A DNA stretch of 64,000 bases from Cyanobacteria bacterium P01_D01_bin.156 (GCA_039024555.1 JBCCQQ010000001.1:288001-352000); one strand, 5' to 3'. Shown: positions 1 to 64,000, counted from the first letter of the stretch. Translations and numbers: made by a program. The notes: generated by a model from the letters alone, not told the origin.

Positions 1-827
1 GCTGGCAGAAGCAACATTTGTTTAGGCGTAAACTGCAGCCCCACCGACAAGAACTGTAAAAACTCCGGCTGCTGGGCTGATAATCGCTGCAGCGATTGGT
101 GGGTACCCACCAGTAATGCCCAAGCAACAAATGCCCCTGCCACCCCAAAGGTAATGCCCTGCAAAATAAAAGGCATATATATCCAGACGGATGTAGCACC
201 CACAAGCTGCATAACCTCAATTTCTCGACGTCGCGCCATTACGATCAGGCGGATAGTGGTGGTGATGACAGCGATCGCAGTTAGGCTCAGGATAGCTAAT
301 ACCCCTACGCTAACGTAGCGTAATCCTTGATTCAGCTCCGTCAAACGCTGAACGGCCTCTGTAATGTATAGAACCTCATCCACACCAGCTAAGCTTTCTA
401 ACTGGCTAGCCACCATGGGTACCGAGTCCGAAGCAGTCACTTTAACCTTGATTTCGTCGACTAATGGATTGCCTTTGAGTTGTTCTGTGGCTCCTGCAAT
501 GTCCGTAATCCCCAGCTCTTCACTAAGGTTAGCCCAGGCTTCTTCCTTAGAAACCGTAACCACATCGGCTACTTCAGCAAAATTAAGGATGCGATCGCTT
601 AAGCTCTCAGCAGTCACCCCGCTTTCTAAATAAACGGCAATTTCCAATTGACTACCAAACTGATTTAGCAAGCTCTCGACCTGCCAAGTTGCTTGCAGAC
701 TCATGCCAAAGAGAAATAGGAGCACCATAATCGTGCTGACCGCCGCCCAGTTCATCCAACCACCACGCTGGAGACCTAAAAACGTTTCTCGTAGTAAATA
801 ACTGGCCTTCGTAAAAAACTTCCCCAT
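1..827 (-). CDS. ftsX: Cell division permease FtsX (runs off the window start)
   Basis: Not in the ORF track. Minus-strand translation from ATG 827 gives MGKFFTKASYLLRETFLGLQRGGWMNWAAVSTIMVLLFLFG, and later TIRLIVMARRREIEVMQLVGAT, both typical of FtsX. Confidence 0.9.
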   Translation of the reverse strand, partial: MGKFFTKASYLLRETFLGLQRGGWMNWAAVSTIMVLLFLFGMSLQATWQVESLLNQFGSQLEIAVYLESGVTAESLSDRILNFAEVADVVTVSKEEAWANLSEELGITDIAGATEQLKGNPLVDEIKVKVTASDSVPMVASQLESLAGVDEVLYITEAVQRLTELNQGLRYVSVGVLAILSLTAIAVITTTIRLIVMARRREIEVMQLVGATSVWIYMPFILQGITFGVAGAFVAWALLVGTHQSLQRLSAQQPEFLQFLSVGLQFTPKQMLLLP

Positions 828-894
828 ACCGGTTTCCAGGATGTGCTAGTTGCTAGGATAGACACATAGATTTATCAGCCTAATCAATTTAATC

Positions 895-1452
895 GTGGGT
901 ATTTCAGTCAGCAAGGAAAAGTTAAAGAAACCACCTCTAGAACTTCACTATTTAGGTGATCGAGTACTGCGCAAGGCAACTAAGCGGGTAGCCAAAGTAG
1001 ATGATGGCATTCGTGAACTGGCCTACAAGATGCTGCAGACCATGTATAGCGAGGATGGCATTGGTTTAGCTGCTCCTCAGATCGGTATCCATAAACAAAT
1101 TTTAGTGGTGGATACTGACCCTGAAGAAGCCGCTAACCAGCCATTGATACTGATCAACCCCAAAATCATTCGCAACAGCAAAGAAATGGCCTGTGGGCAG
1201 GAAGGTTGCTTAAGTATCCCCGGCGTATTTTTAGATGTGATTCGCCCCGCAGCTATTGAAGTCAGCTACAAGGACGACAATGGTCGCCCTCAAAAAATAA
1301 AGGCCGCTGATCTACTAGCGCGCGTTATCCAACACGAAATGGATCATCTCAATGGGGTGATGTTTGTAGATCGGGTGGATAATGCGATCGCCCTGGCCCA
1401 AGAGCTACAAAAGGGCGGCTTTTCCACAAATGATGTCAAAAAGGTTGCTTAA
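895..1452 (+). CDS. def: Peptide deformylase
   Basis: Motifs GIGLAAPQ, EGCLS and QHEMDHLNG; GTG start. Confidence 0.97.
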   Translation: MGISVSKEKLKKPPLELHYLGDRVLRKATKRVAKVDDGIRELAYKMLQTMYSEDGIGLAAPQIGIHKQILVVDTDPEEAANQPLILINPKIIRNSKEMACGQEGCLSIPGVFLDVIRPAAIEVSYKDDNGRPQKIKAADLLARVIQHEMDHLNGVMFVDRVDNAIALAQELQKGGFSTNDVKKVA

Positions 1453-1541
1453 CGCATTTAGATGGCTCTAGCTTAGTTAGTAGGGCTACGGCTTTTGGTC
1501 AAAAGCTGCTAACAACTTATTTTTTACATCAGGATAATACT

Positions 1542-1742
1542 GTGACTCCCAAAAGTGGTTTATTTCTTGCCGGTACTTGCATTGCCGCTATTGCTGGCGT
1601 TGGTTCTGTCTTTGAAATTTCTTCAGGCGACCCAGACCTAGGTATGCTGCCCACGAGTATTGTTTTAGCCCTCAGCATTCCAATCACGGTCATTTTCTTT
1701 ATGGCGGCTGTCAAGGATACAAAGGAAAACCAGCAGTGGTAG
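1542..1742 (+). CDS. Small two-TM membrane protein, hypothetical
   Basis: 66 aa with two hydrophobic segments (CIAAIAGVGSVFE; IVLALSIPITVIFF); AGGA upstream of the GTG. Confidence 0.7.
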   Translation: MTPKSGLFLAGTCIAAIAGVGSVFEISSGDPDLGMLPTSIVLALSIPITVIFFMAAVKDTKENQQW

Positions 1743-2058
1743 TTTGGGGCATCTGGGGTCAGAAAGGATATCGCCGTTGCTGATTGAGGGGATGACACGA
1801 TCTGCAGCACTGACTAGTTGCCTGGATATGTATGTGACTGGGTTCGGAAGTCAGAAATGAAAATCTTCTTTATTTATTGGCTTCAGATTCTAAACACCAA
1901 AGTCATTTGGTACTTTAAGTGTTCAGCATGATCGAGCCCCTCTTGGGGAGTGGAAGTTGGTAGAATGTAAAGGAATGTATCGCTTCTAAGCTCTTACCCA
2001 CTGTCTTTGGACAGATAAGCTAGTGGCGCTGCTGCTATTTGTGTCTCCGCTTTCCTCT

Positions 2059-3051
2059 ATGACTTTTTTGTTTCTATTCAAGCTGCTGTTAGCACTCTCA
2101 GCATTGGGGATTGCAGCCTATTTGTTAACAGCTCGTCGATATCAGTCCTCTGATTCAGTGGCTACTTCCTATGATCAGTGGACGGAAGACGGCATTTTGG
2201 AATTTTACTGGGGTGAACACATTCATTTGGGACACTACGGTTCTCCCCCTCGCTCTAAGGATTTTCTGAAAGCTAAGGCAGACTTTGTCCACGCAATGGT
2301 CAAGTGGGGTGGTCTAAATCGTCTGAGTTCTGGAACTACGCTACTAGATGTAGGGTGTGGCATCGGTGGCAGCAGCCGGATTTTGGCTCGGGACTATCAG
2401 TTCGATGTCACCGGTATCACTATCAGTCCTCAACAGGTAAAGCGGGCACAGCAGCTCACTGCTGACGGTATTACGGCCCGATTTAAGGTGGACGATGCCA
2501 TGGCATTGTCATTTCCCGATGCCAGTTTTGATGTGGTTTGGTCTGTGGAAGCGGGTCCCCACATGCCGAATAAAGCTATCTTTGCGAGGGAGTTGATGCG
2601 GGTACTCAAGCCCGGTGGAATTTTAGTCATGGCAGACTGGAACCAGCGAGATGACCGTCGGATACCTCTTAATTTTTGGGAAAAGCCGGTTATGAAGCAG
2701 TTGCTTGACCAATGGTCTCATCCGGCATTTGCAAGCATCGAAGGCTTTGCTGAGGATTTAGAAGCAACCGGATTTGTAAAGGGTGACGTCATCACAGCCG
2801 ACTGGACCCAAGAAACACTGCCTTCCTGGCTGGATTCTATTTGGCAAGGTGTGATCCGTCCCAAGGGACTGATTCGCTTTGGTTTTTCTGGATTGGTTAA
2901 GTCCCTGCGGGAAGTCCCCACGCTACTGCTGATGCGCCTGGCCTTTGGTGCAGGGCTATGTCGATTTGGCATGTTTCGCGCTATCAGAGCAGAAACAGTA
3001 TCTGCAGACAGTTCACAGCAGCTGACCATATCATCCAGTGCAGGTGTCTAG
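2059..3051 (+). CDS. SAM-dependent methyltransferase, MPBQ/MSBQ (tocopherol/plastoquinone) type
   Basis: N-terminal TM, YDQWTEDGILEFYWGEHIHLGHY and SAM motif LDVGCGIGG. ATG 2059 preferred over the GTG at 2023. Confidence 0.85.
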   Translation: MTFLFLFKLLLALSALGIAAYLLTARRYQSSDSVATSYDQWTEDGILEFYWGEHIHLGHYGSPPRSKDFLKAKADFVHAMVKWGGLNRLSSGTTLLDVGCGIGGSSRILARDYQFDVTGITISPQQVKRAQQLTADGITARFKVDDAMALSFPDASFDVVWSVEAGPHMPNKAIFARELMRVLKPGGILVMADWNQRDDRRIPLNFWEKPVMKQLLDQWSHPAFASIEGFAEDLEATGFVKGDVITADWTQETLPSWLDSIWQGVIRPKGLIRFGFSGLVKSLREVPTLLLMRLAFGAGLCRFGMFRAIRAETVSADSSQQLTISSSAGV

Positions 3052-3073
3052 CTCCACCAACTCTCAAAACTCC

Positions 3074-4294
3074 ATGAGTATTATTGTTGTTGGAGCCGGA
3101 CCCGCTGGTGCAAGTCTCTCCTATCTACTAGCCCGTGCTGGCATACAGGTCACTCTGCTTGAACAGGAAACCAGCTTTAACCGAGTTTTTCGAGGTGAAG
3201 GGTTAATGCCCGCCGGCATGGATGCCCTGGATCAAATGGGCATATTGCCTCTGCTCGAAGATATTCCCCACCGCCGCTTAGAGTCTTGGAATATTCATCT
3301 AGGCGGCCAGGAGGTTTTTGTAATTCCTGAACCTGACTTGGGCAAAAGCTCTCTGAGCGTTGTTTCACAGCCCGCTTTACTGGAAGGTTTTGTCACTGCA
3401 GCTGCCAAATATGACAGCTTTGACTTTAGAACTAACTGTCAGGTGCAGGATCTGTTGTGGGAAGGCAACCATGTGGTTGGTGTGAGGGTCAAAACCGACC
3501 ATAAAGTCTCTGAACTGCGGGCTGATTTAGTCATTGGTTGCGATGGTCGGGGTTCTTTAGTGCGTCGGAAAGCAAAGCTAAATATTGAGCTACAGCCGGA
3601 TCAGTATGATGTGCTGTGGTTTAAGCTACCTGCACCCGACCGGTTGAAAAACACCTGTCAGTTTTACTTGATGGCCAAAGCTCAACAGCATCCTGCCAGC
3701 TGCTACACCTCGTGGGATGGGCAACTCCAATACGGTCTAATCTTGCCTAAGGGAGGACTGGGGCAGTTAAAAAATACAGATTGGCTGACCGTAGCAGCCC
3801 ACGCTGCACCAGAGTGGTTGGCGAACCATGTGCTCTCGCAGCGACAAGCAGTCAGTACGCCTGTGCAGCTAAACGTGGTCGTGGGCCAATGTCCCAAATG
3901 GTGGCGCTCAGGACTTCTACTACTAGGTGATGCAGCCCACCCGATGTCGCCCGTCAGGGCTCAGGGCATTAACCTAGCTCTGCGAGATGCAATTATCGCA
4001 GTCAATTATTTGGTACCTGCCTGGGAACTAGGCTCAGCAGCTGTAGATAACGCATTAGCAGCAATCCAGAAGGACAGAGTACCGGAAGTCATGCGATCGC
4101 AAGCACTACAGCTAAGAGAAGCTCATAGTCTAAAGCTTGTTCGCTCTTCTCCTTGGAAATTAGCCGCTGTCCAGAAAGTATTGCCGTGGATTGGTCAGTT
4201 TTCCTGGATACAGCATGCCTGGTTGGCCCGTCAACATGATTTACGCTACGGCTCCCAGCCTGTCAAACTATCAGATGATTTGGGTTTTACCTAA
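3074..4294 (+). CDS. FAD-dependent monooxygenase/oxidoreductase (UbiH/PheA-like)
   Basis: Flavoprotein hydroxylase fingerprints GAGPAG, IGCDGRGS and LLGDAAHPMSPVRAQGINLALRD. Confidence 0.88.
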   Translation: MSIIVVGAGPAGASLSYLLARAGIQVTLLEQETSFNRVFRGEGLMPAGMDALDQMGILPLLEDIPHRRLESWNIHLGGQEVFVIPEPDLGKSSLSVVSQPALLEGFVTAAAKYDSFDFRTNCQVQDLLWEGNHVVGVRVKTDHKVSELRADLVIGCDGRGSLVRRKAKLNIELQPDQYDVLWFKLPAPDRLKNTCQFYLMAKAQQHPASCYTSWDGQLQYGLILPKGGLGQLKNTDWLTVAAHAAPEWLANHVLSQRQAVSTPVQLNVVVGQCPKWWRSGLLLLGDAAHPMSPVRAQGINLALRDAIIAVNYLVPAWELGSAAVDNALAAIQKDRVPEVMRSQALQLREAHSLKLVRSSPWKLAAVQKVLPWIGQFSWIQHAWLARQHDLRYGSQPVKLSDDLGFT

Positions 4295-4455
4295 ACCTCA
4301 TAGGGAATTCAGTGCTTGTAGCGAGGGAATCACTGAGAAAGAATAGGTATCAATGTGCACAGAGCATAAAGTTAGCTACTTAGCTATGGTGTCCCCCATG
4401 ATGCCATTGGGCACCAAAACGTTTCGAGTACGCTAAAAACCTACAGTAAAGTCCT

Positions 4456-4965
4456 ATGGTCTTATCTCAGAGTAAAAACAGATCATCCGTTAAACTTCCC
4501 TATGATTTAGCTAATAAAATTCTGAATCGTCTGCCGCCAGAATATCGTAGGAGTTTTTCGATAGAACAAGTTGAGGCTTTGCAAACGGCTTTGATTATGC
4601 AAGGGGCTTTGGATAAGGCTAAGCCAAAACCACTGGAACTGTGGAAGTTTCATTTAGGGCCTTTATGCCTATCACTGGATCTGAAAAATCAGCAGAATCT
4701 GCACGCAAACGCACGTCGCCAATCTGTGCTGGTGCCCATCCTTTGCATGCTGGTAACCATACTAGGCATTGGTTGCGTTGCGAGCCTACTCAAATTTCGC
4801 TACGAATATCAATCCAGTCGTTTGGCAACGTCTTTACAAGCCCAAGAGCAGGAATTTCATCCCGCGGTACTGCCATTTCGCACAGATCAGGACACGTGCG
4901 AAGAAAATGGCGCCATCTGGATGGATCAAGAATGCGTGGACTATGGCCATAATCCGACATTCTAA
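4456..4965 (+). CDS. Hypothetical single-pass membrane protein
   Basis: 169-aa ORF with one TM and a C-terminal CEENGAIWMDQEC Cys pair. Confidence 0.7.
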   Translation: MVLSQSKNRSSVKLPYDLANKILNRLPPEYRRSFSIEQVEALQTALIMQGALDKAKPKPLELWKFHLGPLCLSLDLKNQQNLHANARRQSVLVPILCMLVTILGIGCVASLLKFRYEYQSSRLATSLQAQEQEFHPAVLPFRTDQDTCEENGAIWMDQECVDYGHNPTF

Positions 4966-5021
4966 TGAGAACGTCGGATGGTAAGAGCTTTTATTTATGG
5001 AAGCTGTGCCCCAAAAGGGGT

Positions 5022-6986
5022 TTATCTTAGATAGTCAATAATGCCTTGGGCAATAGCATCAGCGATTTGTTCGCGGGCCGCATTACTTTGAAATCGTGCG
5101 GAGTCTTCGCGTCCAGTGATAAAACCTGTTTCCACCAAGACGGCTGGCATAGAAGTATTTCGCAGTACATAAAAACGAGCTTGACGCACACCGCGATCGC
5201 GCAAGTTAGTACTGCGTAGAACACGGCTTTGAATCGACTGAGCTAAACTGCGTCCGGTGGAAAAGTAATAGGTTTCCAACCCATTAACTTCAGGGCGACT
5301 CAGGCTAATAGCATTGGCGTGAATACTGACAAAGACCGTAGCGTTAGCGCGTTCAGCAATATCGACACGGGGTTGCAAATCCACTTCCACGTCGCTGTTA
5401 CGGGTCATGGCTACCCGGTAGCCACGCTGTTCCAGGGTGCTCCGAACACGTCGGGAAATAAACAGATTAATTTCTTTCTCCTGAAGTCCGTTGCCAACAG
5501 CCCCTGGATCACGCCCTCCATGGCCAGGATCAATCATCACCAAAACCTCACCCTGCTGGGCTGGGCGCGCAGGTGCACTCGGCGATGGATTGGAGGGAGG
5601 CACCGTCGCCGTAGTTTGCACAATCCGAGCATCTAAACCTTCAGCTTGAAGTCGCTGCTGTAAATTATTGGCTCGGACTTGTTCCTGAAACCGCCCCGCT
5701 TGAATGACGGTTTGTCCATTCACCGTAGTCCGAAAGGCACCCGCTTCTACCTGATTAACCCTGGCTCTAAGTAACGCTGAGCTACCTGGAACAATCACCT
5801 GATAAAGAACATTGCTTGAAGCCGAGGGGGTTGGCTGGGAGAAGGTGACCTGACCTATTTCAACAATTTGTGCAGATAGCCCAGCATCCACCAAACGCTG
5901 TTGGAGTTCACTCGCCCGTGCCCGTTCTTGAAACCGCCCCGCTTGAATGACGGTTTGTCCATTCACCGTAGTCCGAAAGGCACCCGCTTCTACCTGGTTG
6001 ACCCTAGCTCTGAGTAACGCTGAGCTACCTGGAACAATCACCTGGTAAAGAACATTGTTGGCTGGGGGCGTTGGTTGAGGTGCAGTAGCCCGAGCTGTTT
6101 CAACAATTTGTGCAGATAGTCCGGCATCCACCAAACGCTGTTGGAGTTCACTCGCCCGTGCCCGTTCTCGAAATCGTCCAGCCTGGATAACAGCTTGACC
6201 ATTAGCGGTCGTACGAAACGCTCCAGGCTCTACAGCGTTGACACGCGATCTCAAAATTGCGGAGCTGCCTGGTACAACAACCTGATAATCCACGTCAGCG
6301 TTACTACTACTCCCCGGTTGACCAATAGTAGGAGGCGGTAACTGGGGACGATTGCTGGGTGAAGGGGTAGGCGTCGTGGGACCAGGGGCAGGACGCTCTG
6401 CTCCGGCTGCCGCCAGTAACACATCTAATGATTGGTTATTAGTTAAATAAACATGGCCTAAAGTTTGCCCCTGGTAAACCCGTCGAGCCATACTCCAACC
6501 AGCATCCAGTTCGATTTTCACAAAATCGTTGGCAGAGCCTTGAGAACGGCCTAACTCCAGCCTAGGCAACCCTCTTTGCAGGAGGCTGGGCACCGCAACA
6601 AGCACTAAATTATCACCCTGTCTTTCTATCTGCAGACGATAGCGTGACCCTAAATCTTCTCCAGCAACTCGTACCGAATATCCATTACTGTCAGAACTAC
6701 GACCGCAAATACCCGTAAAATCAAAGTTCAGCAGCAGCGGCTCAATTGTTGCAGGGTTACCTGGCTGTTCTTGCCAGCAACGTCTAGCCGAGCTGATCTG
6801 TTCAATAATGAGCAATTTGAAAAATCGACCGTTGTTGACAGGTTCTGCAACGGCTACGACCCGATTATTATCAATAGACTGTTGATTAAATTGGGCAGCT
6901 GATGCACTCGGAGCTAACGTAACAGCTACCCCAAAGGCAGCAGCCACAGCTGACAGTTTCGAGAGTTGACGAAGAAATGATTTCAT
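5022..6986 (-). CDS. N-acetylmuramoyl-L-alanine amidase (signal peptide, DUF3747-like domain, 3 SPOR-like repeats, Amidase_3)
   Basis: IDPGHGG, EKEINL, FVSIHAN and LVETGF Zn-amidase motifs; N-terminal RCWQE...FDFTGICGRSSDSNGYS domain. ATG 6986 preferred. Confidence 0.92.
   Translation of the reverse strand: MKSFLRQLSKLSAVAAAFGVAVTLAPSASAAQFNQQSIDNNRVVAVAEPVNNGRFFKLLIIEQISSARRCWQEQPGNPATIEPLLLNFDFTGICGRSSDSNGYSVRVAGEDLGSRYRLQIERQGDNLVLVAVPSLLQRGLPRLELGRSQGSANDFVKIELDAGWSMARRVYQGQTLGHVYLTNNQSLDVLLAAAGAERPAPGPTTPTPSPSNRPQLPPPTIGQPGSSSNADVDYQVVVPGSSAILRSRVNAVEPGAFRTTANGQAVIQAGRFRERARASELQQRLVDAGLSAQIVETARATAPQPTPPANNVLYQVIVPGSSALLRARVNQVEAGAFRTTVNGQTVIQAGRFQERARASELQQRLVDAGLSAQIVEIGQVTFSQPTPSASSNVLYQVIVPGSSALLRARVNQVEAGAFRTTVNGQTVIQAGRFQEQVRANNLQQRLQAEGLDARIVQTTATVPPSNPSPSAPARPAQQGEVLVMIDPGHGGRDPGAVGNGLQEKEINLFISRRVRSTLEQRGYRVAMTRNSDVEVDLQPRVDIAERANATVFVSIHANAISLSRPEVNGLETYYFSTGRSLAQSIQSRVLRSTNLRDRGVRQARFYVLRNTSMPAVLVETGFITGREDSARFQSNAAREQIADAIAQGIIDYLR
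5686..6168. repeat. Intragenic tandem duplication of about 240-243 bp
   Basis: 5686-5814 nearly matches 5929-6057 (offset 243); 5858-5928 nearly matches 6098-6168 (offset 240). Confidence 0.92.
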
Positions 6987-7424
6987 ATCCCTGAGAGCGC
7001 GGGTAGGAAAGAAGCTGTCTGGACGTGATATTAGCAGGAAACACAAGCGCAAAGTCTAACGGCTGTTTATGTAGTTTTCCGATAAAGCTAGCGATTAGGT
7101 AAGCAAATATATCAGTTCATCAGCTGTCCGCAATAAAATTTGTCAAAGCCAGCTTGAAAGCCCCGACCAATTTAAGCCTTTGTGTGACTAAATTTCAGAA
7201 AGAAAACAGTCTATAAACCCTTGCAAGATAAAGGATTTGAGATCCCAAGCAGACTGAAGTTTAGGAACCACCCATCTAGACAAATCGAGCTGTGAAACTT
7301 ACCAGGCTGTCACAGTCGTAGTTATCCGTTTTATAGGCTAGCATCCAAGCAAAGAGAAGATTTTGGAGTGGGCCAGAGCTCCAGAACATCTGCACTGTTA
7401 AAAATCTCAGTTGATTCTAGGCAA

Positions 7425-9596
7425 CTATTCGCACCACAGAGAGGGGTAACTAATGCCGTATCCCTGAGCAAAATCAATACCAATGGCCTGTATCTTTTGC
7501 ATCATGATTGCACTTTCGACAGATTCAGCAATCGTTTGCAAGCCAATCACATGACCCACTCGATGGATCGATTCAATGATGGCCTCAGTCGTAGAATCAT
7601 GCATAATCCCCTGAATAAATTCACCATCAATTTTAAGAAAATCAACCGGCAAAGCCTTGAGATAGGCAAACGAAGACATTCCACTACCAAAATCATCTAG
7701 TGCGAAGCGACAACCTAAACTGTGTAGAGATCTAATAAATGAATTAGCACGCTTGAAATCAGCAATAGCAGCTGTTTCCGTAATCTCAAAACAAATACAG
7801 TGGGGTGGTACCTGAAATACTGAAAACTGACTGATCACAAATTGTAGAAACTGCTCATCATTAAGACTCGTCCCAGACAGGTTAATACTGTAGAGTACGT
7901 CCTCTGGCTTATTTTTTAACTGCCGTTCGAGATTGGTAAGACAGGTACATATAATCCAACGATCTAATAGCGGCATCAATCCATATCGCTCAGCCGCCGG
8001 GATGAACTTTTCTGGAGAAATAATCTCTCCTTTATCTGTTAACATCCGCACCAAAACCTCATAGAAGTCGATAGATGTTGTCTCTTCATTGTTTTGAATG
8101 CTGGCAATTGCTTGACGATATAAACAGAAGCGATGCTGCTCAAGCGCTTGACGAAGAATCACACTCCAATGTCGTTCTTGTCGTTGTTGATGGAGTTCAG
8201 CATTATCTTTTTGATAAATCTGAATACGATTGCGTCCTCGATATTTAGCGGCATAACAAGCGGCATCTGCTGCACTCATCACAGCTGCTGGATCAGTACT
8301 GTTGGCATCCACAGCAACTAACCCAATGCTGACACCAACTCGAAAAATTTGGTCTTGCCAAATGAAGGGGTAATCAGCAATAGCCTGACGCAGGTTCTCT
8401 GCAATGTTCACCGCTTGATCTAAAGGACATTGGGTGAGTAAGATACCGAACTCATCACCCCCCAAACGAGCTATTGTATCTGTCACGCGAATGTGGCGCT
8501 TCAGCAACCGTGCAAGCTGTCGCAACAGCTCATCGCCAGCTAAATGACCACTCGTGTCATTGACGACTTTAAACTGGTCAAGATCCAAATAACAGAGAAC
8601 ATGGTGTTGTTGCTGTTGCACAGCTGTTGCAACCATATTCTCCAAAGTAGTTTCAAAATATCGTCGATTAAATAACTGGGTTAAACTATCGTGACTCGCC
8701 TGCCAACTTAGCTGTTGAGCTAAAGAACGTGACTGGGTAACATCGTGAAAAACCATCACAACACCAATCAAACGCTTCTGTCGGTTGAGAATAGGGGCTG
8801 CCGAATCTTCAATACTAAATTCTGTTCCATCGCGGCGGATTAGAATTGTATGATTACCTAGACCTGTAATTGTTCCATTCGCTAAGATGCAAGCTACAGG
8901 GTTTGTAGCAGGCTCTCGTGTTGTTTCATTAACGATATTAAAAACCTCAGTCAGAGGTAGACCGTGAGCCGCCTGAGTTGTCCACCCCGTCATCCCTTCA
9001 GCAACAGGATTTAAATAATTCACTCGACCACTAGAATCAGTCGTAATAACAGCATCGCCAATGGAGTCTAAGGTGACCTGGGCAATTTCTTTTTCAGTTT
9101 CTAGAGCAATTTCTAGAAGCTTGCGACTTGTAATGTCAGTAATCGTACCGGCATAGCCTATGCTGCTGCCATTCGAATCATATTCGACAGCAGCTTGCCC
9201 AAATACCCAAGTCACTACTCCAGCAGGGGTTTGAACTCGATATTCAGCTTGAAAAGGTTGATTAGATTGGACAGCTTGGTACCACCCTTGATAGACACGG
9301 TCTCGATCGTTAGGATGAATCGCTGTCAGCCATTCTGTTCCCTGGGCCTTACTCGCTGAAATACCGACAATAGTACACCAGCATTGGTTGACATATATAC
9401 AATGCCCGTTTTTATCAGTACGAAAAATTCCTACAGGGATAGCTTCTACCAAGCGAGCGTAGGAGTCATGAGATTCGTTGAGCGGAGCAGCTGCCGTAAG
9501 TTTACAATCCTTAAGGTGCGAGTCAGACTCAATTTGATTAATCTCCTCCCTCGCTGAATCGATGGTGGATTTCTCGTTTACGCCATCTACAGTCAT
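7425..9596 (-). CDS. PAS-PAS-GGDEF-EAL diguanylate cyclase/phosphodiesterase
   Basis: Two PAS/PAC domains, RVTD I-site five residues before GGDEF, EVL motif and DDFGSG loop. Confidence 0.95.
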   Translation of the reverse strand: MTVDGVNEKSTIDSAREEINQIESDSHLKDCKLTAAAPLNESHDSYARLVEAIPVGIFRTDKNGHCIYVNQCWCTIVGISASKAQGTEWLTAIHPNDRDRVYQGWYQAVQSNQPFQAEYRVQTPAGVVTWVFGQAAVEYDSNGSSIGYAGTITDITSRKLLEIALETEKEIAQVTLDSIGDAVITTDSSGRVNYLNPVAEGMTGWTTQAAHGLPLTEVFNIVNETTREPATNPVACILANGTITGLGNHTILIRRDGTEFSIEDSAAPILNRQKRLIGVVMVFHDVTQSRSLAQQLSWQASHDSLTQLFNRRYFETTLENMVATAVQQQQHHVLCYLDLDQFKVVNDTSGHLAGDELLRQLARLLKRHIRVTDTIARLGGDEFGILLTQCPLDQAVNIAENLRQAIADYPFIWQDQIFRVGVSIGLVAVDANSTDPAAVMSAADAACYAAKYRGRNRIQIYQKDNAELHQQRQERHWSVILRQALEQHRFCLYRQAIASIQNNEETTSIDFYEVLVRMLTDKGEIISPEKFIPAAERYGLMPLLDRWIICTCLTNLERQLKNKPEDVLYSINLSGTSLNDEQFLQFVISQFSVFQVPPHCICFEITETAAIADFKRANSFIRSLHSLGCRFALDDFGSGMSSFAYLKALPVDFLKIDGEFIQGIMHDSTTEAIIESIHRVGHVIGLQTIAESVESAIMMQKIQAIGIDFAQGYGISYPSLWCE

Positions 9597-9722
9597 CAGA
9601 TATTTCAGGAAAATAAATCAAAAAAATTCACGAGAAACTACCAGGGATTAAGACATGTTCACACAAGCCCTCTGCTTCTTTGTATCCCACTCCTAGAAAA
9701 ACAACAATGGTATGCAATTAAA

Positions 9723-9748
9723 ACAATAGTCAAAAACTTGACTATTGT
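9723..9748. promoter_or_regulatory. Perfect 11-bp inverted repeat, candidate operator upstream of the GGDEF-EAL gene
   Basis: ACAATAGTCAA-aaac-TTGACTATTGT. Confidence 0.4.
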
Positions 9749-10057
9749 AGTTTTGGTTAAAACAGTCAACAGTGATTTATCTCAATTGATTCAGGGTCTA
9801 ACTCTGTAGATCGAGCTTTAGTCAATGATAATTTTTCTCTATAAAAGTTCTAACAACTCAATCTTTAAGTGGCTATGGCTCGTCAAGATTTATGAGCGTA
9901 GCTCACAAAATAGAAAACCCCAGATTTTTCTAATTAGGAGGAAACCGATTGAACCTATAGCATGCCGATATTTTTTCTCTTTCGACAAAAACTTTATTAG
10001 TATTTTGTCATGAATGCTTTAGCGAACGAACGTTTGTTCTTCCTTTAAACATGGTCG

Positions 10058-13000
10058 CTATACATCACTCATCAGCTGTAACAGTGCGTCAGTAGAAAGC
10101 TTACCACTCATATCAGCACCTTCTAACAGACTATCGGCAAGGTCACGTTTCCTGTTGTGAAGTTCAACAATTTTTTCTTCAATCGTTCCCTTGGTAACAA
10201 GACGATAGATGGTCACTGGCCGGGTTTGGCCAATCCGATGAGCACGGTCGGAGGCTTGGTCTTCCACGGCCGGGTTCCACCAAGGATCCATGTGAATCAC
10301 ATAATCAGCAGCCGTTAAATTCAGACCTGTACCACCTGCTTTGAGGCTGATTAAGAAAACATTGCCCTCACCAGCTTGAAATGCATCAACTCGCTGCTTA
10401 CGCTGCTTAGCAGGGGTACTACCGTCTAGATACTGATAGGAAATGGATTGCTGATCTAGGTAATTCCTTAGAATTGTCAGGTGATCGACAAACTGACTAA
10501 AAACCAGAGCCTTATGACGATTGCTGAGGAGCTCTTTCAGCACTTCTCCAAACAATTGGAGCTTGGCACTTGCCGGAGCCATCTCAGGCATAACGAGTTG
10601 TGGGTTACAGCACATACGCCGTAATCGGGTAATTTCGGCTAGCACTTGAAGGTGTTTAGCACCGGCTTTCGCTTCAGTAGTCGTCAGTTTTGCAATCGCA
10701 TCCCGCCGCAATGCCTCATAGAGTGCCTTTTCTTCACCACTCAATTCCACATGCAACGTAATTTCTGTGCGTGACGGCAGTTCATCAAGCACTTGGGTTT
10801 TAGTACGCCGCAGCATAAACGGCTGAATCAATTTTTTAAGATGGAGACGAGCCTGTTTATCCTGATAGCGTTCAATGGGTGTGGCAAATCGTTGATTAAA
10901 CTTATCCAAAGAACCTAATAATCCAGGATTGATAAATCTAAAAAGATTCCACAGCTCACCAAGGTGATTCTCAATGGGAGTGCCTGTAGTGATTACCTTA
11001 AAGCCTGCCTTTAATTTCATGGCAGCTTGCGATCGCTTAGTAGAACTATTCTTAATCGCCTGGGCTTCATCTAGTACGATGGTTTGCCAATCAACTTCTG
11101 CTAAAAGCTCTGCCACATCTGGCTGCTGTAAAAGACCATAGCTGCACACCAGCAGATCAAAGCCACTGAGCTGGTCTACTACTGCCTGACGGTTACTACT
11201 GCCCAGTTGCATCAGATTCAGGGTGGGGGCAAATCGGTGAGCTTCGCTAATCCAATTCGCCCCTACACTGGTGGGCGCTACCACCAATGTGGGTCCCTCA
11301 GGTGCCCGTAATAAAATCACAGCCAACGCTTGGAGGGTCTTACCCAAGCCCATATCATCCGCTAAACAAGCGCCCACCCCCCAATGGGCTAGCTGAGTCA
11401 GCCAGCGAAACCCTTCCTGCTGATAGTCCCGCAGCTCTGCCTGCAGAGTCGATGGAATCTTAGGAGTAATCGCCTTCCCCTCCTTCAACGTTTTAATGTG
11501 GGACTTCCATTTTTGATCGGCCTTTAGCTGACCCACATCATCCAAAGTATCTTCCAGGGCCAACGCCGCCATTGGATGAAACCTTGCCCCATTACCATGG
11601 CGTTCTGAGTACGTACGAAATTCATCTAGCCGATTTCGAAACGCCTGGGTCAGTGCCAAAAACTGACCATCACCGATGGGTACAAATCGGCTAGATGTCT
11701 GATCTAACAGTGACAACAACGCTTGCATATCCATAACGCTGCCGTCATCCAGTTCAAGCTCACCACTCACCGAGAACCAATCTTGCTCTTGCTTAATATT
11801 CAAACGCCAGCCATCAATACCGGCTTTGTTGCGAATTTTAAGTTTCTCCCCTTCAGGCCACTCCAAAACGATATCTTCTTCAACAGCTTCTAGCTGTAAC
11901 AACAACTCCAAACAGGTCTCTGGTTCATCTAGAATCCACTCCCCACTATCATTTTCTCCCAACTGTAGGGCAGGACATGCCTGTTGTACGTCCTGAGCCA
12001 GTCGTTTTTCCAAGGAAAGATCGCGTGTCGCTTGAGACCGCTGACCATCAATTTCAGCAATCACCGTTTTTCGCCCAGTGCCCGGCGGATAGTATGAACC
12101 AGAATTAGGAAACGGTCGCGTCAGCATAGATACCTTAAGACCATCCCCCGCAGGCATCAGATGCAAATGGGGCTTAGCATCAGCTTCTAAAGTCTCTACA
12201 CCCTCTAGATTGCCACCCCCAATATCAGAATGAATAGTCACCAAACTAGACACTGACCGAATAGCGGTCAGCACCTTATCCTGGCCAGCAGCAGGTACGG
12301 TCAACTGATTATGTTTGCCGAGGATTTCAGCAATCTTCTGATGTTCAGAAGTCACTTCAACAACTTTAATGCGAGTTGGAGTTTCTTTAACGAGAAAAAT
12401 AGTATCTCCAGGATGCACCTTAGGCTCCAAGCGCAAGGTTAAGGTACTATCACTGTTTTGTTCGACAACAAGCTCTGGTGTCGCTGCCATAATCTCCACT
12501 CGGACGGTAGGAGAGTCTTCCCAAAAAACTAAGGGATGGCCGACTAATGCCTGGATAGCACTACGGCTGAGTGTATACTGAGTACCCGAATAATAATCGT
12601 ATTTGATGTGGTTACAAACTTGAATATCTTGGGAAGTCAAGTAATCAAACTCCGATGGATTTTTTGCCAGTCGATTGAGGGCAATGACCCGCCCCTTAGT
12701 CCAAGTACCTTTAGCACTTAGCTTTTGTTCTTTGGGCTGTAGCTGCCAATGTTTGGTGTAGACCGTCAAAAACCACACAAGACGCCGCTCGCCCTTAGTA
12801 GAAATGTTTTTGGGTGACCCTGCAACATTCACCAGTGCCTTCAAACTAATTTCCCAAGTACTTTGGGGCTCTAAGGTATTGACAATTGAGATTTGGGGGC
12901 GTTCCACCGCCCATTTAGCATATTCACTATCGGGCACCAGACGTCCCAACAGCTCAGCGGCTTCTGCGGCAAACCAGCTTAGACCAGCATCTTCGGCCAG

Positions 13001-14257
13001 TTCTGCAAACAGGGCTAATGGGCGAGGGGCAGTCGCTTTAGCTTCATCAAGATCGAGCCAGTAGAGGCAGAGCATGCTAAAAAACATGCCAAAACTATCC
13101 TCTTCATCATCTCCATAACACTCGATCAATTCCATCAAGCGCTGACGAGCGGACAGCTGCCCTTGATGTAATAAAGCCATTTCGTGCAATAAATGAAAAG
13201 CGTTGCTCAAGTAGCCAGAATTTTGCATTAAGGGTTTACTTAATGCGACAGCCGTTTTAAGAGACTGAGGTTGCTTCACTTTCAGTAACGCGAGCATATA
13301 AAATAACCCGGCTACACCACCAATAACAGCTTGCTTATTTAACTGTTGCCGAGCTAGCTTAGTAGCACTTTTATAATAGCTAAGGGATTGCTGTATTTCT
13401 CCTGTCAGTAGGGCTAACGCTCCGCGTAAAGCGGTTGCATAAACCTGAGTTTTTGCATCAATCAACTTATCTAGCAGGGCTTCAGCATCTGTCAGTCGAT
13501 CACGTAGCAAATACTGTTCTACTAAAAGTACACTCAGATCACTGGACTCATCAGCTTGTTCCTCCAACAATTCGATTAAACCTTCTGTAGGTTCCAACAG
13601 AGCTGTTGCTTGAATCAAAAGTGTGCGTAGTATCGCACCACATTGATCAGAGGGCAATGTTTTTAACCAATCGGCATCAAAGGGGTTGTTTGAGACATCT
13701 AGCAAAAAGTCCTCAAACGTAATGGATGTGGCGTAGTAGTTATAGTTACTGTAGTCCAGGAATAACTGAGGCAGGCCATCGTATTCCTTGGAATAGAGCG
13801 CCAGCCGTGCTTCTCGATAAAGGTCGTCTTTAGTACGACAGATATGGCGTATGCGATTGATCCGGCCACCGGTTGCATGGCGCGGATGTACAACACTTTT
13901 TACAGCCTGCAGCATGGGTTCAAAAATATCTAGCTGCACGGCATTACGCGTCACCAGCTCTACTAAAAGAGGATTACACTGCGGCAGGTGGCCTGCTCCG
14001 TATATCAGCACCTGCACTTCGATTAGGAAGTTAATCTGAGACCTGAGATTGCTCGGTGTAAATTGTTTCCCCGTCGGTGTGCTAATGCCGATGTGATTAA
14101 GGGCAGCACACAGGCTAGCGAGGGGAGTCGGCCCATAAAATAGTGAGCTGAGTTGAGTGATACTCTGACGCAATGGGGATAGCTGCTGGTAAGTATCGAA
14201 GAGCTGCGATCGCAGTTCTTCAAAATCCACCATATCGCCCTCTGTGAAATTGCTCAT
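10058..14257 (-). CDS. SNF2-family (SWI2/SNF2) helicase with long N-terminal helical region
   Basis: LRDYQ, LADDMGLGKT, DEAQ, TGTPIEN, SLKAGGTGLNL and QASDRAHRIGQ. Start uncertain (14272, 14257 or 14233). Confidence 0.95.
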   Translation of the reverse strand: MSNFTEGDMVDFEELRSQLFDTYQQLSPLRQSITQLSSLFYGPTPLASLCAALNHIGISTPTGKQFTPSNLRSQINFLIEVQVLIYGAGHLPQCNPLLVELVTRNAVQLDIFEPMLQAVKSVVHPRHATGGRINRIRHICRTKDDLYREARLALYSKEYDGLPQLFLDYSNYNYYATSITFEDFLLDVSNNPFDADWLKTLPSDQCGAILRTLLIQATALLEPTEGLIELLEEQADESSDLSVLLVEQYLLRDRLTDAEALLDKLIDAKTQVYATALRGALALLTGEIQQSLSYYKSATKLARQQLNKQAVIGGVAGLFYMLALLKVKQPQSLKTAVALSKPLMQNSGYLSNAFHLLHEMALLHQGQLSARQRLMELIECYGDDEEDSFGMFFSMLCLYWLDLDEAKATAPRPLALFAELAEDAGLSWFAAEAAELLGRLVPDSEYAKWAVERPQISIVNTLEPQSTWEISLKALVNVAGSPKNISTKGERRLVWFLTVYTKHWQLQPKEQKLSAKGTWTKGRVIALNRLAKNPSEFDYLTSQDIQVCNHIKYDYYSGTQYTLSRSAIQALVGHPLVFWEDSPTVRVEIMAATPELVVEQNSDSTLTLRLEPKVHPGDTIFLVKETPTRIKVVEVTSEHQKIAEILGKHNQLTVPAAGQDKVLTAIRSVSSLVTIHSDIGGGNLEGVETLEADAKPHLHLMPAGDGLKVSMLTRPFPNSGSYYPPGTGRKTVIAEIDGQRSQATRDLSLEKRLAQDVQQACPALQLGENDSGEWILDEPETCLELLLQLEAVEEDIVLEWPEGEKLKIRNKAGIDGWRLNIKQEQDWFSVSGELELDDGSVMDMQALLSLLDQTSSRFVPIGDGQFLALTQAFRNRLDEFRTYSERHGNGARFHPMAALALEDTLDDVGQLKADQKWKSHIKTLKEGKAITPKIPSTLQAELRDYQQEGFRWLTQLAHWGVGACLADDMGLGKTLQALAVILLRAPEGPTLVVAPTSVGANWISEAHRFAPTLNLMQLGSSNRQAVVDQLSGFDLLVCSYGLLQQPDVAELLAEVDWQTIVLDEAQAIKNSSTKRSQAAMKLKAGFKVITTGTPIENHLGELWNLFRFINPGLLGSLDKFNQRFATPIERYQDKQARLHLKKLIQPFMLRRTKTQVLDELPSRTEITLHVELSGEEKALYEALRRDAIAKLTTTEAKAGAKHLQVLAEITRLRRMCCNPQLVMPEMAPASAKLQLFGEVLKELLSNRHKALVFSQFVDHLTILRNYLDQQSISYQYLDGSTPAKQRKQRVDAFQAGEGNVFLISLKAGGTGLNLTAADYVIHMDPWWNPAVEDQASDRAHRIGQTRPVTIYRLVTKGTIEEKIVELHNRKRDLADSLLEGADMSGKLSTDALLQLMSDV

Positions 14258-14358
14258 CTCACTGCCTCTCAAAAATGCCTAAACAAACCCCTAAACATCT
14301 CATTATAAGAGCTACTGAACATTCAGATAGGGCAGTTCTAATGCTAACTTCAGAAGAA

Positions 14359-15378
14359 TTAAGCGGCTAGGGAATGAGGCTTACGGGTCGTCATAGGACA
14401 GGCAACCTTAGGGGCAGGCGTCTGCAGACGTTTGAGCAGGGCTAATGTTTGCGATTCTAAGTTGCGCTGGGTTAAGGGCTGAATAAACTTATCGAAGGGA
14501 TTAAGGTCTATGATTAATGAGCCAAATCTCATCCCTACCGGCTCCAGATGGTCACCCTGCAGCAGTCGTCGTCGCAGGTGAGGTTGCTCTTGCATCAGCC
14601 GCTGACAGGTTCCTGCAGCAATGCGATCGCGAGCGAACTGAATCAAACCAGTCAGATGGAATAGCTGACTATGTTCAATCAGCTGATGAGTGTAGTCGAC
14701 ACTAGGATAGCCCCCCCTAAACTGACTCAACAACCAATGGAGAGACGTAACTGGGATAGCGGCATTCATATCACCCATGGCCGGGGCCAGCAGCAAAGAA
14801 ACCTCGTGCATGATTGAAGGCTGACCAAAGTCAATAGAGACTCCTACCAATTGATTAATTTGTCTTTCAAAAAGCCGTAACCGCCGACTAATTATCTCCA
14901 GCCCTCGTTCAATCTGTTGTTGCTGACTACACAGTAGTTTTCCTTTTCGTTCCAGCATGGCAAAAGACTCTGCCAATAAGAACGGAGGAGTACTTAAAAG
15001 CTCCAACAACAAAATATACTTACAACCAACACCATGACCAATCCAGATATAGTTACTAGCTTCTAAGTAAATATGAGGATCATACCCTTGAGCAATAGCC
15101 AACTCCACCATGGCAACACGGACGGCATAATGTTCATCCAAAAGATTTAGCGCCATGGACCAGTGGTTTAATATGAACCGAAAGGGTAAAGCAACAACAG
15201 TATAGCCAGCTTCAAAAAGACTTCTTAGAAAGTGGTGATAGGAAATAGTAGGCAATGTGCCAAACAACGCGCCACCAATAAATTGAATGATCCCTTTAGG
15301 CTGAGGGTGTAGCGCCACCCAACTATGGCCACAAGGAATAAACCGAAGAGTATCGGCATGGGGGGCAGATAGGATCAT
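14359..15378 (-). CDS. DUF1350-family alpha/beta-hydrolase-fold protein
   Basis: SWVALHPQPKGIIQFIGGALFGTLPTISY and W-x-GH-x-x-GCKY pattern. Confidence 0.8.
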   Translation of the reverse strand: MILSAPHADTLRFIPCGHSWVALHPQPKGIIQFIGGALFGTLPTISYHHFLRSLFEAGYTVVALPFRFILNHWSMALNLLDEHYAVRVAMVELAIAQGYDPHIYLEASNYIWIGHGVGCKYILLLELLSTPPFLLAESFAMLERKGKLLCSQQQQIERGLEIISRRLRLFERQINQLVGVSIDFGQPSIMHEVSLLLAPAMGDMNAAIPVTSLHWLLSQFRGGYPSVDYTHQLIEHSQLFHLTGLIQFARDRIAAGTCQRLMQEQPHLRRRLLQGDHLEPVGMRFGSLIIDLNPFDKFIQPLTQRNLESQTLALLKRLQTPAPKVACPMTTRKPHSLAA

Positions 15379-15523
15379 GGCTATAAAATTTACGGAGCAA
15401 CCACAGGCTGCTTAAAAGTAATATTTATCAAACGATACATGTTTAAGGTTAAAAGTTCCGGATCATTGTTTAACTTTTCTTGAATTTCGCTAACAGTCTC
15501 CATAACATCTCTGCAAGCGTCAT

Positions 15524-15568
15524 TTGCTCATCTAATCTATTGTTACTGACAACAGATTAGATGAGCAA
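15524..15568. other. Long hairpin (15-bp perfect arms) in a divergent intergenic region
   Basis: TTGCTCATCTAATCT ... AGATTAGATGAGCAA with further internal pairing. Confidence 0.75.
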
Positions 15569-15894
15569 TAAATAAATCGTCAAAACAACAAGATATAGGA
15601 AACCACAATATCCCCTGAGGCAATTCACTTACAAGGGTCTCAGAAGAAATTTAGCAAAAATATTTGTCAATCTTGTTTCTAAGCGTGGCACTGCTCACCT
15701 CAACGCCACAAAACTTTGAACACGTCAGACGATCAGTTCTCCTTCTTTTTTAGTGCGAGATCTTCCAAACAACTGCCTACTCAGCATCAACAACGCTGGA
15801 TTGTCTTTAAATCCCAGTATCGTTTTGTAACAGCTCTAGTCCAAGGGAGCAAATCAGCAGACACACTCTAGAAGCCGACTGTTGAAGAACGACC

Positions 15895-17004
15895 ATGGAC
15901 GTTAAGGCCGCTATTGCGCTGGAAGCTGGACAACCCCTCAGCATTGAAACTGTACAACTAGAAGGACCCAAATCAGGGGAGGTCCTGGTTGAGATCAAAG
16001 CAACAGGCATCTGTCATACGGACGCCTATACCTTATCTGGCAAAGATCCAGAAGGATTATTCCCAGCAGTTTTAGGCCATGAAGGTGCAGGTGTCGTTGT
16101 CGAAGTTGGGTCAGATGTTACCAGTCTGAAACCAGGGGATCATGTCATTCCTCTTTACGTGCCAGAATGCCGCCAGTGTGACTATTGTCTTAGCTTTAAA
16201 ACAAACCTATGTCAGGCAATTCGCACCACGCAGGGCAAAGGATTGATGCCCGATGGCAGCAGTCGATTGTCTTTTCAGGGGAAACCGCTATACCACTACA
16301 TGGGTACCTCTACGTTTGCGAACTATACTGTTGTTCCAGAAATTTCTCTAGCTAAAATCCGTTCGGATGCTCCCTTTGAGAAAGTTTGCTACATCGGTTG
16401 TGGAGTGACTACAGGGATCGGCGCAGTCATTAACACAGCTCAGGTGGAAGCGGGCAGCAACGTCGTTGTGTTTGGCCTGGGTGGCATTGGTCTCAATGTT
16501 ATTCAAGGGTGCCGTATGGTGGGGGCAAACCGAATTATTGGTGTAGACATTAACCCGGCAAAGAGAAAACTGGCTGAAAAATTTGGCATGACCCACTTTG
16601 TTAACCCCAACGACGTAGAAGGAGACTTAGTGCCCTACCTAGTAGAACTGACAAACGGGGGAGCAGACTATAGTTTTGAGTGCATTGGCAATGTCAATAT
16701 CATGCGGCAGGCACTGGAATGTTGTCATAAGGGATGGGGTGTCAGCGTCATCATTGGGGTTGCCGGAGCCGGGCAAGAGATCAGCACTCGCCCCTTCCAG
16801 CTAGTAACCGGACGAGTATGGAAAGGGACAGCCTTTGGTGGAGCCAGAGGTCGTACGGATGTACCAAAAATTGTTGATTGGTACATGGATGGAAAAATCA
16901 ACATTGATGATTTAATCACCCATGTAATGCCGCTAGAAAAGATTAATGATGGCTTTGATCTGATGCACAAAGGAGAAAGTATTCGCAGTGTGGTGACGTT
17001 TTAA
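15895..17004 (+). CDS. frmA: S-(hydroxymethyl)glutathione dehydrogenase / class III alcohol dehydrogenase
   Basis: GICHTD, GHEGAG, structural Zn Cys cluster and [19 protein letters not shown]. Confidence 0.97.
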
Positions 17005-17010
17005 GGTGAT

Positions 17011-17862
17011 ATGGGAAATACAATTCAACTACAAAAACAAAGTGCTTGTTTTGGTGGCACGGTCGCGTACTACAGCCACTCTTCGGACGCATGTAATTGC
17101 ACCATGGAGTTTTCGGTATTTATACCGCCCAAAATGGCTAGAGAACCCGTGCCAGTTCTCTACTATCTCTCAGGCCTCACCTGTACACCAGAGAACTTTA
17201 CGGTCAAGGCTGGAGCCCAACGCCATGCAGCCGAGATGGGATTACTACTGGTTGCGCCCGATACGAGCCCGAGGGATGCTAGCGTGCCTGGAGAAAATGA
17301 GACATGGGACTTGGGAACCGGCGCAGGCTTTTATGTAGATGCAACCGTAGAACCGTGGAATTCGCACTATCGAATGTACAGCTATGTCACTCAGGAACTG
17401 CCCCGTCTAATTCAGGAAAATTTTTCTATTCGGGCTGACCGCCAGGGAATCTTTGGGCATTCCATGGGAGGCCACGGTGCGCTAGTGTGCGGTTTACGCA
17501 ACCCACAGCTATTCAAATCAATTTCGGCGTTTGCTCCCATTGCGGCACCCACGCAGTGTCCTTGGGGAAAAAAAGCATTAACAACCTATCTGGGGCCAGA
17601 TCCAACAGCATGGCAACCGTACGATGCCACTGAATTAATCAAACAGCGCCATCATTCTGCAAGCCAAATTTTGATCGACCAGGGCACAGCAGATTCGTTT
17701 CTAGACGAGCAACTGATGCCTGAACGATTGGCGGACGCTTGCCACCAGATGAACCAGCCATTAACCCTACGAATGCAGCCAGGATATGACCATAGCTACT
17801 TCTTCATTAGCACCTTTATGGCAGATCACATAGGTCACCATGCAAAGGTTCTGTTGGATTAG
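17011..17862 (+). CDS. fghA: S-formylglutathione hydrolase
   Basis: LSGLTC, GHSMGG and GYDHSYFF; 6 nt downstream of frmA. Confidence 0.96.
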   Translation: MGNTIQLQKQSACFGGTVAYYSHSSDACNCTMEFSVFIPPKMAREPVPVLYYLSGLTCTPENFTVKAGAQRHAAEMGLLLVAPDTSPRDASVPGENETWDLGTGAGFYVDATVEPWNSHYRMYSYVTQELPRLIQENFSIRADRQGIFGHSMGGHGALVCGLRNPQLFKSISAFAPIAAPTQCPWGKKALTTYLGPDPTAWQPYDATELIKQRHHSASQILIDQGTADSFLDEQLMPERLADACHQMNQPLTLRMQPGYDHSYFFISTFMADHIGHHAKVLLD

Positions 17863-17920
17863 GAGCAACATGCTGCAGCTAAACCTAGAGTATGCAACCC
17901 ATCACTACCATAAACATTGG

Positions 17921-18883
17921 CTAAACCAAACCCGTCTGTTCTGCTAAACCTAGCATGATGTTCATATTCTGAACTGCCGCACCTGAAGCGCCCTTGCCCA
18001 GGTTATCTAGGCGGGCAGCTACTAAAGCTTCTTGAGTCAGATCATTAGCAAAAACAAACAGCTCTACCTGATTGGTACCGTTAGCGGCTTTCGTATCGAG
18101 AAACTTACCATCCCGCAGTTGCCCAGCATCACTCAAATCATGCACCTGCACAAAGGGTTCATCTGCATAGTAATCCACCAAAGTCTCCCACAGCTGCTGG
18201 CCTGTGGGCGGTTGCTCCAGATTCCATAGGGGTAGGGGCACCTGTACTAGCATCCCCTTTTCAAAGGCCCCAACCGCTGGCAAAAATAGCGGCGCATGGG
18301 CCAATCCAGAATAGTGGGTCATTTCTTTAACATGCTTATGGCCAAAAGAGAGGCCATATACCCCATAGGGATAGTCAGGTTCTGTATCGTCGTTGTACCC
18401 CTGATAGGTTTCCATCAGTTTGCGACCGCCGCCAGAATAACCAGAAATGGCATTAATGGTGGTTGGAAATTGCTCAGGAATCAGCCCGGATGACACTAAA
18501 GGCCTGACTGCGGCCAAAAAACCTGTAGGATAACAGCCTGGATTACTCACTCGATGTGCCTTGGCAATGGCATCGCGTTGGCCAGGTCTCAATTCTGGAA
18601 ACCCGTATACCCAATCTGAATGGGTACGATGGGCGGTACTAGCATCTAAGATTTTCACCGTTGGGTTCGACACTAGGGCAACGACTTCTTCAGCCGCCGC
18701 ATCCGGCAAACACAGAATTGCAATGTCCACCGCATCAATCATCCGTGCCCGTTCCTCAACATCCTTACGCTTAGCAGGATCAATACTGACTACCGTGACA
18801 TCCTGACGCTGAGATAAACGGGTATAGATTTGCAGCCCGGTAGTACCCGCTTCACCATCAATAAAAACCCTGGGCTGAACCAT
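17921..18883 (-). CDS. argC: N-acetyl-gamma-glutamyl-phosphate reductase (type 2)
   Basis: FIDGEAGTTG, SNPGCYPTG and LDNLGKGASGAAVQN. Confidence 0.95.
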   Translation of the reverse strand: MVQPRVFIDGEAGTTGLQIYTRLSQRQDVTVVSIDPAKRKDVEERARMIDAVDIAILCLPDAAAEEVVALVSNPTVKILDASTAHRTHSDWVYGFPELRPGQRDAIAKAHRVSNPGCYPTGFLAAVRPLVSSGLIPEQFPTTINAISGYSGGGRKLMETYQGYNDDTEPDYPYGVYGLSFGHKHVKEMTHYSGLAHAPLFLPAVGAFEKGMLVQVPLPLWNLEQPPTGQQLWETLVDYYADEPFVQVHDLSDAGQLRDGKFLDTKAANGTNQVELFVFANDLTQEALVAARLDNLGKGASGAAVQNMNIMLGLAEQTGLV

Positions 18884-19096
18884 GTGGCAACTCCCCTGTG
18901 TACCGTTAAATACGCATTGTTATTCCTAGTTTACTAGGGCCAGTTGCGAGTCGATACGGGCTCATTTAAAGCACATATATTCAAAACGTTTGTTGACATT
19001 GCTGCTCTTTGGGAGGAGCAACAACGGCAGGTTATTCCGCTACCGCCATGATGACACTGGGCATTCTAGAGAGTGACATGGATACTTTGAAACTCA

Positions 19097-20587
19097 ATGG
19101 CAACCCCCAGCGCTTTACAACAAACGTCACCACAGCTGTGCGATCGCTACAGTATTCAGCAAACTCTAGGTGTAAGACTAGGACGCAGAACTTTACTGGG
19201 ATATGACCATCAACAGGATTGTCAGGTTGTTATCAAGTATTTATGTCTCAATGATCCCCTACAGTCTGTCGATATCCGACGATTTCATCAGGAAATCACG
19301 ATAATCAAACAGATAGAGCACGCTGCTATTCCAAACTACATAGACGATTTTGAAATTCACAACCAGAATTACCACGGCTTGATGTTGGTGCAAACCTACA
19401 TCCCTGGACAATCTCTGTATAGCTTGAGCAATTCTGGCAGAAATTTTTCCGAGACTGAGATCAGGCAGCTAGCTGGGCAAATTCTTGACATTCTGGATTA
19501 CCTGCACGAACAAACTCCAACCATTATTCATCGAGATATCAAACCCAGCAGTTTGGTCCTGAGTCCAACCAATGACGACACCTTAGGCCAAGTCCACCTG
19601 ATAGATTTTGGACTGGTCCAGAGTTCTCATACCTCTCGAACTATCAGCAATGAACCCATTTTAATTTCAGGCACACCCGGATATCGGCCACCGGAACAGC
19701 TAGGAGATAAAGCAGTACCCGCCACCGACCTATACAGTTTAGGAGCTACGCTAATTCACTTAGCCACCGGTCAACACCCTAGCCAACTTCCCCAACGGGG
19801 GTTACGAATATTATTTAGTCAAGAGCTGGGGCATATGAGTAGGCCCCTAAAAGCATGGTTACGCTGGCTGACACAACCGAAACAACATAAACGACCTCAG
19901 TCAACTCAAGCTGCGCGCCAAGGTCTAGCACAAGCCGATAGCATCTTTTCCCCAGCCAATCGTTTACGTCTGAATGGCTTAACGCACCGCTGGCAGAGAG
20001 CACTAGTGGAGTCGATGGCTCCACCTCAAACCCAATTAAAGGTTTTGGAATATAGCCAAACCTTAGAAATTCTTCTCCCCCCTCTGGGCTGGAAAAATAG
20101 TCGCTTTGCCCTCGCACTATGCCAAATGGTATTGGGCACCATCGGCATCAGTATTGTTTTTCAGGGTGTGCTGCTGTTATGGCCCCACATGGAACTAGGG
20201 CAACGGCTATTGCTCCTGATTTTTAGCTTGGTGGGCGGCCACTGGAACATCCGGTGGAGTCTTCAGGGCCTCAAAACCACGGCTAAGACATTGTTTGAAA
20301 AAACCAGTATTCAACTGTTGCCCGATATTATCCTCGTAGGCAAGCGATTTCCCCATCGTCCTGTCAATTATCAGGTCAACAGCTACAAACGTGATATCGA
20401 AGATATTGACCTCCAACCGGGTAGCTCCACCATTACGTTTCACCTACAACGCAACCGCACAGCTACTGGCCGCCTCAAGTATCCTTTAGAAGGCATATCC
20501 CTAGGCTTGACCCAGATAGAAACTCGCTGGATTAACGACATCTTACAGCTCTGGTTAAAGCAGTCTCCTTCAAGAAAAATCACTTAG
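19097..20587 (+). CDS. Hanks-type Ser/Thr kinase domain with C-terminal TMs
   Basis: VVIK, HRDIKP, IDFG and GTPGYRPPEQ; two C-terminal hydrophobic segments. Confidence 0.9.
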   Translation: MATPSALQQTSPQLCDRYSIQQTLGVRLGRRTLLGYDHQQDCQVVIKYLCLNDPLQSVDIRRFHQEITIIKQIEHAAIPNYIDDFEIHNQNYHGLMLVQTYIPGQSLYSLSNSGRNFSETEIRQLAGQILDILDYLHEQTPTIIHRDIKPSSLVLSPTNDDTLGQVHLIDFGLVQSSHTSRTISNEPILISGTPGYRPPEQLGDKAVPATDLYSLGATLIHLATGQHPSQLPQRGLRILFSQELGHMSRPLKAWLRWLTQPKQHKRPQSTQAARQGLAQADSIFSPANRLRLNGLTHRWQRALVESMAPPQTQLKVLEYSQTLEILLPPLGWKNSRFALALCQMVLGTIGISIVFQGVLLLWPHMELGQRLLLLIFSLVGGHWNIRWSLQGLKTTAKTLFEKTSIQLLPDIILVGKRFPHRPVNYQVNSYKRDIEDIDLQPGSSTITFHLQRNRTATGRLKYPLEGISLGLTQIETRWINDILQLWLKQSPSRKIT

Positions 20588-20692
20588 GAGCTGTTCAGAA
20601 ACGACTTCACAATTGCAGCTTGAAAAGCTTGTTAAGCCAAGACTTTAAATGCATGCACAAGGCCAGGGTGCTAATTTTTAACAAGCCCTTAG
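20583..20692. mobile_element. MITE-like dispersed element, copy 1
   Basis: Colinear with 39979-40084; imperfect terminal inverted repeats TAGGAGCTGTT.. / ..AACAAGCCCTTA; begins and ends with CTTAG. Confidence 0.7.
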
Positions 20693-20776
20693 CCACTGGT
20701 CAGTAAACGAGATTACCCCAGCCAACAGTGCACGGTTCCCATAAACTGAGGGATACTGTCCGCATCTGTTTTGACT

Positions 20777-21250
20777 ATGCCTCGGTTTGCTACTGCTCAG
20801 GATCAACGCTATGCCCAAGCATTGATGCAGCCCGCTCTAATTCGGATCATCGACAATATCCGTAAGCAGCTAGACACATGCGACTGGAATGGCACCTATC
20901 GGGATGATATGCACTGGCCAACAGACGCCACTGCCGAACAGAAACAACAATACATGGCATTGCAGGAGATGCTGGAAACTGCCGGTCCTGAAGACCATGA
21001 TCGGATTCAAGCTACCCTGGCTCAGCTACCGTCTCCCGAACACATCTACACCCTCTGTTTGACCAAACAAGACCAGCAGCAGGAAATCAACCTGTGGCAG
21101 CTGTGTTACCGCCTTTGCGCAAAAGATAATCAAGATCCGATGACAGTAGATATGCAGTTACTGGATTTGGAGCAGGGAGATATCGACTGGATTACCTTGG
21201 ACAACAAGGCAAAACAATTGGTAGAAGAAGAATTTAACAAACTCTCCTAA
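20777..21250 (+). CDS. Conserved-looking cyanobacterial hypothetical protein
   Basis: QALMQPALIRIIDNIRKQLD...INLWQLCY pattern; uninterrupted ORF. Confidence 0.75.
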   Translation: MPRFATAQDQRYAQALMQPALIRIIDNIRKQLDTCDWNGTYRDDMHWPTDATAEQKQQYMALQEMLETAGPEDHDRIQATLAQLPSPEHIYTLCLTKQDQQQEINLWQLCYRLCAKDNQDPMTVDMQLLDLEQGDIDWITLDNKAKQLVEEEFNKLS

Positions 21251-21308
21251 CGCCTTGCTATTTGAGGAAGCTTACATAGCTGTAAACTACCAACCTTAAT
21301 CAAACGCT

Positions 21309-22115
21309 TTAGCCATCGACTATAGGTAGCTTAGTCCCACATCGTCGACAGTACAGAGCATCGGTATCATGTCCAGACAAACCACAATTGCTACACTCTG
21401 CCGCATCCAGAGCCTGCAATCGATTAATATTTTGAATTAAACTACCCAGCTGACTAGGAATTAGGGCAATTCCAGTCAAAATCATCATCACTGTAAGGGT
21501 GCGTCCCGCTTCTGAAACCGGTGTGACATCGCCGTAGCCTACGGTGGTCATAGTAACCACGGCGAAGTACATGGCATCTAAAAAGCTAGCGAAAATATCT
21601 GGTGCAATGGGGTGCTCTACCTGGTAAATAGCCCCTGAGTAGATAAAGACAATGGCAAATAGGGTAAACACAATGCGGGCGATAATGAGCCCTTCACGCC
21701 CCAACCAACGGTCCTCTTCTAAGAAGCGAGCTAATTTAAGAATGCGTAACCAGCGGATCAGCCGCAGCGATCGCATATCAAACAGCCCGGTCAATAGAGG
21801 CAAAATTGAAACTAAATCAACAATGGCATAAGGGCTAAAGACATAGCGCAGGGGGCGTTCCGAAGCCCAGAGACGGAGCCCATATTCCACGACAAAAACG
21901 CCCAAAACCAATCGATCTAATCCAGAGAGTAGACTGTAGACGTTATCCGACAACGGATAGGTTTCCGCTACAAATAAACCGGCTGAAATCAGGATTAGGA
22001 GTGCGATCGCAATATTCAAACCCAGCCCTAACCCAGTTTTAGCCTCCTCTAATTCAGCCCGTACCCGTTGCCGCAGAGTGAACTCCTGTTGATGCTCAGA
22101 TTGACCAGCCGCCAT
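21309..22115 (-). CDS. Voltage-gated-type potassium channel (ion transporter)
   Basis: Six TMs, S4-like RSLRLIRWLRILKLAR, filter TMTTVGYGD and C-terminal CxxC...CxxC. Confidence 0.93.
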   Translation of the reverse strand: MAAGQSEHQQEFTLRQRVRAELEEAKTGLGLGLNIAIALLILISAGLFVAETYPLSDNVYSLLSGLDRLVLGVFVVEYGLRLWASERPLRYVFSPYAIVDLVSILPLLTGLFDMRSLRLIRWLRILKLARFLEEDRWLGREGLIIARIVFTLFAIVFIYSGAIYQVEHPIAPDIFASFLDAMYFAVVTMTTVGYGDVTPVSEAGRTLTVMMILTGIALIPSQLGSLIQNINRLQALDAAECSNCGLSGHDTDALYCRRCGTKLPIVDG

Positions 22116-22220
22116 AGCGCGTTTGAATATTCACTGTGAAGAGTGTGCCATGCTGAAGTTGACGCTGGTTCACCCAGTCCCCCAAACTCAAATTACATTA
22201 CTTACAAACTCATCAATTGC

Positions 22221-22445
22221 ATGGTGGATAAATTATTCTCAGTAGGCGATCGCGTCACTGTGACCACTCACCCCCCATATCTCAAAACCGCTGACCCCAT
22301 GCCGATGCTGCGTCCACCGGACCTAGTCAGCCTAGGAGAGCAGGGAACCATATTAGAACAAAAGCTCGGCGGTTATTGGGCTGTGCGTTTTGAACGAGGT
22401 GCTTTTCTCATTGATGGTCGGTACATTGATCGCGTACCTAGCTAA
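22221..22445 (+). CDS. sipA: NblS-interacting regulatory protein SipA (DUF3148)
   Basis: PPYLKTADPMPMLRPPDLV...GGYWAVRFERGAFLID; ATG at 22221. Confidence 0.85.
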   Translation: MVDKLFSVGDRVTVTTHPPYLKTADPMPMLRPPDLVSLGEQGTILEQKLGGYWAVRFERGAFLIDGRYIDRVPS

Positions 22446-22580
22446 CCCAACCTGATATAGCTTTCCGATAGCAATAGCCTCTATCACCAGATCGCTCTCC
22501 AAGAAAAAAAGTAATTTCCATTGCAAAGAGGGAACTATCTGTTATATTCAATAACTGTGTCTGAAACACTTTTTCAACAC

Positions 22581-22652
22581 GGGTTGCTAGCTCAGCGGTA
22601 GAGCACTCGGCTTTTAACCGATTGGTCCTGGGTTCGAATCCCAGGCGACCCA
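22581..22652 (+). tRNA. tRNA-Lys(TTT)
   Basis: Acceptor GGGTTGC/GCGACCC, anticodon loop CTTTTAA, T-loop GTTCGAATC; CCA not encoded. Confidence 0.97.
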
Positions 22653-22935
22653 TAAGGTCAGATAAGTTCGAGTAGATTCACCAGGAATTTGCTTGAATCT
22701 AAGTAAGGGCAGCATTTTCGCTCCTAAAGTAAACACTCTTGCGAAATGCTAGGAGTAAAGTCATCGATATCAACAAAGCCTCACCGTTGATACTGGTATC
22801 CTTAATAAAATACTCAGGTTTTAGAAACAACTCGTCATAAGTTCGGGGTTGTGACCTAATATTGATGAGTAGGGATACCTATTCAACCAATTCAATTGAA
22901 GCTGCCAAAACGGCGAAAAGTACTAGGAGGATTAT

Positions 22936-24009
22936 ATGGCGCTTGTACCTATGCGGCTCTTGCTGGATCACGCCGCTGAGAACGGCTACGGCATTCCCGC
23001 TTACAACGTAAACAACATGGAGCAGATCCTGTCAATTATGCAGGCTGCTGATGAGACTGATAGCCCTGTTATTCTGCAGGCTTCCCGCGGTGCCCGTAAG
23101 TACGCTGGTGAGAATTTTTTGCGTCACCTAGTTCTGGCGGCTATTGAGACCTATCCTCACATTCCGGTGGTCATGCACCAGGATCACGGTAACAGCCCTG
23201 CAACTTGCTACTCTGCAATCCGCAACGGCTTTACTAGTGTAATGATGGACGGCTCTCTAGAAGCGGATGCTAAGACTCCCGCTAGCTTTGAGTACAACGT
23301 TAACGTAACTGCTGAAGTCGTTAAAGTTGCGCACTCCATTGGTGCCAGTGTTGAAGGTGAGCTAGGTTGCCTAGGCTCCCTAGAAACTGGTCAAGGTGAA
23401 GCTGAAGACGGCCACGGTTTCGAAGGAACTCTTAGCAAGGACCAACTGCTAACTGACCCTGACGAAGCTGTACAGTTTGTAGAGCAAACTCAGGTTGATG
23501 CCCTAGCGGTTGCTATCGGTACTAGCCACGGTGCTTACAAGTTCACCCGTAAGCCCACTGGTGAAATTCTAGCCATCAGCCGCATTGCAGAAATTCATAA
23601 GCGTCTACCCAACACTCACCTGGTAATGCACGGATCTTCCTCCGTTCCCCAGGAGTGGTTGGACATGATTAACGCTCACGGTGGTCAGATTCCTGAAACT
23701 TACGGTGTCCCTGTTGAAGAAATTCAGAAGGGTATTAAGAGCGGTGTTCGTAAGGTGAACATTGATACTGATAACCGTTTGGCGATTACTGCAGCCATCC
23801 GCGAAGCAGCCATGAAGGATCCTTCCAACTTTGATCCTCGCCACTTCCTGAAGCCTTCCATTAAGTACATGAAGCAAGTTTGTTCCTCTCGCTACGAAGC
23901 GTTTGGTACTGCTGGTAACGCTTCCAAGATTAAGCAAGTAGGTGTAGACATCTTCGCGGCTAAGTATGAAGCTGGTGAGCTTGACGCTAAGGTTGCCGTT
24001 ACTGCTTAA
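22936..24009 (+). CDS. fbaA: Fructose-bisphosphate aldolase class II
   Basis: [30 protein letters not shown] and VMHGSS; AGGAGG SD; strong codon bias. Confidence 0.98.
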
Positions 24010-24061
24010 GGATCAGAAATGCTTTAGGGTCACTGAAGTATTAGTTGCATAAGTTAAATAG

Positions 24062-24093
24062 AGGGGTATGACGATTGTCATTACCCCTTTTTT
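24062..24093 (+). terminator. Intrinsic terminator after fbaA
   Basis: AGGGGTATGAC-gatt-GTCATTACCCCT followed by a T run. Confidence 0.85.
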
Positions 24094-24135
24094 AGTTTCT
24101 TGGTAAGCAATTGGAGACAAAATATCCAGCTATTA

Positions 24136-24209
24136 GAGTTCGGAATTCGGAGTTCAGAAGTCGGAATTTGGCAGGGCATTCCGACTTCCGGACTCCGAAT
24201 TCTCAACTC
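24136..24209. repeat. Inverted pair of heptamer tandem repeats (STRR-like)
   Basis: Units GAGTTCG/GAATTCG/GAGTTCA/GAAGTCG; 32-nt arms complementary at 28 of 32 positions. Confidence 0.85.
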
Positions 24210-24210
24210 C

Positions 24211-25257
24211 TTAGGCTTTCTTCGCGACCCAATACTTACTCATAAAGTGATTGGACACCTGAACACTGTGAAATCCAGCCGATTCTAAACGAGCAGTAAT
24301 ATCATCCGTACTGTAGTGCCGGTAGTAAGGCTCGTGAAAAACTGCAGGAAAGTTTTCCATCATCGGTGCAAACTCCGGAGTATCACTTTGCTGAATAGAA
24401 TCGCAAATAACAAAAATACCGCCCGGTTGAGTCACTCGGTAGCACTCATTAATCACGTTTTGCCTAACATCACCCGGTAGTTCATGGAACAGGAAAACAC
24501 TGACCGTCGCTTCAAAGTAGTTTTCCAAGTAAGGTAGCTGTTCAGCATTGGCCTGCATCAGCTGAGGAAGCATACCCGGCTCTTTACTCAGCAACTCATT
24601 GGCTTTGCGCAGGTAAGTCGGTGACAAATCCACCCCATAAAGCGATACCTCAGACAGAGTGTCCCGAATCATTTTTAGGGTGCGCCCTGTACCACAGGCC
24701 ACATCCAACACCTTGGGTGCCGAAACAGCCAAACTATTAATATGTCCCTTTAAAGGAGCCAACACCCGACGACGCATGGCATCTGCGGAACCATTAAACA
24801 GGAGTTCGACCTGGAGATCATAAAGATTGGCGGACATTTCCCCCAGGTACCCATTGGTTTGATGATGAAAATTTTGCAGATAGTAGCTGGGGTAGTCCTC
24901 TGTTTTAATATCTTTCGAAAACGATTGGTATTGCTTATTTTTAGAACGATCCCACACGCTGGGAGTATCTAACACCACCATGGGGTAGTACTTGAAAAAA
25001 TCATCCCATGGGTTGTCAAACAACAGACTTGTGGAGTACACCCCAGCTTCAGCATCCTGCCAGTCCACTTCAATTAGAGCGTCAAGCCGCTTCTTTAAAA
25101 GGGCTAGGGTGGCAGCCGGCACTTCAACAGTGCTGTTGGTTTCCATTGGCGAAACCACCTCCCGCAAACGATTAATCATGGTTTTGTGGGTATATCCAAA
25201 AACCTGTTTGCCTTGTTGAAACGTTTGGTAAGCGAGTTTTGTGAATGTATCCGGCAT
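24211..25257 (-). CDS. Class I SAM-dependent methyltransferase
   Basis: YYLQNFHHQTNGYL, LDVACGTG and FLFHELP. Confidence 0.9.
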   Translation of the reverse strand: MPDTFTKLAYQTFQQGKQVFGYTHKTMINRLREVVSPMETNSTVEVPAATLALLKKRLDALIEVDWQDAEAGVYSTSLLFDNPWDDFFKYYPMVVLDTPSVWDRSKNKQYQSFSKDIKTEDYPSYYLQNFHHQTNGYLGEMSANLYDLQVELLFNGSADAMRRRVLAPLKGHINSLAVSAPKVLDVACGTGRTLKMIRDTLSEVSLYGVDLSPTYLRKANELLSKEPGMLPQLMQANAEQLPYLENYFEATVSVFLFHELPGDVRQNVINECYRVTQPGGIFVICDSIQQSDTPEFAPMMENFPAVFHEPYYRHYSTDDITARLESAGFHSVQVSNHFMSKYWVAKKA

Positions 25258-25548
25258 AGCGCTGATAAAACATCAGGGAAAAGGTCGCACTGAATTAGGC
25301 CAAAGGATTGAGTGAAGGCACGTTAGACTCCACACTGACCAATACAGCACTTTGTGAATTATTGTAAAAGCCCTGAGAGAAAAAAGGGTAACCGCGCGAC
25401 ATAAACCAAATATTTCAACGCTCCCTCAGACCACAGATCAAACTAGTAAAAGCCTTAGGCAGCGCTAGGCTTTACAGGAAGCTCAATAATTCACAAAAAG
25501 CTGCGCTAGTATGGATAGGTTCTAAAACCACCCGCAGAGGATTACTGA

Positions 25549-25773
25549 ATGAAGCGTCTGTCCATTGATACCACCCAGATGATGCGCCGTACCGAGGACT
25601 TGATTAAGGCGGCATCCAATCGTTATCGCATCACTGTCCAGGTGGCTAATCGGGCACAGCGTCGTCGTTTTGAAGAATTTGACAACATTGATGAGTCCCG
25701 CATGAAACCTGTATTGCGCGCTATCGTGGAAATGTCTGATGAGTTGACTCAGCCTGAAATCATTGGGGAGTAG
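25549..25773 (+). CDS. rpoZ: RNA polymerase omega subunit
   Basis: [14 protein letters not shown]...[19 protein letters not shown]. Confidence 0.93.
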
Positions 25774-25815
25774 GCCTGAAGAATTCAGCTTATTAACGGT
25801 CTAAATAATTAGGGG

Positions 25816-25930
25816 TCAATGCTGATTGTCACTCTTGAGTGAGGACAAGCACATCTCCATGGGTAGTCTGTGGAACGTATGAGTTAGCAAAGCCTGACGG
25901 CTAAGCTCTTAGGGCAATCAGCGACATTGG
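25816..25930 (+). ncRNA. Candidate structured RNA (multibranch fold), family unassigned
   Basis: Closing stem GCTGATTGTC/GGCAATCAGC plus TCAATG/CATTGG and three internal hairpins. G-U pairs favour the + strand. Confidence 0.45.
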
Positions 25931-25967
25931 AACATTACATATTCAACTGAAATTTCTAATTGCAATC

Positions 25968-26402
25968 ATGCTTAGCGGTATGGGTAAGCGGCTTATGAGT
26001 AAGCGGCTAAAGTTTCTATTTATAACCACATTAACCACCCTGATGGTTTTGGCTGGCAGTATTCTGCAGGTGGGCGAACCGCTGATGGCAGCCAATTCTG
26101 TAAATCCAGTTGCCCTCGCCAACCAGCTTTATATTCAATATCCTGACATTCCCAAGGTGGCGCATGTCAATACCACCCTTTTAAGTCGTTTTATTGACTA
26201 CCATCTCGATGGCAATGCCCGACCAGGGCAATATCATCTCGATTGGGAACTTTCTTTGGCGGATTATCTAGGGGCCACTTACGGCCACCATGGGCACGCC
26301 TCTGATTCAATAACCGTAGCGGATAAACACGCTATGAAAACCCTGAGCCTTGACCAACGGCATCAGCTTGTTAGTAGCCTGGAGCAGCTTTTTGCCGAAT
26401 GA
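25968..26402 (+). CDS. Hypothetical exported protein
   Basis: N-terminal hydrophobic segment; TLLSRFIDYH...LDWELSLADYLG; 4-nt overlap with the next gene. Confidence 0.75.
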   Translation: MLSGMGKRLMSKRLKFLFITTLTTLMVLAGSILQVGEPLMAANSVNPVALANQLYIQYPDIPKVAHVNTTLLSRFIDYHLDGNARPGQYHLDWELSLADYLGATYGHHGHASDSITVADKHAMKTLSLDQRHQLVSSLEQLFAE

Positions 26403-26764
26403 CGGCTCTGCAAAAAGAAGGCTCTGGCTGGCGACTGGGCTGGGATGCCAAGCGCCCTACTTTCAAAGCGCTCGTGGGTGGGAAAGATTGGGCCTTAGAG
26501 CTTACCCAGGATGAATTTGAAGCATTCAGATCGCTAGCCAAACAGCTATCGAACACCATGGACTCCATGGCTAACGACCTGATGCCTGATGAAAAAATTA
26601 CCCTGGAGCAAGAAAACCAATACCTTTGGATAGAAACTGACGGCTTTCACCACAGCTACAGTGTGCGATTTATATTGCTCACTGGACGAGGGGGTGAGGG
26701 AGCTTGGCCTGCGGCTGTCGTTCCAGATTTATTAAATGGATTAGATCAAATTGCTCTATTTTGA
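26399..26764 (+). CDS. DUF1818-family protein
   Basis: EGSGWRLGWD...ALVGGKDWALELT...GRGGEGAW. Confidence 0.85.
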   Translation: MTALQKEGSGWRLGWDAKRPTFKALVGGKDWALELTQDEFEAFRSLAKQLSNTMDSMANDLMPDEKITLEQENQYLWIETDGFHHSYSVRFILLTGRGGEGAWPAAVVPDLLNGLDQIALF

Positions 26765-27080
26765 AGAGCAGCTTTCCCTTAGATGAATGCTTGTGTCAGC
26801 ACCAGTGGGCAAATTATTCGTCAGTCGGGTGGCTCTCATAGCGCAAATGAGCAATAATCTACGCAATTTGATTAGAGCTTTCAGTAGATTGCTCCACAAT
26901 GGGCATCCTCTGACTATAAACACGTGAAAGCTGTTTACTGAGCTGATCAAATAAGCTTTGTGCACACAGCCACAGGTAATCGCTAGAGCCTTTAAGCTGC
27001 AAAAGCTATGTGCGACGCAACCTACAAAATACACTCTGCAGGTTGCTAAACATTAATCCAACCATCTGGGTGTAGACAGC

Positions 27081-28259
27081 ATGAAAAAACTTAAGGTCGT
27101 TAGCAATACGCAATTTAAACAAAGCCCTAAGCTGTCTACTGAGCTATCCAGACAGGAAAAGGCTTTTGTCTCTAATGGCACAGAGTTAGAGCTAATCTCA
27201 TCCGATGCTGCGCAAAATGGTCATCATAAGGTGACCTTGGCTAAGCCTTTAAAGAACACGAACCAAACCATTTGGTATGTCTATAAGCCGGATGTCAGAA
27301 TTTATGACACTAACATTCAGCTAACGGTGGTCAGTGACACCCTGTTTAAGCAGCGTCCGGTGTTATCCAACCAGCTGAACGATCGCGAAAAAGTATTTGT
27401 GGGTAACGGCACCCAATATTATTTACAGTCCTATTTACCCGCAGAAGGGCATCATACTCGGGTTGCGATCGCGAATGCTTTTTTAGGTCCAGAAAATCGC
27501 ACTGTCTGGTACGCCTATAAACCCGATATCCGCATCGTGGGCGATACCATTAACCTCACCGTCATCAGCGACACCCTATTCAAAACATCCCCACAAATGT
27601 CATCTCGACTGAGTAACCGAGATAAGGTGTTCGTTAAAAACAATACCGAGCTAGACCTGATTAGCCATGAGCTAGCCCCCGCCAACCACGTCAAACTTGA
27701 GCTAGCTAACCCTAGCTTTGGCAATCGGTCTGAGCGGATTTGGTATGCCTATAAACCCGACATTCAGATTGAAGGGAATGAAGCTGATAATCAACCCAAA
27801 AATGAAACACCTCAACCCAAAAACCGAGGACGTTTTATTCAGTTACCTGGCTTTCGTGGCAATTTTTACCTAGCTAATCCGATTATTCCTAGTGGGCACT
27901 TTACCTGGGGAGAAGCCACCCACGGCGGCAGTCGCATTCCCGTGAATCGTAATGTGGTCTACGGCATCATTCGCATTGCTCGGGTAATGGAAGAGGTACG
28001 GGATCGGCTGGGGGGACGTCCTCTCACCATTAATTCTTGGTATCGCGATCCGGTAACCAATCGGAGAGTGGGTGGTGCCAGTCGTTCTCGTCACCTAGTG
28101 GGCGATGCGGTGGATTTTGTAGCGCCTGGGATTCACCCTTACGATGTGTATGATCGTCTAAGTTCTTGGTGGGGTGCTAGGGGTGGCTTAGCCAGTGCTA
28201 CCGTATTTACCCATATTGATACGCGGGGTTACTATGCTCGCTGGAGCTACGGCTTTTAG
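27081..28259 (+). CDS. Peptidase M15A (D-Ala-D-Ala carboxypeptidase-like) with three N-terminal repeats
   Basis: SWYRDP, SRHLVGDAVD and FTHID Zn motifs; three repeats of about 78 aa ending WYxYKPD. Confidence 0.9.
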   Translation: MKKLKVVSNTQFKQSPKLSTELSRQEKAFVSNGTELELISSDAAQNGHHKVTLAKPLKNTNQTIWYVYKPDVRIYDTNIQLTVVSDTLFKQRPVLSNQLNDREKVFVGNGTQYYLQSYLPAEGHHTRVAIANAFLGPENRTVWYAYKPDIRIVGDTINLTVISDTLFKTSPQMSSRLSNRDKVFVKNNTELDLISHELAPANHVKLELANPSFGNRSERIWYAYKPDIQIEGNEADNQPKNETPQPKNRGRFIQLPGFRGNFYLANPIIPSGHFTWGEATHGGSRIPVNRNVVYGIIRIARVMEEVRDRLGGRPLTINSWYRDPVTNRRVGGASRSRHLVGDAVDFVAPGIHPYDVYDRLSSWWGARGGLASATVFTHIDTRGYYARWSYGF

Positions 28260-28363
28260 GGAAGGGTAATATCTGCCTACCCAATTAAAGTGCTTGATTA
28301 CACCAAATATGGAGCAGTAATGCCCAAGCCGTATGCTATGCTAGTCAAGCGTTAAAAACGCAT

Positions 28364-28437
28364 CGGGGCGTAGCGCAGCTTGGTAGCGCACTACTTTGGG
28401 GTAGTAGGGGTCGTGGGTTCAAATCCCGCCGCTCCGA
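28364..28437 (+). tRNA. tRNA-Pro(GGG)
   Basis: Acceptor CGGGGCG/CGCTCCG, anticodon stem CTACT/AGTAG with loop TTGGGGT, T-loop GTTCAAATC. Confidence 0.97.
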
Positions 28438-28444
28438 TTGACTT

Positions 28445-28468
28445 AAAACCGCTGATATCAGCGGTTTT
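28445..28468 (+). terminator. Perfect 24-bp palindrome after tRNA-Pro (probable terminator)
   Basis: AAAACCGCTGAT|ATCAGCGGTTTT. Confidence 0.7.
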
Positions 28469-28585
28469 TGTGCTTTAAACAGTCTGCTTTTTATGGCCCG
28501 CACTACACTGGCATAAATAACTGGACATGCCATTTACACGTCAGAAGACGACATAATAAGGCCGGAATTTGGTAGACACAAAACA

Positions 28586-28663
28586 ATGGTCAGAGAACAC
28601 AACAGTACCATCGGCATCGAAGCAGCTCGGGGCTGGTTACACCTGCGATCGCACCAGCACTGA
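28586..28663 (+). pseudogene. Possible N-terminal stub of a phage-type integrase (arm-binding domain)
   Basis: MVREHNSTIGIEAARGWLHLR resembles cyanobacterial integrase N-termini. It lies next to a tRNA, and the resemblance ends at HIP1 28645-28652. Confidence 0.4.
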
Positions 28664-28712
28664 TTATTTGAAAACCTCAAAAGTTGACGTTACTGAAACT
28701 AAGGTCGGGAGA

Positions 28713-29492
28713 TCACTTTAAGGCATCTTGCAATTGTTCTTGTAGCCAATCCATTTCAGCCTTATTTAAAGCTGGTGGTGGTGGTGCTTGCTCATAATCC
28801 AGCGATAGATCATAGGCTGCTTCGTCGTAGATAGCCGTCAATATAGCTTGTAAATCTAATGGGACATCTGGGTCTGGATGTTGCAAAGGTACAGGCACAA
28901 CAGGCAACGGAGTGGATAATTCAACAGGCCAGATTTGCATTTGTTTTGCTTTGGCACAAGTAAGCGAAATGCAATAGGACACCTTGGGTAAACGCGGTTG
29001 GGCAAAGGGGCGAGTACCTCGTCGTAGCAAGTCTAGTTCGAGTAAGTGCACATTAGCTTGGTACAAGCGCTGTCGTTTTTGACGATATGTGGTCAGTCCC
29101 GGTTCGCGCTTGTTAACTGGGGAAAGGATTGCAATACTCGCGACAAGACGATTTTTAGCGGTATCCCGAATTTCAACCGTGGTAAGACGTACCTGCACAG
29201 CCTGGGGTATCGGTAAAGATAATTGGGCAGGGGTAATTGTAAGAGTACTCCCCGGAGCTATTTCTGTTGTTGGACGTTTGGAAGATTCTAGGACTTCTAC
29301 ATCGGGGTACAAGATGCCAATTTCTCCTTCAGGGAATGCATCTTCAGCCAGATAGACCTCTAAACGAGCAGTATATTTTGGTCGCAGCAGTGGCGTTAGG
29401 TGCTGACGAATTTTATTAGCCAAGGCACTATGCACATCAGACCAGAGGTAACCTTCGAGGTAGGGGTCCATTCCAGGAAAGGGGGATGGCAT
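28713..29492 (-). CDS. DUF4058-family protein (PD-(D/E)XK-like)
   Basis: MPSPFPGMDPYLE, ILSPVNK and LLELDLLRRG. Confidence 0.9.
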   Translation of the reverse strand: MPSPFPGMDPYLEGYLWSDVHSALANKIRQHLTPLLRPKYTARLEVYLAEDAFPEGEIGILYPDVEVLESSKRPTTEIAPGSTLTITPAQLSLPIPQAVQVRLTTVEIRDTAKNRLVASIAILSPVNKREPGLTTYRQKRQRLYQANVHLLELDLLRRGTRPFAQPRLPKVSYCISLTCAKAKQMQIWPVELSTPLPVVPVPLQHPDPDVPLDLQAILTAIYDEAAYDLSLDYEQAPPPPALNKAEMDWLQEQLQDALK

Positions 29493-29655
29493 CAGTTTAG
29501 AGATCGTAGCATTACGTTTAGGATAATCCTTTCTAAGGTAAGAAGGGGATAAATTCTCTTAGGGGTTGCTGCTCCCCTGGATAATGTTGGATTAAAGCTG
29601 TACATCTTGAAAGGGTCGCCAATCATTTTATTCCATACATCTGCAACAGGAATAT

Positions 29656-29980
29656 TTTTACTTTCGGAATGAAGCAGCCGCCAAGGAAGGGCTGGACTGG
29701 ATCTTAGCCAAGGTGATCCATGACCAAATTTAGAGCTTGAGCTTGATATAACGAGTAAATCCTGACTCAATTTCCGATTAATGCACGTTTGGAAATTCCA
29801 GAAATTGGTTGTGATGACCAAGGTAAGTTAGGGATTTACCACCTCTTTAGAGGTGGGTATGTTTCTGCAGTAAGCAGTCTTGTACTCCCTAATTTGGCAA
29901 TGAAACAGATTCCTGAAATTATTGGACACCATCACAATTGAGGGCGACGGGCATTCGAAAGGCGATTCGATAATAGGTGA
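29656..29980 (+). pseudogene. Decayed Uma2-family endonuclease fragment
   Basis: Stitched across frameshifts and stops: FYFRNEAAA / GRAGLDLSQGDP*PNLELELDITSKS / FPINARLEIPEIGCDDQGKLGIYHL...SLVLPNLAMKQIPEII, matching the Uma2 'PPDLxxEIDITS...PIYARLGVPE' pattern. Confidence 0.75.
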
Positions 29981-30577
29981 GAGAGCAACAACGATAGGGT
30001 GAGTGGTGATAAGAGAATTCAATTCTATTTTGATGATTTTCTTTTAATCATCCTTTTTCGGAAAGCGACTGAATAAAAAGATTTGGAGACAGATTGGAGA
30101 AAATGATTTGGGCTCTTACTCTACCTGACTGACTATAATCAAAGTGTTTAAGAATGCCGTTTTTTTTAGTGTTTCAGCACAATATACGGTCAAGGTGCCG
30201 TTTCATACTTCAGGGCAGTAATGCTCTGTTTTACACCCTGAGAGTTGGCTATGTATCCATAAGTAACAGACACATATTGAAGTTTTAAGCCCATATCTTG
30301 CTAGCAAATGATACAGCCTTCAAGGATAGAAACTTAGACCCTCTGGCGATCCCAGCCAACGATCCGATTTATTACGTAGAAGTAACCCGTAGTAGGTAGC
30401 AAAAGGTACCCAGTGGGGTACTACTCAGATGTCTAGACTACGAAGCATCATAGAGCCATGAATCGTTACTAAGAGTCGTTGAAGGATGTAAGACTCCTGG
30501 TTTTGCAATGCAAAACTCAAAAACACTCTTTTGCACCTCTTAGAACAATCTATCTTGTCTGCAACGAGACAACAATC

Positions 30578-30886
30578 ATGGCTCTAATTAAATTAAAAGA
30601 ATACAAGCTGAATGGTGGTGGCTGGCCAAATAATGCGGCTATCAGCTTCCGTTTTGTAAGCACGCCTATTGGTCCCAACCTAGCTTCTTCTCCAGTTGCT
30701 TCATGGAATGCATGCCCAGGCAGCTCGCAGCTAAACTTTAGTATCAGCGGATATTTAATCCTATTCGTTAATGGTTCTATAGCAGGAATCGCTTCCGGTT
30801 TTGTAACACCTACGCCAAAAACAAATGTTCAAGCAAATATTAATACTGGCTATGGAGTTGCGCAGGTTAAGTACGACGTTCTTTGA
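30578..30886 (+). CDS. Orphan 102-aa beta-rich protein
   Basis: ATG 30578 gives MALIKLKEYKLNGGGWP...VKYDVL; followed by hairpins. Confidence 0.6.
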   Translation: MALIKLKEYKLNGGGWPNNAAISFRFVSTPIGPNLASSPVASWNACPGSSQLNFSISGYLILFVNGSIAGIASGFVTPTPKTNVQANINTGYGVAQVKYDVL

Positions 30887-31016
30887 AGACATCTCCAACA
30901 AAGAATTTAACGGGCATCCTCCCCATTAAATTTCTCGATTCTGTGGAACCTTGAATCTTATCTCTTAGAAGTGAGTAAGCAGAGGAAAACTCAACCACCA
31001 GTATAGTCTTTTCGAA

Positions 31017-31055
31017 AAAAACCTTCCTTCCCTAAGTTAGGGAAGGAAGGTTTTT
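31017..31055. terminator. Perfect 19-bp inverted repeat, bidirectional-terminator-like
   Basis: AAAAACCTTCCTTCCCTAA-g-TTAGGGAAGGAAGGTTTTT. Confidence 0.75.
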
Positions 31056-31135
31056 AACCCAAATTCCGCCGTTAAATTGGCACATTCGATAATTAATAAC
31101 GAAGCAAATGGATCACAGCCTCTAAAAAGACAGAA

Positions 31136-31164
31136 ATTCTCAATAATCGAGAATTATTGAGAAT
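31136..31164. promoter_or_regulatory. 12-bp inverted repeat resembling a cyanobacterial Fur box
   Basis: ATTCTCAATAAT-cgaga-ATTATTGAGAAT, about 205 nt upstream of the haemagglutinin gene. Confidence 0.45.
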
Positions 31165-31369
31165 GGAATAAAATTAGTTCAGATGAACCATCTGGGTAAC
31201 CAAACCCTTTACAGAAAAGACTTGCAAATTTAATAGCTAATTGTGACAGTTGGGAATGCGGAATGTGGGTTTTACCCTAAGACTCTACTGGCCAATGACG
31301 CTGATAATGATACTGTTCCAAAGGAAAATCCTGATAGGGTAGGGAGCGTAGGTGCCTTAATGTATAACT

Positions 31370-33736
31370 GTGCTCCCTAAAAAAATATACGGATTGAAAT
31401 GCTGGTTTACCACTGGTGGACTGATATTGTCTTATCTGACATTACCAAGGGCGGCTTTTGGCCAGGTTATACCCGATGGTACAACGCTGACACCAGATCC
31501 TGGAGCCTGCACAGTCACCTGTACCATTCGAGATGGTACATCAGATGCGACGGGTACTAACTTATTCCATAGTTTTCAAGAATTTTCAGTTCCTGGTGGG
31601 GGCACGGTTTTTTTTGACCATGCTCCCACTATTCGTAATATCTTTTCTCGGGTGACTGGCAGCAACCCCTCCACTATTGATGGAACCCTTAGCACTAATT
31701 TCTTGAGTGAGGCCAATCTATTTTTGCTAAACCCCAATGGGATTATTTTTGGGCCAGATAGCAGCCTAGATATTGGCGGTTCATTTGTGGCCACCACCGC
31801 TGCCGCCATTCAGTTTGGCACCCAAGGAAGCTTCAGTGCCCTAGAGACCGACCTTAACCCTGCCCTATTAACAGTTGCCCCCTCCGCATTTTTGTTTAAT
31901 CAATCAACGGTTGCTCCCATTGTTAATCAATCTATAGCCCCTCCATTACCACTAGCCTTTGCTCCTGGTTTAGGAGTTCGGAGTAATCAAAATCTGGTAT
32001 TAGTCGGTGGTGACATCATTTTAGAACCAGCGCCTGCTAATCAATTTGGGCTTGGAGGAGGCCTGAGTGCTCCTAGCGGTCGCATTGAGCTCGGCGGTCT
32101 CAAGGAACCAGGGAGTATTCAACTAGATATAACCGATGGTAAACCAAGCCTAGCCTATGGAGATAATGCACCGCTGGCTGATATATCTATTCGTGGAGCT
32201 ACCTTAGACGTATCCGACTTTTTTAATGGAGCAGGGGACATTGTTGCAACAGCAAATACGTTTTCTGCTTTAAAGAGTTCTCTCACAAGTATCATATTGC
32301 TTAGCTCAGAAAATGCAGGGAATATTTTGATCCAAACCAACGAGGAAGTCAGCCTCAAAGATTTTACTAATATTTCAAGTAATACTTCAGGTTCTGGGAC
32401 GGGAGGAACAATAAAAGTTATCACTAACAGTTTCTCTGTAGAAGAGAGTTCTGGTCTATCTGTGAGCACATTTGGACCAGGCAGTAGTGGACAAATTATC
32501 GTAGAAGCTGAAACAATTGCTCTTAGTGATGATAGTGGTATTAACAGTGAAGCCTCACTAGGTGATCCTGGAAAAATTCAAATTAGTACTGCATCACTCC
32601 AACTGGATAATGTTTCGCAGATATCAACATTAACTGATGAAAATGCACTAGACAAAGATACAGCAGGCAATATAGATATTGAAGCACGAGATTCGATTAC
32701 GTTACTCAATAACAGTACTATCCAAAGCCAAACTCTTGGCCAGAGAAATGCCAGCCCTATCACACTAACAACATCAAATCTCAATATTCAAAGTCTCTCC
32801 AGCATCTCAGCTAGTACCAGCGGCACTGGTTCAGGTGGTCCAATCAACATCAATGCATTAGATACCGTCACCCTGAATGATGAAGGCACCATTGCCGCCA
32901 GCTCTACGGGTTCAGGTCCTGCAGGGGATATTTCCATACGCGCCGACAATCAACTGCGAGTAGATGATGGAGCCGCTATCACCGTCAGCGGCACAAGTAG
33001 CGGCAACAGCGGTATCCTCAGGATCATCAGCGATATTGTCGTACTTGATGACGGCCAACTACTCGCCTCCGTAGCAGAAGGCGAAGATGGCAACATCAAC
33101 CTAAGCACCGACGCCCTAGTCCTGCGAGGCGATAGCCTAATCTCCGCCGAAGCCTTCAACAATGCCAACGGCGGCAACGTCGACATCACCGCTCCGTTCA
33201 TCATCGCCCTTTTCCCCGATGGTCCCAACGGTAGCGACATCATCGCCAGTGCCGACACCGGAAACGGAGGTCGCATTACCATCCAAGCCAATACCTTATT
33301 TAATATCGCCGAAAATCAAGCCATCGACGGTAACCGTACCAACGACCTCGACGCCACCTCCGGCACTGGCATCGATGGCGAAGTCATCATCACCACCCTC
33401 GAAGTCGACCCCGACGAAGGCACCCTGCGTTTACCCCCCAATTTGGCAGCCCCACCACTCAGAGAAGGCTGCCAAGCAGGCAGCAACGGCCAGTTTGTCA
33501 CCTCAGGGCAGGGAGGGCTCACACCCACCCCCTACGACTCCTTTAGCAACAGCGGTATCCAAGAAGACATTCATCCCCCCGGCCAAACCATCGCCGAAAT
33601 ATCTGAGCAGCCATCCAACAGCCTGATAGAAGCCGTCAGCTGGCACAAAAACAAACAGGGTGCTGTAGTTCTAGCACCAGCAAACACTACCTACCAAAGC
33701 GCCTGCCAGCAGACCGTTGCAGGAGGTACCTCCTGA
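31370..33736 (+). CDS. Filamentous haemagglutinin N-terminal (TPS) domain exoprotein
   Basis: Signal peptide, NLFHSFQEFSV, NIFSRVTG and FLLNPNGIIFG; beta-helix repeats GxxGxIxI; C-terminal C...FVTSGQGGLxP...W. Confidence 0.93.
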   Translation: MLPKKIYGLKCWFTTGGLILSYLTLPRAAFGQVIPDGTTLTPDPGACTVTCTIRDGTSDATGTNLFHSFQEFSVPGGGTVFFDHAPTIRNIFSRVTGSNPSTIDGTLSTNFLSEANLFLLNPNGIIFGPDSSLDIGGSFVATTAAAIQFGTQGSFSALETDLNPALLTVAPSAFLFNQSTVAPIVNQSIAPPLPLAFAPGLGVRSNQNLVLVGGDIILEPAPANQFGLGGGLSAPSGRIELGGLKEPGSIQLDITDGKPSLAYGDNAPLADISIRGATLDVSDFFNGAGDIVATANTFSALKSSLTSIILLSSENAGNILIQTNEEVSLKDFTNISSNTSGSGTGGTIKVITNSFSVEESSGLSVSTFGPGSSGQIIVEAETIALSDDSGINSEASLGDPGKIQISTASLQLDNVSQISTLTDENALDKDTAGNIDIEARDSITLLNNSTIQSQTLGQRNASPITLTTSNLNIQSLSSISASTSGTGSGGPININALDTVTLNDEGTIAASSTGSGPAGDISIRADNQLRVDDGAAITVSGTSSGNSGILRIISDIVVLDDGQLLASVAEGEDGNINLSTDALVLRGDSLISAEAFNNANGGNVDITAPFIIALFPDGPNGSDIIASADTGNGGRITIQANTLFNIAENQAIDGNRTNDLDATSGTGIDGEVIITTLEVDPDEGTLRLPPNLAAPPLREGCQAGSNGQFVTSGQGGLTPTPYDSFSNSGIQEDIHPPGQTIAEISEQPSNSLIEAVSWHKNKQGAVVLAPANTTYQSACQQTVAGGTS

Positions 33737-33737
33737 T

Positions 33738-36569
33738 ATGAAAACGTTTTCTTCTCGACATTTCAGACTGTTACTCTCAGCGCTCCTCAGCTTTCTAATC
33801 ACCATCAATAGCCCCGCCTTTGCTGCACATTGGCAAAATACTTCAACACAAACGGCCAATAGCACAATTGTTGCTCAAGCCTCTACATCCTTACTACAGG
33901 TCGGCATCCGCCACTACCAAGCTACCGAGTATAGCGCTGCCATTAACAGCTGGAACCGAGCCCTAAATGCATCATCCGATGTCTTAACCCAGGCACTGTT
34001 GCTGAGCAATCTCTCCTTAGCCCATCAACACCTAAGCCAGTGGAGCAAGGCAAACCAAACCATTAGCCAAAGCTTAGAGCTCCTAGCAATTCCTACAGAA
34101 ACCACTGCCTACAGCGAAACCCTAGCCAAAGCCCTTAATACCCAAGGCCGCTTACACTGGGCAACCGGGGATACCGAAACCGCCCTAGTCACCTGGCGCA
34201 GAGCAACTGTCGCCTATCGCCAAGCTAACAATCTCCGAGGTACTCTGCTGAGCTTAATTAACCAGGCAAAAGCACTCCAAACCCTAGGGCAACATCTCCA
34301 GTCAGAAACAATTTTGCAGGAGGATGTATACCCCCTGCTGCAGAGTGAAGCAGTCGACCCAACACTGCGAGCAAGCGGGCTGTGGCAACTTGGCAATGCC
34401 GGACGTCAACTAGGTAAACTCTCGCTAGCAGAAGAGCATTTAAACGAAAGCCTTAAAATTATTGAACAACAACAGTTAGACCATATAAAGTCTTCCGTTC
34501 TGTTGGATTTAGCCAATACAGAACGGGCACTGGCAAGAAAAAAGAAAGCCATTGGGGAAAAATCCGAAGCAAGCAATCACCGGCAGCAGGCTCTGGAACA
34601 TTATCAGCAAGCGGTGGCCAGCACGAATGCACCGATGACGCAGCTCCAGGCAAATCTGAATCGGTTGAGCTTATTAATCGAGACGAAACAGTGGGCTGAC
34701 GCCAGTGCGCTGTGGCCAGACCTAGCACCTGATTTGGAGAATTTATTGCCTGGACGCACAACGGTCTATGCACAGTTGAATTTTGCCAACAGTTTGATGG
34801 AGCTGATGGAAGCAGCAGTCTCCTCCCCTGCTGCTTCCATCACTCAACGGTTCCCCTTGACAAGGGGAACCGTCAGGGAGGGGTTTCGATCCACTGCGCC
34901 AGTGACCGAACACCCCTCCGTTGGTTCCCCTTCACAAGGGGAACCGAGTGTAATGACAGTTCTGGCAAAAAAGCAGTCGGTTGTTCAGGCCCCCAAACCC
35001 CCAATGCTGGAGGCTTTGAATGTTCCTACGACGGATAAAATTGACGCTATTATCCGTAACGCTATCCGGCAGGCTGAGGCGATTGCTGATCCGATTGCAA
35101 CGTCCTACGGGATTGGGCAGCGGGGCAAACTCTATGAACTAACTAAGGACTACGCAAAAGCCCAGGAACTGACTCAGCAAGCGCTGCAGCTAACAGAACA
35201 ACAATCTTTTCCTGACGGTCGTTATCGCTGGGAATGGCAGCAGGGCCGTTTGTTTAACCACCAGGGCAGACAAGCAGAAGCCCTTGAAGCCTATGGCCAC
35301 GCGGTAGATACTCTGAAAACAATTCGTAGAAATTTATTGTTTATTGATGCGGAAGTTCAATTTTCGTTTCGAGATAATGTAGAACCCGTCTACCGAGAGT
35401 TGGTGGAACTGTTGTTAAGCAAAGACGCAAAGGATCTAGATGAAGCCACACTAGACCAAGCCGTAGAACAAATTGATAATCTGCAGCTCAGCGAGCTAGA
35501 AAACTTTTTGCGCTGCGACCTAACGGCAACGACGAAGATCAATCAGTTTGAGGTGGATGCCAGTACCGCCATTCTGCATCCGATTCTTCTGGAGCAGCGG
35601 TTGGGGGTGATTTCTCAATTTGAGAATGGAAAAAAATTTACCACATTTGACATTCCCAAGGCTGAGGCAAAAAAAGCTATCAAACAGCTGCGGAGCGACC
35701 TGAGTGAAGCTCCAGACCGCACACCAGCAGTTAGACAGACAGCCAAGCTGTTGTACCAGTGGCTAATAGCGCCCATTGAACCGGAGTTACAAAGGCGCAA
35801 TATTAAAACGCTGGTATTTGTACTGGATGGCCCACTGCGGAATATTCCCATGGCGGTTCTACTGGATGGGCAGCAGTATTTGATCGAGAAATATGCGATC
35901 GCAATTGCCCCAGAGCTAGAACTGTTCAAGCCCACTGCCCTCACCCAAGACCTCAAAGTCTTTACCGGTGGTGTCGGCACGCCTCAAGAAATCAATGGCA
36001 AGAAGTTTCCAATTATCGAAAAACTAGACGAAGAACTCGAACCCATTGATCAGCTCTTTGGCACACAGAAACCGGTTACCAATCAAGACTTTAACCGTGA
36101 CAACATAGCAGTAAAGCTGAGCAACAACAGGTTTTCTGGCATTCACATCAAGACCCACGGCGTCTTTAGCTCTGATCCCGACTCCACATTCATTGTGGGA
36201 CATGAAGAACTAATTAGTGGTGAAGACTTAGGCAATCTCATTCAGATCGGTAGCCGCCAAGGCACCATCCCCATTGAGCTATTGGTACTCAGCGCCTGTT
36301 CTACTGCCACAGGCGACAACAGAGCCATCCTAGGATTGGCGGGGATAGCAGTGCGAGCAGGAGCACGCAGCAGCCTATCTACCCTATGGGAAGCAGAAGA
36401 TATCCCCAATACAGAACTGATGATTCAGTTTTATCAGGAACTACAAACACCGAATATCACCAGGGCTCAAGCCTTGCAAAATGCCCAGCTAGCCCTGATG
36501 AAAAATCCGAGTTACGGAAGAATTCCCCATTATTGGGCTAGCTACGTACTAGTGGGTAACTGGCTTTAG
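33738..36569 (+). CDS. Exported TPR + CHAT (caspase-like) domain protein
   Basis: Signal peptide, TPRs, HIKTHGVF and LVLSACSTA His/Cys dyad, PHYWASYVLVGNWL; AGGAGG upstream of ATG 33738. Confidence 0.93.
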   Translation: MKTFSSRHFRLLLSALLSFLITINSPAFAAHWQNTSTQTANSTIVAQASTSLLQVGIRHYQATEYSAAINSWNRALNASSDVLTQALLLSNLSLAHQHLSQWSKANQTISQSLELLAIPTETTAYSETLAKALNTQGRLHWATGDTETALVTWRRATVAYRQANNLRGTLLSLINQAKALQTLGQHLQSETILQEDVYPLLQSEAVDPTLRASGLWQLGNAGRQLGKLSLAEEHLNESLKIIEQQQLDHIKSSVLLDLANTERALARKKKAIGEKSEASNHRQQALEHYQQAVASTNAPMTQLQANLNRLSLLIETKQWADASALWPDLAPDLENLLPGRTTVYAQLNFANSLMELMEAAVSSPAASITQRFPLTRGTVREGFRSTAPVTEHPSVGSPSQGEPSVMTVLAKKQSVVQAPKPPMLEALNVPTTDKIDAIIRNAIRQAEAIADPIATSYGIGQRGKLYELTKDYAKAQELTQQALQLTEQQSFPDGRYRWEWQQGRLFNHQGRQAEALEAYGHAVDTLKTIRRNLLFIDAEVQFSFRDNVEPVYRELVELLLSKDAKDLDEATLDQAVEQIDNLQLSELENFLRCDLTATTKINQFEVDASTAILHPILLEQRLGVISQFENGKKFTTFDIPKAEAKKAIKQLRSDLSEAPDRTPAVRQTAKLLYQWLIAPIEPELQRRNIKTLVFVLDGPLRNIPMAVLLDGQQYLIEKYAIAIAPELELFKPTALTQDLKVFTGGVGTPQEINGKKFPIIEKLDEELEPIDQLFGTQKPVTNQDFNRDNIAVKLSNNRFSGIHIKTHGVFSSDPDSTFIVGHEELISGEDLGNLIQIGSRQGTIPIELLVLSACSTATGDNRAILGLAGIAVRAGARSSLSTLWEAEDIPNTELMIQFYQELQTPNITRAQALQNAQLALMKNPSYGRIPHYWASYVLVGNWL
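34841..35020. repeat. Palindromic small dispersed repeats inserted in frame in the CHAT gene
   Basis: Hairpins CGGTTCCCCTTG-a-CAAGGGGAACCG (34848-34872) and GGTTCCCCTT-cac-AAGGGGAACC (34923-34945); GCCCCCAAACCCCCAATGCTGGAGGC unit at about 34989-35014. Confidence 0.8.
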
Positions 36570-37342
36570 TTTTCTACCAGTTCTACAGGGCCAAGGACAG
36601 GAGTCTGAATAAATTCAGCTAAATCCACAGACTCCAACAATTCTCCCCATTTTTGTTCTATAGCAATACAATCAGCAGTCTTGACAGCGCCTGGTGCTCG
36701 TTGAGCTTTCATACGATCTGCCAAACGCGCGATGGTGTCGTACCAAACCTCAGGCGAACTATCCATCACCTGCCGTTGCATTTCGGGTGTAGCAGCAACC
36801 CGATCGACCCAGCCATTGATATTAATGTTCGTCTTTGCTGTCGAGGTAGAGTTACAAAACAGTTTGAGATACCAGTGGTGACGCTCTCCTACTTCCAGAT
36901 TAGCAATGGCATCTGGCGGTAGGGTAATGCTGACTAAACCCGGTTGCTCAGGCAATACAAACTCAGCCCGGTATAGCCAATCCTCATCATTGGAGGTCAG
37001 GACAGAAAATTCACCCTTCTGAACTTCCGCCGCTGTGTAGGGCATGTAAAACCAAAATGTGGGACGCTCCGACAGAGTTTTGCCATACACAGTGACCGGA
37101 GTAATCGCCGTCAAGTCATGGGGCGTTTCAGGACACACATCCTCGCCCAGGCCACCTCCCGGTGTTCTTTCTCCAGTGGGTGGGGGTGTAGAGGGTGCAT
37201 CGGGTAAAGATGCTGTTCTCTGATCGCGCCCACCGTTGTCAATGGGATTAGGAATCGCTGACACACCAGCAGTTAACCCTAGATGACTAATCAGAACTGC
37301 CAAGACAAAACTGACGAAAGTTAAACGGTTTTGATATCGCAT
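36566..37342 (-). CDS. DUF928-domain protein
   Basis: Signal peptide, PGGG..C, TLSERPTFWFYMPY, HWYLKLFC, GWVDR, WYDTI and W.ELLESVDL. Confidence 0.9.
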   Translation of the reverse strand: MRYQNRLTFVSFVLAVLISHLGLTAGVSAIPNPIDNGGRDQRTASLPDAPSTPPPTGERTPGGGLGEDVCPETPHDLTAITPVTVYGKTLSERPTFWFYMPYTAAEVQKGEFSVLTSNDEDWLYRAEFVLPEQPGLVSITLPPDAIANLEVGERHHWYLKLFCNSTSTAKTNININGWVDRVAATPEMQRQVMDSSPEVWYDTIARLADRMKAQRAPGAVKTADCIAIEQKWGELLESVDLAEFIQTPVLGPVELVEN

Positions 37343-37351
37343 ACTTCCTTC

Positions 37352-39799
37352 CTATGGATAACGTTTTATACTCAAAAGCTTCAAGAGCCCCTCTAGCCGT
37401 AGGAAACCATATTTGCGAGCTAACAAAACTCCAGCGGTTCCTAATAATGCTAACAGTGCTGGCACAAAAGGCACCCATCCCCCTTTAACCAAAATTACCA
37501 GACATAGCCAGTACAAGGCCCAGCCCGCCAATAGCAAAGCCAGGGCCAGCAGTGGAAAAACTCTAAAGGCACTCAGCCCCCATACCAGGACTCCACCCAG
37601 CAGTGCCCAGCTCCACATCCACAGCATGTCTCCCCACTGCACTCGCCCCCACTGAGGCAGCACCCAGATTAAACGACGCTTATTTAGCACCGCGCTGAGG
37701 ATATGACTCACACCGTGGGCATGAACCCACACACCAGGGAGTTCACCAAAGGGAGTCTCTCGATAGTCATTGCCTAGGGGATCGACCACACCGATTAAGA
37801 CGATGCGATCGCGAATGTCATCATCTGCGAACTTATCCGCCAGCACATCGCCAAAACTCATCCGAATGGCTGGCCTGGGCTTAAAGCGATAATTTAAGAG
37901 CAGCTGATTACTCTGACCATCCAGGTTCTGATAGGCGGCCGTCTGAGCCGCCAACCGTTTAAGTTTTACATCTCCTAACACCCATTGCCCGCTATCGTTC
38001 GCGTGTAACGGTTCCACCCCTTGACGCAACAAAAACCGTAGCGCTAGATTCAAACTCAAGCTGTAGGAAGTCACACAATCCGACGACTGATCATCCAGCT
38101 TGGCGTCATAGGACAGCAGCTGACGTCGTACAACAGATTTTCCCGGTTGAAAGGTGCCATCGGTTTCTAAATCACTAAACCCCACCTGCTCTTGAGACTG
38201 CTCAGGCGAAAACTCAGGAGGATGCCCCAAAATATCGCGGTCGCCTAACCCAAAGGAACAAACCGTGACCAGATCAGGAAAATCGTCAAACTGCTTGAGC
38301 AATTGATCTCGGCCCTCACCATTGGACTGATATCGATGTAAATCAACACCAATGGCAGCAGGGTCATGGCGACGTAGCTTAGTTAGCGCAGTTGCCAGCT
38401 GATCGTCATCAATCGGGTAACCATATTCATCCGTATCATCAGCCGTAATCTCTACCAGCAGGAGCCGATCATCAACAGGAAGACTGCTATCCCAGCCGAC
38501 GGGACGAGCACGCACCAAAGCATCGTAAGCTGACAACTCTAAAGGCTGCAATAATCCAAAGCTACGCAATCCGGTCAAAATCAATACCATCACCAGTGCT
38601 ATCGGCAGAATGAGCCTACGCAGGTCAACGTCTTCTGGCTTTGCTGTATCAAAATTGCCTGGTTGACGTAAAAAACGCTGAAACTTGACCGGCTGTTTTG
38701 GGTTACGCCAGTTAAATAAACCTGCCGTTGGATTTTGATAAATCACCGGCAACCAGCTAGCTCCAGGAAAATCACTCTCTAGACCTTGCAAATTCTGACG
38801 AGCAACACGAACTGACGAATAAAATGCCTCTCCCTGTGAAAATGATTGCAAAAATTTTTTAAGGAAGGTTTGGGCCACCTCATCTACCACTGGCTCCCGC
38901 ATGGCAATCAGTTGAGGCAGATTTAATCCTACGAGTTCTCTCGCTAAACCCAGACCATCACAGGAGTTAAAAATTGCTAGCTTTAAACCTTTCTCAATGG
39001 CATCTTTAAATGCAAATCTCAACTCAGCAATCGACAGTTTCTCATGCGCATTCAGGGAGAGTTGTTCCCGCATTTCTCCCATGGCATCTACAGCATGGCT
39101 GGTACTATGCCCTGCAAAAAAGAAGATATCCCAACCTACAGCATCATGCAAATATGCATCGAGCTCAGACCGCATAGGCTGCTGAAGAACAACTGTGTCC
39201 GCCGCAGAGCTTTCTAAGAAAAAACGATCTGGCTGCAGATCAAGACCATCACCGTAACCTAAAACCACCAAAATCCTCATTTGTTGACGGATACGGCTAG
39301 TAGGTACCTGCTGATAGCTCCTAGCACTGATAGCAATTTCAGCTTTTTGATAGTGCTCAATAAAACACCACAGATGCCAGGGTATTTTTTGCAAAAGCGG
39401 ATCTTCGGTTTCGATGATGAATCGAATATTTTCGTCGGTATCTAACTTAGTTCTAAGTTGTTGATCAATGTTGCGAAACTCTGACGCATTGAGCCACTGA
39501 TTAAGCCGCTTTTGTAGCTGTTTCTCCAGAGAGAGCAATGCTGGTGCTGAGACATTAGTGGGCTCAGTCTCGTCAAACTCAAAGGTGTTCGCCGAATGCC
39601 GAAACCGGGGAATGCCCTGTAGGGCAAGATATAGCTTTTGCCAGCGCTGGTATAGCAGTGGAATGTCTGGCGCACTGGGTAGACCACCCGTACACTGCAT
39701 TTTAGAAGCACCACCCTCTGAAAAAAGCTGTGCTGTAATGTTGGATAAACCGACATCACAGTTGCCTTCGCCTAACTTTAAGATAACGCACGAACTCAT
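37352..39799 (-). CDS. CHAT + CHASE2 membrane protein
   Basis: FFFAGHS and IFNSCDGL (CHAT dyad), SWLPVIYQNP, TM, CHASE2 (LELSAYD, IGVDLHR, PGVWVHAH) and three C-terminal TMs. Confidence 0.92.
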   Translation of the reverse strand: MSSCVILKLGEGNCDVGLSNITAQLFSEGGASKMQCTGGLPSAPDIPLLYQRWQKLYLALQGIPRFRHSANTFEFDETEPTNVSAPALLSLEKQLQKRLNQWLNASEFRNIDQQLRTKLDTDENIRFIIETEDPLLQKIPWHLWCFIEHYQKAEIAISARSYQQVPTSRIRQQMRILVVLGYGDGLDLQPDRFFLESSAADTVVLQQPMRSELDAYLHDAVGWDIFFFAGHSTSHAVDAMGEMREQLSLNAHEKLSIAELRFAFKDAIEKGLKLAIFNSCDGLGLARELVGLNLPQLIAMREPVVDEVAQTFLKKFLQSFSQGEAFYSSVRVARQNLQGLESDFPGASWLPVIYQNPTAGLFNWRNPKQPVKFQRFLRQPGNFDTAKPEDVDLRRLILPIALVMVLILTGLRSFGLLQPLELSAYDALVRARPVGWDSSLPVDDRLLLVEITADDTDEYGYPIDDDQLATALTKLRRHDPAAIGVDLHRYQSNGEGRDQLLKQFDDFPDLVTVCSFGLGDRDILGHPPEFSPEQSQEQVGFSDLETDGTFQPGKSVVRRQLLSYDAKLDDQSSDCVTSYSLSLNLALRFLLRQGVEPLHANDSGQWVLGDVKLKRLAAQTAAYQNLDGQSNQLLLNYRFKPRPAIRMSFGDVLADKFADDDIRDRIVLIGVVDPLGNDYRETPFGELPGVWVHAHGVSHILSAVLNKRRLIWVLPQWGRVQWGDMLWMWSWALLGGVLVWGLSAFRVFPLLALALLLAGWALYWLCLVILVKGGWVPFVPALLALLGTAGVLLARKYGFLRLEGLLKLLSIKRYP

Positions 39800-39978
39800 C
39801 AGGACTGCTGAGGATTAAGCTGAAAACATGTCATTAACCATATCCTGCGCACAGGCGCAATACAGATACAAGCGCAACATACGTTCACAGCCCCCACTGG
39901 CTTAGCACAGCTTTCACCTCGTCATCTCACACACAGTATCTAAACAGCATTCTTAGCACAAATCCCCTATCACCTAAA

Positions 39979-40084
39979 CTTAGGAGCTGTTAAGAAGCGA
40001 CATCACGGTTTAAGCCTGAAAAACTTGTTAAGCCATGATTTAAATTCACAAAGCCAGGATTCTATTTTTTTAAGAAGCCCTTAA
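39979..40084. mobile_element. MITE-like dispersed element, copy 2
   Basis: CTTAGGAGCTGTTAAGAAGCGAC...CTTGTTAAGCCA...AAGCCCTTA, colinear with 20583-20692. Confidence 0.7.
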
Positions 40085-40193
40085 TAAGTCAGAGAGCAGA
40101 AAAATATGCTGACAAATCCAGAAAATGTCAGAAAGTAGCGTTGCGGATTTGGCATACACCGTCCACATCAACAAACATGATCACACTCAGACA

Positions 40194-43121
40194 CTAGTTC
40201 ACCAGTTCTTCTTCTAAATCCCGTAAAATCGTTGAGCCGCCTGATGAGCGTTTAGGATTAAACACAGCTTCTAAAGACTCTTCTAATGTAGGTGCCATGG
40301 CAATACGATTTTGATAGGCGACAATCACCCGCGCTAAAATCGGTAGCCGATTTTGTTCTGCTTCTAGATACAACGGTTCCACATACAGCAGCGAATCTTC
40401 AATGGGAATCACTAACAGATTTCCTTGATTTGCACGAGAGCCTTGGGTATTCCAAAGAGAAATTCGTTGGGAGATTTCTGGATCTTGGTTAATCCGTGCC
40501 TCAATTTGTTCAGGACCATACACTAGCTCCTGTTTTGGAAAGCGGTACAACAAAATACGCCCATACTGATTACCATCGGAACGTGCCGCTAGCCAAGCAA
40601 TTAGGTTATTGCGCTGAGCGGGCGTAAAGGGCCGCAATAAGACAAATTCTTCCTCTGCTTCTTCAGGCAGCTTCATAATCAAGTAGTAGGGTTCTACTAC
40701 TTGGGATTCATTGGCATAGATTTCATTGGGAGCTCGCCAGGTATCTTCTCGATTGTAGAAAATCCGTGGATCGGTCATGTGATAGACCAACAGCTGATTG
40801 GACTGAACTAAGGAATAGTCTTCGGGATAGCGAATATGGGCAGCTAAAGCCGGGGGCATGGACTCCAGAGGCTGCAACATATCAGGAAATAACCGCGCCC
40901 AGGTTTGAATAATGGGGTCAGTGGGGTCAGCAATATAAAATGCGACTGAACCGTTATAGGCATCTACTACGACTTTGATCGAGTTGCGGATATAGTTAAA
41001 CGGCTGGCCACCAGGGTCTGAATAGGGATAGCGATCGCTAGTGGTATAGGCATCAACAACCCAGTACAGGTAATTGCCCTCCGAGTCCACCGGGTTAGAA
41101 GCATCGGATGCAGATTGGGCGTTGGCATCGGCCACCACCAGATAGGGATCACTATCAAACTGAAGAAAAGGAGCAATTTCTTTAATGCGCTCTTGAATAT
41201 TGCGACGAAACAACAACTTCGTCTCAGCTGTAAAGTCACCAGTAAACAACATCTGCCAATCGGTCAGGTGCTTGGCAAACAACAAACGTCGCCAAAAGGC
41301 ACCTAAACCAATGCCCCCTTCGCCAGCGTAGGTGGTATACACGTTATCGTTTTCGCTGGGATAGTCTAGCTCCGGCACCTTTGTCCCGGTCATTACATAG
41401 TTATCGGTGAGTTCCCCAAAGTAAATTCGGGGCCGTCCAATCGGAATACTGCGGGCCACATCCTCATTGCTAGGGGCGTGGGCAATATCTTTAATAAAGT
41501 AGTCTGGTAGACCGCCGATCGCGGCTGTATTGACTGGGCTCATGGTAAACCCATAGCCGTGAGTGTAGCTCAAGTGCTTATTCACCCAGGTTTTAGCCGT
41601 GTCTTCTAGTTGCTCATAGTTGAGTTCACGGGCTGAAATCAGTACCTGGCGGCGTTCAGTCGTACCGTCGCTCTTTATCAACGTATACCGATCTACATCA
41701 GCATCCACAAATTCATAGTAGAGACGGATTTGCTGTAGCTGACGATTACTTTCTAGCAAAGGTCGGGTATCCCAAATGCGAATATTACGCACTGTCAGAT
41801 CGTTCTCTTCTAGCTTCTCGATAGTTAAGGTGCTTTTAGGATCAAAACTCTCTTCTTGAATATCTTTCAAATTAAAGGCATCTCGTGTAAAGGCGATAGC
41901 CCGCTCAATGTAGGGACGTTCTCGCTGAAACTCGTTTGGCTGTACTACTAACCGCTGCACTAGCCAGGGAGCAACACTCTCTCCAATGATGGCAACAGCG
42001 AGATAGGTAACCATGAGAACAATAAACGAAGGTAGCCGCTGCCGAGAAAGATGACGTTTATACCCAAACAGAGAACGGCCAAAGGCAACGAGTGCTAGAA
42101 CCAGGGTAATAATCGTAAGGGCCACCTGCACAGGTAAACCCACGTTCACATCAGTATAGCTGGCTCCATAGGTAACCCCCTGCTGGGAGTAGAGGAGCTC
42201 ATAGCAATTGAGCCAATGGCCCATAGCGGTAACCAACAACAGCCCTCCAGCCAAAACATACAAATGGCGCTGCTGGGGTGCAGAAAATCCAAGAAAGCGT
42301 CCCTGACTGAGGCTTTTGCCCGCTAACAAATACACCAGGAGAACAGCTACTAAGCTAAACCAAAACAGCCCGGAGAGCCAGAACTCTATCAGTTCTAAAA
42401 CAGGCAGTCTAAAAATGTAAAAACTAATATCTTGGTTGAAGAGGGGATCGCTCTGGCCAAAGCTAGTGGGGTTAAGGGCGGGTAGCACCCGTGACCATTG
42501 GGAAGACAGCACCACCCCAAAGCTGAGGCTTAGAAATAGGATTGAGAGCGCACTACTGATGTGGGGATACACGACAAACCCCAGCATGGCCAACAGCAAG
42601 AGTGCTCCCTGCCAGGGCTGTGTAACTACTACCTGCTGAGCCACCCGCCAAGCGGTATCGACATTGAGCCACAGGGGTAAGGGGGGCAGAGACTCGGCAC
42701 CATTCGCATGCCAGCGGAGCAGAGCCAACTGGCCATGGTAAAACACCAGCACCGCCAGCAGTAGGGCTAACCCCAGTGCCAGCGGCAACAGCTGCCGTAA
42801 CCCAATCCCCCGGCGACGGTTTTCATCACTGGGTACAACGCAGTAGTTCTCGAACTCTAGGCGTCTTGCTAACCATAGGTTTATCCCTGCAAATACAAAA
42901 CTGCCGATCAATGAGATCGCACCCAGAGCCCCTTGGGTCACTAACCGCAGCCAGAATGCCTCTAGGTAGTCCACCGACTGAAACCATAGCCCTTCCGCCA
43001 CAAAGTAGGTAACGATATCTAAGCTGAGGATCAGTGCGATCGCAGCCAGGCCCCAGGGCTGCCAACGAATACTGACAGATATACCAGATTTAGGTTGAGC
43101 TCGTTCCTGCACCGTCGCCAT
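40194..43121 (-). CDS. UPF0182-family membrane protein
   Basis: LWFQSVDY, DPLFNQDISFYIFRLP, NIRIWD, YTHGYG and NYIRNSIKVVVDAYNG. Start at 43121 or 43148. Confidence 0.93.
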   Translation of the reverse strand: MATVQERAQPKSGISVSIRWQPWGLAAIALILSLDIVTYFVAEGLWFQSVDYLEAFWLRLVTQGALGAISLIGSFVFAGINLWLARRLEFENYCVVPSDENRRRGIGLRQLLPLALGLALLLAVLVFYHGQLALLRWHANGAESLPPLPLWLNVDTAWRVAQQVVVTQPWQGALLLLAMLGFVVYPHISSALSILFLSLSFGVVLSSQWSRVLPALNPTSFGQSDPLFNQDISFYIFRLPVLELIEFWLSGLFWFSLVAVLLVYLLAGKSLSQGRFLGFSAPQQRHLYVLAGGLLLVTAMGHWLNCYELLYSQQGVTYGASYTDVNVGLPVQVALTIITLVLALVAFGRSLFGYKRHLSRQRLPSFIVLMVTYLAVAIIGESVAPWLVQRLVVQPNEFQRERPYIERAIAFTRDAFNLKDIQEESFDPKSTLTIEKLEENDLTVRNIRIWDTRPLLESNRQLQQIRLYYEFVDADVDRYTLIKSDGTTERRQVLISARELNYEQLEDTAKTWVNKHLSYTHGYGFTMSPVNTAAIGGLPDYFIKDIAHAPSNEDVARSIPIGRPRIYFGELTDNYVMTGTKVPELDYPSENDNVYTTYAGEGGIGLGAFWRRLLFAKHLTDWQMLFTGDFTAETKLLFRRNIQERIKEIAPFLQFDSDPYLVVADANAQSASDASNPVDSEGNYLYWVVDAYTTSDRYPYSDPGGQPFNYIRNSIKVVVDAYNGSVAFYIADPTDPIIQTWARLFPDMLQPLESMPPALAAHIRYPEDYSLVQSNQLLVYHMTDPRIFYNREDTWRAPNEIYANESQVVEPYYLIMKLPEEAEEEFVLLRPFTPAQRNNLIAWLAARSDGNQYGRILLYRFPKQELVYGPEQIEARINQDPEISQRISLWNTQGSRANQGNLLVIPIEDSLLYVEPLYLEAEQNRLPILARVIVAYQNRIAMAPTLEESLEAVFNPKRSSGGSTILRDLEEELVN

Positions 43122-43190
43122 GGCCGCATCCAAAATAAGCGCTTTCACTCTAGCGTAGCGGACCTAATTACGTCTCAATCCATAATTCCA

Positions 43191-44156
43191 TCAAAGCAGA
43201 CCAAACACAGTCCCCATAAACCAAGCATAGAGTAACAGAAACAACCAGCCTTCCCAGGTAGTAATCTTGTTATCCTGCACAATAAAAAACATCAGTAGCG
43301 AGGCCGCCAGTAGTGTCGGCACACTGTGGGTCAACAGCGACTCCGAGACCGGTAACGACGCCACCATCCCCGGAATCCCGATCACCACAAAGATATTAAA
43401 AATATTTGAGCCAACAACATTCCCCACTGCCAGCTCCGCCTTATCTTTGAAAGCAGCATTAATCGTAACCATGAGCTCTGGCAATGAAGTTCCAATGGCC
43501 ACAGCACTAATGGCGATAATCTCTCTTCCTATATTTAGTCGGTCAGAAATTTTAATCAATGAATCAATGGTGTAATTAGCCCCCAGAAAGATAAAAATTC
43601 CACTCACGACTAATATCAACAAGTAGCGAGCAATCTGAGATGTACGATTAGCCATCTCGGTATTCGATTGCCCATCATCCGACGTATTAGCCTCCTCACT
43701 ACTTTTTAGAATGTAGAAAAGATAAACGATGTAACCCAAAAAAAGGATTAGCGCTTCTCCTCGGGAGAATCGTTGATCCGATGTCCCCATGAGGGCGAAC
43801 AAAAATGCCGAGCCCACAAACAGCGGCAGGTCCACACTGATGAGGTTGTACATCACCCGTAGGAGTTTTCGGCTCATAATGGCGGCAGTCCCCACCACCA
43901 AACAAATGTTGGCAATGTTAGAACCAATCACATTGCTGGCCACCACCTCTGAGGCCCCTTGAAAAATCCCAAACAGAGACGACAAGAGCTCTGGTAGTGA
44001 CGTCCCCATCGAGACAATCGTCACCCCCACAATAAAAGGCGGAAGCCCCATAGCTAGACCTAATTTTTCAGCAGCATCGGTAAAAAAGTCCGAAGCAATT
44101 ACTAATGCGGCTAGACCAACAACAAAAATCAGTAACAGGAGCGGCAGAGAATCCAT
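43191..44156 (-). CDS. Ca2+/Na+ antiporter (YrbG-like)
   Basis: Two alpha repeats GTSLPEL...GSNI. Confidence 0.93.
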   Translation of the reverse strand: MDSLPLLLLIFVVGLAALVIASDFFTDAAEKLGLAMGLPPFIVGVTIVSMGTSLPELLSSLFGIFQGASEVVASNVIGSNIANICLVVGTAAIMSRKLLRVMYNLISVDLPLFVGSAFLFALMGTSDQRFSRGEALILFLGYIVYLFYILKSSEEANTSDDGQSNTEMANRTSQIARYLLILVVSGIFIFLGANYTIDSLIKISDRLNIGREIIAISAVAIGTSLPELMVTINAAFKDKAELAVGNVVGSNIFNIFVVIGIPGMVASLPVSESLLTHSVPTLLAASLLMFFIVQDNKITTWEGWLFLLLYAWFMGTVFGLL

Positions 44157-44467
44157 AGGGTAAAAAACAGCGTTGCATTGTCTAAATCAGCAACGGCATA
44201 AGGACAGATTGAGTGCTTGATGATCAGGCTCACCATCCTACCGGAGATATTAGGCCACAGCTTATCAATGTCATCGATCAGCAATGCGACAACCTAGCAC
44301 ATGTTTACAGTTCCCTAGGAAACCAAGCAAGTCTGATGACCACACAAATAGAATTTGGAAGTTCGGAATTCGGAGTCATGAAATCATCCCCATGGGCTGC
44401 TGTTCGGCACAACCTAGGATTTCCCTTTAAAATCCTAGGTGGACTTTTATATACGAGTATTCCCCCT

Positions 44468-45127
44468 ATGCTTGCCGCGAGTCAGCGTCAGAAACTTGAC
44501 GAAGCTAACGATTCTTTGTTTTATTCTGCCCCCCGCTTTGTAACCCACGTTGATGAACGGTTTATTGAACAGCTAACTGAGCTCTATCAAGAACGACTCC
44601 AGCCCAACAGCTGTATCCTCGACATGATGAGTAGTTGGGTTTCCCATCTGCCCTCGGATATGGAATTTTCTAGGGTGGAAGGCCATGGCATGAACATCGA
44701 AGAGCTCGCTAAAAACCCCCGATTAGATAGCTACTTTGTACAGAACCTGAACAACAATCAAACGCTTCCCTTTGAAGACCGAACCTTCGATGCTGTCCTC
44801 AACACGGTATCTGTACAGTATTTGCAATATCCCGAAGCTATTTTTGCCGAAATTTACCGGGTCCTGAAACCTGGTGGCATTGCCATCGTTAGCTTTTCTA
44901 ATCGGATGTTTTACCAGAAAGCGATCGCAGCCTGGCGTGATAGCAGCGATGCCAGCCACATTGCACTGGTTAAGCAGTATTTTGAATCTGTCAAAGGCTT
45001 TAGTCGGCCCGAAGTTGTCGCCAACCAGGGGCCAGCCATGAACCCCTTGCTACAGATGATGGGCATGGCCAGCAGCGATCCGTTTTATGCAGTGATTGCC
45101 GAACGGATGGAAGTTCTGGTCAGCTAA
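44468..45127 (+). CDS. Class I SAM-dependent methyltransferase
   Basis: FYSAPRFVTHVD, LDMMSSWVSHLP and SFSNRMF. ATG 44468 preferred. Confidence 0.88.
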   Translation: MLAASQRQKLDEANDSLFYSAPRFVTHVDERFIEQLTELYQERLQPNSCILDMMSSWVSHLPSDMEFSRVEGHGMNIEELAKNPRLDSYFVQNLNNNQTLPFEDRTFDAVLNTVSVQYLQYPEAIFAEIYRVLKPGGIAIVSFSNRMFYQKAIAAWRDSSDASHIALVKQYFESVKGFSRPEVVANQGPAMNPLLQMMGMASSDPFYAVIAERMEVLVS

Positions 45128-45150
45128 GCTAGCAAAACCTTTAGGCAGTT

Positions 45151-47058
45151 CTACGGATGACTGACTGCCAGTCGATTGCGCTGATCAATTTTATAAATCG
45201 CCCAGCCAGCCTCTGAGTCAACAAGTGTACCTTGTAAATCGGGATGCCACTCAGGTCGAGTCAGAATATAGTCAGCATTGAATTCCCGAGCTGCCCGTAC
45301 CAGTTCACTTGCAGTCCTCTCAGCAAACAACTTGTCCATATTATGCCGATTAAGCGGCAACTTAAACGAGCCAAGAACTCTAGTCAAACGCCGAGACCAT
45401 TCCTCATATCCCGCATCTGTAAATGGAGAACTATATAAATTAAATACAACGGAGCGCTGAGAATAAAAGCGAAAAGTTGTCATCGAGGGCGGCGTTAAAA
45501 CTAGTGCATCTGCACTACTAATTGTTTGAAACCTAGAAGCTAGGCGAGTTAAGCTATCTGTTTTATGCTTGTATATGGTAATTCGCTCATTAACAATTTT
45601 AGAGAATGGAGCAGGGAGTTGTTCAAATACAGCCAGCCCCAAGATACCCACTAAACCGAAGGCTCCTGCCAAGAATAATCTAGTGGACTTACTACCCCAT
45701 TTTCTCAACCACTTTGCATAGTTGGCCTCTACCCATGTGGGCAACAGCAGCGCAGACATTAGCATAAGCGGCATCAACAGATTTAACCATATTTCTTCAG
45801 CATCTATGGGCTGAGGGTAAGCTGCCAGCAATAGAATTGAGATGCCTAACATTGCCCGGGAGGAAAATCGTGTGACTTTCTGCAGTAGCTCAGAATAGCG
45901 ATTATCCACCAGATTAATCGCTATTGCCATCACCAACATCAACATGCCTCCATTGTGTAGCCCAGGGATAATCAACAGAGCAACAGCAAGAGATTTATCG
46001 CCTTTCTTCCAGTACTCACTGGCCAAGATCGCCACAACAATTAGTATCATCAGCTGTGCAAAAGGAGTGGTTCTTGCCAACTGAAGCTTTGCAAATGTAG
46101 CCAACGGATAAACTTCTACAAATAAATAGCCCCACAGCAACCCTATTAAGGACCCAATCACAACTAGACCCAGCCTAACTTTGTCTTCTCTACCGATGCG
46201 CTTGACACGCAACAGATATAAAAAGCCTGCTGAGATAAAACAGACAAAATTACGCCATGTGCGTCCAGGCCAATGGGTCGGAAGAATATGATGCGGATGC
46301 CGAATGTACCCATATAAGTAAATAAATTCTTCATTGCTGATCAGCCCTGTTCCTGTCTTACCCATAAGCACCATGGGAACATAAACTAGCCCCGCAAAGC
46401 CGATGAGTATGCTCAATGGGGGGAGCACCATTATCATTTTTTTATGGCGCCAGGCATCTAAAAACAACAATGGCACCATGAGACCTGCTGGCAAGAGCCC
46501 CACTAGAAACTGAATCATACAGGCAACTCCAAACAAGCTGTAGCCCCATATCCAGCGTCGCGCCAAACAAAAGTATACTCCCCATATAACAAGTCCCATC
46601 GCAAAAATAGCGGGGATAGGCTCACTTCTAAAGAGAGACACATAGCCAACGGTGCCATCTACAGCTGTGAATCCCAGGAAACATAGTCCTACAGCTGTCA
46701 ACCGATTCTTACCAAAGAATAATCCAATGGAATATAGACCTATAAGATAACTTGCAAATGCCGCAATATAAGCACCGAAATAAACAGTAGGCAGACTTTT
46801 AATAATTTTGGCAAAAGCAAACATCAGATACTGATAGTAGTATCTGGGTGTCATTTGTAAGGCATCTTGTACGTAATAATCGTTACTATAGGCCCCTGCC
46901 TTTAGAAGTGCCACAATGGGAGGCATTTCAATAAGCGTATTAGAAGTCGGAAATTTATACCCAACTGCAATCAGCGCCACTGCAACAACAATGATATAGG
47001 TTGGCACAGCCATACTACGGGGTAACCGGCCAACTTGCTCAATATTCTCTTGATTCAT
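45151..47058 (-). CDS. Polytopic membrane protein, DUF6798-like (possible GT-C-type glycosyltransferase)
   Basis: Many TMs, NDYYV near the N-terminus, YIRHPHH, and C-terminal FRFYSQRSVV...EWSRRL. Confidence 0.65.
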   Translation of the reverse strand: MNQENIEQVGRLPRSMAVPTYIIVVAVALIAVGYKFPTSNTLIEMPPIVALLKAGAYSNDYYVQDALQMTPRYYYQYLMFAFAKIIKSLPTVYFGAYIAAFASYLIGLYSIGLFFGKNRLTAVGLCFLGFTAVDGTVGYVSLFRSEPIPAIFAMGLVIWGVYFCLARRWIWGYSLFGVACMIQFLVGLLPAGLMVPLLFLDAWRHKKMIMVLPPLSILIGFAGLVYVPMVLMGKTGTGLISNEEFIYLYGYIRHPHHILPTHWPGRTWRNFVCFISAGFLYLLRVKRIGREDKVRLGLVVIGSLIGLLWGYLFVEVYPLATFAKLQLARTTPFAQLMILIVVAILASEYWKKGDKSLAVALLIIPGLHNGGMLMLVMAIAINLVDNRYSELLQKVTRFSSRAMLGISILLLAAYPQPIDAEEIWLNLLMPLMLMSALLLPTWVEANYAKWLRKWGSKSTRLFLAGAFGLVGILGLAVFEQLPAPFSKIVNERITIYKHKTDSLTRLASRFQTISSADALVLTPPSMTTFRFYSQRSVVFNLYSSPFTDAGYEEWSRRLTRVLGSFKLPLNRHNMDKLFAERTASELVRAAREFNADYILTRPEWHPDLQGTLVDSEAGWAIYKIDQRNRLAVSHP

Positions 47059-47322
47059 GGAATGATCTCAACTGGATCCGACTGTTGGTATGGTTCAAGC
47101 AACAGTAGATGATACTGCAGTCACAACAGCATCAGAAATAAAACAACTTGGTCAACGACCACATTCAGCATGCCCCGAGACATAGTGGGTCTACCAAAGT
47201 AGCGAGACTACCGTTTTGGTGTATTAACCTCTGATTCAGATTGCTCAGGAATAACCCCCGTATCACCAGCCAGAACACTCTCCGTGAAGCTTAGAGATAG
47301 GTCGCACTTATGCTACAGATCT

Positions 47323-47937
47323 TCACTGCTTGCCATAAGCCTTCCAAGCCAGATCAATCAGACCATTAAAAATGGCTACTGCCACGACCGTACTTCCCTT
47401 TCGGCCTCCAATGCATATACTAGGCATTAGACTGTCTTTCAAGCGAGATTTGGTCACCTCCGCTTCCAAAAAACCAGCGGGGGTAGCAATCACCAACGCT
47501 GGTCGAATCACATCGGTTTCAATCAGCTGTACCAAATTATCCAGGGCTGGTTGAGAATGGCCAATCACAAAGATCGCTTCTGGATATCGCCGCGCTAGGG
47601 TTTCTATTCCCCATGCAGCCTTAGAATGCTCTTTTTGCGGTCGGGTAATGGCATCCATAGCGCTGTACACCGGATTCGCAAAGGTGGCCTGCAACCTGGG
47701 TGTAATACCTGCCTGGGCCATGGGACCATCCACAATAACTGTAGTGCGGGCGGCCAAAGCCGCTGCCCCCGAAGGTAGCGCTTGGTCAGAAAACTGAATT
47801 AGATCCTTATATTCGTAGTCAGCAGTGGCATAGATAACGCGACGCACAATTTCATACTCAGCGGGAGCGAATGTATGTTGACCTATTTCTTGATCAATGA
47901 TGCGTAAACTCTGGGCGTCGGTAATGTGCCATTCCAT
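47323..47937 (-). CDS. cobH: Precorrin-8X methylmutase-like (CobH/CbiC family)
   Basis: SLRIIDQEI, RRVIYATAD, PALVIATPAGF and GRKGSTVVAVAIFNGL. Confidence 0.8.
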   Translation of the reverse strand: MEWHITDAQSLRIIDQEIGQHTFAPAEYEIVRRVIYATADYEYKDLIQFSDQALPSGAAALAARTTVIVDGPMAQAGITPRLQATFANPVYSAMDAITRPQKEHSKAAWGIETLARRYPEAIFVIGHSQPALDNLVQLIETDVIRPALVIATPAGFLEAEVTKSRLKDSLMPSICIGGRKGSTVVAVAIFNGLIDLAWKAYGKQ

Positions 47938-48418
47938 ATAGAGTGCTTGTTTTGCCAGTCTCAATAGACTAGCATCGTCAGCCGATTTTCCAGCATGTTA
48001 GCTAGGGCAATCATCGACATCAAATATTTATATCTAGGATTTTTTCATCTCAGTCCTGATTTAAAGCAAAGAGATTTCCTGCAAGGAAACCATTGAATAA
48101 GTAAAAATGCTTACTCTCAAGAACTTATGCCGCAAGGCTTTAGGGCCATTTGACAAGCATGATTTATTGATTTTAGCCTTATCCAAATCAGGTTAAGTGA
48201 CGATAGATCGGTCGTTCCACGTCATGTATACAGTAGGAAAGGTGCCCCCTTGGTCTGATATTCTTGAAGCTATCAAAGGCGCTCAAATAATCTTAATACC
48301 GCTGTTGAGGATAAGTCTGGAAAGCGGCCATGGGATTTGGCAGTGCCTCCCCAGAGCTATATCCCGAAAAGCAGCGGCATCGTCTTGGTAACAGCAGGCA
48401 GTTTGGAGGAAATACGCA

Positions 48419-49456
48419 GTGGAAAGTACCCTCGGATTAGAAATTATTGAAGTTGTCGAGCAGGCTGCGATCGCATCTGCTCGCTGGATGGGTAAAGGTG
48501 AAAAGGACATCGCTGACGAGGTAGCTGTAGAAGCTATGCGTGAGCGCATGAATAAGATTCACATGCGCGGCAAAATCGTTATCGGTGAAGGTGAGCGCGA
48601 CGATGCACCCATGCTTTACATCGGTGAAGAAGTGGGCATCTGCACCCAGCCCGATGCTGAGAAAGTATGCAACCCCGAAGAGCTAATTGAAATCGACATT
48701 GCTGTTGACCCCTGCGAAGGTACTAACCTTTGTGCTTACGGTCAGCCTGGCTCCATGGCTGTACTCGCTATCTCTGAAAAGGGTGGTTTGTTTGCAGCAC
48801 CTGACTTCTACATGAATAAGCTAGCTGCTCCCCCAGCGGCTAAAGGCAAAGTAGATATTACCAAGTCTGCCACCGAGAACCTCAAGATTTTGGGTGAGTG
48901 CCTAGATCGCGCCATCGACGAGCTTGTAGTTGTAGTTATGAAGCGTTCTCGCCACGATGACCTAATTAAAGAAATTCGTGATGCCGGTGCTCGTGTTCGC
49001 CTGATTAGCGACGGTGACGTCTCTGCTGCTATCTCCTGTGGTTTCTCTGGTACTAACACCCACGCCCTGATGGGTATTGGTGCTGCACCTGAAGGGGTAA
49101 TTTCTGCAGCGGCCATGCGCTGCTTGGGCGGTCACTTCCAGGGCCAGCTAATCTACGATCCTGCTATCGTAAAGACCGGTCTGATTGGTGAGAGCAAGGA
49201 AGCTAACCTAGAGCGTCTAGCATCCATGGGCATCACTGACCCTGATAAGATCTATAGTGCTGAAGAACTCGCCTGTGGTGAGACTGTTCTGTTTGCTGGC
49301 TGCGGTATCACTCCTGGCCTACTAATGAATGGCGTGCGCTTCTTTAAGGGCGGTGCTCGTACTCAAACATTGGTTATTTCTAACCAGTCCAAGACTGCTC
49401 GCTTTGTGGACACTATCCACATGGCAGATAACCCCAGCTACGTCTCCTTGAAATAG
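48419..49456 (+). CDS. glpX: Bifunctional FBPase/SBPase, class II
   Basis: [30 protein letters not shown] and GAAPEGV; GGAG SD with GTG start. Confidence 0.98.
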
Positions 49457-49471
49457 CCCTTAGACTCAAGG

Positions 49472-49565
49472 GTCCCCTCCTGGGAGGGGCAGTGGGGTGG
49501 GTTTCGACACCCATTAGGCTAGATCGACTAAGCCCACCCCGCCCTTGGGACATCCCTCCGAGGGC
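49472..49565. repeat. Palindromic small dispersed repeat
   Basis: CCCCTCC-tg-GGAGGGG; GGGGTGGGTTT / AAGCCCACCCC; GCCCTTGG...CCGAGGGC. Confidence 0.75.
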
Positions 49566-49595
49566 AAGATTAGCTCGGAAATATCTTCTGCAAAT

Positions 49596-49629
49596 AACAC
49601 TCTGGCTGTTGACAAATGGTCAGAGTGTT
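49596..49629 (+). terminator. Hairpin downstream of glpX
   Basis: AACACTCTGGCTGTT-gaca-AATGGTCAGAGTGTT with G-U pairs on the + strand. Confidence 0.6.
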
Positions 49630-49843
49630 CTTGTGTCTATATGTCATTTGGTAACGGTTGGCACCATTTGATGGACTTTTGTTGAGAAACCTTGAGTTGG
49701 GGTAGGTTTTTCTCTAATTTCAATAGGGAGCGGTCACTGGCGCGGTATCGCTAGAACGCTGACTCTATAAATGTTAAAACCAATCAGTAAAGCGAGCGTC
49801 CGGCACGTCGGGCTTTTAATAAAGGATCTTTTTGGGAGGAAGA

Positions 49844-51133
49844 ATGAATATTGCCGTTATTGGCCTTAGCCATAAGACTGCACCGGTCGAGGTTCGCGAA
49901 AAGCTTAGTATTCCAACACCTAAGATTGAGGGTGCGATCGCAAGACTCACCAGCTATCCCCACGTTAGAGAAGTCTCAATTCTTAGCACCTGCAACCGCC
50001 TCGAGCTACACGTAGTCCTTAGCGACACCGAGAACGGTATTCGGGAAGTTACCCAATTTTTGGCCGAGTACGGCGAAGTTCCTGTAGAAGCATTACGCCC
50101 CCACCTATTTATCTTGGTTCAGCAGGATGCCATCATGCATCTACTGCGCGTTTCCTCAGGTCTAGATAGTCTGGTTCTGGGCGAAGGGCAGATTCTGGCC
50201 CAAGTGAAACACGCCTTAGCCGAAAGCCAAAAGCATCAGGGCGTTGGTCGTGTGCTTAGCCGCCTGTTTAAAGACGCCATCAAAACCGGTAAGCGTGTGC
50301 GCACCGAAACTAGCATTGGCACTGGTGCTGTTTCCGTTAGTTCTGCCGCTGCCGAGCTAGCCCAAATGAAGGTGCCCGACTTTACCAACTGCCATATCAC
50401 CATTATTGGTGCGGGTAAAATGGGTCGCCTGTTGGTTAAGCACCTCGTATCCAAGCGGGCTGTTAACATCACCCTGCTTAACCGCAGCATCCAGCGGGCC
50501 GATGACTTAGCGGCTGACTATAGCCACGTAGATATTAAAACCGGCACCATGGAGAAAATGGACGCCGCTGTCACGAAGGCCGATATCGTCTTCACCTGTA
50601 CGTCTTCTGAGGAGCCCGTTCTCCATAAGGACAATGTGCAGTCCTGTTTAGCCGGTCGTCCTCTTAGCCTGTTTGATATTTCTGTGCCCCGTAACGTGCA
50701 TAAGAATGTGGAGGAGCTGGACGGAGTAAAGTCCTACACCGTGGATGACCTCAAGGAAGTAGTGGCTAAAAATCAGGAAAGCCGTCGCCAGATGGCCCAG
50801 GAAGCGGAAGGCATCTTAGATCAGGAACTAAACCAGTTCGTAAAGTGGTGGAAGTCTCTAGATACGGTAGCTACTATCAGCAGTCTACGTACTAAGGTAG
50901 AAGCCATTCGTGAGCAGGAGCTGGAGAAAGCCCTGTCTCGCCTAGGTGCTGATTTTTCGGATAAGCACCGCAATGTAGTGGAAGCCCTGTCTCGCGGCAT
51001 TGTAAACAAGATTCTGCATGACCCCATGACCCAACTACGGGCACAGGAAGATACTGAATCGCGTAAGCAGGCGATGGAGACGCTACAGGTATTGTTTAAT
51101 CTGGAAGAGAAAAAGGCTGCAGCGAAGCGTTAA
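49844..51133 (+). CDS. hemA: Glutamyl-tRNA reductase
   Basis: [35 protein letters not shown] and GAGKMG; GGAGG SD. Confidence 0.98.
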
Positions 51134-51189
51134 TCGTCTCTACAGTTAGAAATTCTCAGCTAAGCCATTCCTCTGCAATTAAGATAAAG

Positions 51190-51218
51190 GAGCTAAGCAC
51201 TTGCTTAGCTCTTTTTTT
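51190..51218 (+). terminator. Intrinsic terminator after hemA
   Basis: GAGCTAAGCA-ct-TGCTTAGCTC followed by T7. Confidence 0.85.
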
Positions 51219-51257
51219 GTGCGATCGCACTTTCTTCCCCCGCTAGCTCCCCAGATT

Positions 51258-51989
51258 ATGCTGCTCAAACCCTTTCGCCGCTTTATTCCTCTTTTATTGC
51301 TAGTCTTTACCCTCGGATGCACTCAGGTTAATACAGCAGCAACCACAAACAGCATTTATAGCTATAAACAACCCAGCAGTGACGGCATTGGCAAAGTATA
51401 TATGGGGCGGGAAATTTCCCAGGTTATGGGTCATCAGGGAGCTTACTGGTTAGAGCGCCCCAGCCGAGAAGCCGAAGAACGTCCAGATATGGCGATAGAT
51501 GCCCTAGGGTTAAAACCAACTGATACCGTAGCTGACATTGGGGCAGGGACGGGCTATATGAGTTTTCGCATGGCTCGTAAAGTTCCAGATGGTCAGGTCC
51601 TTGCAGTGGACCTACAACCAGAAATGATTCAGCTATTGGAAGAAACACGGGATGAGCAAGGCGTTACTAATTTGACAACCATCCAAGCGGAAGAAAACAA
51701 TCCGCATCTGCCAGCAGGACAGGTCGACCTAGTGCTGATGGTGGACGCGTATCACGAGTTTGAGTCTCCCCGGGAAGTCATGACTGGTGTCGTGGAGGGA
51801 TTAAAACCCGATGGCCAAGTAGTACTGGCCGAATATCGAGCCGAGAATCCGCTAATTATGATCAAGCGGCTACACAAGATGAGCGAGAAACAAGTAAAAA
51901 AAGAGATGGCGGCAGTCGGGCTAACCTGGGTCAAAACCGATGAACGCTTACCTCAACAACACTTGTTGTTTTTTCAGAAAGTAGCGTGA
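51258..51989 (+). CDS. SAM-dependent methyltransferase with lipoprotein-like signal
   Basis: LVFTLGC lipobox-like, YMGREISQVMGH, ADIGAGTG and MVDAYHEF. Confidence 0.9.
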   Translation: MLLKPFRRFIPLLLLVFTLGCTQVNTAATTNSIYSYKQPSSDGIGKVYMGREISQVMGHQGAYWLERPSREAEERPDMAIDALGLKPTDTVADIGAGTGYMSFRMARKVPDGQVLAVDLQPEMIQLLEETRDEQGVTNLTTIQAEENNPHLPAGQVDLVLMVDAYHEFESPREVMTGVVEGLKPDGQVVLAEYRAENPLIMIKRLHKMSEKQVKKEMAAVGLTWVKTDERLPQQHLLFFQKVA

Positions 51990-52205
51990 GCATAGGAGCA
52001 ACTCTGGAAATTCACATGGTCAGATCAATCCACTATGAATTAACACCATGCTAAAAACCATCCGCATGGGATCAAGGATTTAGTTCTCGTTTTTCAACGA
52101 ATAGACTAAATCCTTAAAGATGGGTGCAACAATATGATCACCGCTTCGCTTCACCGTTAGGCGGCAAGCCAACTACACGACCGACATAAGAATCTAAGAC
52201 CAGTT

Positions 52206-52688
52206 ATGGTGAACGAAATAGAGTTCCAGTACCTACGTCGTTGCGTAGAACTTGCAACAGAAGCCCTGGAGGCGGGCGATGAGCCATTCGGTTCTGTGCT
52301 CGTCGCCGCAGACGGGACTATGCTTGTGGAAGACCGCAACCGGGTGGCAGCCGGTGATAAAACCCGTCATCCCGAGTTCGAGATCGCGCGCTGGGCTGCG
52401 ATGAATATGCATCCTGAGGAGAGAGCGAGAGCAACCGTTTACACCTCTGGTGAACATTGCCCAATGTGTGCTGCAGCGCATGGGTGGGTTGGGCTAGGCC
52501 GCATCGTGTATGTGAGCTCCTCCGCGCAATTGTTAACCTGGCTAACCGATCTTGGAGTTCCAGCCCCTCCTGTGCGAACGTTGCCGATTCGAGAGGTGGT
52601 GCCTGATCTGGAGGTGGAAGGTCCTATCCCCGATCTTGCTGAGCAGGTACATGAGCTGCATCGTCGTCTTCACAGCTCAGCTAAATAA
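52206..52688 (+). CDS. Zn-dependent nucleoside/nucleobase deaminase (CDA fold)
   Basis: PFGSVLV, HPE and EHCPMC. Confidence 0.9.
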   Translation: MVNEIEFQYLRRCVELATEALEAGDEPFGSVLVAADGTMLVEDRNRVAAGDKTRHPEFEIARWAAMNMHPEERARATVYTSGEHCPMCAAAHGWVGLGRIVYVSSSAQLLTWLTDLGVPAPPVRTLPIREVVPDLEVEGPIPDLAEQVHELHRRLHSSAK

Positions 52689-53277
52689 ACGGTCGTGGTA
52701 TCGTCACTTACCAAACAGAACAAACACTTGAAGCCTCAGACAAAATACAGCCCTTACTCATTTCCAGAACTCACGATTGCACTACAACACATGTTGGTTC
52801 TGGAATGTTAGCAACACATCAAGTCAGCTATCCAAATCACTGTTTGCGTCCAAAGTCTCACTTTCCAAATTACTTGATTTTCGCTTTGAGAGTGACGTTG
52901 TACCAAAAAGTTGTTCTACAGATCGCTTCACTCCCTTAAATCAATAGCCGCAAATCCCAAATATTCTAACCATCAGGCTACTTAAGGAGGCATTACTCTA
53001 TGGCTAGAACAAAATGCATGGGTTTATTGCAATCCTGCAATATTCTGTAGTCGATTGAAATTGTCTAAATATACTTTGGCTAAAGCAGACGAGCCGAATG
53101 CCAAATGAGTATATACAAGCAAAGGAAAGTGCGATCGCACCCCGTATCTTGTTCTAATTTGCCAGATAGCTTACGGAATACACGCACATGCCGATGTGTT
53201 TAAAGGCTGGCCAGTTCATTTTTAGAATTGGCTAATCGGCCCTTTCCACCACTCATGCCTACTACTGGAATAGTCAA

Positions 53278-55152
53278 ATGACTGCAGGACAACTAGACCA
53301 GAGCCTTCAAATAAAACGCCAGAAGTATCAATATAATTACACCCACATTCCCCCGATAGCCATGGTGGATACCCTGGCAGAAGAGGAAGAATTTTCCTCT
53401 TCGTGGCGCTTGATGGTGGCAAAAGTCGGGTTCGAGCTACTTGTAAATACGATTATTGTTAATCGCGGCGATCACGGCAAAGATGGCGCAGCAGATGATG
53501 TTAAAGCCTTTCTAGTAGAAACATTTAAGGAAACATTAGCCAAACGTGACGGATTCTCTCGTCTAAAGGTTCTCTGGCAGGGAGCTAAGTTTATCCCTAG
53601 AATCTTATTTGGTCGATTGTCTACCAGTGCGGATGAATTAGAAGAGCTGATCACAGACATTATTAAAAGTGTTAGTCGTGATTTTTTACAAGAGTTTGCC
53701 GCTAATGTACAACAGAAGTTAAAGGTAGATTCTCCCCAGGGACGAGGAGACGAGTTAAAAGATTTTCAGGCGCTATTTCAAACTATTGATCTACCTTCTA
53801 TTGCCTATACCTACGAAACGGATGAGGTGTTTGCATCCATGCGAGTTGCCGGACCCAATCCAGTGATGATTCAGCGACTAACAGCACCGCAGCCTAACTT
53901 TCCCGTAACCGAAGAGCACTATCAAGGTGTGTTGGGAACAGATGACTCCCTGACAGCAGCCTACAGTGCAGGGCGTCTGTACATTGCAGACTATAGCATT
54001 TTAGAAGATGCCATTAATGGTTCTTTTCCTGGCAGCCAGAAGTATCTTTACGCTCCCATCGCCCTTTTTGCAGTACCGAAACATGGCGATCGTCGTCTGC
54101 AGCCCGTGGCCATTCAGGTAGGGCAAGACCCGCAGAAACATGGCATTATTACTCCGCAGTCCAATGCCTATGCTTGGCTCTGTGCTAAAACGCTGGTACA
54201 AGTGGCTGATGCCAACTTCCATGAGGCGGTAACCCATCTAGCACGTACCCATTTATTTATCGGGCCATTTGCGATCGCAACCCACCGCCAGCTTCTTGAT
54301 AATCATCCGGTGAGTCTTCTACTACGGCCACATTTCCAGGGAATGCTGGCCATCAACAATGCGGCCCAAGACAAGCTAATTGCCGCTGGTGGCGGCGTCA
54401 ACAAAATTCTCTCCGCCACCATTGATTCATCACGGGTCTTTGCCGTACTAGGGGTTCAAACCTATGGTTTTAACTCTGCCATGTTCCCCAAACAACTGCG
54501 ACAGCGAGGCGTTGACGAAACAGATTGTTTACCCAACTATCCCTACCGCGACGATGGTTTATTGATTTGGAACGCCATCCATACCTGGGTTCACGACTAT
54601 CTAAAAGTTTATTATGCCGACGATGCTGCGGTGCAACAAGACAGCAGCTTGCAAGCCTGGGCTAAAGAATTAGTTGCCCATAATGGTGGACGCGTTATTG
54701 AATTTGGAGAAGCGAATGGCCAAATCCAAACCCTAACCTATCTCATTGACGCGATTACTCTGATTATTTTTACCGCCAGCGCTCAACATGCCGCCGTAAA
54801 TTTTCCGCAAAAAGAGATCATGAGCTATGCTCCCGCCATGCCCACCGCTGGCTATGCCAAGCTAGACAATCCAGGAGAACACACCACGCAAGCAGATTAT
54901 CTCAGCTTGCTTCCTCCCCTCCGGCAGGCACAAGAACAACTAAAACTTCTCCATTTACTAGGCTCCGCCCATTTCACCCAGCTTGGAGAATATGAAACCG
55001 GTCATTTTCAAGATCCCAATGTGCAGGCTCCCCTGGGTCGCTTTCGCAATCGTTTAGACGAAATCACAGACACTATCTACGAGCGTAATCGCAATCGGCC
55101 ATGCTACGACTACTTGCTCCCTAAAAATATTCCTCAAAGTATCAATATCTAA
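53278..55152 (+). CDS. Lipoxygenase
   Basis: RVAGPNP, WLCAK, HEAVTHLARTH, YPYRDDG, QHAAVNF and C-terminal IPQSINI (Ile iron ligand). Confidence 0.96.
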   Translation: MTAGQLDQSLQIKRQKYQYNYTHIPPIAMVDTLAEEEEFSSSWRLMVAKVGFELLVNTIIVNRGDHGKDGAADDVKAFLVETFKETLAKRDGFSRLKVLWQGAKFIPRILFGRLSTSADELEELITDIIKSVSRDFLQEFAANVQQKLKVDSPQGRGDELKDFQALFQTIDLPSIAYTYETDEVFASMRVAGPNPVMIQRLTAPQPNFPVTEEHYQGVLGTDDSLTAAYSAGRLYIADYSILEDAINGSFPGSQKYLYAPIALFAVPKHGDRRLQPVAIQVGQDPQKHGIITPQSNAYAWLCAKTLVQVADANFHEAVTHLARTHLFIGPFAIATHRQLLDNHPVSLLLRPHFQGMLAINNAAQDKLIAAGGGVNKILSATIDSSRVFAVLGVQTYGFNSAMFPKQLRQRGVDETDCLPNYPYRDDGLLIWNAIHTWVHDYLKVYYADDAAVQQDSSLQAWAKELVAHNGGRVIEFGEANGQIQTLTYLIDAITLIIFTASAQHAAVNFPQKEIMSYAPAMPTAGYAKLDNPGEHTTQADYLSLLPPLRQAQEQLKLLHLLGSAHFTQLGEYETGHFQDPNVQAPLGRFRNRLDEITDTIYERNRNRPCYDYLLPKNIPQSINI

Positions 55153-55200
55153 CGTATCCAACGTCTATTGCTACTCTGCCCTCCTCTATATAGCACCACC

Positions 55201-56559
55201 ATGGACATCACGGCTCTAAGACAAAAGCTTATCAAAACCCACGACGGCCAAATTAAGCTATCTAAACGAATCGCCAAGGTGGGCTACGATACCACCCTAG
55301 GCAAGCTATTGCGCCTCAAACCCTACTACAGTGAAGGTATTACCATGTTGAAAGCATGGCGAAACTTTCTCTACATTCGTAAAGAACAGATTGGCAACAC
55401 CTACTTTGCCGTTGACCATGCCATCATGCATACAGACCATGATCAGGTAAAAGGTCTTATGCAGGTAGAGCCTCAGCTGCGGGGTAACGATCTGGGCATT
55501 ATCAGAATTTTGGCCGATAGCTACATGCTAGGCAATCCTCTGAGTTTAGGCACTAACGGAAAGGCTCACACCGGCATCCGGGCTGTTTTCCATGAAGCAC
55601 TACCTGACCCTTGGCAAAAGGCAGCACATCTCGGCAGTTATGTAGATAGCTTTCTCTCTGAACACACCAAACTAGGGAAACTGCACATTGGGGACGATCT
55701 GCCTCGCTTTATGGTGAAGATTTTGCACCACCTTGTATTTCAACTCAACGTCTCGGAGGAAGAAGTAACAAATTCCCGTGGGTATATCAAAGGGTTACCC
55801 CTGGCCTCTCTACCCACGTTTCTTAGCAAATATATTCTAGTCTTTAAGACGGGACCTATTCTAAAGCACCGTAAAAGTCTCGTTCAAAAATATCAGGTTT
55901 CTCCTAATTGGAAAGCCTATGCAGCCGCTGGGCAACAATATAATCTCACAGCCAATGAGATCGCCAACGGTCTGTTTGACATGATCCATATTGCGGGGAC
56001 TGCTGGCACTAGCGCCTTAATGGGTTCTGTCATTGGTGTCCTTTATCTAAATGACGCCTTACGCAATGACGTCATTCATGAAATTAATACCGTTTGGACA
56101 GGTGACACTCCTCCAACCGGAGACATGCTCCGGCAAGCAACGTTACTACACAAGGTGGTTTTAGAAACAGCTCGCTTGTATCCGCCTGTACGCTTTGTCA
56201 GCCAGCTCGCTAAAGAGTCTGGAGAAGTCAAGATAGGCGAAGCCAAATGTCCATTTCAAAAGGGTACTCGTCTTTTAGGATCTATCTTTACCGCTAATCG
56301 CGATGAACAGCGATATGTCAATCCCGATGATTTCTCAGTTGATCGAGACTTTTCAGATCTCCTCTCCTGGAATGGAGGCAGCCATACACGCGTATGCCCC
56401 GGACAAGAACTCTCCATAGAGCTCATCAAAGTATTTTGTATGTATCTCTTTACAAAATATCAATGGCAACAGGCTACCGAAGTGAAATGGGACTTTGACA
56501 ATGTGACTGCGGTTACCCCCAATGATTTAGAACTTCAGGGATTTGCTCCAAAGGCATGA
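55201..56559 (+). CDS. Atypical cytochrome P450 (CYP74-like hydroperoxide-metabolising candidate)
   Basis: ExxR in ETARLYPPV, ANRD...PDDF, heme Cys in WNGGSHTRVCPG, I-helix AGTAGT. Start at ATG 55201 or TTG 55168. Confidence 0.88.
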   Translation: MDITALRQKLIKTHDGQIKLSKRIAKVGYDTTLGKLLRLKPYYSEGITMLKAWRNFLYIRKEQIGNTYFAVDHAIMHTDHDQVKGLMQVEPQLRGNDLGIIRILADSYMLGNPLSLGTNGKAHTGIRAVFHEALPDPWQKAAHLGSYVDSFLSEHTKLGKLHIGDDLPRFMVKILHHLVFQLNVSEEEVTNSRGYIKGLPLASLPTFLSKYILVFKTGPILKHRKSLVQKYQVSPNWKAYAAAGQQYNLTANEIANGLFDMIHIAGTAGTSALMGSVIGVLYLNDALRNDVIHEINTVWTGDTPPTGDMLRQATLLHKVVLETARLYPPVRFVSQLAKESGEVKIGEAKCPFQKGTRLLGSIFTANRDEQRYVNPDDFSVDRDFSDLLSWNGGSHTRVCPGQELSIELIKVFCMYLFTKYQWQQATEVKWDFDNVTAVTPNDLELQGFAPKA

Positions 56560-56603
56560 GCTAACAAACTCAACAACACACACACTGACGACAGAGGACA
56601 CCT

Positions 56604-57155
56604 ATGATGACTGGAACCGTAGTCGCTCAAAAATTTGAGGACATTGCTACCTGGATGACGTCCAACCAGCCCACCGATCTCCCCAATGTACTCAAGGGGG
56701 TATTTTTTATGGATGGCAACCCCCTTCCTGACGATTGCATCAACATGTACAACCTAGACTGGGATGAAACAGAGCATCGTCTGACGTTACCGGTAACAGC
56801 CCCAGCACAGTGGACATTTCACCGCAATCTATTGGGTTGGCTCTTGCTTCGCGGTGCTCAGCTTGCCAATTTTAGATACATCATTCAATTTGAAGACGCT
56901 ACATTACAAAGCGCTCAAATTATTCCCATTGCTTTTGGCCTCACTGTACCACGATGGATTGTGGATGCCACCATGTGCCAACATGAGGGAATCAATAATG
57001 GTGAATTGTGGGACCGTAAAAATGTTTGGTTGGGGGGCATTCCCAGGGTAGGAGAATATGTCCTACGCCGCATTGTTGACGAAAATGGTCAGTACACGGC
57101 AGCTTTTCAAGACATGCTTACCAAAGTAGATGCTGAATGCTTAGTGGTCAGATAA
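56604..57155 (+). CDS. Unknown 183-aa protein, third gene of the LOX-P450 operon
   Basis: AGAGGA SD, 44 nt after the P450 stop; aromatic, beta-strand-like pattern. Confidence 0.8.
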   Translation: MMTGTVVAQKFEDIATWMTSNQPTDLPNVLKGVFFMDGNPLPDDCINMYNLDWDETEHRLTLPVTAPAQWTFHRNLLGWLLLRGAQLANFRYIIQFEDATLQSAQIIPIAFGLTVPRWIVDATMCQHEGINNGELWDRKNVWLGGIPRVGEYVLRRIVDENGQYTAAFQDMLTKVDAECLVVR

Positions 57156-57158
57156 CAA

Positions 57159-57692
57159 CTATGCTGCCGCATCAAAACGTGCCAGGTACTGACCATAGCC
57201 CTCTGTTTCTAACTCAGCCAGGGGAATAAAATGTAGCGCTGCCGAATTGATACAGTAGCGTAGACCTGTTGGGTTTGGACCATCCTTAAAGACATGCCCC
57301 AGATGGGAGTCAGCCTGACGGCTACGTACTTCAGTCCGCACCATAAAGAAAGAACGATCTTGGACTTCAACAATGTTGTCAGATTCAATGGGCTGAAAGA
57401 AAGAAGGCCAGCCTGTTCCAGAGGCAAACTTATCAGTAGAAGAGAACAATGGCTCTCCTGACACCACATCAACGTAAATACCTGCTTTCTTATTATTCCA
57501 ATAAGCGTTCTTAAAGGGAGGTTCTGTAGCATCTTGCTGGGTTACGGCATACTGTTGCTCCGTCAGCTTAGCTTGCAACGTTTCCATATCCGGCTTCTGA
57601 AAGTCATTGTCCGCCTGAGCAAGACTCGGGTTTACGACGACTAACCCCACTAGCATTAGGCAACCCAAAATAAACCGGTAAACTCGTTTCAT
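57159..57692 (-). CDS. msrB: Methionine-R-sulfoxide reductase with signal peptide
   Basis: [28 protein letters not shown] and RYCINS; AQA-type cleavage site. Confidence 0.95.
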
Positions 57693-57864
57693 TAGCCCCT
57701 TAATAACAACTTAGACAGACAACGCTTACCTGTTAAGCATAACTATATTTTTAGGTTTTAGGCATCTACCTCAGGGCGATAACCTTACACCAAGAACATT
57801 GCAAGGTTATCTACATCGGAACACAGTAGTAATGGAGCTAACGTTTCTGGACGACGACTAAAAC

Positions 57865-57898
57865 AGCGACCTCAAAGGAAGCTCCTGATTAGGTCGCT
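57865..57898 (-). terminator. Hairpin downstream of gyrB
   Basis: AGCGACCT...AGGTCGCT followed by GTTTT on the minus strand. Confidence 0.5.
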
Positions 57899-57959
57899 TA
57901 TGCCTTGAGCAGTGTCAACCAACCAGCAACAAGGGAGAGTAATCTTTTTTTAGAAGTTG

Positions 57960-59897
57960 CTAGATATCCAAATCTGCCATGTTCAGCTTTGGACCGTAGG
58001 TTTCAATAAACTCACGACGAGGCGCTACGCGATCTCCCATCAGTACTGTAAAGATTCGCTCTGCCTCAGCCGCATCTTCAATTTCTACTTTCTTCAGGGT
58101 GCGAGTCTCTGGATTCATGGTGGTATCCCAGAGCTGCTGGGGCATCATTTCACCCAAACCCTTAAATCGCTGCACGTTGTATTTTGCGTTTTCCGGCAGT
58201 GCGTTCACGCCCCGCTGTAGCTCCTGATCGCTATAGCAGTAAGTATGGTTTTTACCCCGCTCTAGCTTGTACAGAGGCGGACAGGCAATGTACACAAAGC
58301 CCTGATCAATCAAGGCTCGCTGGTAGCGGTAAAAGAATGTCAGCAACAACGTACGAATGTGGGCGCCATCTACGTCTGCGTCTGTCATTAGACAAATGCG
58401 ATGGTAGCGCAGCTGGGCTGAGTCAAATTCTTCGCCCTTAATGCCGAGACCCAGGGCCGTAATTAACGACTGGACTTCGTTGTTTTTATAAATCTTGGCA
58501 TCATCTGTTTTTTCAATATTGAGAATCTTGCCTCGCAGTGGCAAAATCGCTTGGAATCTGCGATCGCGCCCTTGCTTGGCACTACCCCCCGCAGAATCCC
58601 CCTCAACAATAAAGATTTCAGATTCAGCTGGATCGCGAGAGCTACAGTCTGCCAACTTACCGGGCAATGTAGACGATTCTAATACTGACTTACGACGTAC
58701 CAGATCGCGGGCACGACGAGCTGCTTCTGCGGCATTAAAGGATTGGATCGCTTTTTCTAGAATCGAATCCACCACACTGGGATTGAAATCGAGGTATTCG
58801 CTCAGCGTTTCCCCAATGAGCGAATCCACAATACCGCGCACTTCGGTATTCCCTAGCTTGGTTTTAGTTTGTCCTTCAAATTCCGGCTCCGGCACCTTCA
58901 CAGAAATTACCGCCGTGAGACCTTCCCGAATATTTTCTCCCGCCAGGTTAGATTCATTGTCTTTTCGCTTATTACGCTTACGGGCAAAGTTATTCATGGT
59001 GCGTGTGAGCACCGCTTTTAACCCCTCTAGGTGGGTACCGCCATCCACGGTACGAATGTTATTGGCAAAGCCCATCAAGTTGTCAGAATAGGCATCCACA
59101 CACCATTGCAGAGCTGCCTCTACCTGCACGCCATTTTTCTCACCAGTTACATAAATAATGTCTGGATGAATCGGCTGCTTTTCCTTATTAATATATTCAA
59201 CATACTCACGGATACCACCTTCGTAGAAGTAGCGGTTTACCTTAGGCTCATCCGCTTTGAGTAGCTCTAGACGATGATCGGTAAAGGTAATATCGACACC
59301 GGCATTGAGGTAAGCCAACTCCCGCAAACGCCCCGCCAAAGTGCTGTAATCAAATTCAACACTTTCAGTAAAGATTAGGTTATCAGGCTTGAAGGTAACT
59401 GAAGTCCCGGTACGGCTACCAGCACCGCTCTTTATCGACAGCTCTCCTTGAGCTTCCCCCCGTTCATATCGCTGAAGATGCTCTTTTTTATTGCGCCAAA
59501 CGGTCACCTCTACCCATTCAGATAGAGCATTCACCACGGATACACCCACACCGTGAAGACCACCAGATACTTTATAACCGCCGCCGCCAAACTTACCCCC
59601 AGCGTGCAGCACAGTCATCACTGTCTCTAGGGCCGACTTTCCGGTGCGAGAATGCACATCGGTAGGGATACCACGTCCGTCATCAGTTACTGTGACCGAG
59701 CCATCTTCATTAAGATCTATGGTGATAGTCTTACAGTAGCCAGCCAGAGCCTCGTCGACAGAGTTGTCGACAACCTCGTAAACTAAGTGGTGCAAACCGC
59801 GCGGCCCGGTACTACCGATATACATCCCCGGTCGCTTGCGTACAGGTTCCAGGCCCTCTAAAACCTGAATCTGATCAGCACCATAGTTGGTTGTCAT
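57960..59897 (-). CDS. gyrB: DNA gyrase subunit B
   Basis: [33 protein letters not shown] and QRFKGLGEM; no intein. Confidence 0.99.
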
Positions 59898-60068
59898 GCT
59901 TTCCTATCTCCTAAGACGGTCGTAAAGCCGCAGCAGCGTTAGAAATGAAATTGTGCCATCGGATTCTAGCACAAAGGGGTTAAAACGGATTCTGAATGGA
60001 TTTTAGACGCCATATTTATTAGGGATGGATCAAAAAATTTTACACATGGAATAATTAGGCACTTTTCA

Positions 60069-61070
60069 TTGACTATAGAAATCCCTAAAGATAGTTCTTA
60101 CGTACCATTTCTGATTATAGTCGTTGGCCCAACGGCATCGGGAAAGTCTGGTTTGGCATTACGGCTTGCCCAACGGCTCAATGGAGTGATTTTAGGTGCT
60201 GATTCACGGCAGGTATACCGTGAGTTTGATATTGGTACGGCCAAACCAAGTCATGCAGACCAGCAAGTAGTTCCCCACTGTTTAATTGATATCTGTGTGC
60301 CTACGGACACCCTGACGGTGGCAGACTACCAGGAAAGGGCTCAGCAGGTAATTCAGCAGATCCACGGCGGACAAAACCAGGTACCTCTATTAGTTGGAGG
60401 CACTGGACTCTATATAAATGCGATCGCAAAAGGTTTAATTATTCCCCGCGTCGCACCCCAAGACGATCTTCGCCAACAGCTAACGAGTTTAGGCCAATCC
60501 CAATGCTATGCGTTTTTACACCAGGTAGACCCTGCAGCTACTGAACGCATCCATCCCAACGATACCGTCCGCACCCTGCGCGCCTTGGAAGTTTATTACG
60601 CCACTGGTCGCCCTATTTCAAAACAGCAAGGGAAAAATCCGCCTAGCTATCCAATTATTTATATAGGACTGGACTGTGGAGAAGCTCTGCGCCAGCGGAT
60701 TGAGCTACGCACCCAGCAAATGATAGACGAGGGTTTTGTGGGGGAGGTGGAAAGGTTGATCAATCGTTACGGTGCGGATTTACCGTTGCTAGAGACGTTG
60801 GGTTATGCGGAGATTAAGCAGTATTTGGCTGGGGATATCACGTTAGCGGAGGCAATCTCATTAACGGTTCGGCATACGCAACAGTTTGCAAAGCGGCAGC
60901 GGACTTGGTTTAGAAAGGAAAAGTTAATTAAGTGGTTTGATTCGAATGATGAGGGATTAGTTGATAAGGTTTGGGCTTATTTGCAAAGTTGTTTGCAGTC
61001 ATTGGGCTCGGATTGGAAGCAAAACCGGTTGCTTGGGGTCCCTCCGAGTTCCCCAAACCCCCATGGCTAG
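60069..61070 (+). CDS. miaA: tRNA dimethylallyltransferase
   Basis: GPTASGKS, DSRQVY, GTAKP, VGGTGLY and AKRQRTWF. Confidence 0.97.
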   Translation: MTIEIPKDSSYVPFLIIVVGPTASGKSGLALRLAQRLNGVILGADSRQVYREFDIGTAKPSHADQQVVPHCLIDICVPTDTLTVADYQERAQQVIQQIHGGQNQVPLLVGGTGLYINAIAKGLIIPRVAPQDDLRQQLTSLGQSQCYAFLHQVDPAATERIHPNDTVRTLRALEVYYATGRPISKQQGKNPPSYPIIYIGLDCGEALRQRIELRTQQMIDEGFVGEVERLINRYGADLPLLETLGYAEIKQYLAGDITLAEAISLTVRHTQQFAKRQRTWFRKEKLIKWFDSNDEGLVDKVWAYLQSCLQSLGSDWKQNRLLGVPPSSPNPHG

Positions 61071-61458
61071 GGCAGAACCGCCGCCCTAGAACCCTCGGAT
61101 TAGAGGGTTTCGATACATAACTCCTTAGGCTGAGGGGTTATCGGTAAAGCAGTTTAGAATTTTGCGCTCAATCGCGCAAAATTCTAAAAAGGGTTATTCA
61201 GGGAACGATGTTTGACGTACCAAGACGTGAAGAAAGCAGTTTTAATCAGAATCTACATTCGCTGTTTCGAGCATCCCTACCAAAAAGTTTAGACACCTTA
61301 TCTTTTTACGGTGTGGAGCGGATGCGGAACAGCGTAACCCACTTCACCGACCACCCATATCAGTAGGTACAGCAGTTAACCGATGAAACTCTTATTCGAG
61401 GGGTGTGGGGAAGTTAGGTCCCCACGTTTAGAAGGGTTTCAGGGAGGAAAGCCCTGAA
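61033..61458. other. Large nested-hairpin non-coding element
   Basis: At least eight hairpins, including a perfect 15-bp inverted repeat at 61153-61188, plus long-range complementary segments. Confidence 0.7.
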
Positions 61459-61574
61459 CAGCCCACCTCACCACATACCAATCACTAGGAATCCCAAACC
61501 AATGCAAAACACATCGGTCACTAACAAACGTTATCTCAGAGCAGGCATAAAACCTACCCCTACAAAACCACCCA

Positions 61575-63224
61575 TCATTTCCTCAAACCATGGCTCTTGC
61601 CAATCACCCAATGCCGCCTAAAATACCGCGACAAACTTGACTCTTCTAAGGTCAAACAAATTGGCCTGCCGTGGGGACAAGTCCTCGGATTTTTGGTGCG
61701 CTGCCAATCGTGTAACAGTGTTTGCATTTCTTCTAAACCTAAGGGAGTACCATTGCGAATCGCAGTTCGACAGGCTGTTGCCACCATGGCACTCTCCATA
61801 TCCGCACCTAAGCTTATTTCCAAAAGTGCCTCTGCACAATCTTCCCGATTCGCCAATGGTGCTGGAACTGTTCGTACGGCCCAGAGATTTTCTCCAAATA
61901 AATCGACCTCTACACTCAGCCGTCGCAGTTGTTCTACCTGGCGTCCGCTCAGCTGACTCAGAATAATTGCTGGCGCCATCGGGACTGTTTGCCAAGCTGT
62001 CTGGATCTGTTCATAAATCACTCGTTCATGGGCAATGTGCTGTTCAACAAGGCAAACACCACCAGAATGTTCCGCAACAATATAGGTTTCTTGCACCTGG
62101 GCTACTGCCTTTAGCTGGCTGGGAATATCATCCCGATTGTTGCCATAGTTCTCAGCGGCTTCAGCAGTTTTGAAAAGTTGTTTTGTGCGCTGGGTATAGG
62201 CAGCGTCTGCAACATTAGATAGCCTCAGAGCTTTTTCAACTGCAATGGCAATGCGATCGCACCAGTCTTCTGTATCCTGCAAATAAATCTCTGACTTGGC
62301 TGGATTACGATTCCAATCCACCTGGGCTGCCGGTACCTGCAGATGCAAAAAACACACCGGATAGCGATCGCGAGGTAACGTCCGTCGAAAGTTATAGATT
62401 AAGGACTGCACCAAAACCGGCGCGGTTACCGTGCGACCATTAATGGCCACTCGTACCCAGTCAGGTCGGCGTCGATGGCACCGATCTGGTAGACCAACCA
62501 ACAACTCTAACTGTCCATGACAGCCTAATTCATCAGCGGCTAAACTCACCTGCTCTAAATCATGGACAGCCACATCTCGCAGCAGCTGTGGTAATACAGA
62601 CTTTGCTGTAGAACCAGGCCATAGGGTAAACCAGTCCCGTTCTCCCTGGGCAACTTGCCACGTAACCTTTGGGTGACATAGGGCTAGCTGCTGCACCGTT
62701 TGTTGTACCTGCCGTAGCTGTTGAGCTACCGATGGCAAAACCTGTCGGCGATTGGGCAGACGGGCAAACAAATCATCCGCCGTTACGACGGTACCGGGGG
62801 CGATCGCAACTTCCTCAATCTCCACGATCAGCCCTTCCGCGTCGTAAACCACACGCCAGCCCACATCATTCGCAACTCGGCTGCGGATTTCCAGTTTTGA
62901 TAGCTGGGCTAGACTGTGCAAGGCTTCCCCCCGAAACCCCAGGCTTTGAATCTGACTCAAATCATCGCAGGTACGGATCTTGCTAGTACTGTGAGCCGTT
63001 GCGGCCTGTCTCAGATCGTCTTGCGCAATACCCACTCCATTATCCGTTACCCGCACTCGCCAACTATCGGGCCACAGATGGATTGTGATGCGTGTAGCAC
63101 CAGCATCCAAGGCATTTTCCGATAGTTCGCGGACCACCGCTGCTAGGGAGTCAATCACCTCTCCAGCGGCAATCAGGCTAATGACATCCTGGGATAAACG
63201 TTGAATGGTTACGTCAGTGGTAAT
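61575..63224 (-). CDS. mutL: DNA mismatch repair protein MutL
   Basis: IAAGEVI, ELSENALDAGA, GFRGEAL, EQHIAHER, ACR and CPHGRP. The conserved N-terminus extends upstream of the ORF-track start; the start is inferred at an ATT. Confidence 0.95.
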   Translation of the reverse strand: MTTDVTIQRLSQDVISLIAAGEVIDSLAAVVRELSENALDAGATRITIHLWPDSWRVRVTDNGVGIAQDDLRQAATAHSTSKIRTCDDLSQIQSLGFRGEALHSLAQLSKLEIRSRVANDVGWRVVYDAEGLIVEIEEVAIAPGTVVTADDLFARLPNRRQVLPSVAQQLRQVQQTVQQLALCHPKVTWQVAQGERDWFTLWPGSTAKSVLPQLLRDVAVHDLEQVSLAADELGCHGQLELLVGLPDRCHRRRPDWVRVAINGRTVTAPVLVQSLIYNFRRTLPRDRYPVCFLHLQVPAAQVDWNRNPAKSEIYLQDTEDWCDRIAIAVEKALRLSNVADAAYTQRTKQLFKTAEAAENYGNNRDDIPSQLKAVAQVQETYIVAEHSGGVCLVEQHIAHERVIYEQIQTAWQTVPMAPAIILSQLSGRQVEQLRRLSVEVDLFGENLWAVRTVPAPLANREDCAEALLEISLGADMESAMVATACRTAIRNGTPLGLEEMQTLLHDWQRTKNPRTCPHGRPICLTLEESSLSRYFRRHWVIGKSHGLRK

Positions 63225-63277
63225 AATGCAGGCTCCCTAAAGGTAAATGGTCTTTTCAAATTAGCGCGAAAGGCCAG

Positions 63278-63357
63278 GAAGGTTGAGGTCGGAATTGAGA
63301 ATTCAGAGGTCAGAATTATAGGTCTTCCGGTTTTGCGGCTGCCGACTTCAAACTTTC
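63278..63357. repeat. Degenerate heptamer repeat / inverted pair (same family as 24136-24209)
   Basis: GAGGTCG GAATTGA GAATTCA GAGGTCA GAATT ... CCGACTTCAAACTTTC. Confidence 0.65.
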
Positions 63358-63397
63358 CCCTTGGTGTAACATGGCGGCACTTGAGCTGCTACTGCCC

Positions 63398-64000
63398 ATG
63401 ATGTCAGACACCTACAAGCCTGCTTCCATTGCCAAAATCCAGGACCAAAAAGCTAAGATGCGGCGCTCCCTTTTAAAGGCCCGTCAGGCTATGCCGCCAA
63501 AAGTATGGCAGCAAAAATGCGATCGCATTTGCAATCACTTAACTCAATGGCCTGTCTTTCACTCGGCCCGCAACGTTTTAGCCTACTGCAGCTTTCGTAA
63601 TGAACCTGACTTGGGGCAACTGCTAGCCAAACATCGCTCGTGGGGCCTCCCTCGATGTCAAGACAACGATCTAATTTGGCATCGGTGGTTTCCCAACTGT
63701 ACATGGCCCTTGCATTCCGGAACCTATGGAATTATCGAACCAGACCCCACATCTCCCATCGTAGACCCTAAAAAAGTTGATTTAATCTTGGTGCCAGCTG
63801 TTGCCTGTGATATACGAGGTTACCGACTGGGCTATGGTGGCGGCTTTTACGATCGCATGCTCGCCCAACCTTGCTGGCAGGGAAAACCGACGATTGGTAT
63901 CGTCTTTGAATTTGCCCGTCTACCCCAAATACCCAAAAATAGCTGGGACCAACCGTTAAATGGCATCTGCACGGAAAGCGGGCTATTTCTATCTAGATAA
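63398..64000 (+). CDS. 5-formyltetrahydrofolate cyclo-ligase
   Basis: KAKMRR, EPD, YGIIEP, LVPAVACD and RLGYGGGFYDR; TAA at the window end. Start at 63371, 63398 or 63401. Confidence 0.95.
   Translation: MMSDTYKPASIAKIQDQKAKMRRSLLKARQAMPPKVWQQKCDRICNHLTQWPVFHSARNVLAYCSFRNEPDLGQLLAKHRSWGLPRCQDNDLIWHRWFPNCTWPLHSGTYGIIEPDPTSPIVDPKKVDLILVPAVACDIRGYRLGYGGGFYDRMLAQPCWQGKPTIGIVFEFARLPQIPKNSWDQPLNGICTESGLFLSR

What the first reader, a model, noticed from the sequence alone, without database searches (positions are those of the whole stretch)
53278..57155. Lipoxygenase - atypical P450 - unknown protein operon: candidate plant-like oxylipin pathway in a cyanobacterium
Seen: three co-oriented genes with 48- and 44-nt gaps, in an accessory block between hemA and msrB/gyrB. 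Known: LOX makes fatty-acid hydroperoxides. Characterised cyanobacterial LOX partners are mainly catalase-related haem proteins, whereas plants use CYP74 P450s (allene oxide synthase, hydroperoxide lyase, divinyl ether synthase) followed by allene oxide cyclase. Inference: this is a self-contained route from LOX to a P450 hydroperoxide isomerase/lyase to a cyclase or carrier, making a signalling or defence oxylipin. I do not recognise this arrangement as characterised.
Basis: partly seen in the sequence, partly recalled or inferred. Interest (0 to 1): 0.88.

Follow-up and report, generated by a model that had tools for sequence, protein, structure and literature searches.

The report
Cyanobacterial lipoxygenase–P450–barrel oxylipin cassette
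Three adjacent genes (a lipoxygenase, an unstudied haem enzyme that lacks the usual oxygen-activating residues, and an unnamed barrel-shaped protein) travel together across cyanobacteria and likely turn polyunsaturated fatty acids into epoxy- and then trihydroxy-fatty acids, which would give a plant-like defence chemistry built from two enzyme families with no activity reported in the papers searched.

Summary
Observation confirmed: LOX (53278-55152), P450 (55201-56559) and a 183-aa ORF (56604-57155) are co-oriented with 48- and 44-nt gaps. The trio is intact in 24 of 26 related loci. The P450 is CYP227; 120 of 120 homologues have Gly at the catalytic Thr site. It lacks the CYP74 Asn and nine-residue insertion, so it is not CYP74. 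ORF3 is predicted to be a calycin-like beta-barrel. All three domains occur fused in one protein (P0307), and chytrids fuse barrel and LOX to a haem-thiolate peroxidase. New here: a sister family (CYP2287, 22% identical, same Gly) is also LOX-linked. Its third slot holds either the barrel or an alpha/beta epoxide-hydrolase homologue (7 loci, two lineages), never both. Best model: LOX hydroperoxide, then a reductase-free P450 epoxyalcohol synthase/peroxygenase, then a barrel epoxide hydrolase giving trihydroxy acids (about 0.5). No activity or co-transcription is shown. The scan noted this trio before on another genome (e1-3801366/7).

The parts
53278..55152 (+). Lipoxygenase, 624 aa, with iron ligands H320, H325, H504, N508 and C-terminal I624. 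Ala363 sits at the Coffa site, so it is predicted S-specific (13S/15S type).
   Evidence: Pfam PF00305 E 2.2e-68; best PDB hits are bacterial 15-LOX / linoleate 9/13-LOX, E 1e-122 to 1e-113, with the alignment shown; motif positions. The Coffa rule and the identity of this site in the Pseudomonas enzyme are recalled.
55201..56559 (+). Cytochrome P450 of family CYP227, 452 aa. ExxR = E322-T-A-R325, PPV motif, haem ligand C399.
   Evidence: PF00067 E 9.5e-16; 62% identical to P0085 = CYP227A4 as named in the supplement of PMC7014017; P450 fold, Z about 25.
55993..56007 (+). I-helix motif A265-G-T-A-G269. Ala-Gly replaces the acid-alcohol (E/D-T) pair, with Gly at the catalytic Thr position.
   Evidence: 120 of 120 homologues have Gly here (AGTAG 109, AGTLG 9, AGTEG 2); two other P450s of this genome keep AGHET.
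56368..56397 (+). Cys pocket W390-N-G-x6-C399. Trp sits at the usual Phe position, with a 2-residue insertion (CYP74 has 9).
   Evidence: W-to-C distance is 9 in 120 of 120 homologues; the canonical FGxGxRxCxG is quoted in PMC13049297.
56604..57155 (+). ORF3, a 183-aa member of an unnamed family, predicted calycin/lipocalin-like beta-barrel. Conserved polar set N39, D43, Y92, R138, Y152; candidate epoxide hydrolase.
   Evidence: No Pfam/NCBIfam hit; 120 homologues; model pLDDT 90.7; best structural matches are lipocalin-type barrels at Z 6.5-6.0, which is weak; conservation.

Best explanation
The three genes form a conserved cassette that likely works as a reductase-free oxylipin line: the lipoxygenase is predicted to make an S-hydroperoxide of linoleic/linolenic acid, the CYP227 P450 likely rearranges it to an epoxy-hydroxy fatty acid (epoxyalcohol synthase or peroxygenase chemistry), and the barrel protein likely opens the epoxide to a trihydroxy fatty acid. 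Shown here: gene identity and order, conservation of the trio, loss of the acid-alcohol pair, fusions of the same parts, and the swap of barrel and epoxide-hydrolase homologue behind the sister P450. Inferred: every catalytic step, co-transcription, and a defence or signalling role for the products. Step odds: P450 uses the LOX hydroperoxide about 0.85; product is an epoxide about 0.6; barrel hydrolyses or otherwise opens it about 0.5.
For: (1) The trio is intact in 24 of 26 loci, with no recurrent fourth gene such as a ferredoxin or reductase. (2) Gly occupies the Thr site in 120 of 120 CYP227. Hydroperoxide-using P450s need neither O2 nor redox partners and have an altered I-helix (PMC10813956), and the axial Asn is dispensable in TXS and fungal AOS (PMC13049297). 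(3) P0307/P0390 (1107 aa, unnamed source) join a barrel, a CYP227-like P450 (24% identity, E 1e-17; AGVIG, ETARL, SWNG..C) and a LOX domain in one chain. (4) Chytrid proteins P0287, P0291 and P0363 join a haem-thiolate peroxidase (PF01328, PCP motif), the barrel and a LOX. Fungal unspecific peroxygenases epoxidise PUFAs (PMC11719350). (5) The sister family CYP2287 (22% identity, hhalign probability 96.8; I-A-[GA]-L-Q-G-P) lies directly upstream of the barrel in 16 of 16 genomes of one genus. It lies next to a LOX in 5 of the 6 other genomes carrying it. P0243 is a barrel fused to the start of such a P450. (6) Behind CYP2287 the third slot holds an alpha/beta epoxide-hydrolase homologue in 7 distinct loci (L101, L123, L124=L141, L139, L140, L143, L149). 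These come from two lineages 31% identical; P0406 has HGFPE, GHDWG, two Tyr motifs and the catalytic His, and its best PDB hit is an epoxide hydrolase at E 2e-34. No locus has both. In the 42 metagenome loci the barrel is in 11, EH in 5, both in 0. The barrel-linked clade nests among EH-linked rows (FastTree, support 93-94). L101 reads lipase - LOX - CYP2287 - EH. (7) The barrel keeps N39 (85%), D/E43 (86%), R138 (94%) and Y152 (94%) in 119 distant homologues.
Against: No activity data exist for any member. The EH swap is seen behind CYP2287, not behind CYP227 itself, and the two families are only 22% identical and could differ in product. The third gene is optional: G160, G236, G244, G390 and G426 have CYP2287 and LOX with neither barrel nor close EH, and G166 has the P450 alone. 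In the 16 barrel-CYP2287 genomes the LOX is unlinked in those checked by coordinates. Most distant barrels are stand-alone: of 149 proteins scanned, only 5 carry LOX and 2 a CYP227-like domain; 6 of 31 scanned carry the peroxidase. R138/Y152/R156 could be structural lipocalin or carboxylate-binding residues, D37 is conserved in only 39% of distant homologues, and no pocket geometry was examined. P0307's LOX domain is divergent (HEIAG, C-terminal Thr) and represents one cluster. Many loci are close kin and not independent. Recalled, paper not held: Lang & Feussner 2007 found mainly hydroxy fatty acids in wounded Nostoc punctiforme, a CYP227A1 carrier.
Confidence: 0.5

Rival explanations
1. Allene oxide synthase plus cyclase: CYP227 dehydrates the hydroperoxide to an allene oxide and the barrel folds it into a cyclopentenone or bicyclic product.
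For: An unstable intermediate would explain tight linkage and fusion. The barrel is an 8-stranded-type beta-barrel with a few conserved polar residues. Non-CYP74 P450s can be AOS without the Asn (PMC13049297), and CYP5164-clan hydroperoxide bicyclases exist (PMC10813956).
Against: Epoxide-hydrolase homologues from two lineages replace the barrel behind the sister P450. The chytrid partner is a peroxygenase-family haem-thiolate enzyme, a family reported to epoxidise PUFAs.
Confidence: 0.2
2. The P450 is an epoxyalcohol synthase, peroxygenase or peroxide scavenger, but the barrel is a non-catalytic lipocalin-like carrier that binds substrate or product.
For: The closest folds are lipid-binding lipocalins. 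The G32-x-F/W and Y152-x-L-R-R motifs resemble lipocalin signature regions (recalled). The third gene is optional and most distant barrels stand alone.
Against: An Asn/Asp/Arg/Tyr set is conserved from cyanobacteria to chytrids, and the barrel is interchangeable with a catalytic hydrolase.
Confidence: 0.17
3. Hydroperoxide lyase or divinyl ether synthase: CYP227 cleaves the hydroperoxide to volatile aldehydes and oxo-acids.
For: All CYP74 reactions branch from one epoxyallylic radical, and HPL/EAS dual activity is common (PMC10813956).
Against: No dehydrogenase or reductase recurs nearby, and the EH linkage in the sister family is not explained.
Confidence: 0.09
4. CYP227 is an ordinary ferredoxin-dependent monooxygenase (or an inactive P450-like binding protein) acting on something other than the LOX product.
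For: Cyanobacteria have general ferredoxins, so the lack of a linked reductase means little. Some Thr-less P450s are still monooxygenases (recalled).
Against: There is repeated LOX linkage in two P450 families and fusion to LOX. In a screen of CYP227A1 fused to a reductase on 47 small molecules only CYP110E1 was reported active (PMC3411444 passages; expression of CYP227A1 was not shown and the substrate list was not seen, so this is weak). C399, ExxR and the other haem-binding motifs are invariant.
Confidence: 0.04

Closest known systems
Plant LOX - CYP74 epoxyalcohol synthase (or caleosin peroxygenase) - soluble epoxide hydrolase route to trihydroxy fatty acids
   Same: Same predicted logic: LOX hydroperoxide, a reductase-free haem enzyme with an altered I-helix, an epoxyalcohol, then hydrolysis. 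Sister-family loci carry a soluble-EH-type hydrolase, and one carries a lipase too.
   Different: This is a bacterial operon. The P450 is CYP227, without the CYP74 Asn or nine-residue insertion. The third part is a calycin-like barrel, not an alpha/beta hydrolase.
Plant LOX - AOS (CYP74A) - AOC jasmonate module
   Same: LOX plus atypical P450 plus a small beta-barrel protein.
   Different: No sequence family match of ORF3 to AOC (no Pfam hit at all), CYP74 signatures are absent, and the partner swap favours an epoxide product.
CYP5164 clan (EsEAS CYP5164B1; hydroperoxide bicyclases CYP5164A3, CYP50918A1) and fungal DOX-CYP fusions, PGIS/TXS
   Same: Non-CYP74-family P450s that rearrange fatty-acid peroxides without redox partners and are often linked to the dioxygenase.
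   Different: The relationship to CYP5164 could not be tested (no sequences were available from the tools). Fungal fusions use a haem dioxygenase rather than LOX, and no barrel partner is described for them in the passages read.
Cyanobacterial/coral catalase-related haemoprotein - LOX fusions (Acaryochloris marina AOS, coral AOS/HPL)
   Same: A LOX coupled to a haem enzyme that consumes its hydroperoxide.
   Different: Catalase fold with a Tyr ligand, against a cysteine-ligated P450 here; no third barrel gene.
CYP227 family (CYP227A1-A6)
   Same: The window P450 is a member (62% to CYP227A4).
   Different: The family is only named. No function or LOX linkage was found in the papers searched.

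Membership tests
Lipoxygenase (bacterial, iron) | Catalytic domain with three His, Asn and C-terminal Ile iron ligands | tested here: met
   PF00305 E 2e-68; H320, H325, H504, N508, I624
Lipoxygenase (bacterial, iron) | Dioxygenase activity and regio/stereo-specificity on PUFA | not testable with these tools
   Ala363 at the Coffa site suggests S (inference from the alignment)
CYP227 | Over 40% identity to named members (over 55% for subfamily; cut-offs recalled) | tested here: met
   62% to P0085 (CYP227A4), 59% to P0115 (CYP227A5), 58% to P0112 (CYP227A6)
Canonical P450 monooxygenase | I-helix acid-alcohol pair (A/G)Gx(D/E)T | tested here: not met
   AGTAG; Gly at the Thr site in 120 of 120; Glu at the acid site in 2 of 120
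CYP74 family/clan | Cys ligand, ExxR, PPV motif | tested here: met
   C399, E322-R325, P328-P-V330; these are shared with many P450s and so are not diagnostic
CYP74 family/clan | Conserved Asn in the I-helix groove (AtAOS N321, FNTwGG) | tested here: not met
   Motif-level alignment of FNTwGGMKI (PMC13049297) to MIHIAGTAG puts Ile262 at that site; no Asn within FDMIHIAG in 120 of 120
CYP74 family/clan | Nine-residue insertion in the haem-binding loop | tested here: not met
   2-residue insertion; feature defined in PMC8124189 and PMC10813956
CYP74 family/clan | Closest in sequence/structure to CYP74 | tested here: inconclusive
   CYP74A2 (3dam) E 3.7e-6, behind CYP3A, CYP51 and CYP152 in the profile search; Z 24.5, within about 1 of the top Z 25.7 on a model with pLDDT 73; no tree with CYP74 rows could be built
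CYP5164 clan (EAS / hydroperoxide bicyclase) | Phylogenetic placement with CYP5164/CYP50918 | not testable with these tools
   No such sequences were returned by any search
Hydroperoxide-metabolising P450 (functional class) | Reductase-independent turnover of a fatty-acid hydroperoxide | not testable with these tools
   Indirect only: motif loss, LOX synteny and fusion
Allene oxide cyclase / dirigent | Sequence or fold match to AOC/dirigent | tested here: inconclusive
   No Pfam hit of any kind; best structural Z only 6.5
Lipocalin/calycin | Antiparallel beta-barrel with a GxW-like N-terminal motif and a C-terminal helix | tested here: inconclusive
   Model pLDDT 90.7; nitrophorin Z 6.0 (rmsd 3.8, 125 aligned) and many lipocalins at Z 4.4-5.2, all below the 8 that the tool calls convincing
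Epoxide hydrolase (alpha/beta type) | Alpha/beta hydrolase fold with Asp nucleophile, His and two Tyr | tested here: not met
   ORF3 is a beta-barrel. The claim is 'works like', by displacement. The neighbour P0406 in sister loci does meet these features

The most novel reading that the evidence does not exclude
CYP227, CYP2287 and their fused relatives are an unrecognised third lineage of hydroperoxide-rearranging P450s (signature Gly at the catalytic Thr), independent of CYP74. ORF3 founds a new calycin-fold epoxide hydrolase/cyclase family that pairs with any haem-thiolate partner, from cyanobacteria to chytrids. Together they supply the missing enzymes for cyanobacterial epoxy- and trihydroxy-oxylipins (malyngic acid, mueggelone type; structures recalled), and through signal-bearing CYP2287 homologues (L157, L158) possibly for the epoxyalcohol synthase said to be missing in diatoms.
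Probability: 0.35. Interest if true: 0.87.

Novelty: new variant of a known kind. Interest (0 to 1): 0.74.

Why it matters
In the reviews read, the hydroperoxide-consuming partners of cyanobacterial LOX are catalase-related haem proteins, and no cyanobacterial P450 is listed with this chemistry. The cassette gives a directly testable function to two orphan P450 families (CYP227, CYP2287) and to an unannotated protein family of at least 361 clusters. It offers candidate genes for known cyanobacterial C18 oxylipins and a possible new reductase-free biocatalyst and new epoxide-hydrolase fold. It also suggests where to look for the algal epoxyalcohol synthase that PMC10864609 (section 5) describes as not biochemically demonstrated in diatoms. 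The pathway logic itself is known from plants, which limits the surprise.

Tried and rejected
Complex prediction of P450 with barrel gave no answer (score 0.00). No RNA holder was listed for the region, so co-transcription was not examined. The promoter/terminator scan was no better than shuffles. Attempts to find the DNA context of P0307 in viral and metagenome contigs found none. A search for longer proteins with a CYP227 profile returned only P0307, which was in the profile. The Atlas searches gave only unnamed clusters for ORF3 and generic P450 clusters. Foldseek gave no match with E <= 0.001 for ORF3, and no AOC, dirigent or limonene-epoxide-hydrolase entry was listed among the 50 VIA-align rows (absence does not exclude them). 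An attempt to get a residue-level CYP74 alignment through the PDB search failed because CYP74 did not rank in the top five. The careful tree did not finish, and its motif filter dropped 10 CYP2287 rows; it was rebuilt with FastTree on 27 chosen CYP2287 rows plus 2 CYP227 rows. I considered and rejected 'the barrel always sits beside a haem-thiolate enzyme': 27 of 29 genomes fit, 2 have broken barrels with no P450 within about 8 kb, and most distant homologues are stand-alone proteins with unknown context. Literature searches: CYP227 gave 5 listed papers, one relevant; CYP2287 gave 0 in main texts; combinations of cyanobacteria/LOX/CYP74/P450/epoxyalcohol/chytrid listed nothing describing this cassette. 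Subscription papers (Brash 2009, Lang & Feussner 2007, Mashhadi 2016, Qi 2020, the CYP5164/CYP50918 papers) were not held or not read and could bear on novelty. I could not confirm that the characterised Rivularia/Calothrix 13-LOXs are the cassette LOXs.
Full report
Observation. The window holds three co-oriented ORFs at 53278-55152 (624 aa), 55201-56559 (452 aa) and 56604-57155 (183 aa), separated by 48 and 44 nt. The first is a lipoxygenase (PF00305 E 2e-68) closest to solved bacterial 15-/13-LOXs. It has the full iron-ligand set H320, H325, H504, N508, I624 and Ala363 at the Coffa site (the Ala = S rule is recalled). The second is a P450 (PF00067 E 1e-15). The third has no Pfam or NCBIfam match. 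msrB converges 3 nt after the last stop. The genome has ten fatty-acid-desaturase-family matches (not typed to desA/desB) and a second, unlinked LOX.

Synteny. In 15 named GTDB loci the LOX is directly upstream of the P450 in 15, and ORF3 is directly downstream in 14; L009 has a second P450 copy instead and L005's ORF3 is frameshifted. An even sample of 401 cyanobacterial genomes gave the P450 in 11, including this one. Of the 10 others, 9 have the full trio (one with a frameshifted P450, one with a duplicated P450) and G026 has P450 plus ORF3 with LOX genes elsewhere. A Nostoc flagelliforme plasmid carries the trio near transposases. In total 24 of 26 loci are complete. Nine loci from a family-level sample were all trios too but largely repeat the named set. 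No fourth gene recurs across lineages. The cassette is patchy: 8 of 16 other same-genus genomes and 1 of the 84 other family members sampled have it. Kin are not independent, so these are counts, not tests.

The P450. It belongs to CYP227: 62% identical to CYP227A4 as named in the supplement of PMC7014017 (supplement passages seen; the main text has no mention of CYP227, CYP74, lipoxygenase or oxylipin). The only experiment found is a screen in which CYP227A1, fused to a reductase, was among the P450s tried on 47 small molecules, with only CYP110E1 reported active (PMC3411444, passages). All 120 listed homologues read FDxIHxAGTxG: Gly stands where monooxygenases have the catalytic Thr, and the acid is absent in 118. 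CYP74 membership fails on two defining features taken from PMC8124189, PMC10813956 and PMC13049297 (passages). There is no Asn in the I-helix groove, and the Cys-pocket insertion is two residues rather than nine. CYP74A2 is only one of many equidistant solved P450s. This lowers 'it is a CYP74' but not 'it works like one', since thromboxane synthase and several fungal allene oxide synthases also lack the Asn.

ORF3. It has 120 close homologues and 361 clusters at E <= 0.001 in the 50%-identity library. The model (pLDDT 90.7) is a beta-barrel whose best matches are lipocalin-type, but only at Z 6.5 or less. N39, D/E43, Y92, R138 and Y152 persist in 76-94% of 119 distant homologues with enough coverage; whether they form one pocket was not examined. 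Among the best 150 hits, P0307/P0390 join barrel, CYP227-like P450 and LOX in one 1107-aa chain. Chytrid proteins (Chytriomyces, Physocladia, Entophlyctis) join a haem-thiolate peroxidase, the barrel and a LOX. Most other distant hits are stand-alone.

The sister family and the swap. The barrel occurs in 29 of the 401 genomes, 18 of them without CYP227. In 16 of these 18 a different P450 lies directly upstream. It matches CYP2287A4 of the same supplement, is 22% identical to CYP227 (probability 96.8), is missed by Pfam, and again has Gly at the Thr site (I-A-[GA]-L-Q-G-P). The remaining two barrels are broken. CYP2287 is in 22 of 401 genomes; of the six outside that genus, five sit next to a LOX. 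In 42 metagenome loci, many short, a LOX is present in 17, the barrel in 11, an epoxide-hydrolase homologue in 5, and barrel with EH in none. With genomes G302, G404 and G424 this gives seven distinct EH-linked loci; L141 repeats L124, whose EH is split. They come from two hydrolase lineages about 31% identical. P0406 has the nucleophile, His and Tyr motifs of soluble epoxide hydrolases and hits them first in the PDB. L101 adds a class-3 lipase upstream of the LOX. Such hydrolases are scarce, 0-2 strong hits per genome in the ten genomes checked, so repeated adjacency is unlikely to be chance. The three EH-linked genomes have no barrel match (two are only 74-84% complete). In a FastTree the barrel-linked clade lies among EH-linked rows, with a second barrel-linked row elsewhere (moderate support).

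Mechanism. The most economical reading is PUFA, then S-hydroperoxide (LOX), then epoxy-hydroxy acid (P450, reductase-free O-O cleavage, with the Gly leaving room above the haem), then trihydroxy acid (barrel or EH). Plants use the same logic with CYP74 epoxyalcohol synthases or peroxygenases, and the products are described as antimicrobial (PMC10813956, passages). The chytrid fusion fits, because fungal unspecific peroxygenases epoxidise PUFAs (PMC11719350, passage). All catalytic steps are inferred. Against it: the swap is seen only behind CYP2287; six genomes have CYP2287 with neither third gene; the LOX is unlinked in the barrel-CYP2287 genus; and a recalled study of N. punctiforme found mostly hydroxy acids. 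I put this model at 0.5, AOS plus cyclase at 0.2, EAS plus non-catalytic carrier at 0.17, HPL/DES at 0.09 and an unrelated monooxygenase at 0.04.

Novelty. Ten literature searches listed nothing that describes this cassette or assigns a function to CYP227, CYP2287 or the barrel. Key subscription papers were not available, and placement relative to the CYP5164 clan is open. The scan had already reported the trio and its fusions on another genome (e1-3801366, e1-3801367), after I had reached the same points. Those notes name AOC/CYP74 as closest; the CYP2287 link and the EH swap do not appear in what was shown. Verdict: a real, conserved, uncharacterised oxylipin cassette; a new variant of a known kind; interest 0.74.

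Noticed in passing
L039:7498-11834 (G000:C24:13497-17833): The genome's second LOX (41% to the cassette LOX) has no P450 or barrel beside it but lies about 1 kb from a fatty-acid desaturase gene. A LOX next to a desaturase and a CMAS-type methyltransferase is also seen in L076:5449-9549.
   Followed up: partly
L157:315-1835 and L158:412-1893: CYP2287-like proteins (48% identity; IAALPGP / IAAQAGP) with 60-70-residue N-terminal extensions that look like signal-plus-transit peptides (inference). They are possibly from eukaryotic algae and are not detected by Pfam.
   Followed up: partly
L070:6451-7812 (P0404): CYP2287 is so divergent that Pfam p450 misses it at E 0.01, so the family is probably under-annotated.
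   Followed up: yes
L009:8001-10770 and L034:7029-9918: Tandem duplicated CYP227 genes (56% to the window P450 for the second copy; one reads FDMTHLAG), which may have different products.
   Followed up: no
P0243 (270 aa, unnamed source): Barrel fused in frame to the first 90 residues of a CYP2287-like P450; the protein appears truncated.
   Followed up: partly
L144:6373-10179, L137:6598-10077, L122:10561-12666: Large ORFs with patatin-like GG..G / G.SAG motifs (recognised by eye, not scanned) flank several LOX-CYP2287 pairs and could be lipases that supply free PUFA.
   Followed up: no
L073:7591-8057 and L074:7644-8182: Broken barrel genes (stops or frameshifts) in genomes without CYP227 or CYP2287, consistent with decay after loss of the partner.
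   Followed up: partly
window 52206-52688 and 51201-51989: A TadA-like zinc deaminase and a SAM methyltransferase lie between hemA and the cassette. The deaminase does not recur beside related cassettes, and the methyltransferase recurs only in two close relatives.
   Followed up: partly
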